From Octopus sinensis (lineage: Eukaryota): a DNA stretch of 64,000 nt. The notes under the pieces are model-generated. The model was not told the origin of the DNA and searched no databases. It was given only the letters and a program-made list of their open reading frames with translations. Shown piece by piece: positions 1 through 64,000 of the stretch. Location of the stretch: contig NC_043023.1 of assembly GCF_006345805.1 (NCBI RefSeq), positions 1 to 64,000 of the forward strand. Reading direction: 5' to 3'. The translations under genes and the position numbers were made by a program. The stretch's first letter is position 1; the number at the start of each line of letters is the position of its first letter.

Positions 1-299
1 TGTATCAACATGACGACTTTCCATTAACCTGCTACAAATGCCAGCCAAATTTCCACCAAAGCACATAATGATGTATTTGATAATGTAACACTAGATGAAT
101 ATTGTATGAAATAAGTTTTAGATGGTTTGAATTCAGACGTTTTAGCATTGTTTCCTCCTTTCATTCCTGAACTTGCATCAAAAACCCCAAAATTCAAAGA
201 GATAATTTCATTAGCCAAAAATATGTTTACACAATGCCATTAAGAAAATGAAACCATTGCAGTAACACTATTATTGATTTCATAGTGTTATAGCGACAC

Positions 300-660
300 A
301 TGAGTTCTCTGTGTGGTTAAAAAGCTTAATTTACAATCACGCGCTTTCAGGTTCAAACTCCATGCACAACACCTTGGTCAAATTTTTTCTATTTCCTCAG
401 TTCGTCGGCGAATTTGGTAGACAGAAACTCGTCGTATGTGTGTATGTGTGTATGTGTGTGTGTGTGTGTGTATGTTTGTCTCCAACACCACCACTTGACA
501 ATCGGCGTTGGTGTGTTTATGTCCCTGTAATTTAACGGTTCAGGAAAACAGAGCAGTTCAGAAAATAAGTACAAGGTTTAAAAAAAAGAAGTCCTGGAGT
601 TGATTCGGTCGCAATCTAATGACTGAAACAAATATAAGGTAAAAGATAAAAGATATAAGA
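300..660 (+). mobile_element. Degraded tRNA-headed SINE, family A
   Basis: Diverged match to the better copies at 34622 and 46570 (gtgtggt...accttggtcaa...atttggtagacagaaact...internal (TG)n...gactgaaacaa). Confidence 0.75.
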
Positions 661-1180
661 ACGTGTTTCCTTTATGAGTTGTTTCTTATTCGCTGAAGAG
701 CTCCGGAAATATACAATTGGAGTCTTCATGGGCATAGGAGCAACAAATTGACTCACTCCCGACCATCGATAGAAAAGTGAGGTGACTGAGGTCTCTCCTG
801 GTGAAAGCAGATCTATAACATAGCTAGGAGTGCGTCCTAGTCATAATAACTTCTCTTCAGAGCTAGAAAATATTTTTCAGCAACTAAGAATTGCTAACAC
901 TAGGGAAACTTCACAAAAGTACTGTTCTATATTCAGCGTGATTGATTCTATGATTTCGTAATTGCGAAGTGAATTATCTATGAAGCACCCACGTAGGCTT
1001 ATACATTAATAAACTAATTTAGTTTCAATGCAGGGTCCTAATCTATAAAAGCGAACTGTCATTGTTCACTTACGGCCTGATGCAATATTCCTCAAAACAA
1101 GAGAATCGAATCTAAGTCGCTGGTACAAAGGCAGAAAATATGGAAAATATTATTAGCATTCGCGTCATCATTGTTTCCTA

Positions 1181-1220
<40 letters not shown>

Positions 1221-1500
1221 TGGCAGTTTGTATGTTTCACTTCTTAGAGCTCTCGATTATACTTCCTTCGGTTAATTCTGTAAGTGTGGAAAACAGCCTG
1301 ATGTCAAGGGTCTCCCAGGATATTATTCCACCTCACTCAACATCCAAGTATCAGTTTCAAAATCTTCCCTGTCCTCCATAAAGCAGTTTTGAGAGCATGT
1401 TCTGCCATTACGCCAATCCCAATTTCTCCAAGAAATTTCTCAAACCTGGGTGTTAATGCTTTACTAGGATCACGGTTACTTTCTTCATTGCCCACATTGT
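1181..1500 (-). mobile_element. 3' end of an R4/Dong-like (RLE) LINE with (TAG)n tail
   Basis: Minus strand reads approximately MWAMKKVTVILV..ALTPRFEKFLGEIGIGVMAEHALKTALWRTGKILKLIL, resembling the C-terminus of the element at 48973-50261. It is followed by a short UTR and (TAG)n at 1181-1220. Confidence 0.6.
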
Positions 1501-1509
1501 TCTGGGCTG

Positions 1510-2847
1510 AAGAAGTCAGATTTCTTTAGACGTTTGAAGATTTCCCTTGGGTCTTCTTTCTATTTAGTGCTAGGGGGGCGATTGTAACGCTATCTTGGAT
1601 GCCTATTTGGATGAAATGGGTATGGGCTAGCTAATAGCAGAGCTGGTGTAAAAGCATTACAAAATTTTCCAGACGCTTCTAACCGGCTGACAGGTACTGA
1701 CAAGATTTTCCGAATCCACCAATACGGACACTGTCAAATAGCATCGCGTCTTCTAGATGGTATCGAGATAGAGTAATTTGTAGGCCGGTAGATAGAAGTA
1801 GTGTTAGTTATGCACGAGTCAAACTCGTTTGCTACACAGAGTACAATTTGGGATCTGTAAGCGCCTCCATGTAGGGCATCGAATAAGGGAAGCTGAACGC
1901 TTCTTTCTCAGCGCGTCAAGCATTTATAGACCTGGTTAGCATGTTAGTCCATCGGAGGTTGTTGGGGGCAATCGTCGACAGCCGCAGATGGATCTCTTGA
2001 AAAGAGCTATTAGAGTAGATATGTAAGGGTTTAGTTAAGAAATAGCTTCAGAGGAATGAAGAATAGTGGGAACCTAGTTAAGAAGCTAGAAGAGACTCTA
2101 AGAAGAGGTACATCGACCGATGTGCTCTTGGCGAGATTGGCTTTTGATCAATTCTTCAATACCAAATACCAAGGTTGTGTTGTAAGAGCTAGGGCATATC
2201 TACAGGAGGAAATTAAGGCCGTTCGGTGGGACCTGGTGGCAGAAGAAATGCAACATGATTACAAAGCTACAATTTGGTCTTTAACGGGCGTGCTACCCGA
2301 ATCCAAGCAGATGTGTGCAGAATGTCAGCAACAGTTTGCCGAAATGTACGTAGCACACGTTGAGTCAGAGATGAGTGAGGTTTTCCCCTCCTACCTTAAG
2401 GCCTGCAGCACTTTTCGGTAGAGATGTTGAGTTCTGTGATATGCCGATAACAGCTGAAGACATACGGGGCGCGATGACCAGTTGAAAAAAGGAAAAGTCT
2501 TTGGAACAGGAAGCTTGCCCATTGGGTTTTATTTTCGTATGCTAGACATGGAAGGTGGTGTGCATCACAACTGGCAGAATAACGGGAGAAATCCTAGTGC
2601 TGTGAGCCATGATGTGGTGGTATTGTTGAGAAAGGACCCGATAAAGTGGGACCAATCAAGCAAATTTTCGCCCGTAACTCTGCTGAGCGCAGATTACAAG
2701 GTTTTTGCCAATGGGTTAGCCAAGAGTCTGAGGCACTTGTCGTCGATAAACTAGTTGGTGATGCGCAGCCATGCTCTATCCCAAATAGATCTATCTACAA
2801 CAACCTCCAAATGACGCGTTACATCATAGAGAGAGAGAGACAGACAC

Positions 2848-2879
<32 letters not shown>

Positions 2880-2965
2880 TAGCTAAGGAACCTGACGTGA
2901 GTGGGTCTCTGATCAATTTTGATTAATCAGAAGATTGATTTTGATAGGGCCGACGATCAATAACT
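1510..2965 (+). mobile_element. Decayed Tx1/L1-clade LINE ORF2 (APE end, linker, RT N-terminus)
   Basis: GDCNAILD-like APE motif near 1575; FSPVTLLSADYKVFANGLAK (RT 'RPISLLNxDYK'); QPCSIPNRSIYNNL; GSLINFD...FDR after a (GA)n interruption; many stops and frameshifts. Confidence 0.8.
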
Positions 2966-4105
2966 GCTGATTGTTGTCAGGCACTTTGTGGAAGATGTCT
3001 AGTTGGTTAAAGTGCCATCTATAGGTTATCCACGATGAGCCATACAAGAGTAAGAATGGCTGATTTATAGACGTGTACTTTGGTGTCATGTTTGATGCCC
3101 CTTTCATTCCATAGGCGGTGACGGAGTTTACCAAATCCGTTGGTTGCCTTTGCAAGATGGTTGACGATTTCATCACCAGGGGAAGCGCTCAAATTTATTT
3201 ACTACCAAGATATCTAAATGACTTCACCTAATTTAGGCTTTTCCAATCAATCTGTATAGGAGTGTGAGGAAAACTGTGAACCGGTGGCCTCTGCTTGGCA
3301 CATCGAATTTGTTTAGGAGTAGGGCAAGGTTGGTGGATCCCTTCCGTCTTTTTTATGCTGATAGTTAAACCAAGTGCTATATGTGCAGCAGAAAACCGGC
3401 CTAGAAGTTCGTGAGCTGCCTCTAAGGAGGTCGCTACTAATACAGCATCACCTGCCAAATGATACTGGTGCGTAGCAGCATTCTAGCTTTGAAACGGTGA
3501 TGATTAAATAGTCCACTACTTGTTCGAAACTTTGTATGTCATCAAAAGCATGAGGTGGAGTTCAACACGGTTTCGAAGTGATTTTTCCATAGCTTCAGAT
3601 TTGATATCAGATTTGTCTGTCAGCAGGGTCTTTATTCGATGAAACAATAGGGGTAACACTGTGCTCTTGAGGACCGTACACTTTACTGAGGCCACCATAA
3701 AATACTTTAGAATTCCTTCAGTCTGCAGCTTCTTGGAATTCAGTATCCTTAATAGAGACCAAGCCGCCTTCATATGTTTCAGAGCTTTTCTGGGCCTGAC
3801 CACTGCATTTCTTGCAGGCATTCTCTTTTCTGGATGAGCTATTATCATTTATCCATGTTTTGTGAGTGCTATGTAAGTTATCTACCAATTGTTGAACCCA
3901 TTCAAGAATCTCTACTTTGCATCACACAGAGCCTTCCAAGATGATTCTATGTCATCATTGATATCAATGGTTTTGAGTGCGGTGTCCAACTTGATAGAGG
4001 ACTCGGCCTGCATTTCAACGGTTTTCAAAGGCAGAACATTAAGCACTGATGACTTTTGTAGTCTTGTGTCTTTCAGCCTTACTACGGAGAAGAGAATGAT
4101 CAGAG
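2966..4105 (-). mobile_element. Decayed RTE-clade LINE, internally deleted
   Basis: AGDAVLVATSLEAAHELLGRFSAAHIALGLTISIKKTE (RTE 'ADD...GLTISIKKTE' region). The linker motif KTLLTDKSDI lies only ~170 bp upstream, implying most of the RT was lost. Confidence 0.75.
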
Positions 4106-4196
4106 AGTAGCATATGTATATATAATATATATGTTTCCTCTATTTACATAATATTGAGGTCTCTTTCTTTCTTTTGTTATCTTACCGTTTTATCAA

Positions 4197-4274
4197 TATA
4201 TACATTATATATATATACATATATATATATATATAATATATACATATATATGTATATATATATATATATATATA

Positions 4275-4343
<69 letters not shown>

Positions 4344-4508
4344 TGTCTCCGTAAACAATAACTCTCTACTTGAGTGGGCCATAGTGCCCAAATTCTGACT
4401 TGAAAGACTTCACCAGGTGGTGCTATTAAGTTAGACATGGCCTGGGCCAATAATGGCGGAAACCTATCAAAGTATCAAATTATACATATATATATATATA
4501 CATATATA

Positions 4509-4591
<83 letters not shown>

Positions 4592-4605
4592 AATATATAT
4601 ACATA

Positions 4606-4653
<48 letters not shown>

Positions 4654-4687
4654 TACATATATATATAATATATACATATATATATAC

Positions 4688-4720
<33 letters not shown>

Positions 4721-4730
4721 CATTATATAT

Positions 4731-4764
<34 letters not shown>

Positions 4765-4775
4765 CATATATATAC

Positions 4776-4809
<34 letters not shown>

Positions 4810-4836
4810 TATATGTATGTATGTATATATATATAT

Positions 4837-4868
<32 letters not shown>

Positions 4869-4881
4869 ATATGTATGTATG

Positions 4882-4930
<49 letters not shown>

Positions 4931-5069
4931 TACATATATATATATATACATATATATATATACATATATATAATATATATACATTATATATATATACATA
5001 TATATATATATACATATTATATATATATATAATATAATATATTATATATATATACATATATATATATAT

Positions 5070-5118
<49 letters not shown>

Positions 5119-5150
5119 ATATATATATAATATATATATATATTATATAT
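4197..5150. repeat. (TA)n microsatellite field with a ~130-bp non-TA island at 4346-4479
   Basis: Direct inspection. Confidence 0.95.
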
Positions 5151-5288
5151 AGAGGGCATAATTATACATACATGCCAGGAGGCATTATATATACTTGCCA
5201 AACGCTAAGAGGGACAATCAGTCATTTCTACCAAAAATATTACTAATCCACCGAATGCAATTTTTCAAAGTAAGACATTTAAAAATAT

Positions 5289-5336
5289 AGGCCTGTATCA
5301 CAGTGATTTCATACTTACGTAATCATCAGCAGGCCT
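5289..5336 (-). ncRNA. Type I hammerhead ribozyme (480-bp unit, copy 1)
   Basis: Minus strand: aggccug-CUGAUGA-u uac guaa gua u-GAAA-ucac u guga-UA-caggccu; 7-bp stem I, intact core, near-palindromic stem III. Confidence 0.85.
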
Positions 5337-5766
5337 GAATGTATTATAAATAAACAACGACCCTGCCTCGCTTAAGCCGAACAGCTAACTGATCAACATC
5401 AACGAAGCACATGGGTGAGTTTATATATTACATCCGGGTGAATGGCAAACTTTTACAAAATTGCATTTCGGGAGAGGAAAAGTTTTTTCGGAATAAAAAT
5501 TTTGCAATTAAGGACAACTACTTAATAAGGAAAACTTAACAAGAAATTGTCAGGTAGATAGCGTAAAAACCTCATAAGAGAAAAAATTTCGAAAATAATT
5601 ATTCTTATTGAACATATTAATTTATATATAGAGGGCATAATTATACATACATGCCAGGAGGCATTATATACTTGCCAAACGCTAAGAGGGACAATCAGTC
5701 ATTTCTACCAAAAATATTACTAATCCCACCGAATGCAATTTTTCAAAGTAAGACATTTAAAAATAT

Positions 5767-5814
5767 AGGCCTGTATCACAGTGATTTCATACTTACGTAA
5801 TCATCAGCAGGCCT
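5767..5814 (-). ncRNA. Type I hammerhead ribozyme (480-bp unit, copy 2)
   Basis: Identical motif to 5289-5336. Confidence 0.85.
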
Positions 5815-6272
5815 GAATGTATTATAAATAAACAACGACCCTGCCTCGCTTAAGCCGAACAGCTAACTGATCAACATCAACGAAGCACATGGGTGAGTTT
5901 ATATATATTACATCCGGGTGAATGGCAAACTTTTACAAAATTGCATTTCGGGAGAGGAAAAGTTTTTTCGGAATAAAAATTTTGCAATTAAGGACAACTA
6001 CTTAATAAGGAAAACTTAACAAGAAATTGTCAGGTAGATAGCGTAAAAACCTCATAAGAGAAAAAATTCGAAAATAATTATTTCTTATTGAACATATTAA
6101 TTTATATATAGAGGGCATAATTATACATACATGCCAGGAGGCATTATATACTTGCCAAACGCTAAGAGGGACAATCAGTCATTTCTACCAATGTGCTTCG
6201 TTGATGTTGATCAGTTAGCTGTTCGGCTGGGGGCTTAAGCGAGGCAGGGTCGTTGTTTATTATAATACATTC

Positions 6273-6320
6273 AGGCCTGCTGATGATTACGTAAGTATGA
6301 AATCACTGTGATACAGGCCT
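6273..6320 (+). ncRNA. Type I hammerhead ribozyme (480-bp unit, copy 3)
   Basis: aggcctg CTGATGA ttacgtaagtat GAAA tcactgtga TA caggcct read directly on +. Confidence 0.85.
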
Positions 6321-6752
6321 ATATTTTTAAATGTCTTACTTTGAAAAATTGCATTCGTGGGATTAGTAATATTTTTGGTAGAAATGACTGATTGTCCCTC
6401 TTAGCGTTGGCAAGTATATATAATGCCTCCTGGCATGTATGTATAATTATGCCCTCTATATATAAATTAATATGTTCAATAAGAAATAATTATTTTCGAA
6501 ATTTTTTCTCTTATGAGGTTTTTACGCTATCTACCTGACAATTTCTTGTTAAGTTTTCCTTATTAAGTAGTTGTCCTTAATTGCAAAATTTTTATTCCGA
6601 AAAAACTTTTCCTCTCCCGAAATGCAATTTTGTAAAAGTTTGCCATTCACCCGGATGTAATATATATAAACTCACCCATGTGCTTCGTGATGTTGATCAG
6701 TTAGCTGTTCGGCTTAAGCGAGGCAGGGTCGTTGTTTATTTATAATACATTC

Positions 6753-6799
6753 AGGCCTGTGATGATTACGTAAGTATGAAATCACTGTGATACAGGCCT
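6753..6799 (+). ncRNA. Hammerhead copy 4, lacking core C3
   Basis: aggcctg-TGATGA...; single-base deletion (real or a read error). Confidence 0.55.
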
Positions 6800-7553
6800 A
6801 TATTTTTAAATGTCTACTTTGAAAAATTGCATTCGGTGGGATTAGTAATATTTTTGGTAGAAATGACTGATTGTCCCTCTTAGCGTTTGGCAAGTATATA
6901 TAATGCCTCCTGGCATGTATGTATAATTATGCCCTCTATATATAAATTAATATGTTCAATAAGAAATAATTATTTTCGAAATTTTTTCTCTTATGAGGTT
7001 TTTACGCTATCTACCTGACAATTTTGTTAAGTTTTCCTTATTAAGTAGTTGTCCTTAATTGCAAAATTTTTATATATATAATTATATATATATATATATA
7101 TAATATATATATATATATGTATGTATGTATAATATATATATATATAATATATATACGTATACGTACATATATACATACGTACATATATGTATGTATGGCA
7201 GTTATCATTTTCGTACCTTCCGAAGTTTGTTGAAATATTTCCTTGTCACTCTTATTTTACTCAGAGAAACAACACATGCAATATGGTATGAAATCTTTGT
7301 AACGATCATCACTGGAGACAGGGGAAATAAACAAATCAATGATGTCCATATTCCTACTAATCGACAATCTTTCTTATTTGACTAATATGAACACTTATCC
7401 TGACAGTGCGATTATATCTTAAGGTCATCGACAGAAAACGTGAGGCCAATCTTAATATCCATCTGGTATTTATTATATCGGCCTATTTTACCGAACCGCT
7501 AAGCAGTTAGAGCGTAAAAAGGTAACACCAGTTGTCAAGAAGAGACGAATACC

Positions 7554-7789
7554 TATTTCTTTATTACCCACAAAGGGCTAAACATAGATGGGACAAACAA
7601 GGACAGACATAGGTATTAAGTCGATTCCATAGACCCCAGTGCGTAACTGGCAATTAATTTATCGACCCCGAAAGGATGAAAGGCAAAGTCAACCTCGGCG
7701 GAATTTGAACTCACAGCGTAACGACAGACGAAATACGGCAACGCATTTCGTCCGGCGTGCTAACGTTTCTGCCAGCTCGCCGCCTTCTA
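7554..7789 (-). mobile_element. tRNA-headed SINE, family B, with 14-bp TSD, nested in a degraded family A copy
   Basis: Head ggcggcgagctggcagaa...gagttcaaattcc; central gcctttcatcctttcggggtcgataaa; TSD aagagacgaatacc at 7540-7553 and 7790-7803. Confidence 0.85.
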
Positions 7790-8201
7790 AAGAGACGAAT
7801 ACCGATACACACACACATACACGCATGCACACACACACGCACACTCACACATACAACCACAGACACACCCACTCACACAACGACACACACACTCCGATTT
7901 CAGTTTCTGTGTATCAAATCCTTGTCACAGGTTTTGTAGCCACGCGGCCATAGAAGACACTTGTTTAAAGTACCCTGCATGCATACATACACACAAAGAC
8001 GCGCGCGCAAGCCCACGCTCATTTTAAAACGAAACATTGTAAGTAAATTACATATTTATATGCACAAACACTGATATATGTAACCCCATAATTCCATATA
8101 TTCCTATCCGAGTTGTTTTATAGGTTTCAATGTTCATAATTTTAAATCCAATTTGTACAATCCTATTTACTTATTGCTGCATATGTATACATACCATTAT
8201 A

Positions 8202-8256
<55 letters not shown>

Positions 8257-11074
8257 TCTCGTGAGTGAGAGTGAGAGAGTGTGAAAGTGAGGTGAAAATG
8301 TCTGCTTAAGCAAACACATACGTTTATGTGTATATACTTGTAACCAAACAGAATACAGAGGAAAATTAAATGATTGTTGCATAAGATTTTACATGTTGTA
8401 AGAACCTTGTAAGAATGTTTGAGACAATTATTATTTCTTTTCATGTTTCTCTAAATTGTTATTTAAGGTGGCATGAATATTACATGAATGGCTTTGCAAC
8501 GGCTTTCGGTTGACACTTGTAGTGATAAAAAAACAAATAAATTATATTTTGAAAATGTATGTTACGTAATCACATTGGAAAAGATCTCTTTGATCTATTG
8601 TACACAAGAAATTTATTTAGTATTTATAGTTTTCTCATACAAATAAGAACGGATGCATCTTTAGCTATTAATTTTCAAATGAAATTCTAACGTGTGAAAT
8701 GACTGTTCAAATATTTTTCATTTAGATATGATCAACAAGTGTATCCAATAAAATAGCTAATACTTGATTGAAAAATTTATAAGTTTTGCATAGAAGTTTA
8801 ACGAACACTAAATTTAGAAGTTTTGTGCTGCATGTGTTGTTTTTAATTACATTTGTATAATTCAATATTAATTCCAACGAGCAGGTTTCTAACGTTATAT
8901 ATCTTTAGAGTAAATAAGTGTCATTTAGAAACTGCTGTAAATTTAATTCATTATACACTCTCTATCCCCAGACTGGTCTTGTAACTACTGAAGAAATGAT
9001 AGCTATTAGAAGTTTAGGTTAATTCAAATCTCGCTACTATAGTGTCCATATATACAGAGTCGCTAGAGTGACAGACAAAATATCTAACGGTATTTGTTCC
9101 GACAAATTATGTTCTGAATTCAAATTTCGCCGAGGATGACTTAGCCGTTAAAATTGTCGGAGTCGATAAATTAAGTTATCCCTTTCTTCTATAATTGTTA
9201 AAATAGTTTGAGTTTTGGGGTCGATGTAATCCCCTATCGCGTTCCTCTAAACGTTTTGGCTCTGCCAAAACCTGAAACCATCATACAGCCTTTCTTGGAC
9301 ATATGTTATATTCTAAGTTAATTAATATACAATAAATTAACATTACATCGCGAATATTCTCTGAATTAATTATCCTTTAAGCGATATTAGTTTGTGACAA
9401 TAAGAAATTGATTATACTTGTTCTGTAATGTGAAATAATAGTTATCTCTCCTCAGGTTAACACTAATCAAACCAACCTATAACCACGTAGTTCAGCTGTG
9501 TGCATTCAGTTTGTTTAACTATATTATGTTTCCTTCGTCTCTTGACCAGCAACATGTAGTTGAGGGAGATTTGCATTCTATCTCAAGCAAGTGAACATAT
9601 AGAGAATCGCTCATTAAGCAATTATATTCAAAATAACTGTCACGTCACTACATCATATGACCACAATAATTTCTGACAAGTCTGATAAATATATGCGATA
9701 CATTGCTTGTATCTACTAAGATGTCTCTCTCGAGTATGTATGTAGAAGCCACATGCAAATTAAAACATAATGTAAAATGTTATATAAACTTTTCAGTATA
9801 AAGGAATAAAGAAGTATCTCCATTCTGTGAAGTTGTAGCTGAGTATCCATGTTTTCTGATTACAGGAAAAGAAGTAGGCAGCAGAAATGCGCAAGGTATT
9901 TTATACGATACTCTAGCTATGTATTAATGCACCTACCTAGTTATTACTAATGTTGATGCAGGCTTCGACGTTTGGTTAAATTCTTTTCTCAACCATATCG
10001 CTCGAGCTTCGGTCTCGATTCGCGGAAGTTTCCATTTATAGCCTCAACAGTTTTCATCTACTAAGTTCTATCTATACGATGAAATTTAGTAGAAAACTGA
10101 TGAATAATATCGAATTTAATTACTGCTCTAGGACAGAAGGAATTTTGGAGGAAAGCAATGGCAAATCACATCTGTATCGTACCAAGAAACCTTGCTAATG
10201 CTCCTTGAGATCACCAGAAGTAATATTTGACTTGATGATGCTAATTTAGTTAATATGTTGAGGTCGATTAAAGTGGTTATATTCCTCACCATCAACGATC
10301 GGTTTTGCACTCACATTAGAAATCAATAATTAATTAAGTTATTTGTAAGTGATAATGATTCATTTAGATTACTTTTCTTAACCAATGTTTTCACACGAAA
10401 ATGTATTAGATTGATTTGGCAGCTATAACTTACACGGGTAAGCCACAGTTTCTCTTGGCAAGATTTTAATATAGAATAGAGAATGTGGAGGAATGGAACT
10501 ACATTCTGTAAGATACTTATTTCGTTGCTTTGTCGAACAATTTACTTATCTAATTTATATTCAATACTGTATTTAATAAATAGACCTTCTGGATAAGGGA
10601 TTTCAGCTATATATTATTATCTCCTCACATAATGGGTTACACCCACGCCATAATTAATTGCCTTCATCATTCCTGGTTTCAATAAAATAAGTACCAGTAA
10701 TTACAGGTGTCATTTTCCTCAGTTTCTCAAAACATCTCTGACCCTATGCCTATGATAAAAATCAACATAAGAATATGCCCCAAAATGTATTACAGAAAAT
10801 ATGAAAGCGTCATACATTCGTGATTTTGTTCTAGTTAATCAATTAGATATATGTCGGAATATATTTTGATTTCTATATGTTACGATTATTCAATCGACTA
10901 AGCCTCATTTGATATCAGTGGCCCGGGAACGAAATTTGCATTGGAGGTAGAAACCTGGGCTCAATTTTTTTTACGATAAAAGTAGATGTTTTAATGTTAA
11001 TATTACTAGAAATACAGGTATAATAAGAATGTGTATTATTATGTTGGTTGGCTAACATGTTCATAGGCGAAGAA

Positions 11075-12285
11075 AGACTCTCTCATGGAATGTGACAAAA
11101 TTAAATTCATTTGTTAACATAATTCCTTTTATTGTCCACACAAATCAGTGTTGCAGTACTTGGATCGCATTGATCAAGAAGCTAACCTGTTGGTGAAAAA
11201 TGTCATCAACAGACAGGTAAGAAGTCATCATCACAGCGATGCTGGTATCCAGTCAGGTATTTTTTCATGTTGGGAAACAGACGAGAGTCAGATGGAACCA
11301 AATCACTAAAATAGAGAGGAGGTTGATCAACCAGTTGTAAGTCAATCACGCACTGCAGCCATTGAGACCAAGAACTTGTGTGTTGAAGCATTGTCCTAGT
11401 GAAAGAAGACTACCTTCATCAGTCTTTCTGGGCGTTTGGTTTTGATAATCTTTCTTAACAGCCTTAACAAGTTGGTATAGAACTCTCCATTGATGGTGTG
11501 AACATTTTGAAAATTGTCAATAAACACAATGACTTTTGCATCCCAAAAAACTGAGGCCATCACCTTCCCCACAGATGAAACGAACTTGCCTTCTTCGGAG
11601 CAGATGAAGAGAGTGTTTCTACTGCATGGATTGCCTCTTTGTTTCTCGTTCAAAGCCAATAACCCAACATGCATGCTAGGCTAGGAAACGTTCAAGGTTA
11701 GGACACAAGCTGAATCTGCCTTAAACAATGTCAGATATTCCCGTAATATGATCAGCCTGGTGCGCTTTTCATCAAGTGTTAGAAGACGTGGCACTCACGA
11801 AGCAGAAACCTTCGTAATGCTAATTTCATTCAGCAGAAAATTATCCACTCTTTCACAGGATATGCTAATAACGTTGATTATTTGCTTTATAGCCAACCGC
11901 CTGTCACCCATCACCATGTGGTGAACAAGATCAATGCTTCCCTCGGTGGTGGCAGCTACAGGACGTCCAGACCATGGGTATTCTCAAGACTCTCTCTTTC
12001 CCTGCTAAATTCAGCTGCCACTTTTGCACTGTTGATAAAGCTGGAGCGTCATCCCACTAATGTATCAACCATGTCAGCATGAATGTCTTTGAGAGCTAAA
12101 TTCTTTCTCTGCAAGTATTTGATTACGACACGATGCCAAATTTTGTCGATTTTCAAGAGAAGTTACTAACGGTAACATTTGAAGTTTCTCTGAATAAATA
12201 GATGTTAGTTAACGCGGAAAGAAATAGTGTAGTCATTAATAAAATGTCTTGAAATTACTGCACGTTACTTCATCACATACCGAAA
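11075..12285 (-). mobile_element. Decayed mariner (Tc1/mariner) transposon
   Basis: HRVVIKYL N-terminus; VPRLL motif; GKVMASVFWD...TINGEFY...FFH*DNA; PLYFSDLVPSDSRLFPNMKK (HPPYSPDLAPSD-like); multiple stops; ends approximate. Confidence 0.9.
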
Positions 12286-12288
12286 ATT

Positions 12289-13031
12289 CTAAATTTTCGG
12301 TATGTGGTGACGCAACTTGTGGCCAAACCCTTAATTATACTTATAATTATATAAAAAACTTTTTTGTACACGTTTTTTTTTACCGATAATGGTCTTTTTC
12401 CACACCGAAACTACTAGATAAAATTTATTAATTATTAAATTGATAATTCTTTGCCCTATATCTGTAATGATTATTTCACTCCCTGATAGCAAACTGCAGT
12501 TTTTTTCTGCGGTACTATCGTGTGACGCACATGGTAATCTTGGAGGGAAAATATCAAATTACTCGTCTATATAGGTTTGGAAATGTTGACTACCTTGTGA
12601 TATGTTTCGATGGTGCATGGTCGAAGATGCAAAGGGTAGGTTTAGCATTTTCAAATTTATAATTCTCGAAATATTATGACGATGAAGGAAATGACTTTTT
12701 ATAATTCTTATGCAGATACGCGTCCATAATTAATCGTAGACTGTTTGATTTCATTATTTTATCTTCTTTTTGCCTATGTGAGTTACAAATATTGTTGTCT
12801 GTGGAGTCATATTTGTAGTTAAAAGAATTAGCTGTCTTTGGCTGCTATTTCTAAATTTTCGGTATGTGGTGAAGCAACTTGTTGCTAAACCCTTAATCAT
12901 ATTTATAATTAAAAAAAAAAAAAAACTTTTTGTACAAGTTTTTACCGAGAATGGTTTTTTCCATGCCGAAACTACTTGGCAAAATTTATTAATTATTAAA
13001 TTAATACTTCTTTATCCTTTATCTGTAATGG

Positions 13032-13035
<4 letters not shown>
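12289..13035 (+). repeat. Diverged ~185-bp direct repeat (12289-12475 and 12851-13035; period ~560 bp)
   Basis: ctaaattttcggtatgtggtga...atctgtaatg occurs twice; the second copy runs into (TA)n. Confidence 0.85.
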
Positions 13036-13079
<44 letters not shown>

Positions 13080-13232
13080 TATATATATATTATATATATA
13101 TATATATATATCACAATCAAGGAACGGCCATAATAGGCCATTCACCCACTAGAAATAACAGCCAAAAGCTTTAACCGCAAAATAACATCAATTCCGTAAA
13201 CCAGGAGAAAATTAAAAAACATTTACCCTGTA

Positions 13233-13339
13233 ATTTCTTATACGATGCACCGTTTCGTCTACTGTTTAATGGTAAACTAACCTGATTAAATTAAATCAAG
13301 CCAATCTACCATAGGCCCTTAGATTCATCAGTAAGAAAT
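13233..13339 (-). ncRNA. Type I hammerhead ribozyme in the inverted 505-bp copy
   Basis: Reverse complement of atttctta CTGATGA atcta...tagac GAAA cggtgcatcg TA taagaaat. Confidence 0.85.
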
Positions 13340-13926
13340 AGCCAAGTCGGAACAGATATTTTTCACGAGGCATTCCCGTCCCTGCCTCGGCAATATCTGA
13401 CCTAAAATTTTCAAATCATCGTACTCGCGCCAAATTTATCGGCAGCAAATAAATATAAGCCGCCGATTCCATTACGGAATTAACCAGAAAATTCATAATT
13501 AATCAATATAGGGTGCCAAAAAAATTTTGTAGAATTTTTTTTTTTTGCCACCAGCGGCCTAGTGGGAAAAAATTTTGCGGTTATTTTGCGGTTAAAGCTT
13601 TTGGCTGTTATTTCTAGTGGGTGAATGGCCTATTATGGCCGTTCCTTGATTGTGATGTTGAACTTAAAAATGGTCTATGACTATTTAATTTTTTCCCACT
13701 AGGCCGCTGGTGGCAAAAAAAAAAAAAAAAAAAATTCTACAAAATTTTTTGCGACCCTATATTGATTAATTATGAATTTTCGGTTAATTCCGTAATGGAA
13801 TCGGCGGCTTATATTATTTGCTGCCGAAAAATTTGGCGCGAGTGCGATGATTTGAAAATTTTAGGTCAGATATTGCCGAGGCAGGGACGGGAATGCCTCG
13901 TGAAAAATATCTGTTCCAACTTGGCT

Positions 13927-14033
13927 ATTTCTTACTGATGAATCTAAGGGCCTATGGTAGATTGGCTTGATTTAATTTAATCAGGTTAGTTTACCATTAA
14001 ACAGTATAGGAAACGGTGCATCGTATAAGAAAT
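13927..14033 (+). ncRNA. Type I hammerhead ribozyme, first direct 505-bp copy
   Basis: 8-bp stem I atttctta/taagaaat; CTGATGA 13935-41; GAAA 14010-13; self-complementary stem III cggtgcatcg; GUA cleavage triplet; stem II base weakened (tatag variant). Confidence 0.75.
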
Positions 14034-14434
14034 TACAGGGTAAATGTTTTTTAATTTTCTCCTGGTTTACGGAATTGATGTTATTTTGCGGTTAAAGCTT
14101 TTGGCTGTTATTTCTAGTGGGTGAATGGCCTATTATGGCCGTTCCTTGATTGTGATGTTGAACTTAAAAATGGTCTATGACTATTTAATTTTTTCCCACT
14201 AGGCCGCTGGTGGCAAAAAAAAAAAAAAAAAAAAAAAAATTCTACAAAATTTTTTTGCCACCCTATATTGATTAATTATGAATTTTCTGGTTAATTCCGT
14301 AATGGAATCGGCGGCTTATATTTATTTGCTGCCGATAAATTTGGCGCGAGTGCGATGATTTGAAAATTTTAGGTCAGATATTGCCGAGGCAGGGACGGGA
14401 ATGCCTCGTGAAAAATATCTGTTCCGACTTGGCT

Positions 14435-15721
14435 AATTCTTACTGATGAATCTAAGGGCCTATGGTAGATTGGCTTGATTTAATTTAATCAGGTTAGTTT
14501 ACCATTAAACAGTATAGGAAACGGTGCATCGTATAAGAAATTACAGGGTAAATGTTTTTTAATTTTCTCCTGGTTTACGGAATTGATGTTATTTTGCGGT
14601 TAAAGATTTTGGCTGTTATTTCTAGTGGGTGAATGGCCTATTATGGCCGTTCCTTGATTGTGATGTTGAAATTAAAAATGGTCTATGACCATTTAATTTT
14701 TTCCCACTAGGCCGCTGGTGGCAAAAAAAAAAAAAAAAAAAATTCTACAAAATTTTTTTGCCACCCTATATTGATTAATTATGAATTTTCTGGTTAATTC
14801 CGTAATGGAATCGGCGGCTTATATTTTTTTGCTGCCGATAAATTTGGCGCGAGTGCGATGATTTGAAAATTTTAGGTCAGATATTGCCGAGGCAGGGACG
14901 GGAATGCCTCGTGAAAAATATCTGTTCCGACTTGGCTATTTCTTACTGATGAATCTAAGGGCCTATGGTAGATTGGCTTGATTTAATTTAATCAGGTTAG
15001 TTTACCATTAAACAGTATACGAAACGGTGCATCGTATAAGAAATTACAGGGTAAATGTTTTTTAATTTTCTCCTGGTTTACGGAATTGATGTTATTTTGC
15101 GGTTAAAGCTTTTGGCTGATATTTCTAGTGGGTGAATGGCCTATTATGGCCGTTCCTTGATTGTGATGTTGAACTTAAAAATGGTCTATGACTATTTAAT
15201 TTTTTCCCACTAGGCCGCTGGTGGCAAAAAAAAAAAAAAAAATTCTACAAAATTTTTTTGCCACCCTATATTGATTAATTATGAATTTTCTGGTTAATTC
15301 CGTAATGGAATCGGCGGCTTATATTTATTTGCTGCCGATAAATTTGGCGCGAGTGCGATGATTTGAAAATTTTAGGTCGGATATTGCCGAGGCAGGGACG
15401 GGAATGCCTCGTGAAAAATATCTGTTCCGACTTGGCTATTTCTTACTGATGAATCTAAGGGCCTATGGTAGATTGGCTTGATTTAATTTAATCAGGTTAG
15501 TTTACCATTAAACAGTATAGGAAACGGTGCATCGTATAAGAAATTACAGGGTAAATGTTTTTTAATTTTCTCCTGGTTACGGAATTGATGTTATTTTGCG
15601 GTTAAGCTTTTGGCTGTTATTTCTAGTGGGTGAATGGCCTATTATGGCCGTTCCTTTATTGTGATGTTGAACTTAAAAATGGTCTATGACTATTTAATTT
15701 TTTCCCACTAGGCCGCTGGTG

Positions 15722-15754
<33 letters not shown>

Positions 15755-18700
15755 CTACAAAATTTTTTTGGGACCCTATATTGATTAATTATCAATTTTC
15801 TGGTTAATTCCGTAATGGAATCGGCGGCTTATATTTATTTGCTGCCGAAAAATTTGGCGCGAGTGCGATTATTTGAAAATTTTAGGTCAGATATTGCCGA
15901 GGCAGGGACGGGAATGCCTCGTGAAAAATATCTGTTCCGACTTGGCTATTTCTTACTGATGAATCTAAGGGCCTATGGTAGATTGGCTTGATTTAATTTA
16001 ATCAGGTTAGTTTACCATTAAACAGTAGACGAAACGGTGCATCGTATAAGAAATTACAGGGTAAATGTTTTTTAATTTTCTCCTGGTTTACGGAATTGAT
16101 GTCATTTTGCGGTTAAAGCTTTTGGCTGTTATTTCTAGTGGGTGAATGGCCTATTATGGCCGTTCCTTGATTGTGATGTTGAACTTAAAAATGGTCTATG
16201 ACTATTTAATTTTTTCCCACTAGGCCGCTGGTGGCAAAAAAAAACAAAAAAAAAACAATTCTACAAAATTTTTTTGGCACCCTATATTGATTAATTATGA
16301 ATTTTCTGGTTAATTCCGTAATGGAATCGGCGGCTTATATTTATTTGCTGCCGATAAATTTGGCGCGAGTGCGATGATTTGAAAATTTTAGGTCACATAT
16401 TGCCGAGGCAGGGACGGGAATGCCTCGTGAAAAATATCTGTTCCGACTTAGCTATTTCTTACTGATGAATCTAAGGGCCTATGGTAGATTGGCTTGATTT
16501 AATTTAATCAGGTTAGTTTACCATTAAACAGTATAGGAAACGGTGCATCGTATAAGAAATTACAGGGTAAATGTTTTTTAATTTTCTCCTGGTTTACGGA
16601 ATTGATGTTATTTTGCGGTTAAAGCTTTTGGCTGTTATTTCTAGTGGGTGAATGGCCTATTATGGCCGTTCCTTGATTGTGATGTTGAACTTAAAAATGG
16701 TCTATGACTATTTAATTTTTTCCCACTAGGCCGCTGGTGGCAAAAAAAAAAAAAAAAAAAAAATTCTACAAAATTTTTTTGCGACCCTATATTGATTAAT
16801 TATGAATTTTCTGGTTAATTCCGTAATGGAATCGGCGGCTTATATTTATTTGCTGCCGATAAATTTGGCGCGAGTGCGATGATTTGAAAATTTTAGGTCA
16901 GATATTGCCGAGGCAGGGACGGGAATGCCTCGTGAAAAATATCTGTTCCAACTTGGCTATTTCTTACTGATGAATCTAAGGGCCTATGGTAGATTGGCTT
17001 GATTTAATTTAATCAGGTTAGTTTACCATTAAACAGTATACGAAACGGTGCATCGTATAAGAAATTACAGGGTAAATGTTTTTTAATTTTCTCCTGGTTT
17101 ACGGAATTGATGTTATTTTGCGGTTAAAGCTTTTGGCTGTTATTTCTAGTGGGTGAATGGCCTATTATGGCCGTTCCTTGATTGTGATGTTGAAATTAAA
17201 AATGGTCTATGACCATTTAATTTTTTCCCACTAGGCCGCTGGTGGCAAAAAAAAAAAAAAAAAAAAAAAAATTCTACAAAATTTTTTTGCCACCCTATAT
17301 TGATTAATTATGAATTTTCTGGTTAATTCCGTAATGGAATCGGCGGCTTATATTTATTTGCTGCCGATAAATTTGGCGCGAGTGCGATGATTTGAAAATT
17401 TTAGGTCAGATATTGCCGAGGCAGGGACGGGAATGCCTCGTGAAAAATATCTGTTCCGACTTGGCTATTTCTTACTGATGAATCTAAGGCCTATGGTAGA
17501 TTGGCTTGATTTAATTTAATCAGGTTAGTTTACCATTAACACAGTATATCGAAACGGTGCATCGTATAAGAAATTACAGGGTAAATGTTTTTTAATTTTT
17601 CCTGGTTTACGGAATTGATGTTATTTTGCGGTTTAAGCTTTTGGCTGTTATTTCTAGTGGGTGAATGGCCTATTATGGCCGTTCCTTGATTGTGATGTTG
17701 AACTTAAAAATGGTCTATGACTATTTAATTTTTTCCCACTAGGCCGCTGGTGGCAAAAAAAAAAAAAAAAAAAAAAAAATTCTACAAAATTTTTTGGCAC
17801 CCTATATTGATTAATTATGAATTTTCTGGTTAATTCCGTAATGGAATCGGCGGCTTATATTTATTTGCTGCCGATAAATTTGGCGCGAGTGCGATGATTT
17901 GAAAATTTTAGGTCAGATATTGCCGAGGCAGGGACGGGAATGCCTCGTGAAAAATATCTGTTCCGACTTGGCTATTTCTTACTGATGAATCTAAGGGCCT
18001 ATGGTAGTATTGGCTTGATTTAATTTAATCAGGTTAGTTTACCATTAAACAGTATAGGAAACGGTGCATCGTATAAGAAATTACAGGGTAAATGTTTTTT
18101 AATTTTCTCCTGGTTTACGGAATTGATGTTATTTTGCGGTTAAAGCTTTTGGCTGTTATTTCTAGTGGGTGAATGGCCTATTATGGCCGTTCCTTGATTG
18201 TGATGTTGAACTTAAAAATGGTCTATGACTATTAATTTTTTCCCACTAGGCCGCTGGTGGCAAAAAAAAAAAAAAAAAAAAAAAAAAATTCTACAAAATT
18301 TTTTTGCGACCCTATATTGATTAATTATCAATTTTCTGGTTAATTCCGTAATGGAATCGGCGGCGGCTTATTTATTTGCTGCCAAAAATTTGGCGCGAGT
18401 GCGATTATTTGAAAATTTAGGTCAGATATTGCCGAGGCAGGGACGGGAATGCTCGTGAAAAATATCTGTTCCGACTTGGCTATTTCTTACTGATGAATCT
18501 AAGGGCCTATGGTAGATTGGCTTGATTTAATTTAATCAGGTTAGTTTACCATTAAACAGTATAGGAAACGGTGCATCGTATAAGAAATTACAGGGTAAAT
18601 GTTTTTTAATTTTCTCCTGGTTTACGGAATTGATGTTATTTTGCGGTTAAAGCTTTTGGTTGTTATTTCTAGTGGGTGAATGGCCTATTATGGCCGTTCC

Positions 18701-21607
18701 TTGATTGTGATGTTGAACTTTAAAATGGTCTATGACTATTTAATTTTTTCTCACTAGGCCGCTGGTGGCAAAAAAAAAAAAAAAAAAATTCTACAAAATT
18801 TTTTTGCCACCCTATATTGATTAATTATGAATTTTCTGGTTAATTCCGTAATGGATTCGGCGGCTTATATTTATTTGCTGCCGATAAATTTGGCGCGAGT
18901 GCGATGATTTGAAAATTTTAGGTCGGATATTGCCGAGGCAGGGACGGGAATGCCTCGTGAAAAATATCTGTTCGACTTGGCTTATTCTTACTGATGAATC
19001 TAAGGGCCTATGGTAGATTGGCTTGATTTAATTTAATCAGGTTAGTTTACCATTAAACAGTATAGGACGGTGCATCGTATAAGAAATTACAGGGTAAATT
19101 TTTTTAATTTTCTCCTGGTTTACGGAATTGATGTTATTTTGCGGTTAAAGCTTTTGGCTGTTATTTCTAGTGGGTGAATGGCCTATTATGGCCGTTCCTT
19201 GATTGTGATGTTGAACTTTAAAATGGTCTATGACTATTTAATTTTTTCCTATTAGGCCGCTGGTGGCAAAAAAAAAAAAAAAAAAAAAAAAATTCTACAA
19301 AATTTTTTTGCCACCCTATATTGATTAATTATGAATTTTCTGGTTAATTCCGTAATGGAATCGGCGGCTTATATTTATTTGCTGCCGATAAATTTGGCGC
19401 GAGTGCGATGATTTGAAAATTTTAGGTCAGATATTGCCGAGGCAGGGACGGGAATGCCTCGTGAAAAATATCTGTTCCGACTTGGCTATTTCTTACTGAT
19501 GAATCTAAGGGCCTATGGTAGATTGGCTTGATTCAATTTAATCAGGTTAGTTTACCATTAAACAGTAGGACGAAACGGTGCATCGTATATGAAATTACAG
19601 GTAAATGTTTTTTGATTTCCTCCTCCTGGTTTACGGAATTGATGTTATTTTGCGGTTAAAGCTTTTGGCTGTTATTTCTAGTGGGTGAATGGCCTATTAT
19701 GGCCGTTCCTTGATTGTGATGTTGAACTTAAAATGGTCTATGACTATTTAATTTTTTCCCACTAGGCCGCTGGTGGCAAAAAAAACAAAAAAAAACAATT
19801 CTACAAAATATTTTTGGCACCCTATATTGATTAATTATGAATTTTCTGGTTAATTCCGTAATGGAATCGGCGGCTTATATTTATTTGCTGCCGATAAATT
19901 TGGCGCGAGTGCGATGATTTGAAAATTTTAGGTCAGATATTGCCGAGGCAGGACGGGAATGCCTCGTGAAAAATATCTGTTCCGACTTAGCTATCTTACT
20001 GATGATCTAAGGGCCTATGGTAGATTGGCTTGATTTAATTTATCAGGTAGTTTTACCATTAAACAGTAGACGATACGGTGCATCGTATAAGAAATTACAG
20101 GGTAAATGTGTTTTTAATTTTCTCCTGGTTTACGGAATTGATGTTATTCTGCGGTTAAAGCTTTTGCTGTTATTTCTAGTGGTGAATGGCCTATTATGGC
20201 CGTTCCTTGATTGTGATTTGAACTTGAAAATGGTCTATGACTATTTAATTTTTTCCCACTAGGCCGCTGGTGGCACAAAAAAAAAAAAAAAAAAAAATTC
20301 TACAAAATTTTTTTGCGACCCTATATTGATTAATTATGAATTTTCTGGTTAATTCCGTAATGGAATCGGCGGCTTATATTTATTTGCTGCCGATAAATTT
20401 GGCGCGAGTGCGATGATTTGAAAATTTTAGGTCAGATATTGCCGAGGCAAGGACGGGAATGCCTCGTGAAAAATATCTGTTCCGACTTGGCTATTTCTTA
20501 CTGATGAATCTAAGGGCCTATGGTAGATTGGCTTGATTTAATTTAATCAGGTTAGTTTACCATTAACAGTAGACGAAACGGTGCATCGTATAAGAAATTA
20601 CAGGGGTAATGTTTTTTAATTTTCTCCTGGTTTACGGAATTGATGTTATTTTGCGGTTAAAGCTTTTGGCTGTTATTTCTAGTGGGTGAATGGCCTATTA
20701 TGGCCGTTCCTTGATTGTGATGTTGAACTTAAAAATGGTCTATGACTATTTAATTTTTTCCCACTAGGCCGCTGGTGACAAAAAAAAAAAAAAAAAAAAA
20801 AAAAAATTCTACAAAATTTTTTTGCCACCCTATATTGATTAATTATGAATTTTCTGGTTAATTCCGTAATGGAATCGGCGGCTTATATTTATTTGCTGCC
20901 GATAAATTTGGCGCGAGTGCGATGATTTGAAAATTTTAGGTCAGATATTGCCGAGGCAGGGACGGAATGCCGCGTGAAAAATATCTTTTCCGACTTGGCT
21001 ATTTCTTACTGATGAATCTAAGGGCCTATGGTAGATTGGCTTGATTTAATTTAATCAGGTTAGTTTACCATTAAACAGTATAGGAAACGGTGCATCGTAT
21101 AAGAAATTACAGGGTAAATGTTTTTTAATTTTCTCCTGGTTTACGGAATTGATGTTATTTTGCGGTTTAAGCTTTTGGCTGTTATTTCTAGTGGGTGAAT
21201 GGCCTATTATGGCCGTTCCTTGATTGTGATGTTGAACTTTAAAATGTCTATGACTATTTAATTTTTTCTCACTAGGCCGCTGGTGGCAAAAAAAAAAAAA
21301 AAAAATTCTAGCAAAATTTTTTTGCCACCCTATATTGATTAATTATGATTTTCTGGTTAATTCCGTAATGGAATCGGCGGCTTATATTTATTTGCTGCCG
21401 ATAAATTTGGCGCGAGTGCGATGATTTGAAAATTTTAGGTCGGATATTGCCGAGGCAGGGACGGGAATGCCTCGTGAAAAATATCTGTTTCGACTTGGCT
21501 ATTTCTTACTGATGAATCTAAGGGCCTATGGTAGATTGGCTTGATTTAATTTAATCAGGTTAGTTTACCATTAAACAGTATAGGAAACGGTGCATCGTAT
21601 AAGAAAT
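14435..21607 (+). ncRNA. Remaining per-unit hammerhead copies of the 505-bp array (one ~107-nt motif per unit)
   Basis: Same motif in every unit; the copies with cores at 18991 and 19999 have a damaged GAAA. Confidence 0.75.
15948..16054 (+). ncRNA. Type I hammerhead ribozyme, best-paired 505-bp copy (fifth)
   Basis: Stem I 15948-55/16047-54; core 15956-62 and 16031-34; stem II tcta/taga plus a 19-bp hairpin 15975-16018; stem III 16035-44; predicted cleavage after 16046. Confidence 0.88.
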
Positions 21608-21666
21608 TACAGGGTAAATGTTTTTTAATTTTCTCCTGGTTTACGGAATTGATGTTATTTTGCGGT

Positions 21667-21766
21667 NNNNNNNNNNNNNNNNNNNNNNNNNNNNNNNNNN
21701 NNNNNNNNNNNNNNNNNNNNNNNNNNNNNNNNNNNNNNNNNNNNNNNNNNNNNNNNNNNNNNNNNN
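21667..21766. other. Assembly gap (100 N)
   Basis: Run of N; the true array length is unknown. Confidence 1.
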
Positions 21767-22029
21767 TATTCATTTCATTTGTCTATCCCAATGACGAGAG
21801 AAGGTGGGTAGGAATGTATGTATGCATGTATATATATGTGTGTGCGTGTGCGATGGGCTTCTTTCAGTTTCCGTCTACCAAATTCACTCACAAGGTTTTG
21901 GTCGGCCCGAGGCTATAGTAGAAGACACTAACCCAAGATACCACGCAATGGGATTGAACCCGGAACCATGTGGTTGGTAAGCAAACTACTTACCACACAG
22001 CCAATCGTATATATATATATGTATATGTT

Positions 22030-22272
22030 AAAAAATACGAACTGGGACAAGAACGCAAAACATTTAGAGGACTATACAAAAAACAAGGACGGGACATTCG
22101 AAGCCTTCAATCTTCAGTCAAGAACCGGATCATCTTCGCAATTTCGGATGATTAATCTTGAGATTGCTCCGATCTGGCCAGCCCCGAAGGAAAATCTAAG
22201 CCAAGCGCATTAGATTCCTTGGAAGAAAGCCTCGAATGTATACAAAACAAGGACGGAAAACCGGATGATGTT
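22030..22272. mobile_element. ~240-bp microsatellite-embedded repeat (second copy inverted at 37430-37670)
   Basis: actgggacaagaacg...cttgagattgctccgatc...; reverse complement of 37430-37670. Confidence 0.75.
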
Positions 22273-22281
22273 ACACACACA

Positions 22282-22356
<75 letters not shown>

Positions 22357-22439
22357 GTTTATATATATGTATATATATCCGTATATATATATATACATGT
22401 ATATATATATGTGTGTATATATATATGTATATAAATATA

Positions 22440-22640
22440 CAATAAATCCAAAAGACAAGAACAAACAGAAAAAACAAGAATGCGAGGACGTGGTACGTGT
22501 AATGTATTAGTAGATGCTCAAGAGAAAAGAAGCTGGTTTAACGTTCGAACAAACGCTCTTCTTGGAAACAGAGGAAAGCCAATAGAAAGGAAGACGGAGG
22601 AAGAAAATCGTCAACGATTCACATGTGGTTACGAATAGAT
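22440..22640 (-). mobile_element. ~200-bp (TA)n-embedded element with a decayed minimal hammerhead; relative of 26571-26773
   Basis: Shared gcgaggacgtgg...gtttaacgttcga...aaaatcg.caacg blocks. Confidence 0.6.
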
Positions 22641-22641
22641 G

Positions 22642-22724
<83 letters not shown>

Positions 22725-22822
22725 GTATATACAATGTATATATATATGTATATATATGTATATATATATATATAGAGCTAGCGTATATTGTCTATCTATC
22801 TATATATATTACAAATATATAT

Positions 22823-23345
22823 TATACCAGCAGTATCGCCCGGCGTTGCTCGGGTTTGTAAGGGAAATAACTATATAAGCATTTTTAGAGAGTTACTTCC
22901 TTTATAGATGCAAATTCGGGCTTTCTTAGCCATTTCTGTTTTGGTGTCTTCAAGCCATGAAGTCGTTGTTCTAAAAGAACGCTGGTCTCCTTGACAACGC
23001 ATTACGACGTTGATTCCTTAACTCCCTTCCCCACAGCTTCACGAGGGAGGGAAGAAGGGGGAGAAGCAAACACAGGTGCAGGTGTTTGAGCGTGGACGCC
23101 AATTCCGCCGCCATCGACACACGAAAAATTATGCATTAAAATGGAATAAAAAAATTGATGTTAAATTATTTTTAAAATCTTAGACTCATCGTAGACGCGC
23201 GCTCATAGCCAGACGGGCTTGATATTAATCACGACTATAAGATACCCGAATTTGGTTTTAAACTGCACCGCAAAATGTGGGAGGAGTTAGGAATCTAAAT
23301 CGTAGGAGACAGACACTCACACAACTAAAGTTTTATATATATAGT
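22823..23345 (+). mobile_element. Helentron/DINE-1-like non-autonomous element
   Basis: Terminal ataccagcagtatcg followed by hairpin cccggcgttgctcggg; the other end has acagacac repeats and ttttatatatatag, the layout of Helentron-associated elements. Confidence 0.55.
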
Positions 23346-23524
23346 TATATGTATGTATATATATGTATATATATGTATGTATATATATGCATATATATAT
23401 ATATATATATATGTATGTATATATATATATATATGTATATGTATGTATATATATAATATATATATATAATATATAATATATATATATTATATTATATATA
23501 TATATATATATTTATTATTTATAT

Positions 23525-23720
23525 TAAGGGCATTACTCTATATAAATGCCTCATGCTAGGAGGGACTCTTGAAGTCAAAACTACCATAATAAACACCGAA
23601 CTCGAGGGAAGCGAGCCTTTTAAAAACAGATTCAGCCGCAAATCATATGATTTCATAATTAGTGCACAACATGCACTTTTTAAACGCCAGTGCAGGAATA
23701 ATCAAGACACATTCTATGTG
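23525..23720 (-). mobile_element. Diverged relative of the 480-bp unit, with a degenerate hammerhead at 23636-23695
   Basis: ggcatt...atgcc..gctaggaggga...gtca...ctacca...caccgaa parallels the 480-bp unit; minus strand ctgca-CTGGCGT-...-GAAA-tcatatga-TT-tgcgg. Confidence 0.6.
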
Positions 23721-24840
23721 TCTTGAATATTGATTTTTTGTGTGTCCATTTTCTAATTTTTGCAGACACTATCACTTTTATACTTTATTTGACACGTGAG
23801 TAGAACTCATGTCTGGAAACCTCGTGACATACTTAGATTTTGAAAAAATTCTATAGTAGGGCCCCTCCAATCGATCTTTCTACCTACTACATATTACTAT
23901 TATTCTATTTAAACAACTCAAGGGAAATAACTCATACCACCTGCAGATTTTAGCGAAGCGATCAATATATGACTCTCACGATCAGCCGACCTAATTCTGC
24001 GTTTCGCCACTCAGTTTTGAACTGCTGAACATTATTATTGCACTTCCTTGATTTGAATCTTAAACTTCAAACACTTCATTCATACATCTCTATACACACA
24101 TTCTTTTTTTGAATGCCCATTACTCCAATAATTCTGAATTTTTAGTTATTCTTTTTTCATGACAGTAGATATTTTTTATACCACAACGTATTTGTAGTGG
24201 CTTCATGCAGGCATAGCATGGATTCGATCCTCGATTGCCAAATTTCACTTAACACTTCAACAGCGCTTTTCTCAAGGTAAAACAATAGTTTTTCCGTGAA
24301 TGACACCAGTTATACACTTCCCAGATGCCTGCGCCAAGCAGAATAATGTCTTTGCCACTTAACCCTTCTAACCACTTCTAGGCCACCAGGGGCTGGAATG
24401 GAGATAACAGACTTCCAACGAAATCATTTGTTCTCAACAATATGTCTATCCTTCTGGCTGCTTTTCGATAGTTATAAAAACAAGAACTCTGTAAGCTAAA
24501 GGCAGTTACTGAGAGCGACCATCAGTGAGTGTGAACGTTATTATTGCACTTTCTTCATTTCATTCTTAAACATTAAACACTTCATTCATATATCTATATA
24601 CATATATACTACATTTATATATTAACTTTAATAAATTAGCCTTCATAAAGCACACCTTTAAAATGCCAACCTCCAACAATCTCTCACTGACAGTTTTCTG
24701 TACTTTTTCTCGACGGAAAATACACCTTTTGTGGCAGTTATAACGAAATTGCTTTCTTATATCAGAGTAATAAGGCGTTTCAATAGAACATCTTTACTCC
24801 GGGAATTACCGAGTACACCAGCTATAATATATATATATAT

Positions 24841-24873
<33 letters not shown>

Positions 24874-25062
24874 CGTGTATATATATATATATATATACAT
24901 ATACACATTAACACATGTACAAATAACACGGAAAAATAAATAGTTAGCAGGGTAGCAAAAATTTCACTTAAGTACCAAGGATGTTTTAGCCTACTTATAA
25001 AGGTAGAAATTCCAGGGTTTAGTGAAATGTTTTTGTAGCACAGATAAAGAAATGAAGTTAAA

Positions 25063-25140
25063 CGACATGTTTCGAAGAAAACATTGGTATTATTCCAGAG
25101 GGAATAAAATGATGTAAAACAATGCAATCTTCTCATCAGG
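25063..25140 (-). ncRNA. Degenerate hammerhead with long stem II
   Basis: CTGATGA gaaga...tcttc GAAA catg TC; stem I reduced to 1 bp. Confidence 0.4.
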
Positions 25141-25559
25141 GGAAAAAAAGAAACAACACACATCAATAAGCCATTTTAACCGAATGTGATGATTGCGTAT
25201 ATGATGAAGGGAACGCTGGCAAGTTATTTTTAAAAATAACAATATAAATTTTAGTTCGAATAACAACGTTACATCGAAAAATTTAATTTTGCATAGTAAG
25301 GGAGATAAGCAAGCTACTTACCACACACCCACTCCTACGCCTACGTTACGTACATATTTTCAGGATTTAATAATAATAAAAAAAACAACTAACGGAAAAT
25401 ATGAACTACCTATATACAGTATATAATTAAAAAGAAAAAGAGGAGTAAATAAACAAACAAACGTTTACTAAACCAATTCTTCCTCAGTTATCGGCCAAAG
25501 GGTCTAACGTAATTTCCTCCACACACACACACGTATATAATAATAATAACAACAACAAT

Positions 25560-25940
25560 GGTGCAGGAGTGGCTGTGTGGTAAGTAGCTTGCTTACCAAC
25601 CACATGGTTCCGGGTTCAGTCCCACTGCGTGGCATCTTGGGCAAGTGTCTTCTAGCCCCGGGCCGACCAATGCTTTGTGAGTGGATTTGGTAGACGGAAA
25701 CTGAGAGAAGCCTGTCGTATATATGTATATGTATATATATATGTGTGTGTGTGTGTATTTGTGTGTCTGTGTTTGTCCCCCTAACGTTGCTTGACAGCCG
25801 ATGCTGGTGTGTTTACGTCCCCGTCACCTAGCGGTTCGGCAAAAAGAAACTGATTGAATAAGTACTGGGATCGATTTGCTTGACTAAAGGCGGTGCTCCG
25901 CATGGCCGCAGTCAAATGACTGAAACAAGTTTAAAGAGTA
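25560..25940 (+). mobile_element. SINE family A
   Basis: ggtgcaggagtggctgtgtggtaag (A box) ... gggttcagtccc (B box) ... internal (TA)n(TG)n ... gactgaaacaag. Confidence 0.85.
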
Positions 25941-25954
25941 AAAACAGTGAAAGA

Positions 25955-25956
<2 letters not shown>

Positions 25957-26041
<85 letters not shown>

Positions 26042-26059
26042 CTAATAATAATAATAATG

Positions 26060-26093
<34 letters not shown>

Positions 26094-26110
26094 TAATAAT
26101 AATAATAATG

Positions 26111-26150
<40 letters not shown>

Positions 26151-26167
26151 TAATAATAATAATAATG

Positions 26168-26232
<65 letters not shown>
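25957..26232. repeat. (AAT)n/(GAT)n microsatellite
   Basis: Direct inspection. Confidence 0.95.
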
Positions 26233-26487
26233 AGTAAGTAAAAGATATTAATAAATCCAGGCAGATATCTATACAGCATTCAATGTTAAAGGAATTTGGT
26301 TAACTATATCAAACAATCAGGTACCAATAAATTCAAGTAAAATAAACATCCAAGGTAATTCTTCATGTATGGCAAGTAAATCTAAATATTGCTCTGAAGA
26401 ATTTCAAGAAAATTGGAGTATAAGGCAACAAGAATGAGAATATGGAAGAAAATTACATCTTTCATTGGTGATACATCATACAATGCC

Positions 26488-26570
<83 letters not shown>

Positions 26571-26769
26571 AAGTTAATCCAAACATGAAAACGCAAAGAG
26601 AAAACAACAACGCGAGGACGTGGAACAAATATAGATTATTGGACGCTCAGGAAGGAAGGGAAGAAGGAGGGTTTAACGTTCGAGCGGAGCCTTCGTCAGA
26701 AACATAGGAAAAGGAAAGATCCAGAGAAGGGAAGATGGATGGAAAAAAATCGCCAACGGTACACACGCG

Positions 26770-26773
<4 letters not shown>
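26571..26773 (-). mobile_element. ~200-bp (TA)n-flanked element with a minimal hammerhead-like motif at 26671-26703
   Basis: gttt CTGACGA aggctccgctc GAA cgTT aaac; one A of GAAA is missing; (TA)n on both sides. Confidence 0.65.
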
Positions 26774-26803
<30 letters not shown>

Positions 26804-26810
26804 TAGATAG

Positions 26811-26853
<43 letters not shown>

Positions 26854-27389
26854 GCGCAGGCGTGGCTGTGAGGTAAGATGCTTGTTTCCTAAACACATGG
26901 TTCCGGGTTCAGCTATAGCTTCAGGTTGAAAGACGCCCATCGTATATATATGCGCGTGTGTGTGGTGTGTGTGTGTGTGTGTTCATCGCTTGACAATCGA
27001 TATTGGTATGTTTATGTCTTCGTAACTTAGCGGTTTGACAAAGAGAACGATAGAAGTACTAGGCTTACAAAGAATATGTCCTGGGGTCGATTTCTTTGAC
27101 TACAGCCCTTTAAGGCGGTGCTCTTGCATGGCTGCTGTTGACTGAAGCAAGTAAAAGAATAAAGAATAAAAGAATATCTCGAGTATTTTTAGACTTGGCT
27201 GGCCCGACCCACACCAGGTCTGGCTCCATCTGTGTCTTCCAGAAAGGGAGACAGACACAGAGTCAAACAAACGCACAGAAAGAGAGAAAGAGATCAATCT
27301 CAGTACACGACTGATACTTTATGTATCGACCCCAAACAGATGAAAGGCAAATTTTTACCTAGGCGGCATTTGAACTCAGAACGCATACA

Positions 27390-27800
27390 ACCGCAGGAGT
27401 GGCTGTGTAGTAAGTAGCTTATTTACCAGCCACATGGTTCCGGGTTCAGTCTCACTGCATGGCACCTTGGGCAAATGTCTTCTACTATAGCCTTGGGCCG
27501 ACCAAAGCCTTGTGAGTGGATTTGGTAGGCGGAAACTGAAAGAAGCCCGTCGTATATATGTATATATATATGTGTATGTATATGTGTGTGTATGTTTGTG
27601 TGTCTGTGTTTGTCCGACCAACACCGCTTGACAACCGATGCTGGTGTGTTTACGTCCCCGTAACCTAGCGGTTCAGTAAAAGTGACCGATAGAATAAGTA
27701 CTAGGCTTACAAAGAATAAGTCGTGTGGTCGATTTGATCGACTAAAGGCGGTGCTCCAGCATGGCCACAGTCAAATAACAGAAACAAGTAAAAGAGTAAC
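27390..27800 (+). mobile_element. SINE family A (another internally deleted copy at 26853-27170; partial minus copy at 21850-22005)
   Basis: Near-full-length match to the other family A copies. Confidence 0.85.
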
Positions 27801-28157
27801 CGAAACGAGCCTGCATCGATGAATAAACTGCTTTCTAACTACAAACAGTAGCTGGCTTAGCCTGCAAACAATGAACTCTGACATCTATTAGTCAAGCGGA
27901 ATGTTAGGTCCAGATTGGAGCAGACGATAGATAAATCGGAAACTAGATACGATAGACACGACACAAGGATGTAGGAAGACTTAATAATGGAAGAAGGAAG
28001 ACTAAGGAAGGAGACATTTAGATGTTTTTGGACAATTATTGCTGCATCATTTTAATGGAGACAATAAAATAATAATAATAATACAAAAATAATACTCCCG
28101 TTAAATTAGAAGACTTGTCACGGAAAATATACATACATATAAACATATATATGGTTG

Positions 28158-28189
<32 letters not shown>

Positions 28190-28196
28190 CTACATA

Positions 28197-28241
<45 letters not shown>

Positions 28242-28361
28242 CATATAACATATATATATGTATATATATATTATTATATTATATATATATATATATATGT
28301 TATATATGTTTATATGTATGTATATATATTATATATATTTCTATATATATATATATTTATC

Positions 28362-28393
<32 letters not shown>

Positions 28394-28442
28394 ATATATA
28401 TATTATATATATATATACATACAATAAACATATATATGTAAT

Positions 28443-28476
<34 letters not shown>

Positions 28477-28686
28477 GGGGAAGAGAGAGAAGAAAGGGGA
28501 GGAAGAGAAAGACACACATATATCTGTGAGCATGCATGTATGTGTATGTATGTTTACATATATGTACCTTTATACATCAACACAATATATATATATGCGT
28601 GTGATGTATAAAGGTTACATATATGTTAAACATACATACACATACATGCATGCTCAAGATATATGTGTGTCTTTCTGTGAGTGTGT

Positions 28687-28718
<32 letters not shown>

Positions 28719-28738
28719 ACATACACACACACACCCAT

Positions 28739-28789
<51 letters not shown>

Positions 28790-28840
28790 TGCGCACATAC
28801 ATATATACATACATATGAAACCTTTAGATTCTACATATTG

Positions 28841-28898
<58 letters not shown>

Positions 28899-29489
28899 GA
28901 ATGACGATGGTGTGTGTGTACGTGCGCGCGTATGTGTGTGTATTATATGCATTCACAGATACACACAGTTACGCAAATACGCACAAACATGCAAACGTGT
29001 GTGTGTGAGTGCGTGTGTGAGTTAGTGACTTGTGTCTTTTGCGAGTGTATATGTGTGTGCCTTTCTGTCTGTGTGTCGATTTTCCTGTCATTTATAGATG
29101 TTTAATAACAATTTGTCATACATGTCAAGTGAAATAACACGAACAACAACAACAACAAAACAAAAACAACGTAAATATCTCAACTTAACATGCTAGAAAT
29201 AACAGTCAGATCTTCCTCGAATCATCCCCGGTTAGATATTAATAAATATTGGCTTCAAATTTTGGCAAAAGGCCAGCACTTTCGGGGGAGGTACTAGGTC
29301 TGTTACCTCGACCCCAGTGCTCAGCTGGTACTTATTTTATCGACCTCGAAATGATGAAAGGTATAGTCGACCTCAGCAGAATTTGAACTTAGAATGTACA
29401 AACAGACGAAATGCCACTAAGCATTTTTCCCGGTCTGCTAATAATTCTGCCTGATCGCCACTTTAGCTACGAATAATTATTGATTGGTT

Positions 29490-29900
29490 GAGTCTTAGAT
29501 TGACAGTTTCTGGACACAAAATGGAATGGTCACGGCTGGAATATTTTAACCATAAGCCTCCTGGAACAGGACTGACTTGGGACCAAAGAACTGCAACAAC
29601 AACTATGACAGTTAACTGCCACACTGCGCATGAGATAATGTAGTCCTAGATACACTATGGCTGAATAAAACATGGGATGGTCATAATTAGAACATCTTTG
29701 ATTATAGGTTTGTCTGGATCAGAACTGACCTGGGGTTAAACGACAACAACTATAACAATTCATACTGACTACTATACCATGTAGAAGATAATGTAGTCCT
29801 CGATATACTATGTCTAAATAAAAGATGGGATGGTCACGGTTAGAGCATGTTTGATGAAAGGTCTACAGGATCGCGACTGTACTGGGGTTAAACAGCAACT
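29490..29900 (+). repeat. Degenerate ~150-bp tandem repeat (further copies 30680-30895)
   Basis: gataatgtagtcct at 29634 and 29787; each unit ends tgacctggggttaaacaacaac-like. Confidence 0.75.
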
Positions 29901-29984
29901 ATAGCCGCTTATACGCTTTACAATAAATATGTCAAATATACAGAAATGAGAATTTAACAGAGTAATTTATATGGAGTAACTTTA

Positions 29985-30240
29985 CATTAAGGAGTGAAAC
30001 GTGCAATTTCCTGTAATTCAGACCGCCTCATGGCCCCTGTGGACAAAATGGAAAAGGCGTTGCCACGGAGGACGGCGAGGGAGATGCGCTGGAACAGCCA
30101 CTCTGACACTCGGGGTTCACACTTGTGGATAACGAAGTCCGTTCCGGTAGCGGTGAGCAGGAATATGGCCCGGGGGCCGAGAACGCCGGAGGTCTCCACT
30201 GCCACAGCCTCGACCAGAAACCTGTTAGAGAGTGACAAAT
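29985..30240 (-). mobile_element. 3' end of a CRE-clade non-LTR retrotransposon (RLE C-terminus)
   Basis: AVETSGVLGPRA...WLFQRISLAVLRGNAFSIL matches the CRE 'ETxGxxG...QRxSxAxQRGNA' signature. Confidence 0.75.
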
Positions 30241-30900
30241 ACTAATATGCTATATTTTAGGTAATGTAGTCCTGAGTACTAGCAACCCCTTAGGTCTTCC
30301 GTGCCAGGAAGATGGACAGCAACAAGCCGGAGGAGTCCTAGACCAACGGCTTGAAGGTTAGTGCGGCCAAGCAGAAGATCAGTACCATAAGACACGGGTT
30401 GGGCGTCAATTAGCAGGTGGTCTGTTACTGCAGAGCAGCCCCATCGTCAACCATGCTCGTTGTGCTCTAGTATATCACTTGGTATCTGGTGTGGAGGCCC
30501 AGAGGAGCAGTCTGCGTTTTGTTCAGAGAAGTGGGAAGCCTTGTGGCGATGAAATAAATGTAACGGTTGTAAGGGCACGTCCCTGGTAGCTGCTAGCAAG
30601 AGCTCTGCACATTGGCGGCTCGGGCGGCCCGCTACCAATGTCTGATTAGAAGATACGACAGCCGCAAGTGGAACATCTATGATCATAGATATACTGGATT
30701 CGAATTGACCTGGGGCTAAACAACTACAACGACTCTAGCCACTAATATTAACTAATAGTATACTATGTGTACATTAGATGATATAGTCCTAGGTACACTA
30801 TGTCTGAATAAAAGATACCATTGTTATGGGTGGAATATATCTATGATTATATACCTGTTGGATCAGGACTCACCTAGGGCTAAACAACAGCAACAACAAT

Positions 30901-31118
30901 ATTCTTTTCTACTCTAGGTACAAGGCCCGAATTTTTTGGGGGAGGGAGCCAGTCGATTAGATCGACCCCAGTACGCAACTGATACTTATTTAATCGACCT
31001 CGAAAGGATGAAAGGCAAAGTCGACCTCGGCGGAATTTGAACTCAGAGCGTAATGGCAGACGAAATACAGCTACGCATTTCGCCCGGCGTGCTAACGATT
31101 CTGCCAGCTCGCCGCCTT
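30901..31118 (-). mobile_element. SINE family B in an (AAC)n tract
   Basis: Same head and centre as 7554-7789; other copies at 29250-29465, 32060-32300, 46260-46450, 48790-48920 and 50325-50530. Confidence 0.85.
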
Positions 31119-31380
31119 AACAACAACAACAACAACAATAGGAATAACAACGTTGTTGTTGTCAATCATTGAGATTGTCATCGCAGAGAAATCAGAAAGA
31201 GGTCAAGCCAATTTGGCTAAGTCTGAGGTCACGATTATTTAACGAGCGAAGGTCACTTCAGCGTGACCTTCGTTCTGTGTAAGTGTGTGAGTGTATCTAT
31301 ATGTGTGTGTGTGTGTGTGTGTGTTTTCTTTATTTCGTTCGAAACTTTCGTTTCAAAGATGTCAAACAACAAACTGTACT

Positions 31381-31465
<85 letters not shown>

Positions 31466-31646
31466 CTCTCTCTTACTCTCTCTCAAACACCCACTCAACC
31501 ATACATACAATGCCCACACGCACGTCACACACACACACACACAAACCCTAAACCACTCAAACACGCACACATATATACAGGCACACACGCAAACACAGAC
31601 ACACACACTTCCTTAGTTCTCAACGGAAGATATGACAGTCATTAAC

Positions 31647-31698
<52 letters not shown>

Positions 31699-32953
31699 TG
31701 TTGTTGTTGTTGCTGACGATGTTTGCTTCTGGCTGTGTGCCACGCTTTTTCCATCATACTACAAGTCTTACACAAATTATTGTCTCTTTGCCCTTTGAGC
31801 TTTCCTTTTTCTCATTTTTAGATTTCTTTTCTTTTTTTGTTGTTGTTTTTGTAACGAAACGAGGGTGGAGCGGGCAAGGGAACATCTGCCTCGGTAATAC
31901 TATGATGGGGGCGGCGCTTTTGGTTCTGCTATATAACCCGGTAGGGACTTGGGAAAGCGGCACACTCAAGGTCATGTGGGAGAGCGACAAACTCAAGGAT
32001 TGCCCCAGCAAGAATCCACTGGCATTTGCATGCTAAAACAAAACCAACCGTTACTGATTAAAGTTTCAAAGTTTGGCAGAAGGCCAACAATTTCGAAAGA
32101 ATGAAAGGTAAAGTCGAACTTGGCATAACTTGAACTCAGAATGTAGTGACGGACGAAATGCTGCTAAGCATTTTACATGGGGTGCTAACGATTCTGCCAG
32201 CTCACTGCCTTAGGTCGCCTTCGGTGGAATTGGAGCTCAGAATGTAAAGACGGACGAAATACCGCTGTGAATTTTGCTCGATTCTGTCAATTCATTGCCT
32301 TAACCGTAACTGATATAAAAAATGAAAAAAACGTTCAGTGTCGTGAGTAACAGCTGGCTGAATAAAAATCATTAGAAGATAGGCACGGCAGTTGAAACTA
32401 GCTCAAGGTGGCTATGATTGATAAAAGTCCGCAAGTGGAACGCTTCTGTAGGTGAAAACTAGTTCAGTCTTCGCTGCCCCACCCAGGCGAAGCATACAGA
32501 GTGAGATGCGAAACGTTTGTGATCTTGAGATACCCGACGACGATGCGAAAGGTTTCCAGTACTTTAATGGATTTAGAAGAGTTTGCAAAACTTATGTGTA
32601 TCTCGTGCGGTTTTTACGTGGGATAGAGCAGCTCTGATGGGTTTTATTTTTCACCTTAGTTGTAGCAAACGAAGCTCAAAGCGGCAGAAGCACGCATTTA
32701 GCAATGCCACTACCACTGCTGGACGATTTCCGTCTGCTTCTAATTGCAGCTCAGCGATGTATTTGCTTTAAGTATGATACGTAGATTGCTATTTTGACGT
32801 AATATTGCTTCTGTCGCTAATAACGAATATATATAAGTACATATAACAGAAGAGCATCGCACCTGAACGTCCTTTACATCCTCAATAAAACCTACCTACG
32901 CACACAAACCTTATCAATCCAACTATATCTCTTCTCCGTTTCTCACATATATA

Positions 32954-33183
32954 TTTCTTTATTGCCCACAAGGGGCTAAACGTAGAGGGGACAAACAAAG
33001 ACAGACAAAGTGATTAAGTCGATTACATCGACCCCAGTGCGTAACTGGTACTTAATTTATCGACCCCGAAAGTATGAAAGGCAAAGTCGACCTCGGCGGA
33101 ATTTGAACTCAGAACGTAACGGCAGCCGAAATACTGCTAGGCATTCCGGCTGGCGTGCTAACGTTTCTGCCAGCTCGCCGCCT
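32954..33183 (-). mobile_element. SINE family B with 19-bp TSD
   Basis: TSD tccgtttctcacatatata at 32935-32953 and 33184-33202. Confidence 0.88.
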
Positions 33184-33849
33184 TCCGTTTCTCACATATA
33201 TAGCTACCACAACCACTTGGTAAGTAATCCCTCAGACCACCTTCCAATTACCATCACTACGCACTTACAGATCAATGAAGAAAACAAAATAATTTTACAA
33301 ATTTCTACCCCACCAAAATAAAGCTTCAATTGAGATGAAGCAGATACCATCCATCCAACCATCCAACCATCCATCCATCTTTGCCCACTATTCAAGGGAG
33401 ACTTGTAGGAATAGAGTCCTCAGGCACATTTCATTCCTCGTTGCTCTTGTCCATTCAGCTGTAAATGGGTGACCCTGTAACGGACTGGCGTCCGTGTCGG
33501 TGGTAGTGATAGCAGGGAAATTTTGTGGTCTCAATCAGAAATCGATTAACCGACCCCGTGACTCGAGACAGTAATGTCCAGGCTGGAGTAGCGTCTTAAA
33601 ATGTGCTGCCTGGTTCAGGAATTGAACTCAGAACCTCATGATTGAGAGTCCGACACGTTAACGAATAGGCCATGCGTTCCAGAAATAGCAACCACAAACA
33701 CAACAGAAATAAAAACTCTTAATCAATCAACTAAAACAAAAAAAAGTTTTAAAAAAATTAAAACATACACAAAAAACCCCAGGAAACTGGCAAACATTTG
33801 TATCCAACACAAACCACAAATCAAACACTCTGCAGAGTAATTGGCAGGA

Positions 33850-34139
33850 ATACCATTAACATCATCATAATATTCATAATCAATATCATTATCGTTATCA
33901 TTGCCTTCACCTCATTGCCACCATCATCATAATCATCACGATCCTTATCATCATCGCCATCTTCACCTGCACCATCATCTTCACCACCATCACCATCATA
34001 ATCATCACAATCATCATGATCATTTATCATCATTGCCATCATCATGATAATCATCACCGGCACCATCATCATCATCACCACCACCATCATCTTCACCATT
34101 ACTGCCGCAGCCAGCACAATCACTACCACCACCACCATC

Positions 34140-34179
<40 letters not shown>

Positions 34180-34197
34180 TTCATCTTCATTATCATC
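33850..34197. repeat. Degenerate (CAT)n/(CAC)n microsatellite
   Basis: Direct inspection. Confidence 0.9.
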
Positions 34198-34621
34198 AAG
34201 AAGTAGAATAACAACAAAGGCCACGCCGCGCATCCCCACGCACAAATAATGACTTCAAACACCAAAAGCACACAGCAACACCAAGCAAACGCCCTTATCA
34301 GACATTTTCAAAAAAATCATTGGCGTCAGAAGGGGTGGCAGATATATGTAGTGAAGGGAAGAGGAGAATGGACTGCACTGGTTGACACTATCAGAGGGGA
34401 CTGACACCAAAATGCCTATCTACAAAATTGTTGTGAAGTGTTTCAAATGAACTTATTTACATATATTTATATTTCAAGCATAGCTGTGTGGTAAGACGTT
34501 AGCTTCCCAGCAACTTGGTTCCAGGTTCAGTCCCACTGAACTACTTCTACCGTAGTCCCAAGCCGACCACAGCTTTGTAAGTGGATTTGGTAGACGGAAA
34601 GGTAAAGAAACATATATATAT

Positions 34622-35025
34622 AGGCGCAGGAGTGGCTGTGTGGTAAGTAGCTGTTTACCAACCACATGGTTCCGGGTTCAGTCCCACTGAGTGGCACCTT
34701 AGGCAAGTGTCTTCTGCTATAGCCTCGGGCCGACCAAAGCCTTGTGAGTGGATTTGGTAGACGGAAACTGAAAGAAGCATGTCGTATATATGTATATATA
34801 TATATGCGTGTGTGTGTATGTTTGTGTGTCTGTGTTTGTCCCCCCAACATCGTTTGACAACCGATGCTGGTGTGTTTATGTCCCCGTCACTTAGTGGTTC
34901 GGCAAATGTGACCGTTAGAATAAGTACTGGGCTTACAAAAGAATAAGTCCCGGAGTCGAGTTGTTCGATTAAAGGCGGTGCTCCAGCATGGCCGTAGTCA
35001 AATGACTGAAACAAGTAAAAGAGAG
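34622..35025 (+). mobile_element. SINE family A, full length
   Basis: Complete ggcgcaggagtggctgtgtggtaag...gactgaaacaagtaaaagag. Confidence 0.9.
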
Positions 35026-35405
35026 AGAGAGTATATGTGTGTGTGTTTCAAGTGAGGGTGGATAAGTATATACATAAAGGCGCATTTACGTGGGTATGCG
35101 GGCGCGCATATGTATGTATGGACATGCGCGCTTACTATGAACATTTTTACTCCCTTACTTTTACTCCCTCCTCTTACTTAGCAGTTATTCAAATAGCTCT
35201 TTTGTCTTAAGTGTCATTTTCATAGCCTTTTTTTCGATGGCCCGATACCTGAAGAGATGCCGGCGTGGGTTTCCGCCCCGACATTCGAAACTCGGAGTTT
35301 TACCATGGCTACCGAATAATTGTCACATATTATATTTACAGATAAATTCCTCTATTTACATAATATCGAGGTCTCTTCATTCTTTTGTTGTCTTGCCATT
35401 TCTAT

Positions 35406-35408
<3 letters not shown>

Positions 35409-35480
<72 letters not shown>

Positions 35481-35491
35481 CATATATATAC

Positions 35492-35572
<81 letters not shown>

Positions 35573-35587
35573 CATATATATATATAC

Positions 35588-35652
<65 letters not shown>

Positions 35653-35660
35653 TATATACA

Positions 35661-35698
<38 letters not shown>

Positions 35699-35737
35699 CA
35701 TACATATATATACATATATATATACATATATATATAC

Positions 35738-35812
<75 letters not shown>
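35409..35812. repeat. (TA)n microsatellite
   Basis: Direct inspection. Confidence 0.95.
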
Positions 35813-35814
<2 letters not shown>

Positions 35815-37008
35815 CCCTAACTCTAACCCTAAATTTAAAATAGATTGAAATGCAATAGATCGATACTAGGGCCATAATTATGGGTGACAATTTCATTTGA
35901 CACCGCTAGAAAAAAATCCCATTTTCCGTAGCGGTGCAAAATACTGGGACTGATTCTTCAGTCTTCGTCATTCTCTCTCTCACTCCTCTGTGTCTCTCTT
36001 GGATTTGGTTAGGTTGTGGTGTGAGAAATTTCGCAGGGCTATAGTATTGGCATACCAGCATTCCGTCGGTTCGACGACGGGGGTTCCAATTCATCCGATC
36101 GATGGAACAGCCTGCTCGTGAAATTAGCGTGGAAGTGGCTGACCACGCCACAGACACGTAGTTCTCAATGAGATTCAGCATGACATAGAGTGTGACGAAG
36201 CTGGCCCCTTGGAATACAGATACAACTGTATATTTTCTAAGATAACTACAGAAACGTTTAAGGTCTTGCGGTGGAAACGTATGATAATAGAAATTAATAA
36301 AGAGTGATTACATTTACTCATCATCTGTTTATACATTTTGTACAATTTCTCCATTACATACATACATGCATACATAGTTTCTCTAATCTGAACTCTCTTT
36401 TTTTCGTCGAGTTTCACGGTACAGCGATCACCAGGCGTGAACTGTCATTCAGTGTAGCTGTACAGTGATCTCCATCGGCATGGGCTTGTTATTTTGTCTC
36501 TATTCTTGTTTCTATTGGTTATTTCCGTGTGTTCTTTACACTATGACGTTGCTTGAGGTTGTTTATTTCATTGGTTTGTTTATCTTATAATGTTGTTTTA
36601 TTTAATTAGGGTCGTTTCCTGAAGTTTTCGCCATTCTATTGGTTCCTTATAATTTGTGTGTCTTTGTTTTTGTAGTTTTATTTTTGTAAACATATTTGTC
36701 GAAATTATTTTGTTGTTTTGCGTGTTTCCTCTTTATTAATTTCATTTGTTTCTTTCATGACTGTAATTATGTTGAGTTGTTGAGCACATTTCCTGTTTTT
36801 CAGTTAGATATGTTTTAGTTGTTGACTAGCTTTGTACAGAAAGACATGTTTCTTACGGTTCGTTGGCCATACATCCTGTTTTTCTTTTTCATGGTCTAGT
36901 GATTTTGGTAGTTATCATTTTTCTGTTCGTTGATCATACATCCTGTTTTTTTTTTGCTTTTATAGGTTGGTTGAGTTTTTCCTGCATATATGTGCGTGTA
37001 TATATATA

Positions 37009-37070
<62 letters not shown>

Positions 37071-37144
37071 TCACACACATACATTTATACATACATATAG
37101 ATATACATATAGACATACATTCATACATACACATATAAATACGT

Positions 37145-37977
<833 letters not shown>

Positions 37978-38311
37978 AAATAAATAAATAAATAAAATTA
38001 AAATCCAATAAAGTGACGGATCCTGAACAAATGACAATAACCAGATAGCTGCATTCATTCATACATACGTACATACACTTACATACATTTATACACGCAT
38101 ACATTCCTATATACATATATATTTACACACACGCGCGCATATATATGTGCACGCACACACACATACCATTTCTTGTAACTCAGTCCGCATCACCAAAACA
38201 TTTTTTAACATCATCAAAACAGTACAGTTCTATATTTGAGAGATGAGGAATTATGTACATTATTTACATTATTTACATTTGACTGAAATTTGTCATCTTG
38301 TTTGTTAGTAA

Positions 38312-38832
38312 AGACTAGAAAGGGTATGGCCTGGTCAGCCTGTAATGACATGCATAAGATCTGGTCATCAAATCTAAGTAGAGACTTCAAACTTGAAATA
38401 TTCAAAGCCACAGTCGAACCAATCCTACTATATGGCTCAGAAACCTGGACGTTATCAAAGAAGCTTGAGAGGCGGTTGGATGGAACCTACACTCGCCTCC
38501 TTATGAGAGCTCAAAATCTCTCGTGGAGGCGCCATCCAACCAAAATGCAAATATATGGGAAATTACCACCTGTGTCATCTCTTGTGAAAGGTAGGAGAGT
38601 CCAGTTGCTGGACATTGTTGTAGAGCTGAAAAAGAAGTAATTTCTACTCTTCTCCTCTGGAAGCCATCTACTCGCAACACCAGAGGGCGCACAGTCTCCT
38701 ACCCTGATGTAATCTCCAGGGATACAGGCATCCAGCAACAGGACCTCCGTAATGCTATGATGGACCGTGAAGTCTGGCGCAACATAGTAAATTCCATTGT
38801 CTCGACCACGGTCGAACAATGATGATGATGAG
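38312..38832 (+). mobile_element. 5'-truncated RTE-group LINE with (TGA)n tail and 9-bp TSD
   Basis: KLEIFKATVEPILLYGSETWTL...LDGTYTRLL; AMMDREVWR C-terminus; TSD tgttagtaa at 38303-38311 and 38833-38841. Confidence 0.9.
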
Positions 38833-38840
38833 TGTTAGTA

Positions 38841-38884
38841 ACACAACGTTTCGACTGATGTACTCTCCAGCCTTCATCAGGTGT
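38841..38884 (-). ncRNA. Minimal PLE-type hammerhead ribozyme
   Basis: acac CUGAUGA a ggcug gagaguacau caguc GAAA cg UU gugu; stem III formed by the palindrome AACGUU. Confidence 0.8.
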
Positions 38885-38955
38885 GCTGGGGGAATTTCGA
38901 ACCTGGGTTCTCATTCCTAAAGTATTTTCCGGATGTTGTTGTTGTTATTATTATA

Positions 38956-39013
<58 letters not shown>

Positions 39014-39129
39014 TCACTACTTGGAGTGAAACTCGGAATCTCGGGATTAATAGCCCGCGATCTTAACCACTACGCCATATGCCCACAGGCATATCAGTCA
39101 GATGTAAATAATGCAAATATTGTATCATC

Positions 39130-39960
39130 AAAACAAATTTGCGATTCATAAAACAAAGTGAAAAATTTTAAAAACCATTATAACTAATCAAACACCTTAA
39201 GCAAAAGGCAAACCACATAACCTAAAGAAATTATTAACAAAGGTAAGATTCAACATGAACAAACAGGATAACACATTCACAGTATCCAAGTGCAATGATA
39301 ACAGATGTGGAATGTGTCACTACATGCATATGGGTTGATCCATTAGAACAAAAAATGGACAGATTTTCACAAATGCAGATATGAACTGCAGAAGTAGAAA
39401 TTTGATCTACTGCATTAAATGTCCGAATTGTGAGGAATTATATATAGGCGAGACAGGGAGTGCATAATCGGAACGCTCACAAGTTCACAGACAACAAATC
39501 CAGAACACCAATGTTTGCCAAATTCCATTGAGCGAATGTATAGAGACATGTGGTCAGAAAACGTTTCTAATTTTTCCTTTCCACAAACTACATGACCCAA
39601 GTGAGGTTGGAAGAAAGATAAAAGAAAAACGGTTTATTAAAATGTTCAAACCTGTTCTGAACGGAAATAACAGCAATTATATAACAGCCAGTTATTGAGG
39701 TGGATTAAAAAATATAAACAAGTTGCAGAATATCAGTACGGCTGGCAGACTGTGATGTTTAAGAGCTTACGGATTGATCAAAAAAGTATTCGAAAAATTT
39801 GTCTGGTTGGAGCGTTCTAAGAGATACTAAAGTTATCAAGGACTGAACTGTCAGTTAAACACATTTGAAATCTGATGAGTTCACTGTGTATGAAAGCGCT
39901 AATTTTGTTAAAATACCATAAAAAAACGTGAAAACCAAACTGTTTTAACTTTATTCAACT
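39130..39960 (+). mobile_element. Penelope-like element 3' portion: Cys-rich linker, GIY-YIG endonuclease pseudogene and 3' region with HHR
   Basis: My translation of ~39205-39698: NLKKLLTKVRF...KCNDNRCGMC...MNCRSRNLIYCIKCPNCEELYIGETG..ER..VHRQQI...RKIKEKRFIKMFKPVLN, with in-frame stops. Confidence 0.88.
39867..39906 (+). ncRNA. Minimal hammerhead downstream of the PLE endonuclease
   Basis: gaaat CTGATGA gttcactgtgtat GAAA gcgc TA atttt; palindromic AGCGCT stem III; stem II weak. Confidence 0.7.
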
Positions 39961-41374
39961 TATGTGTGTGTGTTTGTATGTATATATGTGTGTATATATG
40001 TTATAACACACACACACACACATATATATATATGTGTATGTATGTGTGTGTGTGTGTGCAATTTGTGTGCGCAGTGTTTTGCGTACTTGTTTAAGTTAGA
40101 TGCTTGGGATTCGAGTCGTCTAAGTGTTTATCCAGCACATCTAGCCATGTATCGCAGCTTCAGTGCAAAGCCCGGCCGGTGTGTGGCGCGAACATGGTCA
40201 TAATAAGCCAGAATGTGAAAACTGTTCGAAAGAATAGCCATACCGAATCATCATGCGTGCTAACAAGAGACGCGTTCACATCTTAGGCAGAATTCCGTTC
40301 AAAAAATATATTGTAGTTTCCACCCAGTGCCGATACAACCATCAATGGGCTTCCAGACAGTCATGTGTGAGAGCACGAAGATGCATTTCCCAGGATCCCG
40401 AAGTAGGAACAACCCTCAGTGATTTGGAATTTACATGTAAAAAGCAGGAATTTGTGGAGGGGTGGGGGCAAACGCTACCGGTTCGCGTGAGAGTATATGT
40501 TGTTTATATCTGGCTTTGAATAGTCCGATGATTGTACAGCAAAAATACTTTTCGATCAGTCTCTCTCTGATACTATCGTCTTTTAAATTACGCGGCCTTT
40601 CAAGTAGGTTCCATTTATCAAGCTTGTTCTTATGTACTTAGAGAAAAATTGTATTCACTCTATATAAATATAAAGCGAAAACTGCCGGAGTAAAAACCAA
40701 ACAAATAAATAAAATAAGAAACCAATAAAATTACGGATGACTGAACAAATGACAATAAACAAAGTTAAAACAATTTAAAACAAAACCAGAAACCAATCAA
40801 CCAGACAAAACCTTACTGCAAGCAACACGAGAACAACCAATAAAATCAAGAGGTGTAAATCGAAGAACAAAGATATAAAAGAACAAAAGTCTCAGTTAAT
40901 AGCAGTTCTCACCTGATGATTGCTGTAGCGTGAAACTCCGGTCACGAGAAAGGTATTCAGCTTTAAATAAACCATGTATAGAGTGCTTGCTTCATCCGTC
41001 ACAAATATCTTTAGAACATACATAAATATGTATAAGTGCACACATACACACACATATATACATACATACATACACACACATTCACACACACACATATATA
41101 TATATATAAATAATATGTGATACACACACACACACAAATAGGGACGAGGTATATCTAAACTAGCAACAGAAAAATATAACTGAAAGTATTTCTTCGGGTC
41201 AGGAGAAACCTGTTGATCTCTATCCTGACGTAATAAAACTGAGAAGTAAAGAAACGGATATACTGATATGCTACTTTTGAAATTGCGGGGAACTATTAGA
41301 GGGGTCATTAAGAAAGGATCCGATTACACTGCTTTCTCGGATAGTGACATCTCCCTCCTTCTTTCTCCACAGAC

Positions 41375-42340
41375 ATGGCTTTATACAGGGTGGTGTGTAT
41401 AATGTACATGGCCTGAAGTCATCTTGGAAGCAAGGTCCTTTGTTCAATGACCTCAGTCCCGAGACATAGATGCGGTAGCTATTAGCAAAGACAAGCGCTC
41501 GGGAGTGTACGCTCTCAACGACTGTGAGATATTCTCATACCGTGATCTACCATACTCAAGTAGTGGGTTGGCAGTGTTATTGCGCTAATCCTTAGATCTC
41601 AAGTCACGGACAACCATGCTAGATCCGGATAGTAATTCGATGGTCCTAAACATATATGAATGACAGTGAAGACGACGCCTTCAGACTATGCCTTGACAGT
41701 TGTAGGAAGGCACAATATCTTTGGAAATCTAGAAGCTTTCTTGGAGACTTCCATATCACGACTATTACTGAGGGTTGAAACTATTTTACACGCGCGGCGG
41801 GGGTGGGGCTGTGTGGAGCTATTGTATAGGGGGAAAGAATTGCAAACAACTCGAAAACCTGCTCTAAAAATTCCAACTGTCCAACTGCTACCAACTGGAT
41901 TTCCCTTAAGTGCTGAGTGGAAATGGAAAAATCGCAGTGGAACATTTAGATCGCATCTTGATAGAGTGTTGCCAGACCATCGAATACGGATGTTGAAGGA
42001 TTTCCACGCTTCATACTGGTCGGCTACACAAACCACAAATTTTTATCTGCTCCGTCAACTTAGGGAGGACCATAGACTGGAACCCAGCAGCTGGTGGTTG
42101 AACGTGTTCCTTACGGTACGCAAAGACTACGGGGACCACATTAGTGAATTAGTTAAAGGACAGTTGACGGAAGCAATCGTCAACAACCTGTGGTGGAATA
42201 CCCCAAAGAGAATGCTTAGGTTAGAATCGATAGCATTTAGCAAAGAACTAAAGATAGAGAACTGAATTAGACTGGGAACAAGAAAAGGTTATTTATAAAA
42301 ATATTGCGAACGGCGTCCCAGAGGCGAGAATCTGTAGTGT
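41375..42340 (+). mobile_element. Decayed Tx1/L1-clade APE endonuclease region
   Basis: NVHGLKSSWKQG; SGLAVLLR; WKWKNRSGTFRSHLDRVL; WLNVFL; NNLWW; same type as 1510-2965. Confidence 0.75.
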
Positions 42341-42372
42341 GAATGCATGTATTTTGTCTGAAGGTTCTAGAA

Positions 42373-42722
42373 TAGGGGTTCTCAACCATTTTTTTATCTA
42401 CGGACCCCTTCGATTACTATTTTATTTTGGTGGACCCACCCCTAGCCATTCTGTGTTTAAAGACTAGTTTTATAGAAACTTCATTCAAAATTCCCTATTT
42501 TGTTTTCCACGCATTAATTTGTCTCGGTTGAACTCTGTAAAATGTTAGAGACAGAAACTTAGCTGTTTGTTGCAATACGTACCAATATATACATCTGAAG
42601 CAAAAATGTTTTCATGGACCCTTAAAATACTACTGTAGATCCCCAATTTACTATTTTGTAGCGTGGACCCGCCAAAATCTTATATGGACCTTCAGGAGCT
42701 ACATGAGCTCTGAGAACCACTG
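42373..42722 (+). mobile_element. hAT (Charlie-like) MITE
   Basis: TIRs taggggttctca / tgagaaccactg; 8-bp TSD ttctagaa / ctctagaa. Confidence 0.85.
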
Positions 42723-44140
42723 CTCTAGAACATTTCCCAACAAGGGTTATAAATAGATATGATTTTGAGCGCCATTTCACAGAGCGTTGTAGATATCGGA
42801 CCGGAATGATTGTCTCTGCTCTTTTAATGACTGCATGTTCAACTGTGATGCAACTGTCGTGGCAGACAACAAGCGGCGCATGTTTACATATATTCCTTGT
42901 GTCTAATCCAGCTACAGCGGTAAATTTTGATTGGCAACTATTTCGTATATTGCATTATATTTCTTTCCTTTTGCTGACTCTACGTGTATAGTTGCAATAC
43001 GTGACCAACTTCATATGGCTTGTGCCTCCTCCTCCTCCTCCTCCTCATCATCATCCTGTAACGTCCGTTTCCCATGCTGGTATGGATTGGATGGTTTGAC
43101 AGGAGCTGGCCGGGAGCTGCACCGAGTTCCTTAGTTCGTTTCGGCTTAATTTCTACAGCTGGATGCCCTGCACAACGCCAACCACTGCACAAAGTGTCCT
43201 GGGTGTTTTTTTTATATGTGGCACCAGCACCAGTGCTTTTTACATGCCATCACCACCAGTGCCTTTTACGTGGCACCAGAACTAGTGTTTTTTACATGGC
43301 AACAGTACTCCTGCCAATGCTTTTTATGTAGCATCATGTAAAGCTGTATGCTTGGTGTTGTTAAACCATTTCACGCAGCATCCGCAAACCAGCCAACAAC
43401 TCATCCTAGCAACATTGGTACAATACCAGCTACTATTCTATCGATTTCAGTGCTTGACTGATATTTTATCAAAGTATGAAAGTAATGCTGTCGTCAGCGG
43501 GATTTGAATGTTATGAAGCAGAACATCTCCCACGAGTCATTCTCTACACTACTCAAACAACTCAGCCAACCCACCACCTTTCACGCGTGGAGTGAAGGCG
43601 CCTGGCTTAGTGGTTAGGACATTCGGCTCACGATCATAAGATCATGGGTTCGATTCCAAGCGACGTGTTATGCTTTTGAGCAAGGTCGTATCTGTATTTC
43701 AGCCCTATCACATTCTGTATCACGCTGAATCACCCTGAAAACTACGTTAATGGTACACGGGAATCAACTAGAACACTCGTCGTCGGAACTGACATTGCGC
43801 CAGTTTTTTTTTTCTTTTCTTTTCTTTCTTTTTTGTCAGCAGAAATGCTAAGCTTTAAATGTTAGAGGAGAAGGATAGGTAATTATATCAACACCATTTG
43901 TACTTTATTTTTCTCGATCCGGAAAGAGCGAAAGGCCAAGTTGATTTCGGCGAGATTTGAACTCAGTGTTAAGAACTGGAAGAAATACGGCAAAGCTTGT
44001 AATTTAACGAGGGAATCTTAATGTCACTTAGGTTAGAGGCGGGGTAACTAAATGGACAGAAAAGTTGAAACTCAAGGGAGATAATACAGAAAAAAGACAA
44101 TTCAGTTTTCTACAAATTCTCTATGACCCCCTCTCTCCTT

Positions 44141-44178
<38 letters not shown>

Positions 44179-44807
44179 TCTCTTCCACTCTCTGTATTTG
44201 TACGTGTGTGTAAGCGAACGAGAATGAAAAATGGATAATCTGACAGAACCATAAAAAAACTCGACTTAATAGAAAGTATAATATCTCTACCATTAACATA
44301 TTTGCCGTGTCAGCGATAACGTATCGGACTGGAACCTAACAGACATATTCTCCAGACTGTAATATGAGAAGAAATCTACCACAAAAAGCACCATATATTG
44401 CGCAATATGTCTGTTACCTTCCAAATAGAGTACAGCCCTAAAAGAAATGGTTGTAGAGAAGTAACGAGCGTCGGGGAACTACGTGAGATGACAGTTATTG
44501 ATGTTGCTTTCTTGCTTTCCATTTTCTAACAAGAATCTGTAATGTGCCTTTATTGTTTTTCTTGTGTTTACCAAAGATGTTCCCCTAATCTCATGGTTCG
44601 GGTCCAGCTCCACCGTGAGGCACTCTGGACAAGTGTCTTCTGCTATAACCCCAAGCTGACTTGTGAGTAGATTTGGTAGGCAGAAACCGAAAGAAGCCCG
44701 TCGTATATATTCATACTTACATACATGCTTAAATGCATACACACGCACGCACACATGCCTACACACAACGCATTTCTATTCCTTGTTAAGCTAAGAAGCG
44801 GTGCATG

Positions 44808-44841
<34 letters not shown>

Positions 44842-44845
44842 TATA

Positions 44846-45090
44846 GGCGCAGGAGTGGCTGTGTGGTAGGTAGCTTGCTTACCAACCACATGGCTCCGGG
44901 TTCAGTGTTCAGTCCCACTGTGTGGCACCTTGGGTAAGTGTCTTCTACTATAGCCTCGGGCCGACCAAAGCCTTGTGAGTGGATTTGGTAGATGGAAACT
45001 GAAAGAAGCCCGTGGTATATATATATATATAATATATATTTGTGTGTGTCTGTGTTTGTCTTCCCGCCATCGCTTGACAACCGATGCAGA
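44846..45090 (+). mobile_element. SINE family A, 3'-truncated
   Basis: Match to family A head and body. Confidence 0.8.
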
Positions 45091-45244
45091 TCCGGCAAAC
45101 ATCACTGTACATACCCGGATCTACATAAACTCACATTTCTGACGAGGCGCCGTTGAGACTGAAATATATAAGGATTACTAAACGTTCCCTTTTTGTATTG
45201 TATAATTGAAGCTCTCTGCCTTCATTGTTTTGTTATCATTAGAG

Positions 45245-45595
45245 TAAAAGGGTAAAAGGTAAAGACCCCCTTCGGTCATGAATGACCAGAATTAGCCCCT
45301 AGAAAGTTCCCTTCCAAAGCACAAGTCCGGGCAAAGTTGTTTATGGAAAACCAGCAGTCGCCCATGCATACCAGCCTCCTCTCTCATGCCACCGATAGCA
45401 TCCAAGGGAAAGGCAAAGGCCGATACAGCTTGGCACCAATGACGTCCCAGCTTATTTCTACAGCTGAGTATACTGGAGCAACATGAAATGAAGCGTCTTG
45501 CTCAAGAACACAGTACACAGCCTGGTTCGGGAATCAAACTCATTACCTCGTGATTGTGAACCCGATGCTCTTACCACTGAGCCATGCGCCTTCAC
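45245..45595 (-). mobile_element. tRNA-headed SINE with (ccttta)n-type tail
   Basis: ggcgcatggctcagtggtaagagc...gagtttgattccc...ttcttgagcaagac; tail tctttaccttttaccc; related head at 59380-59240. Confidence 0.7.
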
Positions 45596-45729
45596 TATGT
45601 GTTTTGATTAATATATGTTTATTGTCTGTCATGTTTGATGACTTCTTGAAGTTCTTTATAGAATTTTTCAATGTCATAATGCGTTGCAGAGGCATAAACA
45701 TCTGCCCCACTCTTCCTTTTCTTTATTCC

Positions 45730-46734
45730 TTTATTCTTTTACTTGTTTCAGTCACTTGACTGCGGCCATGCTGGAGCACCGCCTTTAGTCGAGCAGATCG
45801 ACACCAGAGCTTATTCTCTGTAAGCCTAGTACTTATTCTATCGGTCTCTTAAGCCGAACCGCTAAGTTATGGGGACATAAACACACCAGCATCGGTTGTC
45901 AAGCGATGTTGGGGGGGGACAAACACAGACACATAAGCATACACACACACACATACACATATATATATATACACACGACGGGCTTCTTCCAGTTTCCGTA
46001 TACCAAATCCACTCACAAGGCTTTGGTTGGCCCAAGGCTATAGTAGAAGACACTTGCCCAAGATGCCACGCAGTAGGACTGAACCCATGACCATGTGGTT
46101 GGTAAGCAAGCTACTTACTACACAACCACTCCTGCGCCTTTGTTAACTATGACCGTATAATAAAACTTAAAAGTTGATAATGTCAAGGTTTTCACAAGAA
46201 ACTAGTTAAGATTTCAGGCAGCTAACGTTTCCACATGGCGCGGCAACAAGTACTAATATATTGATTTCAAATTTTGGCACAAGTCCAGTAAGTTCGAAAG
46301 AGATAGCAAATCGATTACATCGACCCCCAGTGATCAACTGCTGCTTATTTTATCGATCTTGAAAGGATAACAGGCAAAGATGACCTCAGCAGAATTTGGA
46401 TTCAGAACGTAAAGACGGTCGAAATACCATTAAGTATTTTGCCTGACGTGCAATAGCCATAAGGCGATCGACACAACTACTACCACCACTCGATGCTTCT
46501 AGTAGAAGCGTACACCATGTTCCTTGTTGAATAGAATGTTATTTGCAGAAACGAAAAAGAAAACAAACAGGCGCAGGAGTGGCTGTGTGTTAAGTAGCTT
46601 GTTTACCAACCACATGGTTCCGGGTTCAGTCCCACTGCGTGGCACCTTGGGCAACTGTCTTCTACTATAGCCTCGGGCCGACCAAAGCCTTGTGAGTGGA
46701 TTTGGTAGACGGAAACTGAAAGAAGCCCGTCGTA

Positions 46735-46780
<46 letters not shown>

Positions 46781-47167
46781 TGTGTGTGTTTTTGTGTCTG
46801 TGTTTGTCCCCCTAGCATTGCTTGACAACCGATGCTAGTGTGTTTATGTCCCCGTTACTTAGCGGTTCGGCAAAAGAGACCGATAGAATAAGTACTGGGT
46901 TTACAAAAGAATAAGTCCCGGGGTCGTTTTGCTCGATTAAAGGCGGTGCTCCAGCATGGCCGCAGTCAAATGACTGAAACAAGTAAAAGAGTAAAAGAGT
47001 ATATGAATATAGCGTGGCTATGTGGTAAGAACCTTGCTTCCCAACCACATGGTTCCGGATTCAGTCCCACTGCGTGGCACCTTGGGCAAGTGTCTTCTAC
47101 TATAGTACCAGACCGACCAAATCCTTGCGAGTGGATGTGGTAGACAGAAACTGAAAGAAGCCCATCG

Positions 47168-47198
<31 letters not shown>

Positions 47199-47232
47199 AT
47201 GTATTTATGTATGTATATATAATATATATATG

Positions 47233-47307
<75 letters not shown>

Positions 47308-47356
47308 ATATACATATACATAAACAATATATATACATATACATATATATATATAC

Positions 47357-47407
<51 letters not shown>

Positions 47408-47511
47408 ATATAATATATAATATACATATATATATATATATATATATACATATATAATATATATATGCATACATATATATATGTATATATATATATATGT
47501 GTGTGTGTATA

Positions 47512-47557
<46 letters not shown>

Positions 47558-47770
47558 GTGTGTCTGTGTTTATCCTCCCGCCATCGCTGGACAACCGATG
47601 GTAGTGTGTTTATGTCCCCATAACATTAACGGTTCGGTAAAAGAGACCGATAGAATAAGTACTAGGCTTACAAAGAATAAGTCCTGGAGTCAATTTCATT
47701 GACAAAAAATCCCTTTAAGACGGTGCTCCAGCATGACCGCAGTCTAATGACTGAAAACAAGTAAAAGAAA
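45730..47770. mobile_element. Cluster of three family A SINEs (45730-46138 minus; 46570-47000 plus; 47011-47770 plus with expanded internal (TA)n)
   Basis: Direct matches to family A; further copies at 52217-52560 (+) and 59470-59876 (-). Confidence 0.85.
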
Positions 47771-47919
47771 ACAAATAAACTTGGCTCGTGCCAAATCGTT
47801 CGTCCGACTACCTGCCACAGACCCACTATGTCAGATGGAAGCTGTGTAACCAGCTCCATGTGTACTAGGACTCGAAACAGTACTCAATCATTGAATTAAA
47901 GACGATATAATACTGAAAT

Positions 47920-48204
47920 GTGGAGGCGCAATGGCCCAGTGGTTAGGGCAGCGGACTCGCGGTCGCAGGATCACGGTTTCGATTCGCAGACCGAGCGTTG
48001 TGAGTGTTTATTGAGCTAAAACACCTAAAAGCTCCACCACTCTCCGGCAGGAGGTGGTGATCCCTGCCGTACTCTTTCACCGCTCTTTCTTCTGTTGGCC
48101 TGCTCGCTTAGCCAGCGGGGTGGCGTCATTCGAAGGCTAAAACAATGCGAACGCATTGTGACCAGCGATGTGTAACAACATCTGATGGTATGGTCGGTCA
48201 CGTG
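47920..48204 (+). mobile_element. tRNA-headed SINE, family D, 13-bp TSD (second copy 60289-60575)
   Basis: ggaggcgcaatggcccagtggttaggg...ggtttcgattc; TSD ataatactgaaat at 47907-47919 and 48205-48217. Confidence 0.85.
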
Positions 48205-48729
48205 ATAATACTGAAATAATGTTTTTTGTCGAATCATGTATAATATAAACACGTTTCAGAAAATAACATTATTAACTATGGAATTTATGGCTGATGAAGT
48301 GTCTGACATCTCATTCAAAATGAGACACAACTACTTCTGTAAAGACACAGAGTGGCTACCACATGGATATATACGCGTTCCATAAAATAGTAATATTATC
48401 ATAAATAGAAATATAGATATTATGGCAGTTAAAGAATGTCTGGTACTTCATTTAGAATTACACACGACCCCATCTGTGAAGCCATTGAGGGATTATCTCT
48501 AATGATGGACAGATGTACATTCCAGAAAATAGCAATACCGTTGTCTGTAAATAATTATAAGGTATTATCACTCAATTTTTGTTGACACCGAAGAATTTTT
48601 TTTCAAACGTATTACTGATTATTCTAAATTTTTTATGTAAGAAAGGAAACATTTGATGTACTGTCTCAAAACATGATAAATAAAAAACAAGAGGAGGAGG
48701 AACATGAAAGAAAAAGAAAAAGAAGGAAG

Positions 48730-48790
<61 letters not shown>

Positions 48791-48917
48791 GTTTCAAATT
48801 TTGCTACAAGCTCAGCAATTTTTGGGGAGTGGATGAGTCGATTACATCGACCCCGGTGTCCAATGAGTACTTATTTTATCGACCCCAAAAGAATGAAAGG
48901 CAAAGGCGACCTCGGCG

Positions 48918-48972
<55 letters not shown>

Positions 48973-48973
<1 letters not shown>

Positions 48974-50260
48974 GGAAAATACGCAAGCTGCTGAGTTGTA
49001 ATAGGATGCACCACCCAAAGGCAGACGCAGATCGCCTTTACCTTCCCAGAGCCCAAGGAGGTCGAGGCCTGATCCAATTTGAACTAGCTTACAAAACAAC
49101 CACAATTGGACTGGCCAAATATCTCGAAATATCGAATGACTGGATGCTAAAGCTCGTGGAAAATCACGAGAGACGAAAGAAGCTTCATCTATTATAAAGG
49201 AAAGCAAAAAATTGCTATTGATCTCGTGCAGGATACCAAACTGAACAACCCGAGGGAAGTACGGCAACTATTGTTGCAAAGAAGGTGAAAATGATGGCAA
49301 CGAAAAAAGCGCACGAGCAATTGGCTGATAGGTGGGAGGAGAAACCTCTGCACGGCAATATGTGACCCGCAGCAAACAAGCTGATGTTGACCAGAAGCAA
49401 ACCCATCAGTGGCTACGGAGCTCAGGGCTAAAAGCAGAGAGCGAAGGTTTCATCCTGGCTGCTCAAGATCAAAGCCTATTAACCCGGAACTACCAGGCCA
49501 ATGTGATGAAAAATGGAGCAGACCCAAAATGCCGATTCTGCAACGACATGATTGAAACAGTGGACCACCTAATCTCTGGATGTAAAGTCTTAGCACCTGT
49601 GGAGTATAAATTAAGACATGACAGAGTTGGCCAATATCTACACTGGCTAATAAGTCGGCATTACAATATCAAAACTGCCGACAAGTGGTATAATCACCAC
49701 CCTGAGGCTGTAACTGAAGGAGAAAATGTAACCATTCTGTGGGACTTTCCAGTACACACAGACCGAACCATCAAGGCCAATAAACCAGATATTGTTGTGA
49801 AAGACCAAAACAATAAAGTTTGCTTATTGATCGACATGAGCATCCCCTGTGATCATAATATCTCAACGAAAGAGTTGACAAGCTCAGAAAATATAAAGAC
49901 CTACTCATTGAAATTGAGAAAATGTGGCATCTCAAGGCGGTTACAATACCAGTGATCGTAGGAGCACTAGGAATGATCAAGAAGGGAACCGAAAATTATA
50001 TGAGAATGATCCCTGGCTTACCATCCCTGCAAGAAGTGCAAAAGATTGTCTTAACTGGTACATCACACGTATTGAGAAGAGCATTGTCGATGTGAGAACT
50101 GTTGCTGCTCATGTATTTTAATTAACTTAAAAAAAAAAAAAATGAACGAACTATTGAGTTTGGTTTAATGGCCTACCAATGTATACTATGAGTTTCTTTG
50201 CCCTAGGAGTCGGGAAGACACTCGGCAAGAAATGGAAGCAAATTTGAAAGAAGAAAAAAA

Positions 50261-50261
<1 letters not shown>
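48973..50261 (+). mobile_element. 5'-truncated R4/Dong-clade LINE inserted in (TAA)n
   Basis: HHPKADADRLYLPRAQGGRGL; CRFC..ETVDHLISGC zinc knuckle; RHD; KPDIVV..LLIDMSIP (PD-(D/E)xK RLE); a few frameshifts; (AAT)n on both sides. Confidence 0.92.
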
Positions 50262-50298
<37 letters not shown>

Positions 50299-51391
50299 TA
50301 TTATTATTATTATTATTATTATTTAAAATTTTTGCCACAAGAGCAGCTGGGAGGAGATGAGGACGAGTCGATTACATCGACCCCAGTGTTCAACTAACTT
50401 ATTTTATCGACCTCGAAAGGATGAAAGGCAAAGTCGACCTCGGCGGAATTTGAACTCGGAACGTAGCGACTGGCTAAATACCGCTATACATTTCGTCCAG
50501 CATGCTAACGATTCTTCCGGCTCGCTGCTTTAATAATAATAATAATAATAATAATGATAATAATAATAATAATAATAATAATACGAAGGAGAAGAAGAAG
50601 AAGAAGAAGAAGAAGAAGAAGAAGAAGAAGGTGCCCCAGTATGGCCGCAGTCTAATGACTGAAGCAAGTAAAAGGAAAAGATAAAAAAACGATATATACA
50701 CTCACACACACATACACATAAATATATACATAAGCATGTATGTGTATATACACACACACACACACGAATGTATGTATGGATGGATGGCATTTCTATATGC
50801 ATGTATAAATTCTATGTATCTTTTATCGAACTCGCGGTTACAGATACAATATGCGTGGGGTCAGGTGGGAAGGGCTCGGATTTTTTCTTTAGCGCTTATA
50901 TTTTATTAATCGGGGTAAAACAGGCATGCCGTGTACCTTAAGCATAAAAATTTAAGACAAGGTAACAGATACATTAGAAGACAGTATTAAGTGCACCTCA
51001 AGAACGATAATGTGATATGTGCATGAAGGTTTGTTTACTTATTTGTTACTGTCTAGTCAGTTAAAGAGGGGCAATCAGTGTTCCCTCGAAGCTGTATGCT
51101 TGTGTGCATGCATCTATAATACATTAAAAGTCAGGTTAAATCTTGCTTGCTTGCAATGTTATCCAGCCAAACTGGCGCATAATGGGAAAATACTATGAAT
51201 TAAGCCTACCCTGAAATGTTAATACGAACGGGATAAAACAAGTTTCGCGTAAATCGGACAAGTGGTTTTAAAGATATCAGAGGTCTTCGTGGAATAAATA
51301 CCCAAAACGGTGCACAATGTGGAAATATTCCGAAAATAGTCTTAATCCTGAAGGGAAGAAACTCTTATCTTTCAATTAGACAGTGATATGA

Positions 51392-51490
51392 CTGCTATTT
51401 CTAGAACACTCTGCTACCACGTAACAGCTATTTGTGATAAAGGACCCGAAATAGCTGTTACGTGGTAGCAGGGCGTGCAAGAAATAGCAG
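51392..51490. repeat. Inverted repeat, ~42-bp arms and ~15-nt loop
   Basis: ctgctaccacgtaacagctattt / aaatagctgttacgtggtagcag perfect core, plus outer ctgctatttct / agaaatagcag. Confidence 0.9.
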
Positions 51491-51499
51491 CCAAACCTT

Positions 51500-52090
51500 T
51501 TCTTTTCTGGAGAAAGGAACCGTTTACGCGTGATTTCGATGTCACATTTGTTGAAAGCATGCGAAATAACTTGGAAAAGAAAAAAACCCACGAAACAAAA
51601 CTCCGTTGTTGGGAAACTCAGAGTTTCCTGATGACCCAATCGGTCACAGGTAGTCTGGTACGTTTTATAATTCGGGAGACTATAAACGCACGCACAGTTT
51701 CCATGATGAAATCGAATTTTTTGAGTGAAGAATTTTGAGTGATGATTAATTTACTCGCATGATTGTACAAATGCTTTGCAAAGAAACATAAAATTTGCAC
51801 ACAAGCAAATGTTTACGAATACATACAGCCAAAAATTAAGAGACCATTTTCCATGATTCTCCGTTTTTCAACGGCACTTTGCCTTACGGGGGAGTCACCA
51901 GAGACTCTCCACATTATATTTTTAATATGCCTTGGGAGTCTGGTGATGCTCAGTGGTGATGCTTTTTTTATTGTTTTTTGTTTTATGGAGTTACCCACTA
52001 CTATGGTTCAAACTACATTGTTCGAATTTAAAGGAATGTACAGAACACGTTTCTTTATATCTCTCGAATGGTTTTTCGGTTTGAATTAAT
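51500..52090 (-). pseudogene. Possible heavily decayed piggyBac-like transposase C-terminus
   Basis: Weak resemblance only (PRHIKNIMWRV vs 'P..IK.YN..MGGVD'; NKCDIE near the end). Confidence 0.25.
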
Positions 52091-53239
52091 AGATGAGTTA
52101 GGACCTGGTAAGAATGTGCAAGTCACTGACACCTCACTCATTAGAGTGCTAGTTCAAAATAATTTTTGTGAAAAAGAAATCATAAGGGTTTGTGTAATAT
52201 AATCTGTGGAAAAGCAACCGTGGCTGTGTGGTAAGAAGCTTGCTTCCCAACCAACTGGTTCGGGGTTCAATCCAATGAGCAAGTGTCCTCTGTAAGCTTC
52301 AGGCGGACCAAAGCCTTGTGAGTGGATTTGGTAGATAGAAACTGAAAGAAGCCCGTCGTGTGTATGTATACATAAGTATATGTGTGTGTGTTTTGTGTCT
52401 GTGTTTGTTCCCTCCCCCATTGCTTGACAGCTGGTGTTGGTCCCCGTAACTTAGCACTCCGGCAATAACAGACCGATAGAATAAGTACAAGGTTTTAAAA
52501 AATTCTTCAAGGCGGTGCCCCAGCACGGCCGCAGTCTAATGACGGAAACAAGTTAAAAGATAAATATTTTTTTAAAATTCATAAACGGAGATATAATGGA
52601 AATTTTAACACCTAACATCTGCATTACCGATGACTAGCGCAGTACAGAATGAATATATTTGCTCTGTACCGTAGGAGCCACCGGTGATATGCATGCTATG
52701 AATACATGTGGCTGTTTGTATAGTGAATAAGAAGATGTTGAAATGGTTAAAAAATTAAAAACATGTAATTTATAACAAAATTAGACGGTTGGTGCGAAAG
52801 GAAATATGGCAGAAAATGGACTCGAAGGGCAAAATGTTTAGGCTTCCAAGAAATGGAGCCGATGATATGCTCCAAATATATGCAACAGAGCGAGCCTCGC
52901 TAAATGCATCCAAGGTTCAGCGGATGTTAAACTGATTGGCGGATTCGGTCTACAACCTGTGGACTTGGAGCATAAAGAGGCAGAGCAAATACTTAAAGGT
53001 ATCTTGACCTGTCCCACAACTTTTTCAACCTCAACCGCCCTGAACTGGTACCCGGAATGATAAAAGGCAAAACAGATCACAGCGGGATTGGGGTTTAGAT
53101 CGCAGAGTACCAGAAGAAATACAGCAAGGCATTGTGTGCTACGCTCTAACGATTTTTCCAATTCGTTGCTTATAAATAATAGTGATTTAAGAGGGAGAGG
53201 GAGAGAGAAAGAGAGAGAGTGAGGAAGTGATCGAAAATT

Positions 53240-55345
53240 GAAAGCAAACGATAAGGAGAAAACACAGAAATATGAAAAGTAAAACAGACGATGTTTTTAC
53301 AATAAGACGGAAATATTGAACGAAAGGCAGACGATAAGAAAAATATCAAAATCGTGAAAGACAGTCAATGAGATGAGATGAGAGGGAGAGAGAGGGGGAG
53401 AGACAGATAGACAGAGTTTGAGAGAGAGTAAACTATGGTGTGAAAGAAGGCAGACGATAAAAAGAAAATAATTTTTAAAAACTGGAAAGAAAAGAGGATG
53501 ATTCAGAATAGAGAGAAAATTTGAAAGAGTCAGACGATAAGAAGAATACTGAAAGATGGAAACAAAAGTGAGTTCAAATTGAGACAGAAACATTAAAAAG
53601 CAGCAGATAAGATGAAAATGTTGACAATTGTGAAAGACAGCTGGTGAGCTAAAAAATGAGAAAGACAGGCGGATAGAACGGTAGAAAGAAAAGCAGATCT
53701 ATACATATGTAAAAAGACAGGAAGTGTATATAAGATATAAAGTCAGTCGATGAGATTTTATTTTCATACATCATCCTGTGAGGCACTTGGACAAATCATC
53801 AGTGATGTCTCCTGGGGTCATCAGGTGTTTTGGTCTTTCAATATAAAACAGCCTCATCCAAACGATCCAAGCCCCAAGTTGTGTCCAATTAGCTCTTTCA
53901 TGGCTCACACCTCCTAATCCATAGCTACTTTGAGGATACTTCTGCTACCTCCACAGCCAACCCTTGTGATGCCAAGCATGTCGTAACCTCCGCACAATGA
54001 ACGGCCTGCAAACTCTCTCCATCACTCATCGATGGAATCACATCCTACTTGCTACCCATTGCTTTGGTATAACTCCATTAACTCTGCATATTTCCTCCTC
54101 TTAGTCCCGTTTACCTCCTCGATGCGGTTTTCCCAAGGAACGGAGTGTTCCAACGGAGAGGTGTTTGAAATAAGTGAGAAAGAAATTTTAGATATAAATG
54201 AAGAAAATGATTGAAAGATAGATTGGTAAACGGGCAGGATATACAATAAAAATATAATGAAGATTTACAAAAATCTGACAATAAAATGAAAGAACGATGG
54301 ATAAAAATGTAGGCGATGAGTATCAAATGAGAGAGAAAATTTGAAATAAAGGCAGGCGATTGAAAGTAAGATGCTAGAAAGTTTATGTTAAGTCCCAGAT
54401 CAGTTCTGATTGAGCAGACCTAAGAACAAAAGCTTCTCGCCATTGGCTATATATAACTACATTATTCAATGAGGTATGTATTTTTTTAAATGCGATCAGG
54501 AGTGATTTGAATGAATGGAGCTGTTATTTCTCGCAGGTGGAGTGGCTTCATCTGGCCTACCTCATTGGTTCGAAAGCAGAAAGAATGGCAGACGATACTT
54601 AAAGAAATATATATAATAAACATGGAAAATTTTAAAGATAGATTGGCGATAAAAGGAAAATGATTGAAGGATAAAAAGAAGAGTAAAAGATGAAATGTAG
54701 AGCGAAAAATCTGAGAGAGGCAGACGATAAATAAATAAAAACATATATAGACCTAAAGAAAGGCAAATGGTCAGTTTAAAATGAAAGAGAAACACTGGAC
54801 AAAAAATACACGATAAGAAGAGGTAGAAAAGTGCAGGAGAGTCGGTAAGAGAGAGAGAGGGGGAGAGAACGGGAGGGAGAGGGAGAAAGGGAGAGAGAGA
54901 GAAAGGGAGAGAAAGAGAGGGAGAAAGAGATTAGTAAAACAGGCAGATGTCAGAACAAAAAAAGATACAATGATGGAGAGAAAAATAGACTGTATGAAGT
55001 AAAAGGACAGAAAGGCCGACGATGAGAAGAAAATTATTGAAAGATGAAAAGAGCAGACGATGTGAGAAAAGTAGACAATTTGTTAGAAGCAGACGATAAG
55101 AAGGAAAAGGTGAAAAGAATAAAAGAGCCGATGTGCAGACAGGAATATGAACCTGGCCAAACAATGAAGAGAAAAGCAGAGAAAATAAAATAAAATAACT
55201 GAAATGCAGACGATGAGTTTAAGAAGAGGGTAGGGCGAGAAATTTTGGAAGAATAGCAGATGATATAGAGAAAATTATTGTTGAAAGATAGAAAGAAGGA
55301 AAGATGAGGGAAATTTTGAAAGAGAAACAGACGATAACAAGAAGA
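53240..55345 (+). repeat. Cryptic purine-rich ~36-40-bp minisatellite with core GCAGACGAT(A/G)AG
   Basis: About 25 degenerate cores, e.g. 53327, 53450, 53531, 54588, 54720, 55053, 55089, 55207, 55328. Confidence 0.7.
53762..54165 (-). mobile_element. 3' end of a HERO-like (R2-group RLE) LINE
   Basis: LEHSVPWENRIEEVNGTKRRKYAEL...FAGRSLC...LGIT...AEVSSK*LWIRR resembles the 'ELTVPWE...K..KY..L...RGF.G.S...WLW.KR' signature; short 3' UTR. Confidence 0.7.
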
Positions 55346-55677
55346 AAAAAAGGAATGATGGGAAGAAAGATGGCTAAATAGATTTTGTAATGTACAGGAC
55401 AGCGATTTCTCTTTCACTATTGTACACGTTTCCGTCACTGAACTGTGGCCATGCTGAGGCAAAGGAGTTTGGTCGGTCTATTCAACCCCAGTATATATTT
55501 TTGATGTGTGAGGCCGATTCTATCAGAACCGCGGATGAGCAAGGGCGTAAAGAAAGCGACACCGATTGTCAAGTTGTGAGAGAGTAAATCAGAAACCCCC
55601 CCCGCCCATATATACACATGCATGAACATATACTTATATATAGTATGTATATATACGCATGCATACGAACAGACACA

Positions 55678-55742
<65 letters not shown>

Positions 55743-55792
55743 GTCTGTCTGTCTGTCTGTCAATCTATCTATCTATCTATCTGTCTGTCTGT

Positions 55793-55829
<37 letters not shown>

Positions 55830-55854
55830 GTCTGTCTATCTATCTGTCCGTCCG

Positions 55855-55948
<94 letters not shown>

Positions 55949-55985
55949 GTCTGTCTGTCTGTCTGTCAATCTATCTATCTATCTA

Positions 55986-56032
<47 letters not shown>

Positions 56033-56057
56033 GTCTGTCTATCTATCTGTCCGTCCG

Positions 56058-56136
<79 letters not shown>

Positions 56137-56140
56137 GTCC

Positions 56141-56207
<67 letters not shown>
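55678..56207. repeat. (TCTA)n/(TCTG)n tetranucleotide array
   Basis: Direct inspection. Confidence 0.95.
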
Positions 56208-56527
56208 GATTGACGTGTTGTCACATCGGCTCCGAAGGTAATCGTTTATTTTGACTATTTATAGCCCTCATTTTCTGTACATTTTTGTAAATAAGGTGTG
56301 TAAAGCACCCAACTTTCGTTTGAGGGTTTTTCCAAGGGAGGAATTCGCCCCTAGGGGAAGTTTCAACCCTAATTAATTTGTATATTTTTCTTCTCGACAT
56401 TTTTTAATGTCGAGAAATTTTATTGTCGAACGCTGGTCAAATTCCTTCATGGACCAGCATTTCCCTAGCCTTGAAACGCTAGGAGAGAAAAAGAACTCCT
56501 GCACGCACACACATTCTAATAGAAGAC

Positions 56528-58048
56528 ATGACCAGCAAGACATCAAAGACAAACCTGAGTGACGTGGAAGTGAACGCTGCAACCACTTTCGTTAACAGTC
56601 CTGTCACCACCACCACCACCACCACCAACAACAACAACGATATCGTCGTTTTGTCGTCTACGATAACGGCCAACAACAACACCACTACTACAAGTGACAC
56701 CTCTGCCACCAACACTACCACCAAACCCAATTTTGCACAAGCATCAAAACAAAAAAAGACAATATTACACTTCACAACAGAACAAATAAAACACACAAAA
56801 GTCCTGTTAACTGAAGATGGTTCACATCTACGCTTACATATACCACAAAACATCATAGACAACACACAAAAGAAAACAATAATATACAAAGTCTTAAACG
56901 CAAAAACACGCAGACCAGAACAAGCACAACCAGAACTGATCGAAAAATGTTTACGGCCAATATGGGCCTATAAAAATTATTTAAATTGGGGAAACAAATA
57001 TGCCACGATACAGGTTCGCTTCGACAGCGAAGAAAGAGCGAAAGAACTTTCGACGCTCACCTTACAGTCGGAAAAACTCATTTTAATTCTGACCTACCTT
57101 GGTCAACGCGTGACCAAAATTTCGATTAAAAATGTCCCTCCAGAAATAGAATCACAATGGCTGTTGTCAGCCGTTTGCTACAAAATAGAGGAGAATATAA
57201 ATATTCTTGAATTTGCCACCTTAGAGGAAAAGAAATGGTCGGGGAAAATGGTTCAGTTATTGATGCAAATTGATCAAAACTAAATCAATAATATCCCCCA
57301 CCAAATTGAGCTGCCAGACGGCAATTTCCTTTACGTGGTGGTAGAGTGTAGGAGGCCTCGCTGTTACTTGTGTGGCAGCGAGGAACACCTAAAAAATGAT
57401 TGCCCAACAGCAAAAAAACAACAACAAAAAACAGAACAAGAACAACAACCACAACAAGGAAAAAGTCAAAAGAAAAAAGAACCACTACTACCCACACCAC
57501 CATCAGCACAGAGGCCAAGCAAAGGGAGTACGAAACCAAACTCGCCAACACTAACAAATGAACATACAACAACATCTGAAAAAACACCAACAACAGCAAG
57601 AACAAAAGAAAGAGTAAAACCAAAAGACAATACAAAAACTGATTCCTTTTTCCCCACATCACACACACCACACACAAGCAGTCAACAACCAACATCAACG
57701 AAAACAACAACACAACTAATTACACAAATACACATTGAAGCCTACATCATGCCCCTACCCGTTTCCGATTCCTCGGAAATTTCGTCGGAAGACGAAAGCA
57801 CTGAGGAATGGCAAATAGCCAGAAAAGGAAGGAGGAAAAGGAGCAAAAAAAAAAAGAACCAAATCCAATACAAACGCAAACAAAGCAGAAAGATATACAT
57901 CTCCCAAAGACATCTCAAACCCTACCACAAACAATATCAACGCCACAAAAATATATACAAAGAATATTCTCACAGCCATAGACACCAAAAACACAGAGTT
58001 GATGAAATACATCAACACAAACACAAACATTACAGAAAACGACATTAA
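56528..58048 (+). pseudogene. Tx1/L1-type ORF1 (gag-like, CCHC zinc knuckle) with one in-frame stop at 57281-83
   Basis: ORFs 56528-57283 and 57335-58048 share a frame; VTKISIKNVPPEI (RRM-like); CRRPRCYLCGSEEHLKNDCP; low-complexity tail with EWQIARKGRRKR. Confidence 0.8.
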
Positions 58049-58127
58049 AACGAACAACCACCCACACACAACACCACCAGAACACATAAAAATTTATCAC
58101 ATATCACCAACATTGCACCACACACTA

Positions 58128-58789
58128 AAATCCTTCTATCCCAAATGCGTTATCCCGACCCCACCGTCACTAAACTAGAGCGCATCCGCTTCCGCTTCTT
58201 GTGGAAAGGAAACGTTCCGATGGTCAGGCGATCCGTTTGCTGTCAACACCCGCTGAAAGGAGGGCTGGACATGCCGTAGTTGATGATGCGCAGACGCGCT
58301 GAGACTGCGATTTCTCCGGCTCTACGTAGACGACGGTGAGCAGGTGTGGTCGCCGTTTGTGCGGCGTGCTTTCCCGCAACTCGTGTCCATGACCAAGCTG
58401 CAAACGTGGATCAAAAAGAGGCCGAGGAAGGGCGAATGGCACCGCGAGTGTCGCGTTGCTCTTCAGCAACTCTGCCGTCCTGGGTCGAATTTAAGCGACT
58501 GCATCACTACGAAAGCGTTTTATAGGGGATTAGTGGAGGGAGGTATGGCGACAATCTCGGGACGAACCTGGGCGTCGACGAGGAATACCTGACCCGCCTA
58601 TTCAAGACGACTTTCGGGCCGGGACCTATGGACAATTTCCAGAGATCCCTGGCCTGGCAGTACTATCGAGAAGCGCTACCTGTTCGGGATAAGCTCTATA
58701 GACATGGTTCGATAAACACGGGGCCGACCTACCCGAGATGCGGTCAGAGCGACGAAACCGTTCTGACGCACTCGTGCAGTGTCCAACCA

Positions 58790-58790
<1 letters not shown>
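58128..58790 (+). mobile_element. C-terminal part of Tx1/L1 ORF2 (thumb and zf-RVT), frameshifted
   Basis: FRFLWKG...VRRSVCCQHPLKGGLDMP; TTKAFYRGL; LAWQYYREALPVRDKL...PRCGQSDETVLTH. Confidence 0.85.
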
Positions 58791-58838
<48 letters not shown>

Positions 58839-59438
58839 ATGTAATGGAATAAGGATTTTTAATCCAAGCAGGTACCTTACAAGTACTCTAGTATTGTTCA
58901 GGTTTTGGTTGAAATCTTATTTATGTGTGTATGTGTGTAGATGTGTGTATGTGTGTAGATGTGTGTATGTGTGTAGATGTGTGTGTGTGTGTGTTCGTGC
59001 GCACACACATACACAAAGTTATGAGAAGATAATTGCTGCGTTGCCTTAAAAATAATACAGGATACACACAAACACACACACACACACACACTGTATCATG
59101 TATCAACCAGACTATGTTCTACAGTACTGATCACAGTGCACTTCCACGCCTTGTAGATCTTGAATTATGCCACCCCGCTGGCAGCTGACTAGACAGGCAG
59201 CTCAACACTCCTCTCGAACAGAGTGCTAGTCCGTCGCAGGCTTACCCATTTATAGCTGAGAGGACTGGAGTAACGTGAAATGAAGTATTTTGCTCAAGAA
59301 CACACGCACTGCTTGGTTCAGAAATCAAAACCACAATCTTGCGATCGCGAGTCCAACACCCTAACCACTAGGCCACGCGTCATCACATACACACACGCAC
59401 ACATGCACGCACGCACACATACGTATATGTATATATTC

Positions 59439-59469
<31 letters not shown>

Positions 59470-59890
59470 TTACTCTCTTTTACTTGTTTCAGTCATTTGA
59501 CTGCGGCCATGCTGGAGCAACACCTTTAGTCTAGCGAATCGACCCCGGGACTTATTCTTTGTAAGCCCAGTACTTATTCTATCGGTCTCTTTTGCCGAAC
59601 CGCTAAGTGGCGTGGACGTAAACACACCAGCATCAGTTGTCAAGCAATGCTAGGGGGAAAAACACAGACACACACACACACATATATACATATACATATA
59701 TATACACATATACGACAGGTTTCTTTCAGTTTCCGTCTACCAAATCCACTCAGAAGGCATTGGTCGGCCCGGGGCTATAGCAGAAGACACTTGCCCAAGA
59801 TGCCACGCAGTGGGACTGAACCCGGAACCATATGGTTGGTAAGCAAGCTACTTACCACACAGCCACTCCTGCGCCTATATCTATATGTAT

Positions 59891-60042
59891 TTATTAAAAA
59901 GGAGCAAAAATATCACAAAAACTGTTACTCAGAGTTTCACGTCGGACAGTTTTGTTTAGAATTCTAAACAAAACTGTCCGACGAACGGAAACGTGAAACT
60001 CTGAGCAACAGCTTTTGTGATTGTTTTGCTGCTTTTTAATAA
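59891..60042. repeat. ~150-bp imperfect palindrome centred on gaattc (59959-59964); each arm carries a hammerhead-like motif
   Basis: Right arm ctgt CCGACGA acggaaacgt GAAA ctctgag CA acag; left arm (minus) has TA at the cleavage site but lacks stem II. Confidence 0.85.
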
Positions 60043-60166
60043 AGCATATTACTCTACCTCTAGTATTCGAGTACTATATTTTCCACCTTGTTTCGCATTT
60101 ATGTGCTTACTCTGCCATATCTATATGTGTGCTTTTATTTCTTATACATATCTATCTATCTATCTG

Positions 60167-60231
<65 letters not shown>

Positions 60232-60629
60232 CTATCTGTATGTATGTGTGTGTGTGTGTGTGTGTGTTGTGTGTGTGTGTGTGTGTGTGTGGAGGCGCAA
60301 TGGCCTAGTGGTTAGGGCAGCGGACTCGCGGTCGCAGGATCGCGGTTTCGATTCCCAGACCGGGCGTTGTGTGTGTTTCTTGAGCGAAAACACCTAAAAG
60401 CTCCACGAGGCTCCGGCAGGGGTGGTGATTCCTGCTGTACTCTTTCGCCACTCTTTCTCCCACTCTTTCTTCTGTTGGCCTGCTCGCTTAGCCAGCGGGG
60501 TGGCGTCATTTGAAGGCTAAAACATTGTGACCAGCGATGTGTAACAACATCTGATGGTCTGGTCGGTCACGTGATCACATACATACATACATACATATAT
60601 GCATGCATATATATACATACATACACAAA

Positions 60630-61640
60630 TTGAGGGAATGAAGCAGGTAAAATCCAGGCTACATATGTTTCCCATTTTGCAGAACCTCGGAAATAATAAC
60701 TCAACAAGGAGTACTCGCTAGCTACTCATAATCTCCGGGGCTAATTCCATAATATTTCTGGTAGTCTGTATAGAGACGACGTCCTGTTTGCGATCCAGAA
60801 CTTTAGTAACCGCGAAATAGAACATCTTAGGAAAAGAATCGGTATTTAAAAAAAAACAAAAAAACGTTGGCCTTAGCATCTCTTTCAGTTACAGTATTAA
60901 AACAGTTAATTTTCTAGATGTCACTCTAGATTTACAAAACAACGCATTCTACCCTTACCATAAACCCGGTGAGAAACTTTACTATGTTAACTTTTCCTCC
61001 AATCACCCTCCGCCATCTGTCCTAAATTCCATCGTGGACAGCGTATCTTATTGGACCTCATCCCTATCCGCCAGTAAAGAAATGCTTGAATATTATAATT
61101 CTGCCCCACAACGCGCCGGATATAAAAATTCGATTGAATACATCCTTATTTGGAACGATCCTTCCTGCACTAAACCTGGCACCACAGATATATCTCCCAT
61201 ATTCCACCTTTCCTCATCTCCCTAAATTTTACCGTAGGAGCAAACCTAAGAGGAACTCCACCCACCCTGTGATCCTGAATCCCAAATCCATCACTGCCCA
61301 TCGAAATCCACACCAGTGTGCACTTCAATACCCCCAGCTACACTCGGGTAACCCTCTAAACCGGAATAAACTGGCCAGGACACGTGACGTTATCTGGTTC
61401 CATCTTCACTTTGCCCTTAATGTTCAGACCAGATCACCCAAACTCTTCTTTGCTCTACATGACAAACATTTCCCTAAGTCTAGTCCTCTTAGAAAAACCT
61501 CCAACACCCAATCGATTAAATTTTCCTACTCCAGCACAAGTAACATTAGTGCTATAATCCGACGTCTGAACAATAAGAAACTTGGGAATCAGCAATTAGT
61601 TAACTTTAACCACAGTAATACAACTCACCCTAACCTTCGC
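60630..61640 (+). mobile_element. Penelope-like element RT remnant (YRDD type)
   Basis: LYRDDVL; VNFLDVTLDL..FYPYHKP..YVNFSSNHPP; RDVIWFH...DKHFPKSSPLRK..NTQSIKFSYSSTSNISAII. Confidence 0.85.
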
Positions 61641-61644
61641 ACGG

Positions 61645-61955
61645 GTGAGGGCGCGTGGCTTAGTGGTTAGGGCATTCGGCTCATGATCGTAGGTTGTGAG
61701 TTCGATTCCCGGCGACGCGTTGTGTCCTTGAGCAAGACACTTTTATTTCACGTTGCTCCTCCACTCGCTGGCAAAAATGAGTTGTACTTGTACTTCAAAG
61801 GTCAGCCTTGTCACTCTCTGTGTCACGCTGATTATCCCCGAAACTACGTTAAGGGTACACGTGCCTGTGGAATGCTCAGCCATTTGCGCGTTAATTTCAC
61901 GACAGCTGTTCCGTTGATCGTATCAGCTGGGACCCTCGTCGTCGTACCGCGGAGT
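61645..61955 (+). mobile_element. tRNA-headed SINE, family C (other pieces 43590-43800 and 36060-36230 minus)
   Basis: ggcgcgtggcttagtggttaggg...gagttcgattccc...ccttgagcaagacac. Confidence 0.8.
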
Positions 61956-62108
61956 CTTTTTGAACCTTCGCACACACGCACATAAAGACGCGCACGCACG
62001 CACACATACGACTACACACGAACACAAGTTTATGTATAAATACCGAGTGATAACGCCACTGTCCAACCAGGCAGCTACAGAGATCATTTTCAAATTGACC
62101 CTTCAGAT

Positions 62109-62448
62109 CAGGGGTTCTCAACGATTTTTTTTATCTATGGACCCCTTTGATTACTATTCTTTTCCGGTGGACCCCCAGAGTCATTCAATGTTTAAAAACT
62201 AGTTTTATAGACACTTCTTTCAAAATTCCTATTTTGTTTTTCACACATTAACTTGCGCTTGTTGAACCATGTGATACGTTTGAGAAAGAAACCTTGCTGT
62301 TTCTTGCAATACAAACATCTGAAGCTAAACATTTTCAGAGACACATAAAATACTATTGTGGATCCCCAATTTACTATTTTGTTTCATAGACCCCCCAAAA
62401 TTTTATATGGACCCTCGAAAGCCATTTGACCCCGGTTGAGAACCAGTG
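62109..62448 (+). mobile_element. hAT (Charlie-like) MITE, same family as 42373-42722
   Basis: TIRs caggggttctcaac / gttgagaaccagtg; flank ctctagac. Confidence 0.85.
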
Positions 62449-62713
62449 CTCTAGACTATCTACTTCCCATATTTGACACAAACTCAAGTCCCGAAATGTT
62501 CCCTATGCCTTACCTTAGTACACAGTTTGCGAGGTTTCCCGTACTAACAGGCTGGTTTGTAAATTGTGTTCAGAGAATTCGCTCGCTATCTTTTGTCACC
62601 ATAACTTCTCATTGCTCAATAGGTTCTCTGGTGCCCATTACGCAAAGTCTCTATAATTCCTCCTTATTACGATTAAACCCCGACTTACCACTTAGCTTTG
62701 CTAGCTGCATACT

Positions 62714-62910
62714 CCTTCTCTCTTTCTCTCTCTCTCTTTGTCTCTCTCTCTCTCTCACTCTCTCTCTCTCTCTTTGTCTCTCTCTCTCTCACTCTCTCTC
62801 TCTTTGTCTCTCTCTCTCTCTCACTCTCTCTCTCTTTGTCTCTCACTCTCTCTCTCTCTGTCTCTCTCTCTCTATCTCTTCGGCTCTCTCTCTCTTCTCT
62901 TCTCTCTTTG

Positions 62911-62942
<32 letters not shown>

Positions 62943-63139
62943 TCGTCTCTCTCTTCTTTCTCTCTCTCTCTCTCTCTCTCTTGTCTCTCTCTCTCTCTCC
63001 ACTCTCTCTCCTCTCTCTCTCTCTCTCACTCTCTCTCTGTTTCTCTCTGTCTCTCTCTCACTCTCTCTCTCTTTGTCTCTCTCTCTATCTCTCTCACTCT
63101 CTCTCTTTGTCTCTCTCTCTCTCTTTCTCTCACTTTCTT

Positions 63140-63170
<31 letters not shown>

Positions 63171-63185
63171 CTCTCTCTCTCTTCT
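62714..63185. repeat. (CT)n microsatellite
   Basis: Direct inspection. Confidence 0.95.
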
Positions 63186-64000
63186 CCTTGTACCTTTCTC
63201 CATATCTCAGCGTTTCTTCCTCCTCCGTTGTCCCACCCTCATTCTTCGAACTCTTTCCTTGCCTCTTCCTGTTTTTATCTAAAACCAATCCTCATCCTTA
63301 GTTGTTTCGAAGTCTTTTCCTCTCTTTCACTCCGCGTATCTCACCAATCCCCTCCTCCACTATCCCACTTCTATTTCTTTATGCCATTCCTTGCCCCTGC
63401 CTGTCATTATCTAGAGTCAGCAACCTCCTTCATTGATTTAACGTCTGCTTCATGTCTGTGAAGGGAGGTACCACCGGTGTCTCCCTTCACCATACTCACT
63501 TATTTTGCCCCTCTTCTCCTCCTCCTCCTGGATCACCTCTTCTACTTCCCTGTACTCCTCCGATTACTGGCTTCTTCCTTTCCCCACCTTGTATTTCTTT
63601 TTGTTCTACTGCTACTTTTCTAGTATCCTCCTTTAAGCCGCCTACATCCGTCCTCTCTCTGCTCTTCACCCCTTTCTTCTTCTTCGACCCTTCGACCTTT
63701 AAATCTCTGGCACTACGATGTAAACCGCTGTTTGCCAATTTTTTTCTCACGATGAAGGAAGCCGGTCTTACGGTAATGTCTCTACGCGACTATTTACTGG
63801 TTACATGTCATTGACCTTTTGCAATTCCATCTGTTAATTATAAATATTACGGTTATTACGCAAATTCTGAACTCCCAGAAACAGCTGTCGAGTTAAAAAT
63901 CCCTTAGTAGTCTGTATTTTTATGCTCCATGTCAATGTAAATTTATATGTCTCTATATAAAAATATTTATATGCGTGTACATATGTGTTTATCTCCTGAA

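What the first reader, a model, noticed from the sequence alone, without database searches (positions are those of the whole stretch)
5149..7072. Second, unrelated ~480-bp hammerhead repeat array with a central inversion
Seen: each unit has aggcctg-CTGATGA-ttacgtaagtat-GAAA-tcactgtga-TA-caggcct, a 48-nt minimal HHR. Two copies point left (5289, 5767) and two point right (6273, 6753), embedded in (TA)n. I see no sequence similarity to the 505-bp unit outside the catalytic core, and no ORF. Inference: an independent retrozyme/pLTR family only 6 kb from the first, suggesting such elements are diverse and common in this genome.
Basis: partly seen in the sequence, partly recalled or inferred. Interest (0 to 1): 0.8.

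Follow-up and report, generated by a model that had tools for sequence, protein, structure and literature searches.

The report
Hammerhead retrozyme with Penelope-type inverted insertion
A 479-base non-coding repeat carrying a hammerhead motif, predicted to cut its own RNA in pairs, sits head-to-head in two arms inside a TA microsatellite, the layout Penelope-like jumping genes leave, so it is likely a new passenger of those elements, and one public run shows its RNA apparently A-to-I edited right through the ribozyme core.

Summary
The array is real: 2.2 units on the minus strand (5143-6191) joined head-to-head to 1.8 units on the plus strand (6192-7073), (TA)n on both sides, no ORF, no substitutions between copies. 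Three of four hammerheads are intact; the fourth lacks C3. A lone motif rarely folds into the active form (0.4%); two neighbouring motifs fold as a double hammerhead in the unconstrained minimum-energy structure. Public contigs show a heterogeneous family in several organisms with the same head-to-tail joint, variants that keep or restore stems I and II, a second insertion end running into (TA)n, and a sister family. One run shows clustered A>G on both strands, absent from two DNA-type runs, including 7 of 11 sites across the ribozyme core. The neighbouring 505-bp array has the same inverted build, and a broken Neptune-like Penelope element with its own hammerhead lies 32 kb away. Verdict: a new member of the animal non-LTR retrozymes, likely moved by Penelope-like enzymes. 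Cleavage, circular RNA, the helper element and this locus's junction in reads are not shown.

The parts
4481..5151 (.). Left (TA)n microsatellite, likely target site
   Evidence: boundary with the arm blurred over 9 nt
5143..6191 (-). Left (inverted) arm, 2.19 units; 5' end at the junction (phase 64 after the cleavage site), 3' end at phase 152 in a TATA-like run that merges with (TA)n
5289..5336 (-). Type I hammerhead copy 1, intact core, predicted cut between 5296 and 5295
5337..5436 (-). Predicted long hairpin just upstream of the hammerhead; its 3' arm holds the 13-nt stretch (5358-5370) shared with the 505-bp unit
5767..5814 (-). Type I hammerhead copy 2, intact core, predicted cut between 5774 and 5773; predicted to pair with copy 1 as a double hammerhead
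   Evidence: family variants and editing at this motif
6191..6192 (.). Head-to-head junction of the two arms, 1-nt overlap, not a palindrome
   Evidence: not seen in reads
6192..7073 (+). Right arm, 1.84 units; 5' end at phase 362, 3' end at phase 281 running into (TA)n
   Evidence: a second 3' end at about phase 274 running into (TA)n in one contig of run X7
6273..6320 (+). Type I hammerhead copy 3, intact core, predicted cut after 6313
6457..6465 (+). TATA-like run inside the unit (possible promoter element, untested; also the place where the left arm ends)
   Evidence: sequence
6753..6799 (+). Hammerhead copy 4, lacks core C3 (assembly error or private loss)
   Evidence: no such deletion among the 12 indels listed (4 more not shown)
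7071..7196 (.). Right (TA)n microsatellite

Best explanation
This is a 479-bp non-coding tandem repeat with a type I hammerhead motif per unit, lying as two head-to-head arms inside (TA)n, and it is likely a non-autonomous passenger (non-LTR retrozyme) of Penelope-like elements whose RNA is predicted to self-cleave as a double hammerhead. Steps: (1) tandem units are transcribed (shown indirectly for the family by editing marks in one run; promoter unknown); (2) two successive motifs pair through their near-palindromic helix III and cut after AUA, releasing a 479-nt monomer (predicted), which would be circularised by a host ligase as in other animal retrozymes (inferred from PMC7229834); (3) a Penelope-like RT/GIY-YIG protein, likely of the Neptune type, cuts both strands of a (TA)n site and copies a circular or uncut multimeric template from internal start points on each strand, through the cleavage sites, and the two cDNAs join at their truncated ends, giving tandem units plus an inverted arm in one event (inferred); (4) read-through of such an inverted insertion would fold into about 740 bp of duplex, a substrate for ADAR that would also disable the ribozyme (duplex predicted; editing seen for the family, source locus unknown).
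For: Anatomy. Zero substitutions among the 6 pieces of both arms while the family differs at 11 places at 5% or more in each of two DNA-type runs: one template. None of the 4 arm ends falls on the cleavage site. Double hammerhead is the unconstrained MFE for two isolated motifs (-35.1 against -23.4 kcal/mol for two monomers; active monomer 0.4% of its ensemble) and for the real 551-nt stretch (-145.4 against -136.2). Monomer folds far better than shuffles (circular z -5.4, 40 shuffles; linear z -6.2); head-to-tail joint in 4 of 4 runs; one closed 511-nt cycle in X14; variant at 5800 (57% of depth in X2) makes 10.1:11.1 an A-U pair; variant at 5769 turns a stem I G-C into G.U; no listed substitution in the core; sister family changes only the unpaired centre of helix III and most of stem I; A>G at 9 of 16 variant places in X7 against 0 of 11 in X1 and 0 of 11 in X2; second 3' end into (TA)n. 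Same inverted build in the 505-bp array. Neptune-like remnant with own hammerhead at 39162-39908. Literature: inverted 5'-truncated copy and microsatellite bias are PLE marks (PMC8557442; PMC3846280); a PLE protein cuts and extends both strands at AT-rich DNA from internal RNA sites (PMC11167929).
Against: No cleavage assay and no circular RNA shown; Li et al. found cleavage in only 1 of 9 predicted elements and the anole PLE hammerhead needed protein and was dispensable for insertion in vitro. U.U at 10.1:11.1 and a 3-bp stem II predict weak activity for this locus. Rfam does not score the motif. No sequence link between the unit and any PLE ORF was found, the remnant's 3' end included. No change-of-strand joint was listed in any of 4 runs, so neither this junction nor inversions elsewhere in the family were seen in reads. 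A target-site duplication cannot be told from background. RNA evidence is one run whose kind is a guess, in contigs of depth 2-13.
Confidence: 0.75

Rival explanations
1. The unit is only the pseudo-LTR of an autonomous Penelope-like family, and this locus is a stack of 5'-truncated ends of that element, not an element of its own.
For: pLTRs carry type I hammerheads (PMC4209133) and TATA-like runs and occur inverted (PMC3846280); retrozymes in Xenopus are related to pLTRs; one X7 contig leaves the unit at 5636 into unrelated sequence, and 67 loose ends were not shown.
Against: Units follow each other with the same joint and no coding remnant; the joint is in 4 of 4 runs and X14 holds the whole unit as a closed cycle; the share of laid sequence that runs on into unlike sequence is 0 in X1 and X2. 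Independent truncations would not give equal units.
Confidence: 0.12
2. A satellite spread at DNA level (unequal crossing over or DNA circles) with a vestigial hammerhead; the inversion came from template switching or break repair in the AT-rich tract.
For: Short tandem array in an unstable microsatellite; local amplification of pLTR-derived units is discussed by Li et al.; copy 4 has a broken core.
Against: Family variants keep or restore pairing and spare the core; a second copy ends at nearly the same phase in (TA)n; an unrelated unit 6 kb away has the same inverted build; the monomer folds well above shuffles.
Confidence: 0.08
3. The tandem family is real but the inversion at this locus is an assembly chimera from a fold-back long read or a mis-join between (TA)n tracts.
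For: Copies differ only by short indels (19 indel runs against one reference monomer), typical of little-corrected long reads; the junction was not seen in reads.
Against: The junction is asymmetric (phases 64 and 362) and the unique flanks beyond the (TA)n are not mirror images; the 505-bp array shows the same build with its own asymmetric junction; a single-locus junction would lie far below the listing threshold in a high-copy family.
Confidence: 0.05

Closest known systems
Animal non-LTR retrozymes (Cervera and de la Pena 2020, PMC7229834; Li, Clavereau and Pollet 2026, bioRxiv 10.64898/2026.07.22.740005)
   Same: Head-to-tail non-coding units, one type I hammerhead each, GC below 45% (33% here), highly self-paired monomer, predicted dimer cleavage as in axolotl, co-existence with PLEs.
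   Different: Unit 479 bp (above the 170-400 nt of the 2020 paper, within the 51-972 bp of the preprint); new sequence; U.U or A-U at 10.1:11.1; the parts I read describe no inverted arm, no (TA)n target and no observed A-to-I editing (the 2020 paper only suggests editing as a possible cause of heterogeneity).
EN+ Penelope-like elements, Neptune/Nematis/Naiad type insertions (PMC8557442, PMC3846280, PMC11167929)
   Same: Partial tandems with an inverted 5'-truncated copy head-to-head, microsatellite target, 3' ends at internal template positions, hammerhead in the repeat.
   Different: No RT or GIY-YIG reading frame; whole insert is repeat units; no 30-40-bp tail or target duplication could be shown.
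Minimal PLE hammerheads (Cervera and de la Pena 2014, PMC4209133)
   Same: Type I topology, palindromic 15.2-16.2 region, dimer dependence predicted.
   Different: Helix III is long (4 bp plus 3-nt loop alone, 10 bp in the dimer), helix II short, no G10.1-C11.1 pair, no extra base between 9 and 10.1.
Non-autonomous Chlamys elements such as MRC1 (PMC8557442)
   Same: Non-coding, multicopy head-to-tail insertions moved by a PLE.
   Different: Those lack canonical hammerheads and resemble their helper at the 3' end; no helper match was found here.

Membership tests
non-LTR retrozyme | Short head-to-tail tandem units | tested here: met
   478-480-bp period; joint in 4 of 4 runs
non-LTR retrozyme | Complete type I hammerhead in at least two consecutive units, MFE below -5 kcal/mol (criterion of Li et al.) | tested here: met
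   Copies 1 and 2 consecutive and intact; motif MFE -13.7; copy 4 lacks C3
non-LTR retrozyme | No protein coding, GC below 45% | tested here: met
   Longest frame 59 codons; GC 33%
non-LTR retrozyme | Highly self-paired monomer | tested here: met
   Circular fold 66% paired, z -5.4
non-LTR retrozyme | Transcribed | tested here: inconclusive
   Editing-type A>G/T>C clusters in one run whose kind is a guess, family level only
non-LTR retrozyme | Self-cleavage and circular monomeric RNA | not testable with these tools
   A closed 511-nt contig fits a circle or a uniform tandem array alike
non-LTR retrozyme | PLEs present in the same genome | tested here: met
   Broken GIY-YIG PLE with hammerhead at 39162-39908; an intact helper was not seen
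autonomous Penelope-like element | RT plus GIY-YIG reading frame between the repeats | tested here: not met
Penelope-like insertion pattern | Inverted 5'-truncated copy head-to-head with the tandem | tested here: met
   (assembly only; junction not seen in reads)
Penelope-like insertion pattern | AT-rich or microsatellite target | tested here: met
   (TA)n on both sides; second end into (TA)n
Penelope-like insertion pattern | Target-site duplication or 30-40-bp tail | tested here: inconclusive
   Left-right flank score 118, reached by 3 of 19 other (TA)n stretches; the two 3' ends differ by 129 nt
minimal PLE hammerhead | No or very short helix III, long helix II, G10.1-C11.1, extra base after A9 | tested here: not met
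   against PMC4209133
Rfam hammerhead families | Covariance model score | tested here: not met
   No hit at gathering score or at E up to 10

The most novel reading that the evidence does not exclude
Retrozymes of this animal are inserted by Penelope-like enzymes as tail-out inverted arrays that silence themselves: read-through RNA meets the antisense arm first, folds into long duplex and is hyper-edited by ADAR, which rewrites A13 and the cleavage-site A17 of the hammerhead, so that A-to-I editing acts as an off-switch for the ribozyme and as a source of the RNA heterogeneity reported for retrozymes; the 13-nt stretch shared by two otherwise unrelated units would be the signal read by the helper enzyme.
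Probability: 0.2. Interest if true: 0.72.

Novelty: new member of a known kind. Interest (0 to 1): 0.45.

Why it matters
Mobilisation of animal retrozymes by Penelope-like enzymes is proposed from co-occurrence and pLTR kinship; here two unrelated hammerhead units 6 kb apart carry the physical marks of PLE insertion (inverted arm, (TA)n target, internal 3' ends), which makes the idea testable with a purified PLE protein. The young, substitution-free insert gives a clean double-hammerhead construct. The editing marks through the core offer a concrete test of two open points in the retrozyme paper: why RNA copies differ from genomic ones and what blocks the ribozyme in vivo. Hyper-editing of repeats as such is ordinary in animals.

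Tried and rejected
No whole genome is held, so copy number and adjacency to PLE ORFs could not be surveyed. Rfam: 0 hits at gathering over the window; 9 chance-level hits, none a ribozyme, at E up to 10. Core-pattern scans: 0 matches in metagenome contigs and viral contigs. Search for loci of a full-length PLE relative in metagenome contigs: 91 pattern hits, none confirmed. Run search: 20 of 24 rows hold the stretch (8 at half of the words or more; 10 studies, 8 organism labels); no RNA holder listed on record; only 4 were laid. Depth along the unit runs opposite ways in X1 and X2 and was not used. No place where many molecules begin or end was listed (contigs cannot show one). Twin priming from one contiguous RNA, as in L1, was considered: the arm phases leave a 210-nt gap here and about 75 nt overlap in the 505-bp array, so no fixed continuity; not excluded on a multimer. 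Target-site duplication: inconclusive. Unit against the 3' end of the PLE remnant: only the core aligns. A homolog search meant to name the host gave no cephalopod-named hit among 120 listed. The dimer ensemble probability printed looks miscomputed and was not used. Earlier findings by place and by sequence: none. Paper searches: retrozyme + octopus, 2 listed, neither on such an element by title or abstract; hammerhead + A-to-I + retrotransposon + tandem repeat + self-cleavage, 0; hammerhead + Penelope + Octopus, 4 listed.

Full report
Observation. The array is present as described. Tandem Repeats Finder gives 2.2 units of 480 bp at 5143-6191 and 1.8 units at 6187-7073 between (TA)n tracts at 4481-5151 and 7071-7196. 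The left arm reads on the minus strand and the right arm on the plus strand, so their 5' ends meet at 6191/6192 and both 3' ends run into (TA)n. Complete type I hammerhead cores start at 5329 (-), 5807 (-) and 6280 (+); the copy at 6753 lacks C3. Against one reference monomer the other five pieces show 0 substitutions and 19 indel runs, all but one of 1-2 nt. That pattern suggests long-read errors on copies that are practically identical, hence a young insert from one template. The longest stop-to-stop frame is 59 codons and GC is 33%. Counting from the cleavage site, the arms start at phases 64 and 362 and end at 152 and 281; the junction has a 1-nt overlap. No end falls on the cleavage site.

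The ribozyme. Stem I has 7 bp, stem II 3 bp with a GNRA loop and U.U at 10.1:11.1, and helix III is an 11-nt near-palindrome with one central mismatch; the triplet is AUA. A single motif misfolds: the active form is 0.4% of the ensemble. Two motifs co-fold, unconstrained, into a double hammerhead at -35.1 kcal/mol against -23.4 for two active monomers, and the real 551-nt stretch holding copies 1 and 2 does the same (-145.4 against -136.2). The monomer folds well above shuffles (linear z -6.2, 0 of 100; circular z -5.4, 40 shuffles). Rfam does not score the motif. It is not a 'minimal' hammerhead as defined by Cervera and de la Pena 2014 (PMC4209133, parts 1-2 of 4 read).

The family in public data. 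20 of 24 listed runs hold the stretch, under 8 organism labels and 10 studies, none on record as RNA. I laid 4 of them on one unit, 5560-6039. X1 and X2 give 628 and 3643 contigs, a heterogeneous repeat family; depth is no copy number. The head-to-tail joint is in 4 of 4 runs, and X14 holds the unit as one 511-nt contig whose ends overlap by 30 nt, which fits a circle or a uniform tandem alike. Two listed variants fall in the motif's stems: 5800 (57% of depth in X2, 2.5% in X1) makes 10.1:11.1 an A-U pair (-13.1 against -11.7 kcal/mol), and 5769 (98% in X1, 38% in X2) turns a stem I G-C into G.U. No substitution is listed in the core. A sister family in X7 and X14 shares 5732-5764; the X14 contig goes on into a motif with another base at the unpaired centre of helix III and another stem I. 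One X7 contig ends the unit at 5980 (about phase 274) and runs into (TA)n, 7 nt from the end of the right arm. No change-of-strand joint was listed, so the junction of this locus is unconfirmed; 67 loose ends, 4 indels and 4331 pieces were not shown.

Editing marks. In X7, 9 of 16 variant places are A>G and 2 are T>C on the plus strand; X1 and X2 have 0 A>G of 11 each (Fisher p 0.003 for X7 against X1; the sites are clustered, so not independent). At the 9 A>G places X1 shows none and X2 none at 8 (0.8% at one). The 30 loose letters shown behind 5767, read by eye against the window, are the hammerhead with 7 of 11 T changed to C and one other change, the known family variant. On the ribozyme strand these are A>G at A17, A13, helix II, helix III and stem I, on a molecule that spans the cleavage site uncut. 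Both strands are thus edited, as expected for a long sense-antisense duplex. The whole insert folds with 741 pairs between the arms, and RNA entering from either flank meets the antisense arm first. Limits: one run, kind guessed, contig depths 2-13 (3.7 for the core contig), no DNA of the same individual, and the RNA may come from any copy. That G at 17 or 13 blocks cleavage is recalled knowledge; inosine was not tested. X14 shows no A>G.

Surroundings. The 505-bp array starts in (TA)n with one inverted arm (13110-13574) joined head-to-head to a plus-strand tandem that ends in an N gap. The two units share only the core and a 13-nt stretch (12 of 13) lying 34 and 52 nt upstream of the motif: 36 of 3000 shuffles and 5 of 129 real stretches score as high, and plain scoring is not significant. 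A 10-nt part of it occurs in the window only in the two arrays. This is a lead, not proof. At 39162-39908 lies a broken element with a Cx4CxxC linker, a GIY-YIG domain (E 2.9e-5), 56-57% identity to RT+GIY-YIG proteins (4 hits of 246 candidates) and its own small hammerhead. The linker marks Neptune and Nematis PLEs and is thought to favour microsatellite targets (PMC8557442, passages). Its 3' end does not match our unit beyond the core.

Mechanism. Shown: tandem non-coding units, three intact cores, inverted arm, (TA)n flanks, family-wide joint, pairing-preserving variants, editing-type changes. Predicted: double-hammerhead cleavage and the long duplex. Inferred: circularisation as in coral, mussel and axolotl retrozymes (PMC7229834, passages and sections 14 and 17), and insertion by a PLE protein. 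The anole PLE protein cuts and extends both strands of AT-rich DNA and starts at internal RNA sites (PMC11167929, parts 1-2 of 4), which would give two arms with internal 3' ends; inverted head-to-head repeats are typical of PLE inserts (PMC8557442; PMC3846280, passages, which explains them by self-priming instead). Since both arms run through cleavage sites and carry the same alleles, the template was a circle or an uncut uniform multimer; I cannot tell which. Against activity: 8 of 9 predicted Xenopus elements did not cleave (Li et al. 2026 preprint, parts 1-3 of 5), and the anole hammerhead was dispensable for insertion in vitro.

Novelty. The element meets the sequence criteria for non-LTR retrozymes and is a new member. 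The texts I read do not describe inverted arms, (TA)n targets or observed editing for retrozymes, and searches listed no paper on such an element in cephalopods or on editing of a retrozyme core (listings only); the library lacks many journals, and supplements of the retrozyme papers, which list further invertebrate families, were not seen. Two earlier unchecked findings of this scan describe the same build for ribozyme-free units in other genomes; they agree but are no independent support. Interest 0.45: a known class, with unusually clear PLE insertion marks and a testable editing lead.

Noticed in passing
window 13110-21666: 505-bp hammerhead array with the same build: (TA)n, one inverted arm (13110-13574), then about 16 plus-strand units ending in the N gap (21667-21766). 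Its motif has about 68 nt between CUGAUGA and GAAA with a 22-bp hairpin, and its junction repeats 11 nt, like reiterative copying.
   Followed up: partly
window 39162-39908: Broken, 5'-truncated Penelope-like element: Cx4CxxC linker, GIY-YIG (Pfam E 2.9e-5), 56-57% identical to 698-aa RT+GIY-YIG proteins, followed by a small hammerhead with a 6-nt palindromic helix III and then a TG/TA tract; Neptune or Nematis type by the linker.
   Followed up: partly
window 5732-5764 (runs X7 and X14): A sister family shares these 33 nt and, in X14, the hammerhead core half, with another base in the centre of helix III and another stem I.
   Followed up: no
window 5636 (run X7): One contig leaves the unit here into 50 nt of GC-rich unrelated sequence: a 5' junction or another relative.
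   Followed up: no
window 6229-6235: 7-nt insertion in the first right-arm unit, near the tip of the predicted upstream hairpin; the only indel longer than 2 nt among the copies.
   Followed up: no
window 60821-61670: Frame fragments that look like the thumb region of a Penelope-like RT (recalled motifs; no Pfam hit).
   Followed up: partly
window 48628-49955 and 56483-58048: Fragments of two non-LTR retrotransposons (zf-RVT below cut-off; zinc knuckle).
   Followed up: no
window 7554-7787 and many other places: Abundant SINE-like repeats and microsatellites that recall octopus genomes (recalled, not shown by any search).
   Followed up: no

Follow-up and report, generated by a model that had tools for sequence, protein, structure and literature searches.

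The question raised by this locus is whether a long hairpin set inside a hammerhead-like motif belongs to an RNA structure maintained by selection and, if so, by what route the repeat that carries it has spread. The window, by which we mean the whole stretch of DNA analysed (the first 64,000 nucleotides of Octopus sinensis contig NC_043023.1), contains this hairpin in a tandemly arranged repeat of approximately 490 bp. We consider it probable that the hairpin is a conserved arm extending stem II outwards and that the repeat is mobile as a self-cleaved, likely circular RNA copied by the RT of a Penelope-like element (PLE), presumably one of Neptune type. The earlier proposal that PLEs mobilize animal retrozymes rests, in the portions of the literature available, on co-occurrence and pLTR similarity.

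The locus and its repeat

The genome, at 2.7 Gb, is rich in microsatellites, and an insertion of 8.5 kb occupies 13110-21666, where an inverted arm starting from (TA)n is followed by 16 head-to-tail units of approximately 500 bp each:

13033..13111, no strand: (TA)n microsatellite, the insertion target, left end
13110..21666, no strand: whole insertion with inverted and tandem arms, the right end lost in an assembly gap (N 21667-21766)
13110..13575 (end approximate), minus strand: inverted 5'-truncated arm, terminating at the fixed end E1 and holding one hammerhead motif
13580..21666, plus strand: tandem arm of 16 hammerhead units, core starts 13935 to 21509

The repeat has a GC content of 35%, no open frame of 120 aa was found inside the array (two such frames overlap its ends) and an RT plus GIY-YIG open frame is not in the element; the ~490-bp repeat is a non-autonomous element. 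Its copies are dispersed over many contigs, and the genome holds 2,680 exact stem III 20-mers and at least 3,600 hairpin arms, the latter comprising 796 of the U form, counted by exact pattern, and 2,804 of the A forms, counted by degenerate pattern, with 0 for the reversed-pattern controls. Within the array, TAGAC and GAAA are both intact in two of the 16 units, namely those at 15956 (the unit with the hairpin under study) and 20501, the other 14 being altered at the stem II base or in GAAA, and the A-runs of the ggtggc hairpin are 17-29 long as against a mode of 7 elsewhere. By appearance the array belongs to an active family but has itself expanded locally and begun to decay. A TATAG variant of the stem II base, not typical of dispersed copies, is now present in 8 of the 16 array units (13935-21509).

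Hammerhead anatomy

The unit at 15956 has the CUGANGA core, GAAA and UH round a three-way junction and the open stem I that characterize a type I hammerhead, laid out as follows:

15948..15955, plus strand: stem I 5' strand, two-sided changes in 4 of 8 pairs
15956..15962, plus strand: hammerhead core CUGAUGA, N7 being 15960 and U, A, C or G across loci
15963..15967, plus strand: proximal stem II 5' strand, A10.1 first
15968..15974, plus strand: internal loop 5' side, GGCYU nearly invariant, first two bases paired in older subfamilies
15975..15993, plus strand: long hairpin 5' arm, 19-bp helix with 16000-16018
15994..15999, plus strand: apical loop UAAUUU, no shared variants in about 141 loci
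16000..16018, plus strand: long hairpin 3' arm, 19-bp helix with 15975-15993
16019..16025, plus strand: internal loop 3' side, UAAA nearly invariant
16026..16030, plus strand: proximal stem II 3' strand, C11.1 in this copy and U in most loci
16031..16034, plus strand: core GAAA
16035..16044, plus strand: stem III of 3 bp with a palindromic UGCA loop, self-complementary, a predicted dimer site
16045..16046, plus strand: U16.1-A17, predicted cleavage after 16046 (GUA)
16047..16054, plus strand: stem I 3' strand

The 19-bp pairing of 15975-93 with 16000-18, on which the initial annotation was built, is exact and consists of 14 Watson-Crick and 5 G-U pairs closing the loop UAAUUU. The accompanying idea of an unusually long stem II stands in so far as the hairpin forms the outer arm of stem II, but not as a continuous helix, since an internal loop (7x7 here, 5x5 in older subfamilies) separates it from the proximal stem II. 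Similarly, the absence of mismatches is correct for this copy but not for the family, in which it is a minority allele (796 versus 2,804 copies); of 136 loci, 103 have A.A at the pair 15979/16014 and 26 have U-A, and the A form at the position of 15979 accounts for 66-96% of depth in four public sequencing runs. The insert in stem II measures 68 nt, unlike the usual short stem II with a loop contacting stem I. The first pair of the proximal stem II is A.C in this copy, and among 135 loci the pair 10.1-11.1 is A-U in 74, A.C in 52, U.U in 7 and something else in 2, the canonical G-C never being found; U.U at this position has precedent in passages of PMC3088659 and PMC7229834. Rfam gave 0 matches at gathering over the whole window, and at E<=10 over 15400-16600 there were 11 weak matches, none of them a hammerhead and all taken as chance.

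In the ensemble fold the hairpin has a pairing probability of 0.998 and the proximal stem II is in register at 0.68, the hairpin raising the weak proximal stem into register, and this is the basis for reading it as a clamp. At about even odds, then, the job of the hairpin would be structural: it may fold first and clamp the core halves, 68 nt apart, so that the weak proximal stem II of 4-7 bp can form, and may at the same time present an invariant internal loop replacing loop II. Stem III has a probability of 0.01 in the monomer, its 12-nt palindrome gives a two-copy self-dimer of -18.9 kcal/mol, and the active fold in the monomer lies 4 kcal/mol above the MFE. A predicted competing fold pairs the core CUGAU with the stem III 3' strand and is not conserved, because N7 varies.

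Two further observations concern other copies and positions. GUC is found in place of GUA at the cleavage triplet in 21 genomic copies (loci L081-L101) belonging to at least two lineages, and a motif scan gave an isolated hammerhead-like match, CTGATGA ... GAAA GCGC TA, at window position 39872 on the plus strand.

Folding and strand

That the whole unit folds better on the plus strand, as had been claimed, applies to raw energy only (-148 versus -110 and -148 versus -104 kcal/mol, plus versus minus, in two natural units), and this gap tracks the skew in G and T. With 40 dinucleotide shuffles on the two units the z-scores are equal on both strands, the plus/minus values being -4.8/-4.4 and -4.7/-4.2 for linear and -5.7/-6.2 and -5.2/-4.4 for circular folding, so that at the level of the unit the very outcome which the initial annotation had set against itself, no strand asymmetry in the z-score, is what was found. 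The 131-nt ribozyme region has a folding z of -4.5 on the plus and -1.0 on the minus strand, and among 11 sliding 100-nt windows the largest strand gap, by a wide margin, is that of 15960-16059 (-5.4 versus -0.8), followed by -3.2 versus -1.0. The strand asymmetry of folding is local to the hairpin.

The remaining structural proposals had mixed fates. An off-conformation by aatcta/tagatt is possible as a pairing but has an ensemble probability of 0.0, and 105 of 134 loci lack its sixth pair. In the list of other hairpins three arms had been misread for this unit, the actual letters being gctgccgaa, ttatttga and gggacc; across the family aatggcc/ggccgtt holds up, while cgaggca/tgcctcg has three pairs broken in 35-38 of about 125 loci and atcggcggc/gctgccgat shows A.C in 37 of 115 loci. 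The long-range helices 16088-100/16309-21 and 16134-42/16216-24 mostly hold up across loci.

Conservation across loci

Conservation was assessed on 144 loci. DNA searches and exact patterns yielded 86 of them, with a mean identity of 95%, and degenerate patterns placing no constraint on the hairpin the other 58, with a mean of 86%. A few loci probably represent duplications in the assembly, and a cell stands for a locus and not for an independent event. The invariance of the core is in part a product of the search, whose patterns included letters of the core. Many unrelated columns look paired in an RNA rich in G and U, and the test of the hairpin therefore rests on a weighted null. Over 18 hairpin pairs (mismatch position excluded) nine alleles are common to at least three of the 144 loci, and all nine are switches between Watson-Crick and G-U on the plus strand, none leading to A-C, where the element's own substitution spectrum would keep pairing in 39% (P~2e-4). 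The claim that the hairpin was selected at the RNA level on the strand of the ribozyme is borne out by these nine pairing-preserving changes. Rare cells in the hairpin break pairing in 10 of 13 cases, some of which are perhaps sequencing errors.

In a set of 24 haplotypes chosen by hand, 10 pairs of the hairpin do not vary, 8 have one-sided changes and 0 have two-sided changes. In the same set two-sided changes occur in four of the eight pairs of stem I and in one pair of the proximal stem II, stem III having one-sided changes only, and the ribozyme cells are paired in 92% as against 29-43% when slid. The change in the proximal stem II is A-U/G-C, and its G form has 1,252 exact genomic copies. 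Compensatory pairs are thus located in stem I and the proximal stem II, not in the hairpin, and the conclusion supported for the latter is that it is a plus-strand RNA helix conserved through the history of the family, in which selection tolerates G-U pairs without prescribing their number. Taken by itself, the hairpin is a modest structural variant, though a well-supported one. As support, a blind covariation scan proved uninformative, since T/C and G/A columns with no relation to one another also scored as paired.

Insertion ends and the priming signature

The insertions of this family end at two fixed places on the plus strand:

16165..16177, plus strand: fixed 3' end E1, ~131 nt past the cleavage site, putative first priming site
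16280..16298, plus strand: fixed 3' end E2, ~237 nt past the cleavage site (usual short A-run units), putative second priming site

The E1-E2 'tail' is thus ~106 nt. In a census of the 144 loci, 12 were excluded (fetched edge or gap) and one was unclassified, and of the 132 loci with both ends in view 86 are inverted. Among these inverted insertions 80 combine E1 with E2, one has E1 twice, 0 have E2 twice and five have other ends, and the 45 direct insertions end at E1 in 25 cases and at E2 in 20, a rule true of young and older subfamilies. Because the fixed insertion ends are 3' on the plus strand, plus is the strand of the template RNA, independently of folding. (TA)n adjoins 207 of 217 3' ends and 26 of 47 5' ends, the 5' ends scatter, and insertion ends are never at the cleavage site; target-site duplications would be masked by the (TA)n flanks. 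Between the two arms of a locus 51 of 4,889 diagnostic cells are discordant, versus 32% between random loci, units within arrays are mixed at 83 of 4,510 cells (32 of those from one double insertion), and array runs of 10-13 units occur.

The combination of E1 and E2 ends, inverted truncated arm, one-sided tail and (TA)n is the Penelope-like 'tail' signature. Tandem and inverted copies, a tail at one end and a (TA)n bias are PLE traits in the available text of Craig et al. 2021 (bioRxiv 2021.04.23.441226), and in parts of Frangieh et al. 2024 (PMC11167929) both strands are cut and then extended by a PLE protein, whose RT starts at two internal sites bounding the tail. The scars of insertion carry this signature in sharp form, with both arms from one template lineage.

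As for the enzyme, 150 of 5,029 GIY-YIG candidates in the genome were scored, and five PLE loci have intact frames of 775-883 aa with RT, C-terminal GIY-YIG and a Neptune-like CxxxxCxxC linker; three of three loci whose 3' flanks were inspected run into (TA)n. The repeat has no similarity to these five loci (probably 2-3 families, of the 5,029 candidates), the best E being 0.6. The loci themselves (L251:1421-3763, L252, L253, L255 and L254) are young intact Penelope-like elements, with a 479-aa upstream frame in L252. ATTGG and TGACGTC motifs are repeated in the 3' region of the intact elements, and downstream of these repeats lies what we take to be a TATA-like box.

Related hammerhead repeats

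Fourteen other hammerhead stem II sequences were found in the scanned loci, a sample biased to (TA)n-rich sites, and of these 4 are short (12-22 nt) and 10 long (51-61 nt), the long ones forming about five groups by eye. Since stem II inserts of 50-70 nt recur, the present family included, in about six repeat groups of the genome and the present one is invisible to Rfam, censuses of ribozymes may miss a class. In one of the long groups the reverse strand folds better, and a plus-strand bias is therefore not general. One long-stem-II family shares the E1-E2 region (score 116 versus a maximum of 71.5 in 200 shuffles), its upstream part being borderline.

Type I hammerhead groups with long stem II lie beside (TA)n at L190, L214, L254, L244, L098, L108, L117 and L251. 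At L251:5351-6771 there is a distant relative of 535 bp with a 51-nt stem II insert, which has CACTAGGCC..GGTG and the E2 end motif (ACCCT.TATT) in common with the repeat and in which the helix enclosing E1 appears, by eye, to be kept with changed letters. An unrelated hammerhead repeat of ~480 bp, with a short stem II, a U.U first pair and a GUA site, occupies 5143-7073 of the window; its arms are inverted, (TA)n flanks it, and its 3' ends are of two kinds separated by about 130 nt. In the window AAATTTGGCGCGAGT is found at both 15850-15864 and 16356-16370. Although two CpGs are included, its 12 positions from TTTGGCGCG hardly vary across about 122 loci, and TTTGGCGCG is present again in the distant family next to L251; the site resembles an E2F site and may be an internal promoter element.

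Proposed cycle and alternative explanations

In the cycle that we favour, a tandem array would be transcribed on the plus strand, neighbouring hammerheads would pair their palindromic stems III and cut after GUA, and the ~490-nt monomers so freed would be circularized by a host ligase. A PLE protein would nick (TA)n DNA and prime at E1 and E2, one per DNA strand, and its RT would run round the circle to give tandem arms and the tail-out inverted orientation. Cleavage, ligation and circles are modelled on passages of PMC4209133 and PMC7229834, the latter (Cervera & de la Pena 2020) describing the retrozyme cycle. The non-canonical 10.1-11.1 pair, the active fold above the MFE, the lack of similarity to the five PLE loci compared and a tail of ~106 nt, not 30-40, are points against this reading, and in vitro 8 of 9 predicted retrozymes were inactive in the available part of Li et al. 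(bioRxiv 2026.07.22.740005).

The hairpin could conceivably have little to do with catalysis and be a protein platform (for the PLE protein, or for dsRNA-binding or small-RNA machinery) inserted in loop II. The UAAUUU loop without a shared variant and the 10 of 19 pairs that never vary would suit such a role, as would the finding of 0 copies with the same stem III and a stem II of 10-40 nt, the recurrence of long inserts in other families and the need of the anole PLE hammerhead for protein, described in part of PMC11167929. The putative priming sites are however 130-240 nt downstream, away from the hairpin, the other long inserts share no evident sequence, and the short-stem-II family at 5143-7073 has the same insertion anatomy, so that mobility needs no long arm; we consider a platform unlikely.

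Equally unlikely, in our judgement, is a template in the form of an uncleaved linear multimer instead of a circle, with a ribozyme that is marginal or a trimmer of transcripts only. Such a template would fit the insertion ends, which never coincide with the cleavage site, and the non-canonical stem II base, and uncleaved RNA is the dominant in vitro substrate of the anole PLE in the same part of PMC11167929. Against it stand the homogeneity within arrays for lineage letters, the runs of 10-13 units and the covarying ribozyme helices, which together call for repeated passage through one functional unit.

Somewhat less probable still is a reading in which the G-U pairs are not states tolerated by selection but for the most part traces that A-to-I editing left in the duplex and reverse transcription made permanent. 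Seven of the nine G-U positions have G where A gives a Watson-Crick pair (six switching A/G and one fixed), but G>A and U>C reversions to Watson-Crick have also been fixed. Substitutions of A>G outnumber T>C by 40 to 28 on terminal branches (per-site P 0.001), the internal ones being 42 and 44 (P 0.05), although no branch has more than three A>G. A>G is least frequent after a 5' G, whereas the enriched 3' neighbour is G and invertebrate ADARs, according to part of PMC5625713, prefer A. A>G places number 22 in one run that may be RNA and 7 in another for which RNA was not assumed; two loose contig ends have a hyper-edited look, and a genome search for one of their variants gave no match. What these runs provide, however, is contigs, the run types are guesses, and the source individuals or organisms are different ones. 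The contigs, covering 4 of the 20 runs listed, have the same alleles in three organisms. Support for an ADAR origin of the G-U pairs is mixed and the case weak, and the duplex would exist as plus-strand RNA either way.

A more far-reaching idea, which we rate as very improbable, is that long-armed hammerheads are editing switches, in which an arm-docked ADAR would convert the basal A.C of stem II, present in 52 of 135 loci, to I-C, mimicking G-C; if true, this would turn on cleavage, circles and two-site Penelope-type copying only in editing-rich cells. No A>G at 15963 was seen among the 40 rows listed from public run contigs.

Finally, a DNA satellite devoid of RNA function, whose inverted repeats would be due to chance or to the DNA level, is hardly credible and largely refuted for the family, given shared hairpin states that are G-U and never A-C, compensatory ribozyme pairs, polarised fixed 3' ends and dispersal over many contigs, though the whole-unit z-scores have no strand bias and the locally expanded, decaying array may owe its recent history to such a process.

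Comparison with known systems

On its testable features the repeat is a non-LTR retrozyme, for which self-cleavage is predicted: it is non-coding, has a GC content below 50% and exists in many dispersed copies. With the metazoan non-LTR retrozymes, as they appear in the available portions of PMC7229834 and Li et al. 2026 (bioRxiv 10.64898/2026.07.22.740005), it shares low-GC non-coding tandem repeats, one type I hammerhead per unit with a short palindromic stem III, thousands of dispersed copies, a structured unit and the presence of PLEs in the same genome. The unit of 490 bp is above the 150-450 bp of PMC7229834 and within the 51-972 bp of Li et al. 2026. It differs from them in its 68-nt stem II insert, as against 4-5 bp and a short loop, in A-U or A.C at 10.1-11.1 as against G-C, and in its two-site fixed 3' ends with inverted arms, of which those portions of the two papers hold no account. 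In the literature searched there is likewise no account of an octopus or cephalopod retrozyme, of a long stem II or of two-site priming, and precedents may exist, for instance in the supplement of PMC7229834. The dimer pairing of stem III resembles that of the dimer-cleaving animal hammerheads treated in parts of PMC4209133 and PMC7229834.

With regard to stem II, a typical helix II has 4-5 bp and 'long' ones 6-8 bp in the passages at hand of PMC13725137 and PMC3088659. The mycovirus type I hammerheads with 'long helix II' (PMC13725137, in part) agree with the present one in topology, in a helix II above 4-5 bp and in having no obvious classical loop-loop contact, but consist of 6-8 bp and a tetraloop, where we find 4-7 bp, an internal loop and 19 further pairs in a genomic repeat. 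For PLE hammerheads a helix II of 6-8 bp is described in the text available.

The insertion anatomy is by comparison that of Neptune-type PLEs and Poseidon PAc, for which the available parts of Craig et al. 2021, PMC11167929 and PMC4209133 likewise give partial tandems with an inverted 5'-truncated arm, a tail at one end only, AT-rich or (TA)n targets and a type I hammerhead upstream of internal start sites. Unlike PLEs, the repeat is without an ORF and has a full stem III in place of the minimal motif, and its tail is ~106 nt versus 30-40 (7 or more in the PAc start region, a value not compared). What is new here is the long-armed hammerhead together with direct genomic evidence of two-site PLE-type priming, in which the scars name two priming sites and a candidate enzyme class and make the origin of inverted and tandem PLE copies testable with an RNA of 490 nt.
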